Of a DNA stretch of 64,000 nt, positions 1-64,000 are shown piece by piece. Origin of the DNA: Aplysia californica (lineage: Eukaryota). The position numbers and the translations under genes are program-made. The notes under the pieces were generated by a model. It was not told the DNA's origin. It saw only the letters and a list, made by a program, of their open reading frames with translations, and ran no database searches. Location of the stretch: the NCBI RefSeq assembly GCF_000002075.1, contig NW_004798404.1, positions 94,493 to 158,492 of the forward strand, given 5' to 3'. The first letter of the stretch is position 1. Each line of letters starts with the position of its first letter.

Positions 1-559
1 GTTTTTTCAGTTTTGAGACAGTTTTGCTGCAAAAAGCTAAATTTCTTTATTTCGCCGATCGCTTTTGTAGGCCGACGCTTCTGTCTCTGCAATTTTAGAA
101 AATCCGGTGCGGAAGTGATATTTTGCGAGGCGCATTTTGTTTTGAGAGTATAAATCTAGATCTAGACCTTCTAATTTTTTGTATCTCTCAAGATTATTGC
201 TCAATTCCAGTAGAGTGTAAATATAGTTGGCCAATGACTTTCAGTTGACATTAATGCACCGATCATACCTTTCATCAAAAGGGGACCCAGCTAGTATTTT
301 ATAAAAGAGCAAGAATGACATCTGCCAGTCAGGGAAGAGAAAGAAAATACACTCTATCAGTATCATGGAGTGTATAGAAATAAACCATAGTCTGTCTAGA
401 AGTGTATAGTTTAGAAAACATAGTCTGTCACAGAGCATGTAACTTCTGTCAATCTGGGAAGAGAACGAAAAGATTCTCTACCGTGAAGCTTATAAAAAGA
501 AAACATTCGCTATCATGAAGTCTATGGAAAGAAAGCATAATAACTATTCTGTTTAGTTT

Positions 560-1270
560 TAGTAGAGGTTTTACGGCGCTCGCAACTGTATAAGGTCATA
601 TTATGAGCGCCAGAAGATTACAGGTGTTACAAGAGAGTAACAAATATAAAAAAGAAGAAGGGGAGATAAGGACGATAGATGTTTGATAGGAAAGAAGGAG
701 CAAACCCCACCAGAGCACCCGCTAACCACCCACAACTATTCGGTAATGGAAAGAAAGATAACATACCAGACAAAATAAAAGACATAAAAAGAACTTTGAT
801 CAACACTAACGTTGCATTAGTAACAAAAAACACAGCAGATAGACCACAGAGAACGTTACCGTCACTTACAAGATCTGATCTGAGACTGCTCTGTGTACAA
901 GGGTTTGCGGAACGCCTCGTTGAAGAACCAGACGAAGTTGACCAGCCACAGAAAGGGCAGGATGAAGAAGCCAGCTGGAAATTTAAACAAAAAGACAGGA
1001 CGATCAAATTTTTTTTTTCAAGACAACGAGTACAGAGATGTTATGCTATAGCAGACTCCAAGTGTGAAAAATAAAAACACACTAACTATTCAACAGGAAA
1101 TACAACAAACAAGAGAAAGATGTTTGCTTCTTTCCTTGATGCAGCAAAGTAATAGGGCCGTACAAAGTTTTGAAGAAGTAATTCCAAGAGTGGAGCATGA
1201 AATCTTTCTGTACGATTTATTCCGTACTGGCACCATTTTGTACTTAAAAATTCTGTTAAAATGAAAGCTT
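560..1270 (-). mobile_element. 3' remnant of a non-LTR retrotransposon (I/Nimb-like tail)
   Basis: The block GGTTTTACGGCGCTCGCAACTG...GAGCACCCGCTAACCACCCAC recurs at ~49130-49295, inverted at ~21380-21550, and partly at ~57378-57405. A degenerate Cys-containing frame (CPFCG) lies on the minus strand. Family assignment is tentative. Confidence 0.5.
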
Positions 1271-3895
1271 TGATGTATTTTCGCCTAAAATTGCAAGAAA
1301 TTGCGAACTTTGCAAAAAATTGTGGGTTTATCGCGGAACTTGATGAAAAAGGCTGCTGTAAGACTGCAAAAGACAGCGCCGATTTCCTGTGGTGCCATTT
1401 AAATATATATTATTATAGATAATTGATGGAGTGCATGCACATAAAATTGAGTAACAGTAATATATTTCACTGATTTACCATGATAATACTTGCGACAGAG
1501 CACCAGTTTTTCTTCATTTTTCACTCGCCGAAGGTCCATTTCTCCAGTCAGCAAAAGCACAAATTTTTCCAAATATGTTCAGAACTATCTGAAAAAGAGA
1601 AATGACAAAACAATTTCATAATGGGTCTTAAGATGTAAGGCTTTAAAATAAACTACAGTTGAGCACAGATAGATTGTTACTGAAACAAGAAAAACTCAAA
1701 TTTACGGACAGCTCGGACAATTTACCAGAAGCTTCCATTCCTCAAATGAACCTCTGTTATCTTCTTTATATGGAAAACAAACACGTCCATCGCCATTGTG
1801 AGCATATCAAGTAACATGAGTCCACCAAGCTCTCCTTCAAAGGGCACAACCCCCCCTTCCCTGAAGGTGTCACCTCAGGGCAGCAATCTGTCACAGTTAA
1901 CTCTCTATCTCACTGGATGGGGGGGGGGAGACCCACTATGACGGGGCCTTCTTTTGGTACGGCAGGTTTTGGTCTCGCTACCGACAAATCCTCTTTCTTC
2001 AATAATATCTTAGCTGTCGCTAAAGATATCGGAAAAACTTTATCTTCAGTAAGTGAACACATCAATTCCTCTCATGTGTATTGATGTACGATATATAGGG
2101 CTGACGCAAAGAACAATGCTATAAACAGGGATGTCATTCACCTTTAAAAAAAAACAACTGACAATCAACGTGCCACGGTCTCGATAACATAATAATATGA
2201 ATATCAATTTGAAACCCAAAGGGTGTACATTGAGAGAAATGACAAACAAACAAACATAGATTCTATCTCAATCTCAATAACATAACAGCGGATCAGGATC
2301 AAAATACCGGAAAAAAGTGGAAAAGTGGCATCCCTGTATAAATAAGCGTGTTCCTGGGGTTAGCCCAGGCTTGGGCAAGTACTGCGTTTTCGCACTGCTG
2401 GTGCCCGGCGTGTGGTATTGTTAAACTATGGGACAACCATATCGCATTGTAGTGTTGTTCTTCTTTCATTTTCAACCAAAATTACTGCTAAATGAGCGAG
2501 GACAATAACAATTAAATTTTGCTGAAACCAGTCAGGAAAAAAAATTTCAGATGAAGATGTCTATTTATAATATGAGATTTCCGTTGAATGTCTTTTGAAT
2601 CGGTGTCAGCTGTGCACATGGCTTTGAGGCTCTGTTAGGGACTCGGTAAAAAGACTGAAAAAGGTTTGGGATAACTGCTTGGGGGCGAAAAAACATTTTT
2701 CCAGGGATTTTTTTTTTGTGAGTTAGATCTAGATCTATCTGGATCTTTAAATAGATGATCATTGTTGAATCCCGACTTCCCATAACTCAAAGGCTGTCGT
2801 TATTCTCACCCGCAGTGAAAATAAAAATATAATATTATATACAACCCGCTCTGAGAAATTATTCTTACCTGGGTGTTGAGAACGGGTAGCAATACATTAG
2901 GCTAATAATTGCTCCCGAGTGCTGGCCGATTTTTTTAGGCTCCCGCAGGGGAATGTTATTGTTTCATTAAAAAAAAATCTTGACAGTATGCATATATACC
3001 TTCACCAGAATCCTAGACAAATGAATACATTTCTCAATTCAGAAATGAAATCACTTGCTAGAGTCGTATGTTTTTAAAAACAAATAGCCTGAACTGAAAG
3101 GAGTTTTATGAAATAATGTTTGTAATAGATCTAGATCTAGTATGTTCAGAAAACTGGATTTGTTTACAACACAAACATTTTATCACCTGTACTAACAGAA
3201 CCCACGAAGGTGCATTGACCCGTTGGCAATTTTAGTCGCTTCAAGCGCTCAACGGAGTGAGAGAGAGAGGGGGAGGCGAGTTTTGTCGCCTGGAGCGTTC
3301 AGTGACAGGAGGGGCCGTCTATCAATTTACAATGGGCATCCTGGTGGCTGCATCTCCTGGGAGGTCCGGGGGTTTGTTTCTCTGCAAGGTCACACACAAC
3401 ACTTAAAAATCTATCATGTCGTAAATATTGTGAATAATTGTGGTGTATGCCCATGTGGCAAACTCTGCGTCTAGTGTGGCTAAAGCTTGGCCACACTGCA
3501 GCAGAGCGGTGAACATTATACTACAAAGACAAAGGTCCAATTTACAATACAATTCATTGATCAACAAACTGTAGGATATCGAAAGGATGGCCGGCATCCT
3601 GTCAACTTCCCGGTAAAACTAAGGGTGGAAATGGGCGCTCTTTCGGTAGTTACCACCCCGCAATTGTTATTCGCTGGTTTTGGCCCCAAGAGTAGGGGGG
3701 TCCCCCCTGACCTTATAAATATGGTGGGGGGTTTAAGGGGGGCATGCCCCCCTGAATTTTACCACAATATAATGTTTTGCAGTTGTTAGGTTTGATATCT
3801 TAGCTTGCCGCAAATCAAACGTATAGATCTAGACTAGATCTAGATGTAGGTCAGGCTCAAATAAGGGGGGTGGGAACTACCGAAAAGGAAGCTGG

Positions 3896-4493
3896 GAAGA
3901 GGCTAGCCGTACTTAATGACGGCTAGACTGGCAGTCTAGCCGTACTTATTCTTAATATGATGACTAGACTGACCATTTACAAAGAAATTGGCCTACTGAA
4001 TTGTAAATATACATTTTTAGTGTGCAGTACCTAAAGTATTTGTATTTGAGGCGAAACCAGGTGCCTTAATGACAGTGTATGTATTTTAAACCTTCTGTTT
4101 TCTGATGTTAATAGGGCCTAAGATAAGTACGGCTAGACTTCTTGTCTAGCCGTACTTAAGTACGGGTAGACAGCCAGGCTAGCCGTACTTAAGGACGGCT
4201 AGACTGTCAGGCTAGCCGTACTTAATATTGATGGCTGAATTGTAAATGAAATTTTTATTTTGCAATGCCAAAAGTATTTGTATTTCAGACAAAACCAAAA
4301 GGTGCCTTACTGACTTGCATGTATTTGAACTTGAATAATTACTAGATCTAGATCTAATGAGACCTGTGTACTTAACAGGCTTGAGTCGATTGGGCCAAAC
4401 CTAGATCTAAGTACGGCTAGACTGGCAGTCTAGCCGTACTTAAGTACGGCTAGACTGGCAGTCTAGCCGTACTTAAGTACGGCTAGCCACTTC
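3896..4493. mobile_element. Foldback/MITE-like element built from palindromic ~32-bp units
   Basis: Inverted termini GAAGAGGCTAGCCGTACTTAA ... TTAAGTACGGCTAGCCACTTC. Internal repeats of CTAGCCGTACTTAAGTACGGCTAG and CTAGACTGGCAGTCTAG. Internal direct duplication ~3995-4090 vs ~4235-4330. Confidence 0.7.
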
Positions 4494-5191
4494 GTACCGA
4501 AAAAGCACCTGGAAATGAGCAATCCTCTCGATATTGTTATAATGAACGAACTTTTTGCTATTTCCGTCATTCAAGTTAGAATTACACCAAGACCAATGAT
4601 AGATGATTAAAGCGTTATTACATGAAGTTGATTTTGGACCTCAGTCCTCAGCCTCATTTATCACACCCAGGTATCCCATATTTAGATGCTCAAGCCTCAA
4701 GCTCCATGGATTATGGTCCGCTCTCATGCTATTGAACACGGCTCGATTGAACACACCACCTAAAAGCCTTAATATATTTTGTCAGACAATGAAGAATACG
4801 ATTTCAAGGTACGTATTAAAAAAACTTCGGTTTTCTGAAGAAAAGAAGTCTTGTTTACATTAGGCCTACATGTATTACTCACTTTCAGGGGCTGTGGCTG
4901 TCTCCGTTTCCTTTTTTCCGGGTTTACGACGCATCACTAATCTTTACAATTACAGGGGTGATCTCCCTTATCTCAGTTAATACAAAATAGAGAGAAATTG
5001 TCAAAAAACAAATATCATCTTGTAATTCATCACTTTTGACTATACTAGACTGTCTTAGGAGCTCATTTTTCAAAATTAAAAAATAGACAAAAGTGATATG
5101 TAGATATTTGTTTGCTATAGTATTTATGCAATAAGAGTAAAGACCAAAATATATTGTTCCGTAGTGCACACTCAACTTGTTTGGATCCACC

Positions 5192-5217
5192 TGTTTACAT
5201 TGACGACAAGATGGCGG
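5192..5217 (+). promoter_or_regulatory. Candidate Forkhead/X-box-like site plus YY1-type motif overlapping the HOATZ-like start codon
   Basis: TGTTTAC (Forkhead core) at 5192-5198 lies within GTTTACATTGACGAC, a loose X-box-like imperfect palindrome. CAAGATGGCGG at 5207-5217. Motif match only. Confidence 0.3.
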
Positions 5218-5403
5218 TGAGAATGATAGATTTAACTGCGCAACCACAAAGATGCACTTTCACGGATTCCCCACCTGAAGAAATGAGTTATGCTGAAGCC
5301 TTCTGGCACTCTGTTAGGCTTCAGCCTACAATGGAATCTAGACTCGTCTCCTCAGATATCAAACAGAGATTGGGGAAGAAGAAGAAAAATACGTCGAAAT
5401 CAA
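5211..5403 (+). CDS. HOATZ: HOATZ-like (C11orf88-like) cilia/flagella protein, exon 1
   Basis: AAGATGGCG start and TCAA|GTAAGG donor (phase 1). TFTDSPPEEMSYAEAFWHSVRLQPTMESRLVSSDIKQRL parallels the recalled HOATZ N-terminal block ([37 protein letters not shown]). Confidence 0.8.
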
Positions 5404-6070
5404 GTAAGGCAAGGTTCACCCCCCCCCTCTTTTTATCCTGCGGAGTCGCTATGCCGCCCGATATGGCGAGTGGCTTGCGTTTTGCAACTCGAGTGAATTC
5501 TGCCTCTAAATTGTCAAAACCTCATGTAGACTCTAATCATTTCACCTCAAAAGGTGCAATTGTTTTGTTGTGGACTGAGAGAACTGCAACTGTAATTTTT
5601 AATCAAAATTAATCAGAAATGTTCCAGTAGGCATAGATCTAGATCTAGATCTAGAATCTACTTGCACTTTGTCTTGCATGCATCGAATGATCGAATAGAT
5701 AATTAATTTTATTTAGAACGTGACCTTGTGCTATTTACAAAATTATTGCTGGTGATTAAGACTGAAAAGTCTCATTTACTAATAATTTTGCTGAAATCTT
5801 TCTTTTTAGTGATATAGAGACGTGCTAACTGCTGTAATGACCATTAAAACCGTTCATTTGCATTTTTAGAGTGGCTTTACAAAATTCATGTTGAACATGA
5901 TGTAGTTTTATTTCCATGCTATTCATTCCTTGTTGCNNNNNNNNNNNNNNNNNNNNNNNNNNNNNNNNNNNNNNNNNNNNNNNNNNNNNNNNNNNNNNNN
6001 NNNNNNNNNNNNNNNNNNNNNNNNNNNNNNNNNNNNNNNNNNNNNNNNNNNNNNNNNNNNNNNNNNNNNN

Positions 6071-6155
6071 NTCTCTATGCTCTCTCCGCTCTCTCTCTCT
6101 CCTCTCTCTCTTCTCTCTCTCTCCTCTGTCTCTGCTCTCTCTCTCCTCTGTCTCT

Positions 6156-6223
<68 letters not shown>
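6071..6223. repeat. (CT)n microsatellite
   Basis: Direct reading, adjacent to an N-gap. Confidence 0.95.
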
Positions 6224-6225
<2 letters not shown>

Positions 6226-7222
6226 AACAGAAGCTGCATGTGCAGAGACTCTCTACTTGCTCCTAGTCGCAGAGCAACTATACTATAATACACACCTTGT
6301 TGACAGTGATGTGAATCCCGGGTAGTCAGTACTAGGTGACCAGCTCTGGCAGAAAAATGCTAGCCACCTGAGTTTGTGGCAAGTTGTCACAAGCAAGGTT
6401 TCATTGTTTGTTCCTGAAAATGCTAGACCTCTTTGATAATCAGGTCTAGCCCTGCATGCCATAAAAGAGCTATACTCTGGACACTGAGGAATGTTACATG
6501 TATAAATAAAAAACAACATAGACCACAGATTTGGACAAATAGAAAGTTAACAGCTTATGTGAATGTATTTTATTGATAAAAAATGCTCAAACCACATGAA
6601 AAAAATCATAGAGATTAGCGCTGGTGTCAACTGAAATGACATCAAAATGTGAGGAATGTTACTGTAAGACAAAAGAATTGATTTTATTCATCAGTTTCCC
6701 ATAATATAATGGATAAATCTGTACCCTCCCGTTTGAGACTTTTTGAGGACATGTTTTTCCTGTTCAAAATGGGCGAACACATATAACAATCACCACGACT
6801 AAACAAAGAGCCTCAGCGACCTCATTCCGGGACAGTGTATGTTTTTTTGCACGCACTGTTCCCAAATCCTGTTCATTGCTAATGGAAAGGTGCCTCTTTA
6901 TACTTGAAACAAACAGTTCTGTTGCTTGGATGGAGACCAAACTCATTACCTGCTCCATTTCGATTGTTACTGTTTTTTCCCCTCAGAAAAACACCTTTTT
7001 TTGTTGCTATAACAGTTTCGTATCTTACAACATAGACTTTTAACAGTTTTTCAAGCTGATCAGAGACTCCTCAGCATAATTTCTTTGCACTTGTACCAAA
7101 ATAAGTAGGCTTGGTGTCTTTTGATATTTATAGTTGACACTCAAAATAGACTAGGAACTTAGTAAACAGTACTGGTGGAATAACCCATATATTATAATGC
7201 TTTAATTTAACTTTTCTTCCAG

Positions 7223-7255
7223 GTGTCACCTCAGGACAGCAATCTGTTAATAGCG
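7223..7255 (+). CDS. HOATZ: HOATZ-like exon 2 (33-nt micro-exon)
   Basis: TTTTCTTCCAG| acceptor and |GTGAGT donor, phase 1-1. Encodes (S)VTSGQQSVNS(E) and keeps frame between exons 1 and 3. Confidence 0.7.
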
Positions 7256-7291
7256 GTGAGTTGCTTGACAAACATTTAGATTTTATTGTAT

Positions 7292-7729
7292 ATGTGAGGC
7301 CTTGTGGTGAAACCAGGCACTCGTCACATTAATGAAATTGATGATATCGGCATGTGTCCTCTAGTTTGACCATTTCTTTCTACTTTTTGTTTTCTGGCTC
7401 AACGGCTTTTATGTCCATTAAAAACATACTATTTCTGTGTGAGTTTTACTGAAAAACATTGATTAAAGGCACAAAAAATGTAAATTTTCAGTTTCCAAGG
7501 ACTCTCGAGCTTTGGAAATCACTACTTTGACCGCCATTTTCTCACTAATTTACCTCTGAAAGCAGGCGACTCCGACCTCCTTCGATCGCAGATATCTCAA
7601 CTTCTAGTCAAGATACGCTTGTGTTTTTTTCATCATGAGATGGTCAAATGTACAAGCTTTAAGATGATACCAATAACTCCAGATCCTGAAAAACTAACGA
7701 GCGCCTGATTCTACCGTGTTGGGTCGCAT
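7292..7729. mobile_element. ~430-bp MITE family A (ATGTGAGGC-ended), degenerate copy
   Basis: Inverted termini ATGTGAGGCCTTGTGGTGAAACCAGGCACTCGTC ... ACGAGCGCCTGATTCTACCGTGTTGGGTCGCAT. Body alignable by eye to 23161-23588, 39940-40378 and 52861-53293. Confidence 0.75.
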
Positions 7730-8037
7730 ATTGTTATCCTTTTAATAATATGGAAGCATTTTAAATTTTACAATTTTTGAGCCTGGTCTATTTCATCAAT
7801 AATGTGATCCCTTTGCCAAATTGTGAATGATTTGCTAGGACAAGTATTTCTCAAGATGTATTGTAATAAATCTCACAGTGTTCTTATTACCGGCACTTCA
7901 TTTTGCTGAAGGCAGGTCAAGGTTTATAGTGAATGGCAGATCCTTTTCTCCTGAAACTTTGATCTGAAGAACTTGTCAATTATTCTTGGTTTCTGTTGTC
8001 TTCTGTCCACTCTACGTAAAGTAAAAGTGTTTATAGT

Positions 8038-8260
8038 ATGTGACGCATCTTGGTGAAATCAGGTGCTCGTCAAAATAACGAAACTGAAGAAACAGGCCTT
8101 TTGCTGTGGGTTTGATCATTTTTATCGAATGTTTGTTTTTTAGTTCAACATCTTTTATGTCAATTTAAAAACATTTCTGTGTCTACTTTCCTGAAAAAGG
8201 TTACTTAAAAAGGTACCCCCCCCCCCCTAAAAAAAAGTAAATTTTCAGTTGCTTGAGAGC
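8038..8260. mobile_element. MITE family A, left half (interrupted by SINE and LINE)
   Basis: Starts ATGTGACGCATCTTGGTGAAATCAGGTGCTCGTC. The matching right half resumes at ~12010-12185, again at ~14460-14635 and ~15737-15912. Confidence 0.65.
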
Positions 8261-8261
8261 A

Positions 8262-8380
8262 GGAAAGAAGGGGAAAAGAGACAATTTTAGAAAATATAAT
8301 ATTTTTCGGTTGCTACACGGATTCGAACCCAGGACCTTTGATTGAGAGGCGAACCCCATAACCTCTAGGCCACGAGCCCC
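8262..8380 (-). mobile_element. tRNA-derived SINE head
   Basis: Minus strand GGGCTCGTGGCCTAGAGGTT (A box) ... GGTTCGAATCC (B box). Same family at ~41448-41620 and ~57650-57850. Confidence 0.7.
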
Positions 8381-8419
8381 CCCCCCCCCCCCCCCCCCCC
8401 CGAGCAACCTACTTAGGGA

Positions 8420-11400
8420 ACCTAAACAAATGGGTTACGGGGAAAGATCAGGGAAACATAGTTTTCTTCAGAGCCTCCGAGGAAAGGAATAAATGGAGAG
8501 CCGTGATCGCCGATGTCAGTCGCAGATCTGGCACTGGATGATGAGTGGCGTGCATCCCAAGCTGTTAGTCCACTTTGATCTGGCCAACCTCTATACTGCT
8601 TAAGACCGTTGTGCGTGAGCGAAAATTCACATCTTTCCCGAGGTGTCACCTGAGGTGTCACCTGCTACCCTTAACCGTGCGGTTCAGGAGCAGAACACAA
8701 CGAATCTTGAGGAGCAATACCTCAATAACAAACACCATAGTCCTTCGGCTCACCGTCTGCCAAAGGGACGCAAGACTATGGGTCAATCAGCCTTACACAA
8801 ATCCTAATCTCACGGTATACCTACGTGCTAATGGGATGAACGGCTACAGGGCTCATAAGTCGCTAACGTGGGCGTCAGGTAAGCGAGAGGGATGGCGCCA
8901 GGCGTATGGACATCCCCTGTCCCTTCCCATGTGTAGGACTCTGCCAGGGCGACAGTTAGAAAAACAAACATGAGTAAAAGTTATGAAAAGGAAACAGCAC
9001 AGGAGCGACAGAGAACGTGCTCCTTTGGCGACGCTTTCTCCTGAATCGTTACTGAGGACTGGGGGGGGGGGGGGGAGGAGAGGAAGGAGGAGAGGAAAGA
9101 GAGGAGGTGCCAGGAAAAGAAGGGCAGGGAAAAGAAAGAATCAGGGAAAAACAGACAGGCTCAAAATGAAAAACGTCTGCATTGGCTATTGGAATTGCCT
9201 CAGTAGAAGGAACAGAGGAAGAGTGCTGGAAACGCTCGCCTATGTCTCTGACCTCTTTTTTCTGCAGGAGACCAATGCTAAAACTTTGTCATGTCCTGGG
9301 TGCACGTCATAATATCAATATCAACCCAATGAGCCCAACTCATCTAGGATTAGCCACTGTGGTCAGGAATGGTATCCAGCACCGGGTAAGAGACGTCATT
9401 ACTTGGGACAAGGAGGACAGGGAGCTACAAGCACTTGAGCTAGTGATCCGCAACAGGTCATGGGTCATTGTTAATCTCTATGCCGGAGGGGGAAAACTTG
9501 TCCGTGAAGATGACTGGGAGTTTCGCCATTAGCTATTCGATCTTGGAGATGTTGTCCTGATCTTTGGGGACTTCAATGCCAGAAGCTCGACCTGGGGCAA
9601 TGTCAACGAAAATGGTCAGGGAAACGCTTTGGATAGCAAGTTGATTGAAAGTGATCTCCACATCCTCAACATTTCCACCATGAGAAGACTATCTCAAAGA
9701 AATGGTGAACAGGACTCCAACGGTGATCTGGCCCTGATCAAAACAGGTGGCGAAGCTTTTACACAATGGAGTGTACTGGCAGATCAAGGTAGCGAACTCC
9801 TACCATGCTCAGTTCTTATATCAAAGGGTGGAAAGACAGTGAGACAAAAGGTCAAGGGTGTTTAAGTACAAATCAGACACCTCGGTCTTGGGAGGCCTGA
9901 GAAAGAAGGCCTGGAACAGAAGACCCTCAAGATCTAACGTTACGCAGCCACCATGGTGGAGCAATGAAACTGACTGCCTGTGGAAAGAGAAGAGGAATGC
10001 TGCTAAGGACTGGCAAAGAAAGAGGAAGAAACCCAATGTCACAGAGGAAGAAAAGGAGGCAGCTAAAGAGCAGATGAGGCAGGCTCGAGAAATATAAGTT
10101 CAGAACTGAAACAAATCTGGCCAAAAAGACGAAGTGGGAAGAGTCTGTAAAAAATGTTGCAGCTGAGAAGATACTCTCAAAGTTCTGGAAGCTGCGAAAG
10201 AAGATGTGGGGACAGGGTCACACAAAAACCACATTGAATGTGAAGGACGAGTCAGGAAAGACACTCCAAACTGATGAGGAGAAAGGAATGGCTTTTTTTT
10301 GGCCGATTCATACATCAAACCCACCAGGGATATATTGACCCTAGAAAGGAAGTTGAAAGAGATGTTTCAAGTGTGCTGACATCAGAGATGTATGCAAGCT
10401 ATGGGGATGCGATTTGTAAAGAAGAGGCTTCCAGAACAATAAAATATGGCAAAGACGGCGCTGGAGGGCTGGATGGTGTAAGATATTGCCACACGAAAGA
10501 AGCAGACGACGAGATGATTGAAGAAATGAAAAAAGACTTCAACATGAGCGTTGGCATTGGCAAAATCCCTGAAGAATGGTTGCACAGCTGGTTGATACCA
10601 ATCCCCAAACCAGGAAAAGACCACTCGGCTCTCAGTCGTTACAGAATCATAGCCGTACAGAACACCTATGGGAAAATTCTTGAAAAGATAGTGCCGGACG
10701 AATATCAGCACACTTGGAGAAGAAATCTGGAAGCTTGGTGTTCCCTCGACTACAGGACTGTCCAAGACATAGCTCCACCAATCACTTGCAACTATGAGAT
10801 CGTCGACAGACAGTCAGAGCTCAAGTATCTGGGAATCGTCTTCGACAGGTCGTTGTCCTTCAACAAGCATGTGAATCATGTGGTAACAAAGGCCAAACGA
10901 GGTGTTGGTGCAATCAAGACCATGGCGGCCGCTCTGATTCCACAAAGAGTGCTCTTCCTGATGATGCAGCTGGTCGTCGTGTCTGTCATTGATTATTGAT
11001 TGGGATGTCTCAAGCTGCCCGACACGCAGATTGCTAAGCTTGATCGAGTGCAGAATGAGGCAATGAGAGAAGTGCTGGGCTGCACCAAGGACACTACAAT
11101 ATTGTGCATGCGCTACTTTCATGCGTGGCATCAAAGTGTGCCATAGGATAGCTCAAGCAAAGTTGTATCTTAGTGTAATGGGCAAGGAAGATCATCCACT
11201 GCACAAAGCACTTCACGACAACAACAAAAGGCAGCATCAAAAGAGGAAAGTATTGGATGGCAGAAGCAGAAGATTCTCCCAGAAGAGTCTGTGTACCTGA
11301 ACATGTACCACTTGGCGAAGAATGGGAACAGGTGGCAGGAGAATACAGGGACCTCACCAAGGTCAAAATAAGCATGGGCAGAGACAGAAGAAATGTTGCG

Positions 11401-12010
11401 GCTGCCATCAACGAGAGCGATGTCTACGAGATTGTTTACAAAGAACTCAAAAGCAGGGGATCCTGTAATTTATACGGTTGGCCCAGTGAAAAGAAATAGC
11501 CAGCGAAGAGGATAGGGATTTGTTGTATTCGCCAACAATAAAATCATCCACAGTGCATCTGGAGCCTGCAGCAGGACTAAATCAAGTATGCGAAAGGAAA
11601 TTGAAGCCAGCACGAAAGTACGCTCACATGGATTTTCTGCCCTGGCCATGCAGGCGTTAAAGGAAATGAAAAAAGCTGACAGACTGGATGGTGAGGCCAC
11701 CTCAGTAGACAGTACGGTTTATCCAGACAAGGTCGATATCCTGAAATGTCTCTCTCGCCACCTGGTTGAAGAGGAAGATAAGGAGGCAGAGGCCAGTACT
11801 GCTGTGGAGAGGATAATGGTTTTGGAAATACAGAAAGGATGTGGAAAATCTGGCACCCTTGCAGTAAAGTACAAAAGAACGTTCAACCAGATGTGCACTG
11901 GCACAATCAGTAGACAGACCATCAGCGGCATTTTGGAGAGAGCAGCGGAGCATCGATGGACTTGTCCGGAGTGCAAGGATGTTGCTTCCAGAAACAATGA
12001 ACAATGTACA
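8420..12010 (+). mobile_element. Degenerate LINE with APE endonuclease, internally deleted RT and RNase H (Ingi/I-group-like), copy A
   Basis: EN motifs IGYWNC, FFLQET, IFGDFNA; RT start GLDGV..IPEEW..PIPKPGKD..YRII; RT end LKYLGIVFDRSLSFNKHV; RNase H-like IYT(D)G.VK and SS.R.EIEA. Many stops and frameshifts. Lies in HOATZ-like intron 2. Confidence 0.85.
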
Positions 12011-12384
12011 TCTGACACTAGGCGACCTCCACCTCCTTCAATCACAGATATCTCAACTTCTAATCAACATAGATGTGTGTTTTTTCATTAAAAGCATGGG
12101 AAATGAATAGGCTTTAAGATTATATACAAAAAACCCTATATGCCAAAAAATTGACGAGCACCCGATTCCACCGCGTCATGACACTTATATTTATGTAGTA
12201 TGCTTCCCGGGAAGCTGAGAATGTTTCGGAGTGTTCTATGGTCTGCTGGGGTAATAATATAGTGTAAAGCGCATAGAGCCTGGTNNNNNNNNNNNNNNNN
12301 NNNNNNNNNNNNNNNNNNNNNNNNNNNNNNNNNNNNNNNNNNNNNNNNNNNNNNNNNNNNNNNNNNNNNNNNNNNNNNNNNNNN

Positions 12385-50897: not shown

Positions 50898-50918
50898 TTT
50901 ATACGCTCAGTACAAAGG
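50898..50918 (-). promoter_or_regulatory. TATA box with CCTTTGTAC motif (GPCR2)
   Basis: Minus strand CCTTTGTACTGAGCGTATAAATCAAG ~60 nt upstream of the ATG. Confidence 0.6.
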
Positions 50919-52469
50919 AAACTAGGTCATAATCAAAGACAAAAAATGATGATGCAACAACGTTCTTTCTTTGTGTTACTGCAATTCACCCTAACATTAT
51001 AACTGCTATTTTCGAAAATAAAAATGACGATTTTTATAATTTCAATCGTAATACAAGCAGACATATGTTTTAATTAGTTACAATATCATGTCATGTAATT
51101 ATATTCTACGACTCTGGCCATTGATTCCTATTAGTTTAGTCGGTTTTGTTCAGTTATAATGAGACTCTGTGCAAACATTATTTTAACTACGAGGAAACAT
51201 TCGGCACAGAATCATAAAGATCTAATTAATGTCACAGTCATCGTAGAGACAATAATCGACTCTTAATGAGATGAGATAAGTAGTGCCTTTGTCTGTCAGA
51301 CACAAAATACAACTCTTTGTTTTGTATGGCTTCGTACCCGTGTGCTCATTGCCACAAGTGACTTTTTAAAAATTATGCAAGTTGTTATAGGTCGACTGTT
51401 CGGAAACTGCAGACAGGTGTGCCAAGTATTTTGTCAGTGAATTATAAGTCGATCCTCAGTGGTAAGGAGAAACATAGCGCAGGCTGATAATTGATTTGAG
51501 CTGCTCCCTTTTGCATTATAATTATTCCTTGCATTGGATCAGAGACTCCTGTATAGACCAACATTTTTTAAAAAATCGGGTTTTTTCGGATACCTGTTAA
51601 GTGGACCGAAACTGCATTATGTGTTAAAACGCTAAACCTGTAGGTTAAATAGAACAGAAGTTACAAAGTTCCAACAGGAGATTTTGGTGAAATTGTTTTC
51701 AACTCCCGTAAATTTTATACAGCGATGTTGTACCCTCATTGTTTACAGGAAAAGCCTGTACAGGCTTTACATAGAAATTCTGAAACCAACAAAAATCTCG
51801 CACGTTTTTTAAACCGCTACAGAGTAAGAACACATTGCATGGACATACATAATTTCTTGAATGTGATTTTCTTCAAACTTTGAAATAGAAAGTAAATGAT
51901 GTTTTTGACTCAGACACAGGAAGGACAGAGAATGGCGTAAAATTACTTGGGGACTGCGTTGCAAGATTTTCCTCAAACTTAGAACAATGTTCCAGACGGC
52001 AGTGAGACACTTTCTACACTCGCAAAGATAAAAAACCGATCATCTACCAAAGTTCAATAAGCCTGTCCAGTGGTCTCTCATTTTTGCAATTGAAAGTAAG
52101 GGCGTCCAACTCCTTGTCTTCCACCTCAACAGTATTAGAAAACACATCATCTTCTTTGCCATCTGTAGCAATGTCAATTGAGATAATATCCACAGACGCG
52201 ACTGCATTTGCACCACTTCTACCTGTGTCACTTGATGAAACCTCACCCTCAATGAATAGAATGCCACCGTTTCTTCCCTCCCATTAGGCTCTACAGCCCC
52301 AGTGGCTTCAATATTGACACCAGATAACAGTGTATCTTACAGTGATCTGACACCAGATAACAGTGTATCTTACAGTCATCTGACAACATCGGAAAGACAG
52401 CGTTAAGATCACGAGAACGTCGGTCAGAAATAATATATTGACAGTGGCCGTGTCAGAAAAGACCAAACG

Positions 52470-52820
52470 CTTTAATAATTTCAATATATTCAGAAGGGGC
52501 GGTGACTAAAAACACATTCTCCACCTGTACATTCCCTTGTACGATCCAGGCTTGACAATGACTGTCAAGTCTATGGATCGGCAAAACCACACATCCTAAA
52601 AATGCTAGACCCAGTACAAAGTGAAGGACTCCGCCTAGTCCTGTGGGGCTTTCCGCACTTCTCCCGTGGAGAGCCTCCAGGCCGAGGAAAACATACCATC
52701 ACTTACACTCAGACGCACACAACTCTCACTACAATACGCAATTAAACAGACCTCAACACCAGAGAACCCAACACACGACTGCATTTTCAGAACACACCCA
52801 GACACCATAAACAAAATTCC
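52470..52820 (+). mobile_element. I/Nimb-type LINE fragment (post-RT region)
   Basis: SLVRSRLD..CQVYGSAKPHILKMLDPVQSEGLRL...AFRTSPVESLQAEENIPSLTLRRTQLSLQY. Confidence 0.75.
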
Positions 52821-52860
52821 CTATAGTGTTAGGGAGCATAAGGCTAGAATGCAAGATGAT

Positions 52861-53293
52861 ATGTGAGGCAGCGCGGTGAAATCAGGCTCTCGTCAATTTT
52901 TGGGCATGTAGAGTTATTGTTATCATCTTAAAGCTTATTCACTTGTCTTTATTTGGACCAAATAAAATATTCCTTTATCTTGAATACAAGTCGAGATATT
53001 GCGAAAGAAGAAGGTGTTGGTCACCTGTTCTCAGAGGTAAAATTAGTGAGAAAATGGCCGCCAAAGACTAGTTATTTCCTTAGCTTGAGAGTCCGTGGTA
53101 ACTGAAAATTTACATTTTTGTGCCTTTAATCAACGTTTTTCTGAAAAATCCACACAGAAATGAGTCCTCTAATGGGCATGAAAGCCAAAAAACAAAAATT
53201 TGATAAAAATTCACAAACCTGCAAAAAAAAAAAGCAAGTTTCTTCACTTTGATTGTTTTGACGAGAGCCTGATTCCACCACGATGCCTCACAT
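52861..53293. mobile_element. MITE family A, young copy
   Basis: ATGTGAGGCAGCGCGGTGAAATCAGGCTCTCGTCAA ... TTGACGAGAGCCTGATTCCACCACGATGCCTCACAT. Confidence 0.85.
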
Positions 53294-54260
53294 ATGGTAT
53301 CTGAGAAATCGTGTACGTATGAACTTTACTTATAGTTTATGGTGATTTATTACGCATTTATCAATCTGAATGCGAAAAACGATCTATGAAGCTTAAAAAC
53401 TTCTTCGCCACTGGTTTTATTTGTTAATGGAAAATTTTCTCCACATTATAGAACATGCTCTTTAATAACATTATCTAATTCATTTGTCCACCTCCCCCCC
53501 TCCCCTACTACAATGTTTTAGAGTGCCTTAAGTTACAATCGCTTTATTGCTTTGTTGTTTTTTTTGGGGGTTAAACTATGTAAATACATGTGTCGTCTTA
53601 TTTTAACTTTTGAATTGTTCATGCTCATTAAAAACATAAACACAATGTTTCTTCACTTTATTTTCAGAATTGTAACTCCGACTTGCAAGAAAAAAGGTTA
53701 TAGATTCTTCTCCACATTATTTGGGCTATCCAAGGCTGTGTCCGTCTCTAAAGTCACCCACAAACCTGATCCTACATACGTCCCTACATGCAACGGGACA
53801 TTTCGCTACTTCAGAATTACATATTTTCTGATATTTTGGCCGTTTTGAGTTACTAGCATTAAGACCATCAGATAAAAAAACGAATGTTCTATCTACTCTA
53901 TCAAAATCGTTAGATTATTGGGAGCTGCTACCAATCTATTCAAAGAATTGCATTTAAATAAGCTTGATGTGATGTGAAACTCAACATTTTTATTCTTCAA
54001 ATTTCTCAAGTCTACGTACCGAGAAGATAGAAGTTTGTAATTATAAGGTCTCTATTTGTCAGATTCTCCATGCCGCCCCCTACAGAGAAGAGGCCACGAT
54101 AGTATTGTGTGACATTCTACATTTCTCTCCGTAAAGACAATAGGGCATCTGTTATACTTTCCATTTCTCTTCCCACATATAACAAGAAATCTTACAACAT
54201 TCTCCAGGTTTGCTATGTGCATTGGGTGCATCTGACTGGGGTCCGAATGAGCGGAGACAT

Positions 54261-54500
54261 ATGTGAGGCGTGCTGACAAAATGAGTTACTTCTTGCAATC
54301 CAAGAATGAAGATATTAGCCAAAAATCGACACTTGGGTCAAATTAATAGATTTTCAATTGACGCCATTTTGTTCAAGTCTACCGTGTCTTTTGTTATTCC
54401 ATACTTACAATTGTACAAACTTCACCTATAAAGTTGTTGTTTTAATTTCCATGAGGCTCTAAATGTGAGAAGTAACTCATTTTGTCAGCACGCCTCACAT
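54261..54500. mobile_element. 240-bp MITE family B with perfect TIRs
   Basis: ATGTGAGGCGTGCTGACAAAATGAGTTACTTCT ... AGAAGTAACTCATTTTGTCAGCACGCCTCACAT. Second degenerate copy at ~57116-57360. Confidence 0.85.
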
Positions 54501-54504
54501 ATCA

Positions 54505-54985
54505 TAGACAGTTCAAAGGGAAGTTTGAATTATGTGCAACTACACCTTAATGGAAATTCATTCGGGTCCGTTCCTATTGGCTACTCGGGTGAGCTAAAAG
54601 AAGAATACAGGTACACAAAAAGTGTTGGGTAGATTTAAATACCCGAACCACAATTAAAGGATTTGTATTGATCTGAAAATATTCAACTCCTTACTTAACC
54701 AACAGAGTGTTTATACAATGTATACACGATCTCTTTGTCCGAGAGATAGTCAAAGGAAAAATAATGTTAAAAAATTGACCAGTAAGGACAGCTCTAACAG
54801 CAGTTGGAGGGAAGATTGTCATCAAAGAACCACTTTTGTTGAACGGGGAAAATGATCTTTCCTCCCTTTAAAATCAAATTAGTGTAGATGGAATTTGTGA
54901 AAGCCCTGGACTTTGGAATGAGGGGTGGGGTTCAAGAATATGTGTACATAATATGTCAGACCTAATGCACTCCAGACAATCCTGC
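54505..54985 (+). mobile_element. Chapaev3-like transposase fossil (paralogous to 22340-23060)
   Basis: DSSKGSLNYVQLHLNGNSFGSVPIGYSGELKEEY..ICIDLK, plus DNA similarity to 22340-22510 (GAACCACTT..TTTCCTCCCC..GAAAGCCCTGGACTTTGGAA). Confidence 0.65.
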
Positions 54986-55009
54986 TAGAACGCTCCTGTC
55001 ACGATGATA

Positions 55010-55336
55010 TTATGTGGTTAGGCTCTGGGACTCACAACCGTAAGGTCGTGTGTTGGAATCTTGTCCTTGACCCGACGTTGTGTCCATGGGAAAGGCACTT
55101 AACATAAATTTTCCTCACTTCACTCAGGTGGGAATGGGTACCCAGCTATAGACAGCGAAAGATCTTGTCAGTTTGTTAGTGTTTGAGCGCTTAATCAGCT
55201 GCTTGCACTGTATGCTTCCCGGGAAGCTGAAAATGTTTCGGAGTGTTCTATGGTCTGCTGGGGTGATAATATTGTGTAAAGCGAATAGAGCCTGCTGTTG
55301 AGCGGGGATATGTGCTATACAAATGCTATTTATTAC

Positions 55337-55394
<58 letters not shown>
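55010..55394 (+). mobile_element. tRNA-head SINE with conserved core and (ATT)n tail
   Basis: GTGGTTAGG head, GTTGTGTCCATGGGAAAGGCACTT core, tail GCTATACAAATGCTATT(ATT)n. Body fragment also at ~12198-12284. Confidence 0.7.
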
Positions 55395-55745
55395 TAATAC
55401 GTTCCCCCCAACTTTTGTACACACTCATTTATTTCTAAATGTTGTAGGCTACCCATTACTACTGTGAGATTGAGGATTGGCATGATTTATACAAATGAAA
55501 AGAAAACGTTTTGGTGTCTCACTTTTCGTTGTTTTTTTTTCGTTCCTCTGAATACGATTGACATTTGTTATTATTATAACTAATTCAATTTTGTAAAAAG
55601 CACACATAGTGGTTATGCCATAAAACAAAAGATTGACGTGATTGAGCAAAACTCATGTCAGTTTTCGTTACCCAGTGTTATCTGACCTGATCTTAAAAGT
55701 ATTGCTATTTCTTCGTTCATGATCAAAATGAACATATCTTTCCGT

Positions 55746-56578
55746 TTAGGTGAAAAGTAATTTTTCTTGTTTGTTCAAGAATGTTTTCATAAACACTGCT
55801 CGGTATTTTGAACTCATTTTCAGATACACAAAGATGTTCACGCTGGAGTTGACTGTTTCTGTTAGATATGATGAAGACCAAACGGCAAGATAGAGATTTC
55901 GATAGACACCATCAATACGGAAATCTTGGTCAAACAACATATAGAAAAATAGGAGCGATGGAGGTACGGCACAGACGATGAAAATGACAGCGATGAGAGT
56001 CACCATCTTGACAACCTTCCGGTCTTTGACCCCAACTCCTTCCGCTGCACGATCAGACTTGGCTGCAGTGGCCTGCCGCCATTTTATTTTACTGCTGAGT
56101 TTGATGACAATAACGACAGTGCAACAGAAGACGAATATGAAAGGAAATGTCGTAGCAAATACGCCTTGGGTTAAATTCGTAATGGCTTCTAGCATTTTTC
56201 TCTCGGCTGTGTAGGTCGTTTTTAGAACCGTAGCATTCCTGGTGAAATCAAAAACCCATTCAAGTCTGTTTCCAAGGCAGAACAGGATAAGCAAAACAAC
56301 CATGGCAACGTAGATAGAGATAATAATTGTCTTTGTCCTTTCCGGTGTGATGATCGTCTTCACCTTCAGAGGGACAGCGATACACAGACATCGTTCAAAG
56401 GTGATGAAGGCGGTGATAAATGTGGCAATTTTGATAAAGAGGTAATGAGGCGCAGATCCCGTGAGGTACTAGATATCCCTGGGGTCAAAACGCAAATCAG
56501 AGAGGTAGAAAAGCGGGTTCATGCATATACTTATCCATATCATGGTCAGCAGGGAGCACAGGTCAGACACAGCCAGCC
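55746..56578 (-). pseudogene. Chemosensory-type GPCR 3, exon 2, with a single in-frame TAG (56469-56471)
   Basis: Acceptor TCATTCCAG|GG. Reads LAVSDLCSLLTMIWISICMNPLFYLSDLRFDPRDI*YLTGSAPHYLFIKIATFITAFITFERC... with no other lesion to TAA at 55746. Confidence 0.85.
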
Positions 56579-58119
56579 CTGGAATGACAAACAGTTTATG
56601 AGGTGGGACAATGCAACAATACATTATTTATTATGTACTTAGAAGCTATTGGAGGTCATTTCTGAATCTGTTATTAATACTTTGTCTTCAACCTATCTGA
56701 TGCTGTTAATATTTCGGCCTTTCTCTTTAAAACCTGACCATTTTTCTTTATTTCTAATGATTTTTTTTACAGAATGTGTTAAAGAGGTCTGGTGACACAA
56801 TACATCCTTGCCTCACTCCTCTTTCTATCTGATTATATTCGTTGTATTCTTCATTAATTCTTACAGCAATGTTTTGGTCCTAATACAAATTCCTGATAAT
56901 TCTTTGATCTTTACTATCTATATCTAGCTCTTTTAATGTCTTAAATAACTCATTACGTCTGACTTTATGACAAGCCTTTGTATAATCTGTGAAGCATAGA
57001 CGGATCTACACATCGTTCTGTGCTTCAATACGAATTTTCATTAACATTGTTAAGGTGAATATATGGCATTTCTGGTGCCCTTCTCAGGTATAAATCTAAA
57101 TTATGTTTTAGATATACGTGAAACGTGCTGACAATACAATTACTTCTTGGATTCGAGCCATATGGAAATAGATACACCACGCTTATAAGTTTCTAAAGAT
57201 ACATAAGTAAGAAATAATAACAGGCATATTATTTATTACACTTAAAGAATATGGCATCAATAGAAAATCTACAATTTGACTCAAGTGTTGAATTTTTTTT
57301 TCTCCAATATCTCTTTTGTGGATTGCGAGAAGCAACTCATTTTGTCAGCTCGCCTCACATATCTTTTTTTTCAGATAGGTGTTTTACGGCGTGCACAACT
57401 GCAGGACACATCAAACCTTGTTTTTAGTTGGTAGGAAATTTTGGCCGAAACCTACTCTTACTGATTTTAGACCACCAAGCGTTCTTTAAAGTGCGCAACT
57501 TGCACACAGGCCCTCCGAGATTTTTCGCACTTGTCCGAGAAGGCTAGGTGTAGATCTTTTCTACCAGAAGATCAGGGGTATGGCGGAAAGACGGCAGTAA
57601 GAATGAGCCAAGGAGTAGCAGTAGAAAGGCTGCAAAAAGAGTCAGGAGCCCAAAGGAGGGGGCAAAGGAGGTGAGGGGGTGGGGGCAGAAAGAGGAGACA
57701 AAAGCAGACGACAGAACATTGCTAGAGAGCAGGAAATAAGGTGAAAACAGACAATTTTAGAGAAGAAAATTTTTCGGTCTCAGCCCGGATTCAAACCTGT
57801 ACTGGGACCTTTGAATGAGAGGTCAACACCTGAACCTCTAGGCCAACAGAGCAAGTTTGTTGTTTTGTGTTTAAACACCATAATATCCTGAAGTCAAATT
57901 ACACGCCCTTTAATTCCTTATTACTTTTTTGGTAACCCGCTTTTGTGGTGCAGTGGTTAGACGTTGTGCTGTCGCACGTAGAAGATACGAGATTGATTCA
58001 AGAGTGGGAACGATTTTTAAAAAAATCAAATATATTCGTCTTCTCGACGCTGTATCCTTTTCAGCCAGGGTTGCCCTACAGAAGCAGGGCCGTAGGGACC
58101 CGCCTCCTAAGTAACCTAG

Positions 58120-59080
58120 ATGCCAGGCATCGTTGTGAAATCAGGTGCCGGCAAAGTAATGATATAGAAAAAAACGAGCATTTTTCTGTCCGTTTAGCAA
58201 ATTCTATATATTTTTGTGTTTGTTTTTTTACTCAACGCCTTTAACCCACTTAAGCATATTCCCGAGTATAAAGGGGACACGCGGCCGGCCTGGTGTTCTA
58301 TTCTGTGTATTTGCGGAATGGACTTTATCGAACAATGTTTCTGTTGTTTTTCGGTTACAAGCTACAGGAAGCGCCGAACCAACAGTCGACCCACTAGTTT
58401 CGTTTCGTTAAAGATTTGATTAGGTTATATATGTGTGATACTTTTTTGAGCAGTTATGAACTAAGTTAGTCGCCCTCGTATTACGAAAGATGATTTTGTT
58501 GCAAATTGGACACACACAAAAAAAAATAATTTAAAAATGCGTAACCCCCAGACATTTCAAAATAATGATACAATAAAGACAATTGGGACAAATCAGATGC
58601 AGTTTTCTTTTTCTGTTAGAGCATTTCTTTCTTTCTTTTCTTGCAATAAAAATGATAGCTTTCTCAGTCTTTTTATGCTTATCAATTCAATATAAAAAAA
58701 AGAAACAAGCGTCAGGCTGCAATTGTTTTTGGGTGAAAAAAAGTTCAGGCTCAAGTGACTGAAGGTCTATTTAAAAACACATTTCTGTGTGGATTATACA
58801 GAAGAATGTTGATTTAAGGTATAACATTGTAAATTTGCAGCTTCTAAGGACTCTCAAGCTTAGGAATTCGCTAAACTTTGGCGACCATTTTTTCACTAAT
58901 TTTACCTCTGAAACCAGACGGTCCTGCCCTCATTTAATTTCAAATATTTTGACTTCTATTCAGCTTAGATGGATATTTTTCTCACAAAAAGAAAGGCAAA
59001 TAAACAGGCTTTAAGGTGATACCAATAACGATATATGTCCAAAAATTTACGAGCCCCTGATTCCACAACGTTGTGACTCA
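58120..59080. mobile_element. MITE family A copy interrupted by a ~500-bp insertion
   Basis: Left arm GTGAAATCAGGTGCCGGCAAA near 58135; body resumes at ~58770; ends ACGAGCCCCTGATTCCACAACGTTGTGACTCA. Confidence 0.55.
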
Positions 59081-60096
59081 AATAATGGCGATGACGGCGT
59101 AAAGTATTTACAATTATATTTCTTTTTTTGTGTGACTTTTTGAAACATGATGCGTATTTCGTCATAAATCCCATTGAATATTCTCTGTTAGGACAGAGTT
59201 GACGTTTATAATAAAAACTGAGAAATGGAGATACCTACAGTACCACGGGTTCTTTTTGTTAGAAATGTTTTGAAAAGGATTATTTATCGCGTTCTGCTCA
59301 CTTGGTCTTTCAGAAAAGTCTTGGATTAGCGATTTGGGTCACTCAGTGTCATATTTTCCTGTTAGAATGCAGTAGTAGCCCTTTTAACGTTTAGACAAAG
59401 GCGTGAATTGGCGGATTTCATAATAATAAATAGGGAAAATCGGGAACCTAAATTGCTCATGAAAAAATGGCATACTTCATTCGCCTGTAGTAAGCTACAT
59501 CGGTGGAAAAAGTATCGTCGGCGAGTTATTTAGATGTACCAAGTCCACTTTAAAAATATTTTTTTTTTCACATTCCATTTTCTTATTCTGTGCAATCGGC
59601 AGCTTGCGCACAAGAAATATTTAGTTGAAATCCAAATTGTAAATGTTGAAAGCTTTTTGATAAAGGCACATAGACGTACACGTACATTTTTTAATTGGAA
59701 CAGTTTTTTCACTCTCGTCTGTGAAATAAGTTTTTAAAATGATTCCTGGTCTTACAACTGTTGAAAAGATTGTTGAAGGTACAATGAATGTGATGGGTGC
59801 TATATTTCATCATTATTCAATCATTTGTGAGGGTTATATTCTTTTCCATGACTGTTGTAAAAGCACAGTAGTTGTCAGTAACTGTAGATGAGATACTTGC
59901 CATCTTACGTATGTGGGTTATGTTCTATTCCAGTAGTGTAAAATAGTCACATAATTAGCTGTAAGCAANNNNNNNNNNNNNNNNNNNNNNNNNNNNNNNN
60001 NNNNNNNNNNNNNNNNNNNNNNNNNNNNNNNNNNNNNNNNNNNNNNNNNNNNNNNNNNNNNNNNNNNNATTGTCGGTGTGATAATTGCCATCTCAC

Positions 60097-60385
60097 CCAT
60101 GAGGCTGATGTTCATGCTGTCCTGAAAGCCTTGCTTGGCAAACACCACAATATTGATGATGTTGGAGGCCACGCCGAACAGACTGAGGAGACCAGAGATG
60201 ACCACCAAGTTGACCACTTGGACAATGTACCACTGCTCGTCGCTAACGATTTTTACATAATGTAACTCAAGTGATGAGGTCGTTCTTGCCAAATTAACGC
60301 TCTCATTGCGGGAATAAGTTGAATTCGTCACCCACAATAATAAATTTGAAATCGGCATTCTGGGTGGGAGAGATGTGTGGGACAT
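60097..60385 (-). CDS. Chemosensory-type GPCR 3, exon 1 (open)
   Basis: ATG at 60385 (MSHTSLPPRMPISNLLLWVTNSTYSRNES...), donor ATG G|GTGAGAT, 289 nt. Confidence 0.85.
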
Positions 60386-60427
60386 CGACAACAAAGTTAC
60401 TATAGCGCTAAGCCCCTCTCCTGTTTC

Positions 60428-60640
60428 AGACAAAAATCTTGATTTATAAGCTCAGTACAAAGGCTTAACCAAAGACAAAAATCTTGATTTATAAACTCTA
60501 AACTATAAGTACAAAGGCTTAATCAAAGACAAAAATCTTGATTTATAAACTCTAAACTATAAGTACAAAGGCTTAATCAAAGACAAAAATCTTGATTTAT
60601 AAACTCTAAACTATAAGTACAAAGGCTTAATCAAGGACAA
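60428..60640 (-). promoter_or_regulatory. GPCR3 core promoter with 54-bp tandem repeat (3 full units + proximal shorter unit), each with TATAAA and CCTTTGTAC
   Basis: Unit CAAAGACAAAAATCTTGATTTATAAACTCTAAACTATAAGTACAAAGGCTTAAT starts at 60470, 60524 and 60578. Proximal TATA at 60443-60448. Confidence 0.75.
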
Positions 60641-61289
60641 AAAGCACAATAGTTAAACATCGTTCTTGCCTTGTGTTCATGGAAAGTTCTTAAACATTGT
60701 AACAGCTATTTAAGTACAGATGACGATTGTACTACTAACGTTGTATCACAAGAATTCATTAATTGTTGTAATAGCATCTATGTTATATAATTAGATTGAA
60801 TGAGATTGGCAATTTTCCCCCTTTAGCGCATTTGAAATTGTTTTTAAAAAAGCTGAGCGTCAGAGCTGAAAGTCTATTGCAACGATTATTTTTAACCATT
60901 TGAGAAAACATTCGGCACAGAATTTAAAATATCCAAAGCCACAGATATACTGAATGACAGCAATGAAAGTCTATTACAACGATTATTTTAACTAAAAGTA
61001 AACATTCGGCACGTAATTATAAAGATATACATGTCACAGTCCAATAAGTGCCAATATCGACCCTCAAAATGGGTAAACGGTTTCGTTTATCAGACTCAAA
61101 ATACAACTCTTTGTGGCGTCTGGTTATGTCCCCATGGGTTCATTACCGTAGCTGTTTTTTATTTTTTAAATGTAGAGTATGGTTGACTTTTAGAAACTCG
61201 TAGTCGGGTGCGCTAAATGGTTTGTCAATAAGTCGACCCACATTAGTGCATTTTATAGTGAATTATTTGAGATCCCCTTATCATTATAT

Positions 61290-61680
61290 TTCTTCTTACT
61301 CTCACCTTATACCGTCAGGTACATAAGGCAGAAAGAAGTCGACACCTAGTTGCTTGTCCCAGGCCATCTTCTTCAATCTCGGAACATCCATTCCCTGAGT
61401 GATTGCCTTATCCCTAATTACGCCTCTGTTGCTTCCAGTTGGTTTACCTCTTGTTGCTTTTCCAGTAGGTCTCCAATACCATGCCTGATAGGACAGTCTT
61501 GTCTTCGGCATTCTTAGAACACGTCCTAAATATCTCCATCTTCTACTTTTTATGACCATGTTGGTATCTTCGATTCCAGCTATTTCCAACACTTCATTAT
61601 TTGTAATAAATTAATTCCATTTTATTAGTGAAATTCTTCATAAACGTTTGGATTGGAAGCTTTTGATCTAAGCTTGATTG
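61290..61680 (-). mobile_element. RTE-clade LINE 3' end
   Basis: IKSRRWRYLGRVLRMPKTRL..QAWYWRPTGKATRGKP is a typical RTE C-terminus. Confidence 0.75.
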
Positions 61681-64000
61681 CTTTATTTATTTTCGATATT
61701 TTTTAACCATACGTTGGATAGGCCAAAACGAGGGGCTGCTCGTGGGTCTAAAAAGCGGGCGTGCACAATTAAGCTATCTTAGGTTGAAGATAGTCAAGGG
61801 CATAGTAAATGAGATGGTGTATAATTTTAGGATCTTTGGTTTGGTGAGGGAAACCCTTGTGATTCTATTTTCATTCTTTTTACTTGTGGCTTTGACTTCT
61901 AGAACTAAATCTGTTTGTTAACTAAACGCCAGTTTCATTCATCCTGCTTTAGAACTGAACACTCAAGTAATACCTTTCACCACTCCACTACAAAACCGTT
62001 CAAAAGCACAACTCATAGGACGATGACTTAAGTGTGTCACGTTCACCTCCCTCAGGTTCACGGTCACAGAGTCACTTAAAATAGCGGCAAGACAATGAAC
62101 CAATCACAATTCACTTGAGCACTACGCTGGATTGCTCCGGGGCTGACATAATTTTGGCATAGAATAGCGCACAGTCTATCGCGTTTATTTTTAGATTGCC
62201 TACTGTGGGCTATGTTTCGGCACTATTCGGCAGGAGCACATTTGAGATATGCCGTCTTATTAATATTAATGTACCGCCAAACTCGCTACGAGTGTCGTCA
62301 TCGCTTGGGTTGTCCCAAAGAGCGATTTATAGGTCAGGTTTCCACTGTTGAATATCCTGCTATGCATAGATACAGCGCATGAACTTTGGCATGGCATAAT
62401 AGATGTTTTACGGCGCTATAGACACAGAAATGACAGTTACGGCGCCAGTGAGAAATGTATTTTGATATAATATTTGGCTAGTGTTTGTTTCTGGCATCTT
62501 TTATTTTGTTATTGTAGGTGTTTTACGTAATAGAACATTAAAAGTTTGGGCGGCACTGCACGACCGTGCTCAATGGACGAACCGCGCCTGGCCAAAACAT
62601 TGCTATTATAATATTAATTCTAATTTCGATTTCCCGGAAACGATCTTTGACTTCCAGATGGTTTTAGAATCAATAAAAGAAATCCATGCTTTTCAAAGTC
62701 TTTGGTGGACGTCGTCAAGGCAGTCTGCAATTTAGTTGATAATGCTCCAAGGTACATGAATTTACTAATTTCTACACGAGGGTCTCCATAAAGAGTGATG
62801 GGAGTAATTCTGGTGATAATTACAGCATTTTTGGTTAGGACATTTTTATTACAAGGCCAACTTCTTCCGTAGCTCTTGCTTATTCATTAGGAAAAATTGC
62901 ATTCATCCATGTGTTGTGATATTATTTCTTCTAGCAATAAAGTGCTTTGTTCATTTGAAATAAAAGTCAAAATTATGTGCTTTTTTTGCTTTTTTCTGAA
63001 TCATTTTTTTTCTCATGCTTTTGATCTTTGCTTCAGATATCTGGAGAAAAAAAAACGATTTTATATCGGAAAACAAAATTGTTTTTTTTAAATATAGGTG
63101 ACTTTACGCCCCTGTCCACATAATTCAGATCATTTAGGAGGCGGGCTTCCGACCCTGCCTATCAGGGCCAACTCCAGCTGAGAGGGACACAACGTCCTAG
63201 CAGAAAGACCGAGACACCTCATTAAAAGTCTCCCCCTGTTGAATCGAAGTCTGGTGTCCTGTATGCGTCAACAAACTGACTAACCGNNNNNNNNNNNNNN
63301 NNNNNNNNNNNNNNNNNNNNNNNNNNNNNNNNNNNNNNNNNNNNNNNNNNNNNNNNNNNNNNNNNNNNNNNNNNNNNNNNNNNNNNNNNNNNNNNNNNNN
63401 NNNNNNNNNNNNNNNNNNNNNNNNNNNNNNNNNNNNNNNNNNNNNNNNNNNNNNNNNNNNNNNNNNNNNNNNNNNNNNNNNNNNNNNNNNNNNNNNNNNN
63501 NNNNNNNNNNNNNNNNNNNNNNNNNNNNNNNNNNNNNNNNNNNNNNNNNNNNNNNNNNNNNNNNNNNNNNNNNNNNNNNNNNNNNNNNNNNNNNNNNNNN
63601 NNNNNNNNNAATAATNNNNNNNNNNNNNNNNNNNNNNNNNNNNNNNNNNNNNNNNNNNNNNNNNNNNNNNNNNNNNNNNNNNNNNNNNNNNNNNNNNNNN
63701 NNNNNNNNNNNNNNNNNNNNNNNNNNNNNNNNNNNNNNNNNNNNNNNNNNNNNNNNNNNNNNNNNNNNNAAAAAAAGAGTTTGACACTTAGTAGAATTTT
63801 CAAATTTAATAAGTTCGACGATTTGCCCGGTAAAGGGCTTCTTCAGGAACATGTACAAAAAATGTAATGGAAAATCTAATGACTACAAGCTATAGCAACA
63901 AAAGTGCGCGCATACACGTCATAATGTCAAAAGGTGCGATAAAAAACAATCGGGAAGACCAGAGGACATTGAAGGCTATGGCAAGAAGTTGTATGAATAT

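What the first reader, a model, noticed from the sequence alone, without database searches (positions are those of the whole stretch)
56469..56471. GPCR3 has a single premature TAG in an otherwise intact gene: young pseudogene, null allele or readthrough 'pseudo-pseudogene'
Seen: codon 133 (extracellular loop 1, DPRDI*YLTG; ATG in both paralogs) is TAG, while splice sites, TATA, all TM motifs and the remaining ~240 codons are intact (373 aa if read through). The stop is in the last coding exon, so junction-dependent NMD would not be expected unless a 3' UTR intron exists. Established: a chemoreceptor with a premature stop can be functional through neuronal readthrough (Drosophila sechellia Ir75a), and A-to-I editing converts UAG to a Trp codon. 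Against: the TAG-T context is not a classic leaky one, and recent loss or a base error is the simpler explanation.
Basis: partly seen in the sequence, partly recalled or inferred. Interest (0 to 1): 0.7.

Follow-up and report, generated by a model that had tools for sequence, protein, structure and literature searches.

The report
Null allele of sea-hare chemoreceptor duplicate
A putative chemosensory receptor gene of the sea hare Aplysia carries an early stop codon that is also present in raw sequence data, but four other samples show a normal codon there, so it is likely an ordinary broken allele of a recently duplicated gene rather than a gene rescued by stop-codon readthrough.

Summary
The TAG at 56471-56469 (minus strand, codon 133; 373 aa if read through) is there. 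The gene (G3) is an Aplysia californica AcCRa-type rhodopsin-class candidate chemoreceptor. It has an intact inverted twin (G4, 94% identical in exon 2, ATG at codon 133) just outside the window. One read-derived 806-base contig matches the TAG haplotype exactly (run X1). In 4 of 4 runs laid on the site (four samples, two studies), no contig has TAG, and G3-type contigs carry CTG or ATG, so the stop is a segregating allele. The gene is not otherwise pristine: it changes 4 residues invariant in 35 intact paralogs (about 0.5 expected, P 0.001-0.002) and has lost the family's terminal stop. Its branch dN/dS (0.42-0.46) is inconclusive. Two other family copies also have a single internal stop (4 of 40 scorable copies are broken). 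There is no RNA structure at the TAG, no Trp at this site in homologs, no leaky context and no frame-restoring splice site. Verdict: most likely a young null allele of a redundant duplicate. Readthrough is untested but unsupported (about 5%).

The parts
56469..56471 (-). Premature TAG, codon 133 of G3 (first turn of predicted TM3); CTG or ATG on G3-type contigs of other samples
   Evidence: (X1 contig, 0 differences)
60097..60385 (-). G3 exon 1 (ATG to the ISLM/G phase-1 donor); 288 of 289 bases identical to the twin G4
56579..60096 (-). G3 intron, GT..AG, 3518 bases, holding a 100-N stretch at 59969-60068; about 89% identical to the G4 intron
55746..56578 (-). G3 exon 2 (TM2-TM7, helix 8), ending in TAA at 55748-55746
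56284..56284 (-). P195L, at a Pro invariant in 35 intact paralogs and 38 of 38 aligned homologs; seen only in the assembly and X1, not in X2, X3 or X6 contigs
56086..56144 (-). S242P (56144), L253I (56111) and T261I (56086) in predicted TM5, at sites invariant in 35 intact paralogs
55758..55760 (-). Codon 370, TTA in G3 where the twin has TGA and most paralogs end; adds 4 residues
60443..60643 (-). TATA-like hexamer (60448-60443) and a 54-base tandem repeat (60454-60643, 3.5 copies), each unit holding a TATAAA; fewer units in G4
55938..55938 (.). Site of a 4-base insertion (frameshift) in contigs of X2, X3 and X6; not in the assembly; belongs to a G3 or a G4 allele, not assigned
45977..50840 (-). 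Paralog G2, intact, 368 aa (exons 50840-50555 and 46797-45977), ATG at the site
23851..30233 (-). Paralog G1, intact, 368 aa (exons 30233-29948 and 24671-23851), ATG at the site

Best explanation
The TAG is a nonsense mutation found on one haplotype of G3, a recent inverted duplicate in the Aplysia AcCRa candidate-chemoreceptor family, while other samples carry CTG or ATG there, and it likely acts as a plain null allele. Ribosomes would stop after 132 residues, giving at most the N-terminus with TM1-TM2 and no working receptor (inferred). The loss would be tolerated because the twin G4 and about 35 close paralogs are intact (inferred). This is ordinary birth-and-death turnover of a chemoreceptor family caught as a segregating pseudogene. 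Shown: the stop, the twin, sense codons in other samples, and the excess of changes at invariant residues. Inferred: no full-length protein, and redundancy as the reason. The nearest observed allele (CTG) is two substitutions away, so the path ran through TTG or CAG, or was a double substitution (inferred).
For: (1) The stop is in raw-data contigs: X1 record 1, 806 bases, 55961-56766, 0 other letters, 0 gaps, depth 2.25. (2) It is not fixed: in 4 of 4 runs laid on 56400-56560 (X4, X6, X7, X8; samples S2-S5, two studies), all depth at 56470 reads A. X4 record 5 (87 bases, depth 20.7) differs from G3 only at 56470-56471 and reads CTG. X8 has a CTG type (24.2) and an ATG type (22.6) beside the G4 type (50.1), which is the depth pattern of a heterozygote at one locus next to a homozygous twin. 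No other fetched copy is closer than 11 differences in that stretch, and G4 differs at 5. (3) The intact twin G4 has 369 aa, ATG at 133, and branch dN/dS 0.10. (4) G3 has 4 changes at sites invariant in the 35 other intact paralogs, against 0.46-0.51 expected; Poisson P 0.0013-0.0018, the lowest of 39 tips. (5) Base rate: 4 of 40 scorable close copies have a broken exon 2, and 3 of these, G3 included, have one internal stop each, with different codons and positions. Broken Aplysia receptor genes are in print (PMC2700072, passages). (6) No rescue route is visible: fold z +0.76, 154 of 200 shuffles fold as well; none of 24 inverted repeats has an arm at the stop; the first in-frame AG after the stop is at 56206 and would delete TM2-TM4.
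Against: The G3 branch dN/dS is 0.42-0.46. It is not different from the family background of 0.37-0.39 (P 0.80) and only borderline below 1 (P 0.077). Polarised counts are 9 nonsynonymous: 9 synonymous on G3 against 3: 10 on G4, Fisher P 0.16, with 4 ambiguous sites left out. So long-standing neutrality is not shown, and the downstream 240 codons look mostly constrained; a young null predicts this, but so does readthrough. The invariant-site P value is about 0.05-0.07 after correcting for 39 tips, and one intact copy (L072) also has 4 hits. S242P would sit at the class A position 5.50, where Pro is canonical (recalled numbering), so it need not be harmful. The TAG rests on one low-depth contig whose independence from the assembly is unknown. 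Contigs drop alleles, so the absence of TAG in X4 and X6-X8 is not proof. No expression or protein data were obtained.
Confidence: 0.83

Rival explanations
1. Pseudo-pseudogene: the TAG allele is read through in chemosensory neurons by near-cognate tRNA (Gln, Tyr or Lys inserted) and makes enough 373-aa receptor to function.
For: The frame is open for 240 codons after the stop, and splice sites and TATA are present. Downstream dN/dS is 0.42-0.46, at family background. The site is variable, with Gln in 9 of 38 homologs and Lys in 1 of 43 genomic copies; Gln, Tyr and Lys are inserted at UAG in yeast (PMC4150775, abstract). Fly neurons read through premature stops more than glia (PMC7244557, passages). 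Stop-bearing alleles in wild-caught D. melanogaster were functional (PMC5615767, passage), so polymorphism alone does not exclude it.
Against: The +4 base is U. In mammalian reporters UAG contexts leak 0.028-0.203%, and +4 C is the leaky one (PMC5829715, section 15). There is no structure around the stop. The haplotype bears P195L at a 38-of-38 invariant Pro and three more invariant-site changes. The intact twin removes the need for rescue. The stop is not shared by any paralog (1 of 43).
Confidence: 0.05
2. A-to-I editing of UAG to UIG (Trp) at 56470 restores the frame.
For: UAG is a favoured ADAR triplet (recalled).
Against: The stop is not in a stable duplex (z +0.76) and no inverted repeat pairs with it within 54700-60500. 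Trp occurs at this site in 0 of 38 homologs and 0 of 43 genomic copies. Aplysia is described as not showing extensive recoding (PMC8382921, passage).
Confidence: 0.01
3. The TAG is a sequencing or assembly artefact and G3 is intact.
For: All four runs laid on the site show only sense codons. The DNA runs of sample S2, which may be the assembly's source, show a G3-type contig with CTG. The only supporting contig has depth 2.25 and may come from the reads that built the assembly.
Against: An error would need two adjacent wrong bases. X1 matches the assembly at all 806 bases. S2 contigs differ from the assembly at several other G3 sites too (56234, 56284, one base at 56760), which indicates a second haplotype rather than one corrected codon. 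Two runs of S2 give different numbers of differences over nearly the same stretch (3 and 5), as expected for a heterozygote.
Confidence: 0.07
4. The CTG and ATG contigs come from a third near-identical copy missing from the assembly, and G3 is a dead copy whose presence varies between animals.
For: Contigs are short (63-121 bases) and unphased. G3 and G4 show a recent exchange of sequence around exon 1. Depth in X6 (36.1 against 58.1) is not a clean 1:1.
Against: The genome search found only G3 (100%) and G4 (96%) above 86% among 40 scored of 71 candidates. Depths in X7 (39.3 against 38.5) and X8 (24.2+22.6 against 50.1) fit two loci. A G3-identical intron contig is present in X6 (record 24). 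The functional conclusion, a dead copy, would be the same.
Confidence: 0.04

Closest known systems
Aplysia californica candidate chemoreceptor subfamily a (AcCRa; Cummins et al. 2009, PMC2700072)
   Same: Single intron at ISLM/GLAV, the ITAFITF, MVT, ET and NSSVNI motifs, size near 355-368 aa, clustered genes. The twin's exon 2 is 81% identical to 'Chemosensory receptor A' (P0017) and 100% identical to an annotated A. californica protein (P0002). The paper already notes stop-bearing genes and possible 'flatliners' with functional alleles elsewhere.
   Different: This allele has a stop at codon 133 and a 4-residue C-terminal extension. Here the sense alleles are actually seen in other samples. 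Expression and ligand were not tested.
Segregating chemoreceptor pseudogenes ('flatliners' of C. elegans as described in PMC2700072; segregating olfactory-receptor pseudogenes of mammals, seen only as a search listing, PMC12703715)
   Same: A stop allele coexists with sense alleles at one locus of a large, fast-turnover receptor family.
   Different: A gastropod example. The function of the sense alleles is not shown, and a 4-base frameshift allele of G3 or G4 also segregates.
Olfactory pseudo-pseudogenes (Drosophila sechellia Ir75a; D. melanogaster Ir31a, Or35a), seen through reviews PMC5615767 and PMC6125307 and PMC7244557; the original paper was not held
   Same: A single premature stop in a chemoreceptor gene with an open frame downstream.
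   Different: Different receptor class (class A GPCR, not IR or OR). No readthrough, expression or function is shown. An intact 94%-identical twin exists, and the haplotype carries extra changes at invariant residues.

Membership tests
AcCRa subfamily | Conserved intron between ISLM and GLAV | tested here: met
   definition in PMC2700072 passage
AcCRa subfamily | Motifs GLA/SV, ITAFITF, DRA/V, MVT, ET, NSSVNI and ERC at the end of TM3 | tested here: met
   all present in the read-through translation
AcCRa subfamily | 70-95% identity to subfamily members; rhodopsin-class 7TM fold | tested here: met
   73-94% to the top 38 genomic matches; Pfam 7tm_1 and Srw above cut-off; the twin's model matches class A peptide receptors
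AcCRa subfamily | Uninterrupted 7-TM reading frame (the paper's criterion for an intact gene) | tested here: not met
   TAG at codon 133 on this haplotype; the full frame of the CTG and ATG alleles was not seen
AcCRa subfamily | Expression in rhinophore or oral tentacle | not testable with these tools
   no run on record as RNA was listed
Segregating pseudogene (null allele) | Disabling mutation present in DNA | tested here: met
   assembly plus X1 contig with 0 differences over 806 bases, depth 2.25
Segregating pseudogene (null allele) | Sense alleles at the same locus in other individuals | tested here: met
   CTG in X4 and X8, ATG in X6, X7 and X8 on G3-type contigs; short unphased contigs
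Segregating pseudogene (null allele) | Relaxed selection on the disabled haplotype | tested here: inconclusive
   excess at invariant sites, P 0.001-0.002 uncorrected; branch dN/dS 0.42-0.46, P 0.80 against background and 0.077 against 1
Segregating pseudogene (null allele) | No functional protein from the allele | not testable with these tools
   needs ribosome profiling, proteomics or a receptor assay
Pseudo-pseudogene (readthrough-rescued chemoreceptor) | Premature stop with open frame downstream | tested here: met
Pseudo-pseudogene (readthrough-rescued chemoreceptor) | Measured translational readthrough in neurons and a functional full-length receptor | not testable with these tools
   no RNA, ribosome or protein data available
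Pseudo-pseudogene (readthrough-rescued chemoreceptor) | Leaky stop context or stimulatory RNA structure (supporting, not strictly defining) | tested here: not met
   UAG followed by U; fold z +0.76; +4 C is the leaky context in PMC5829715 section 15
Pseudo-pseudogene (readthrough-rescued chemoreceptor) | Downstream sequence kept under purifying selection after the stop arose | tested here: inconclusive
   dN/dS at background, but four invariant residues changed; their order relative to the stop is unknown
Editing-rescued stop (UAG to UIG) | Stop in double-stranded RNA and Trp tolerated at the site | tested here: not met

The most novel reading that the evidence does not exclude
The TAG haplotype is expressed in rhinophore neurons and read through with Gln (a residue found at this site in 9 of 38 homologs), giving a working receptor whose TM4-TM5 changes shift its specificity away from the twin. 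That would be a readthrough-rescued class A GPCR chemoreceptor in a mollusc, with natural TAG, CTG and ATG alleles as built-in controls. My search for Aplysia + chemosensory receptor + premature stop + readthrough found 0 papers (open-access library only).
Probability: 0.05. Interest if true: 0.7.

Novelty: new member of a known kind. Interest (0 to 1): 0.15.

Why it matters
As a null allele it matters little. It confirms for one Aplysia gene what Cummins et al. 2009 suspected: some receptor 'pseudogenes' in the reference genome have sense alleles in other animals, so repertoire counts from one assembly are haplotype-specific. It also shows a young inverted gene pair exchanging sequence while one member decays. 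If readthrough were shown, it would extend pseudo-pseudogenes from fly IRs and ORs to GPCR chemoreceptors of another phylum, in an animal with large accessible neurons.

Tried and rejected
No RNA holder was listed by the run search; this says nothing about expression. Alternative splicing around the stop was rejected: the AG of the TAG itself is out of frame, and 1 of 10 AG sites between the stop and 56200 is in frame (56206) but would remove TM2-TM4. RNA structure at the stop: none. Inverted repeats pairing with the stop: none of 24. A second assembled haplotype of G3: not found among 40 scored of 71 candidates. A protein record from G3: none among 51 hits of 149-476 residues, and the twin's cluster has one member. 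Earlier findings of this scan: two look-ups, nothing. The original pseudo-pseudogene paper was not held, so its stop context and details were not checked; searches returned 0 papers. Reconstructed ancestral states were not available, so the order of the stop and the other substitutions stays open. Rows dropped: 10 of 53 unique loci below 70% identity were not counted as close family; 3 of 43 close copies (L065, L066, L079) have N stretches and were left out of the broken/intact count; L067 was left out of the trees; 4 copies ending a few codons early (L005, L014, L023, L027) were counted as intact; the branch model used the 12 copies nearest to G4 out of 39. Only exon 2 was scored, and the genome search scored 140 of 996 candidates. 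Of 24 listed runs, 7 were laid (X1-X4, X6-X8). The supplement of PMC2700072 was not read; it may list this gene or its twin under an AcCRa number.

Full report
Observation. The window holds three two-exon 7TM genes on the minus strand. G1 and G2 are intact (368 aa each). G3 has exon 1 at 60385-60097 and exon 2 at 56578-55746. Codon 133 (56471-56469) is TAG, followed by 240 open codons; 373 aa if read through.

Identity. The read-through exon 2 matches Pfam 7tm_1 and 7TM_GPCR_Srw above cut-off. The window lies at G000:C1134:94493-158492. The closest genomic match is a 96%-identical copy on the opposite strand outside the window. This copy, G4, is an intact 369-aa gene with its start codon at C1134:167905, head to head with G3 and 13 kb away, and it has ATG at codon 133. 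Its exon 2 is 100% identical to an Aplysia californica protein record on a contig of the same length, and 81% identical to 'Chemosensory receptor A'. The ISLM/GLAV intron and listed motifs define subfamily AcCRa in PMC2700072 (passages read). That paper notes stop-bearing receptor genes in Aplysia and suggests some may have functional alleles elsewhere. A model of G4 (mean pLDDT 81.9) matches class A peptide receptors and places residue 133 in the first turn of TM3. Termination there would leave only TM1-TM2.

Is the stop real? Of four runs laid on 55600-56800, X1 gave one 806-base contig spanning the stop with no difference from the assembly, depth 2.25. Its independence from the assembly is unknown. 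An artefact would need two adjacent wrong bases. Contigs of sample S2 differ from the assembly at other G3 sites as well, which points to a second haplotype. I put an artefact at 7%.

Is it fixed? No. In 4 of 4 runs laid on 56400-56560 (four samples, two studies), all depth at 56470 is a sense letter. Each run shows the G4 type plus one or two other types. One is a CTG type: X4 record 5, differing from G3 only in the codon, and X8 record 27. The other is an ATG type with its own letters at 56490 and 56511 (X6, X7, X8). Among the other 42 fetched close copies, only G4 is within 10 differences of G3 in this stretch, so these are best read as G3 alleles. Depths in X8 (24.2 + 22.6 against 50.1) and X7 (39.3 against 38.5) fit that reading; X6 (36.1 against 58.1) fits less well. 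Contigs drop alleles, so S2 may still be TAG/CTG. A 4-base insertion behind 55938 appears in X2, X3 and X6 at low depth. It is a second frameshifting allele of G3 or G4 that I could not assign.

Is the rest intact? Not quite. G3 changes four residues invariant in the 35 other intact close paralogs: P195L, S242P, L253I and T261I. P195 and L253 are invariant in 38 of 38 aligned homologs, including Lymnaea and Physella proteins. Scaled to branch length, 0.46-0.51 such hits are expected. Poisson P is 0.0013-0.0018, the lowest of 39 tips, or about 0.05-0.07 after correction; one intact copy also has 4 hits. P195L is seen only in the assembly and X1. The X2 contig over 56056-56371 has only 3 differences, so it shares at least two of the other three changes, unless it is a mosaic of two haplotypes. 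G3 has also lost the family's terminal stop. Against the decay reading, the branch dN/dS of G3 is 0.42-0.46, not different from background 0.37-0.39 (P 0.80) and borderline against 1 (P 0.077). G4 is at 0.10 (P 0.03 against background). Polarised counts are 9:9 against 3:10, Fisher P 0.16. The branch was therefore mostly constrained for much of its history, as a young null allele predicts; the test cannot separate that from readthrough.

Base rate. Of 43 distinct close exon-2 copies fetched, 3 hold N stretches. Of the 40 scorable, 36 are intact and 4 are broken: G3 (TAG), L071 (TGA, exon-2 codon 107), L075 (TAA, codon 159) and L067 (frameshifts). Single stops in otherwise open copies thus occur in 3 of 40, with unrelated codons, places and contexts, as random decay predicts.

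Rescue routes. Editing: the 201 bases around the stop fold no better than shuffles (z +0.76), no inverted repeat pairs with it, Trp is never seen at the site, and Aplysia is described as lacking extensive recoding (PMC8382921, passages). Splicing: no useful in-frame acceptor. Readthrough: UAG followed by U; UAG contexts leak 0.028-0.203% in mammalian reporters, with +4 C the leaky one (PMC5829715, abstract and section 15). In favour of keeping it open: fly neurons read through more than glia (PMC7244557, passages); stop alleles from wild flies were functional (PMC5615767 and PMC6125307, passages); and Gln, inserted at UAG in yeast (PMC4150775, abstract), occupies this site in 9 of 38 homologs. 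PMC13192750 (abstract) ties Gln readthrough to Gln codons flanking the stop; the flanking codons here are Ile and Tyr. PMC11886862 (passages) counts 547 lineage-specific class A GPCRs in Aplysia, so this is one of a very large family.

Verdict. A real, segregating nonsense allele in a recently duplicated AcCRa gene with an intact twin, most likely a null (0.83). New member of a known kind; interest 0.15. The readthrough reading is not excluded (0.05) and would deserve about 0.7 if shown.

Noticed in passing
window 60070-60600 against G000:C1134:167700-168221 (L031): G3 and its inverted twin differ at 3 of 457 aligned bases over the promoter-proximal region and exon 1, against 3-15 per 100 upstream and 4-22 per 200 in the intron. 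This looks like a recent gene-conversion tract between inverted copies; a local assembly collapse beside the 100-N stretch is not excluded.
   Followed up: partly
window 60454-60643: 54-base tandem repeat (3.5 copies) whose unit holds the TATA-like hexamer; G4 has fewer units and G1 and G2 have a single TATA. It may alter start-site choice or expression.
   Followed up: partly
window 55938 (contigs of X2, X3, X6): 4-base insertion causing a frameshift before TM7 in a G3 or G4 allele, in two samples from two studies; absent from the assembly.
   Followed up: partly
L071 (C1098:63799-64626), L075 (C42:315944-316747), L067 (C1098:128205-128591): Other AcCRa copies with one internal stop (TGA; TAA followed by C) or several frameshifts. 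L075 has the more leak-prone +4 C.
   Followed up: partly
G4 = L002 / C1134:167905-172427: The intact twin itself has changes at well-conserved sites (R273L in the DRA motif, T304P, V294A) despite low branch dN/dS. Letter G at window-equivalent 55958 (T304P) was seen in X6 but not in X2 or X3 contigs.
   Followed up: no
window 8900-15800, 26700-28600, 31100-33600: Several decayed reverse-transcriptase and endonuclease-like (LINE-type) fragments between and beside the receptor genes, with near-duplicated blocks at 32320-32826 and 33207-33587 flanking a 100-N stretch (family assignment recalled, not tested).
   Followed up: no
protein records: Database names for these AcCRa proteins are misleading ('adenosine receptor A1-like', 'thyrotropin-releasing hormone receptor-like'), and several records lack exon 1 or start at a later Met.
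   Followed up: no
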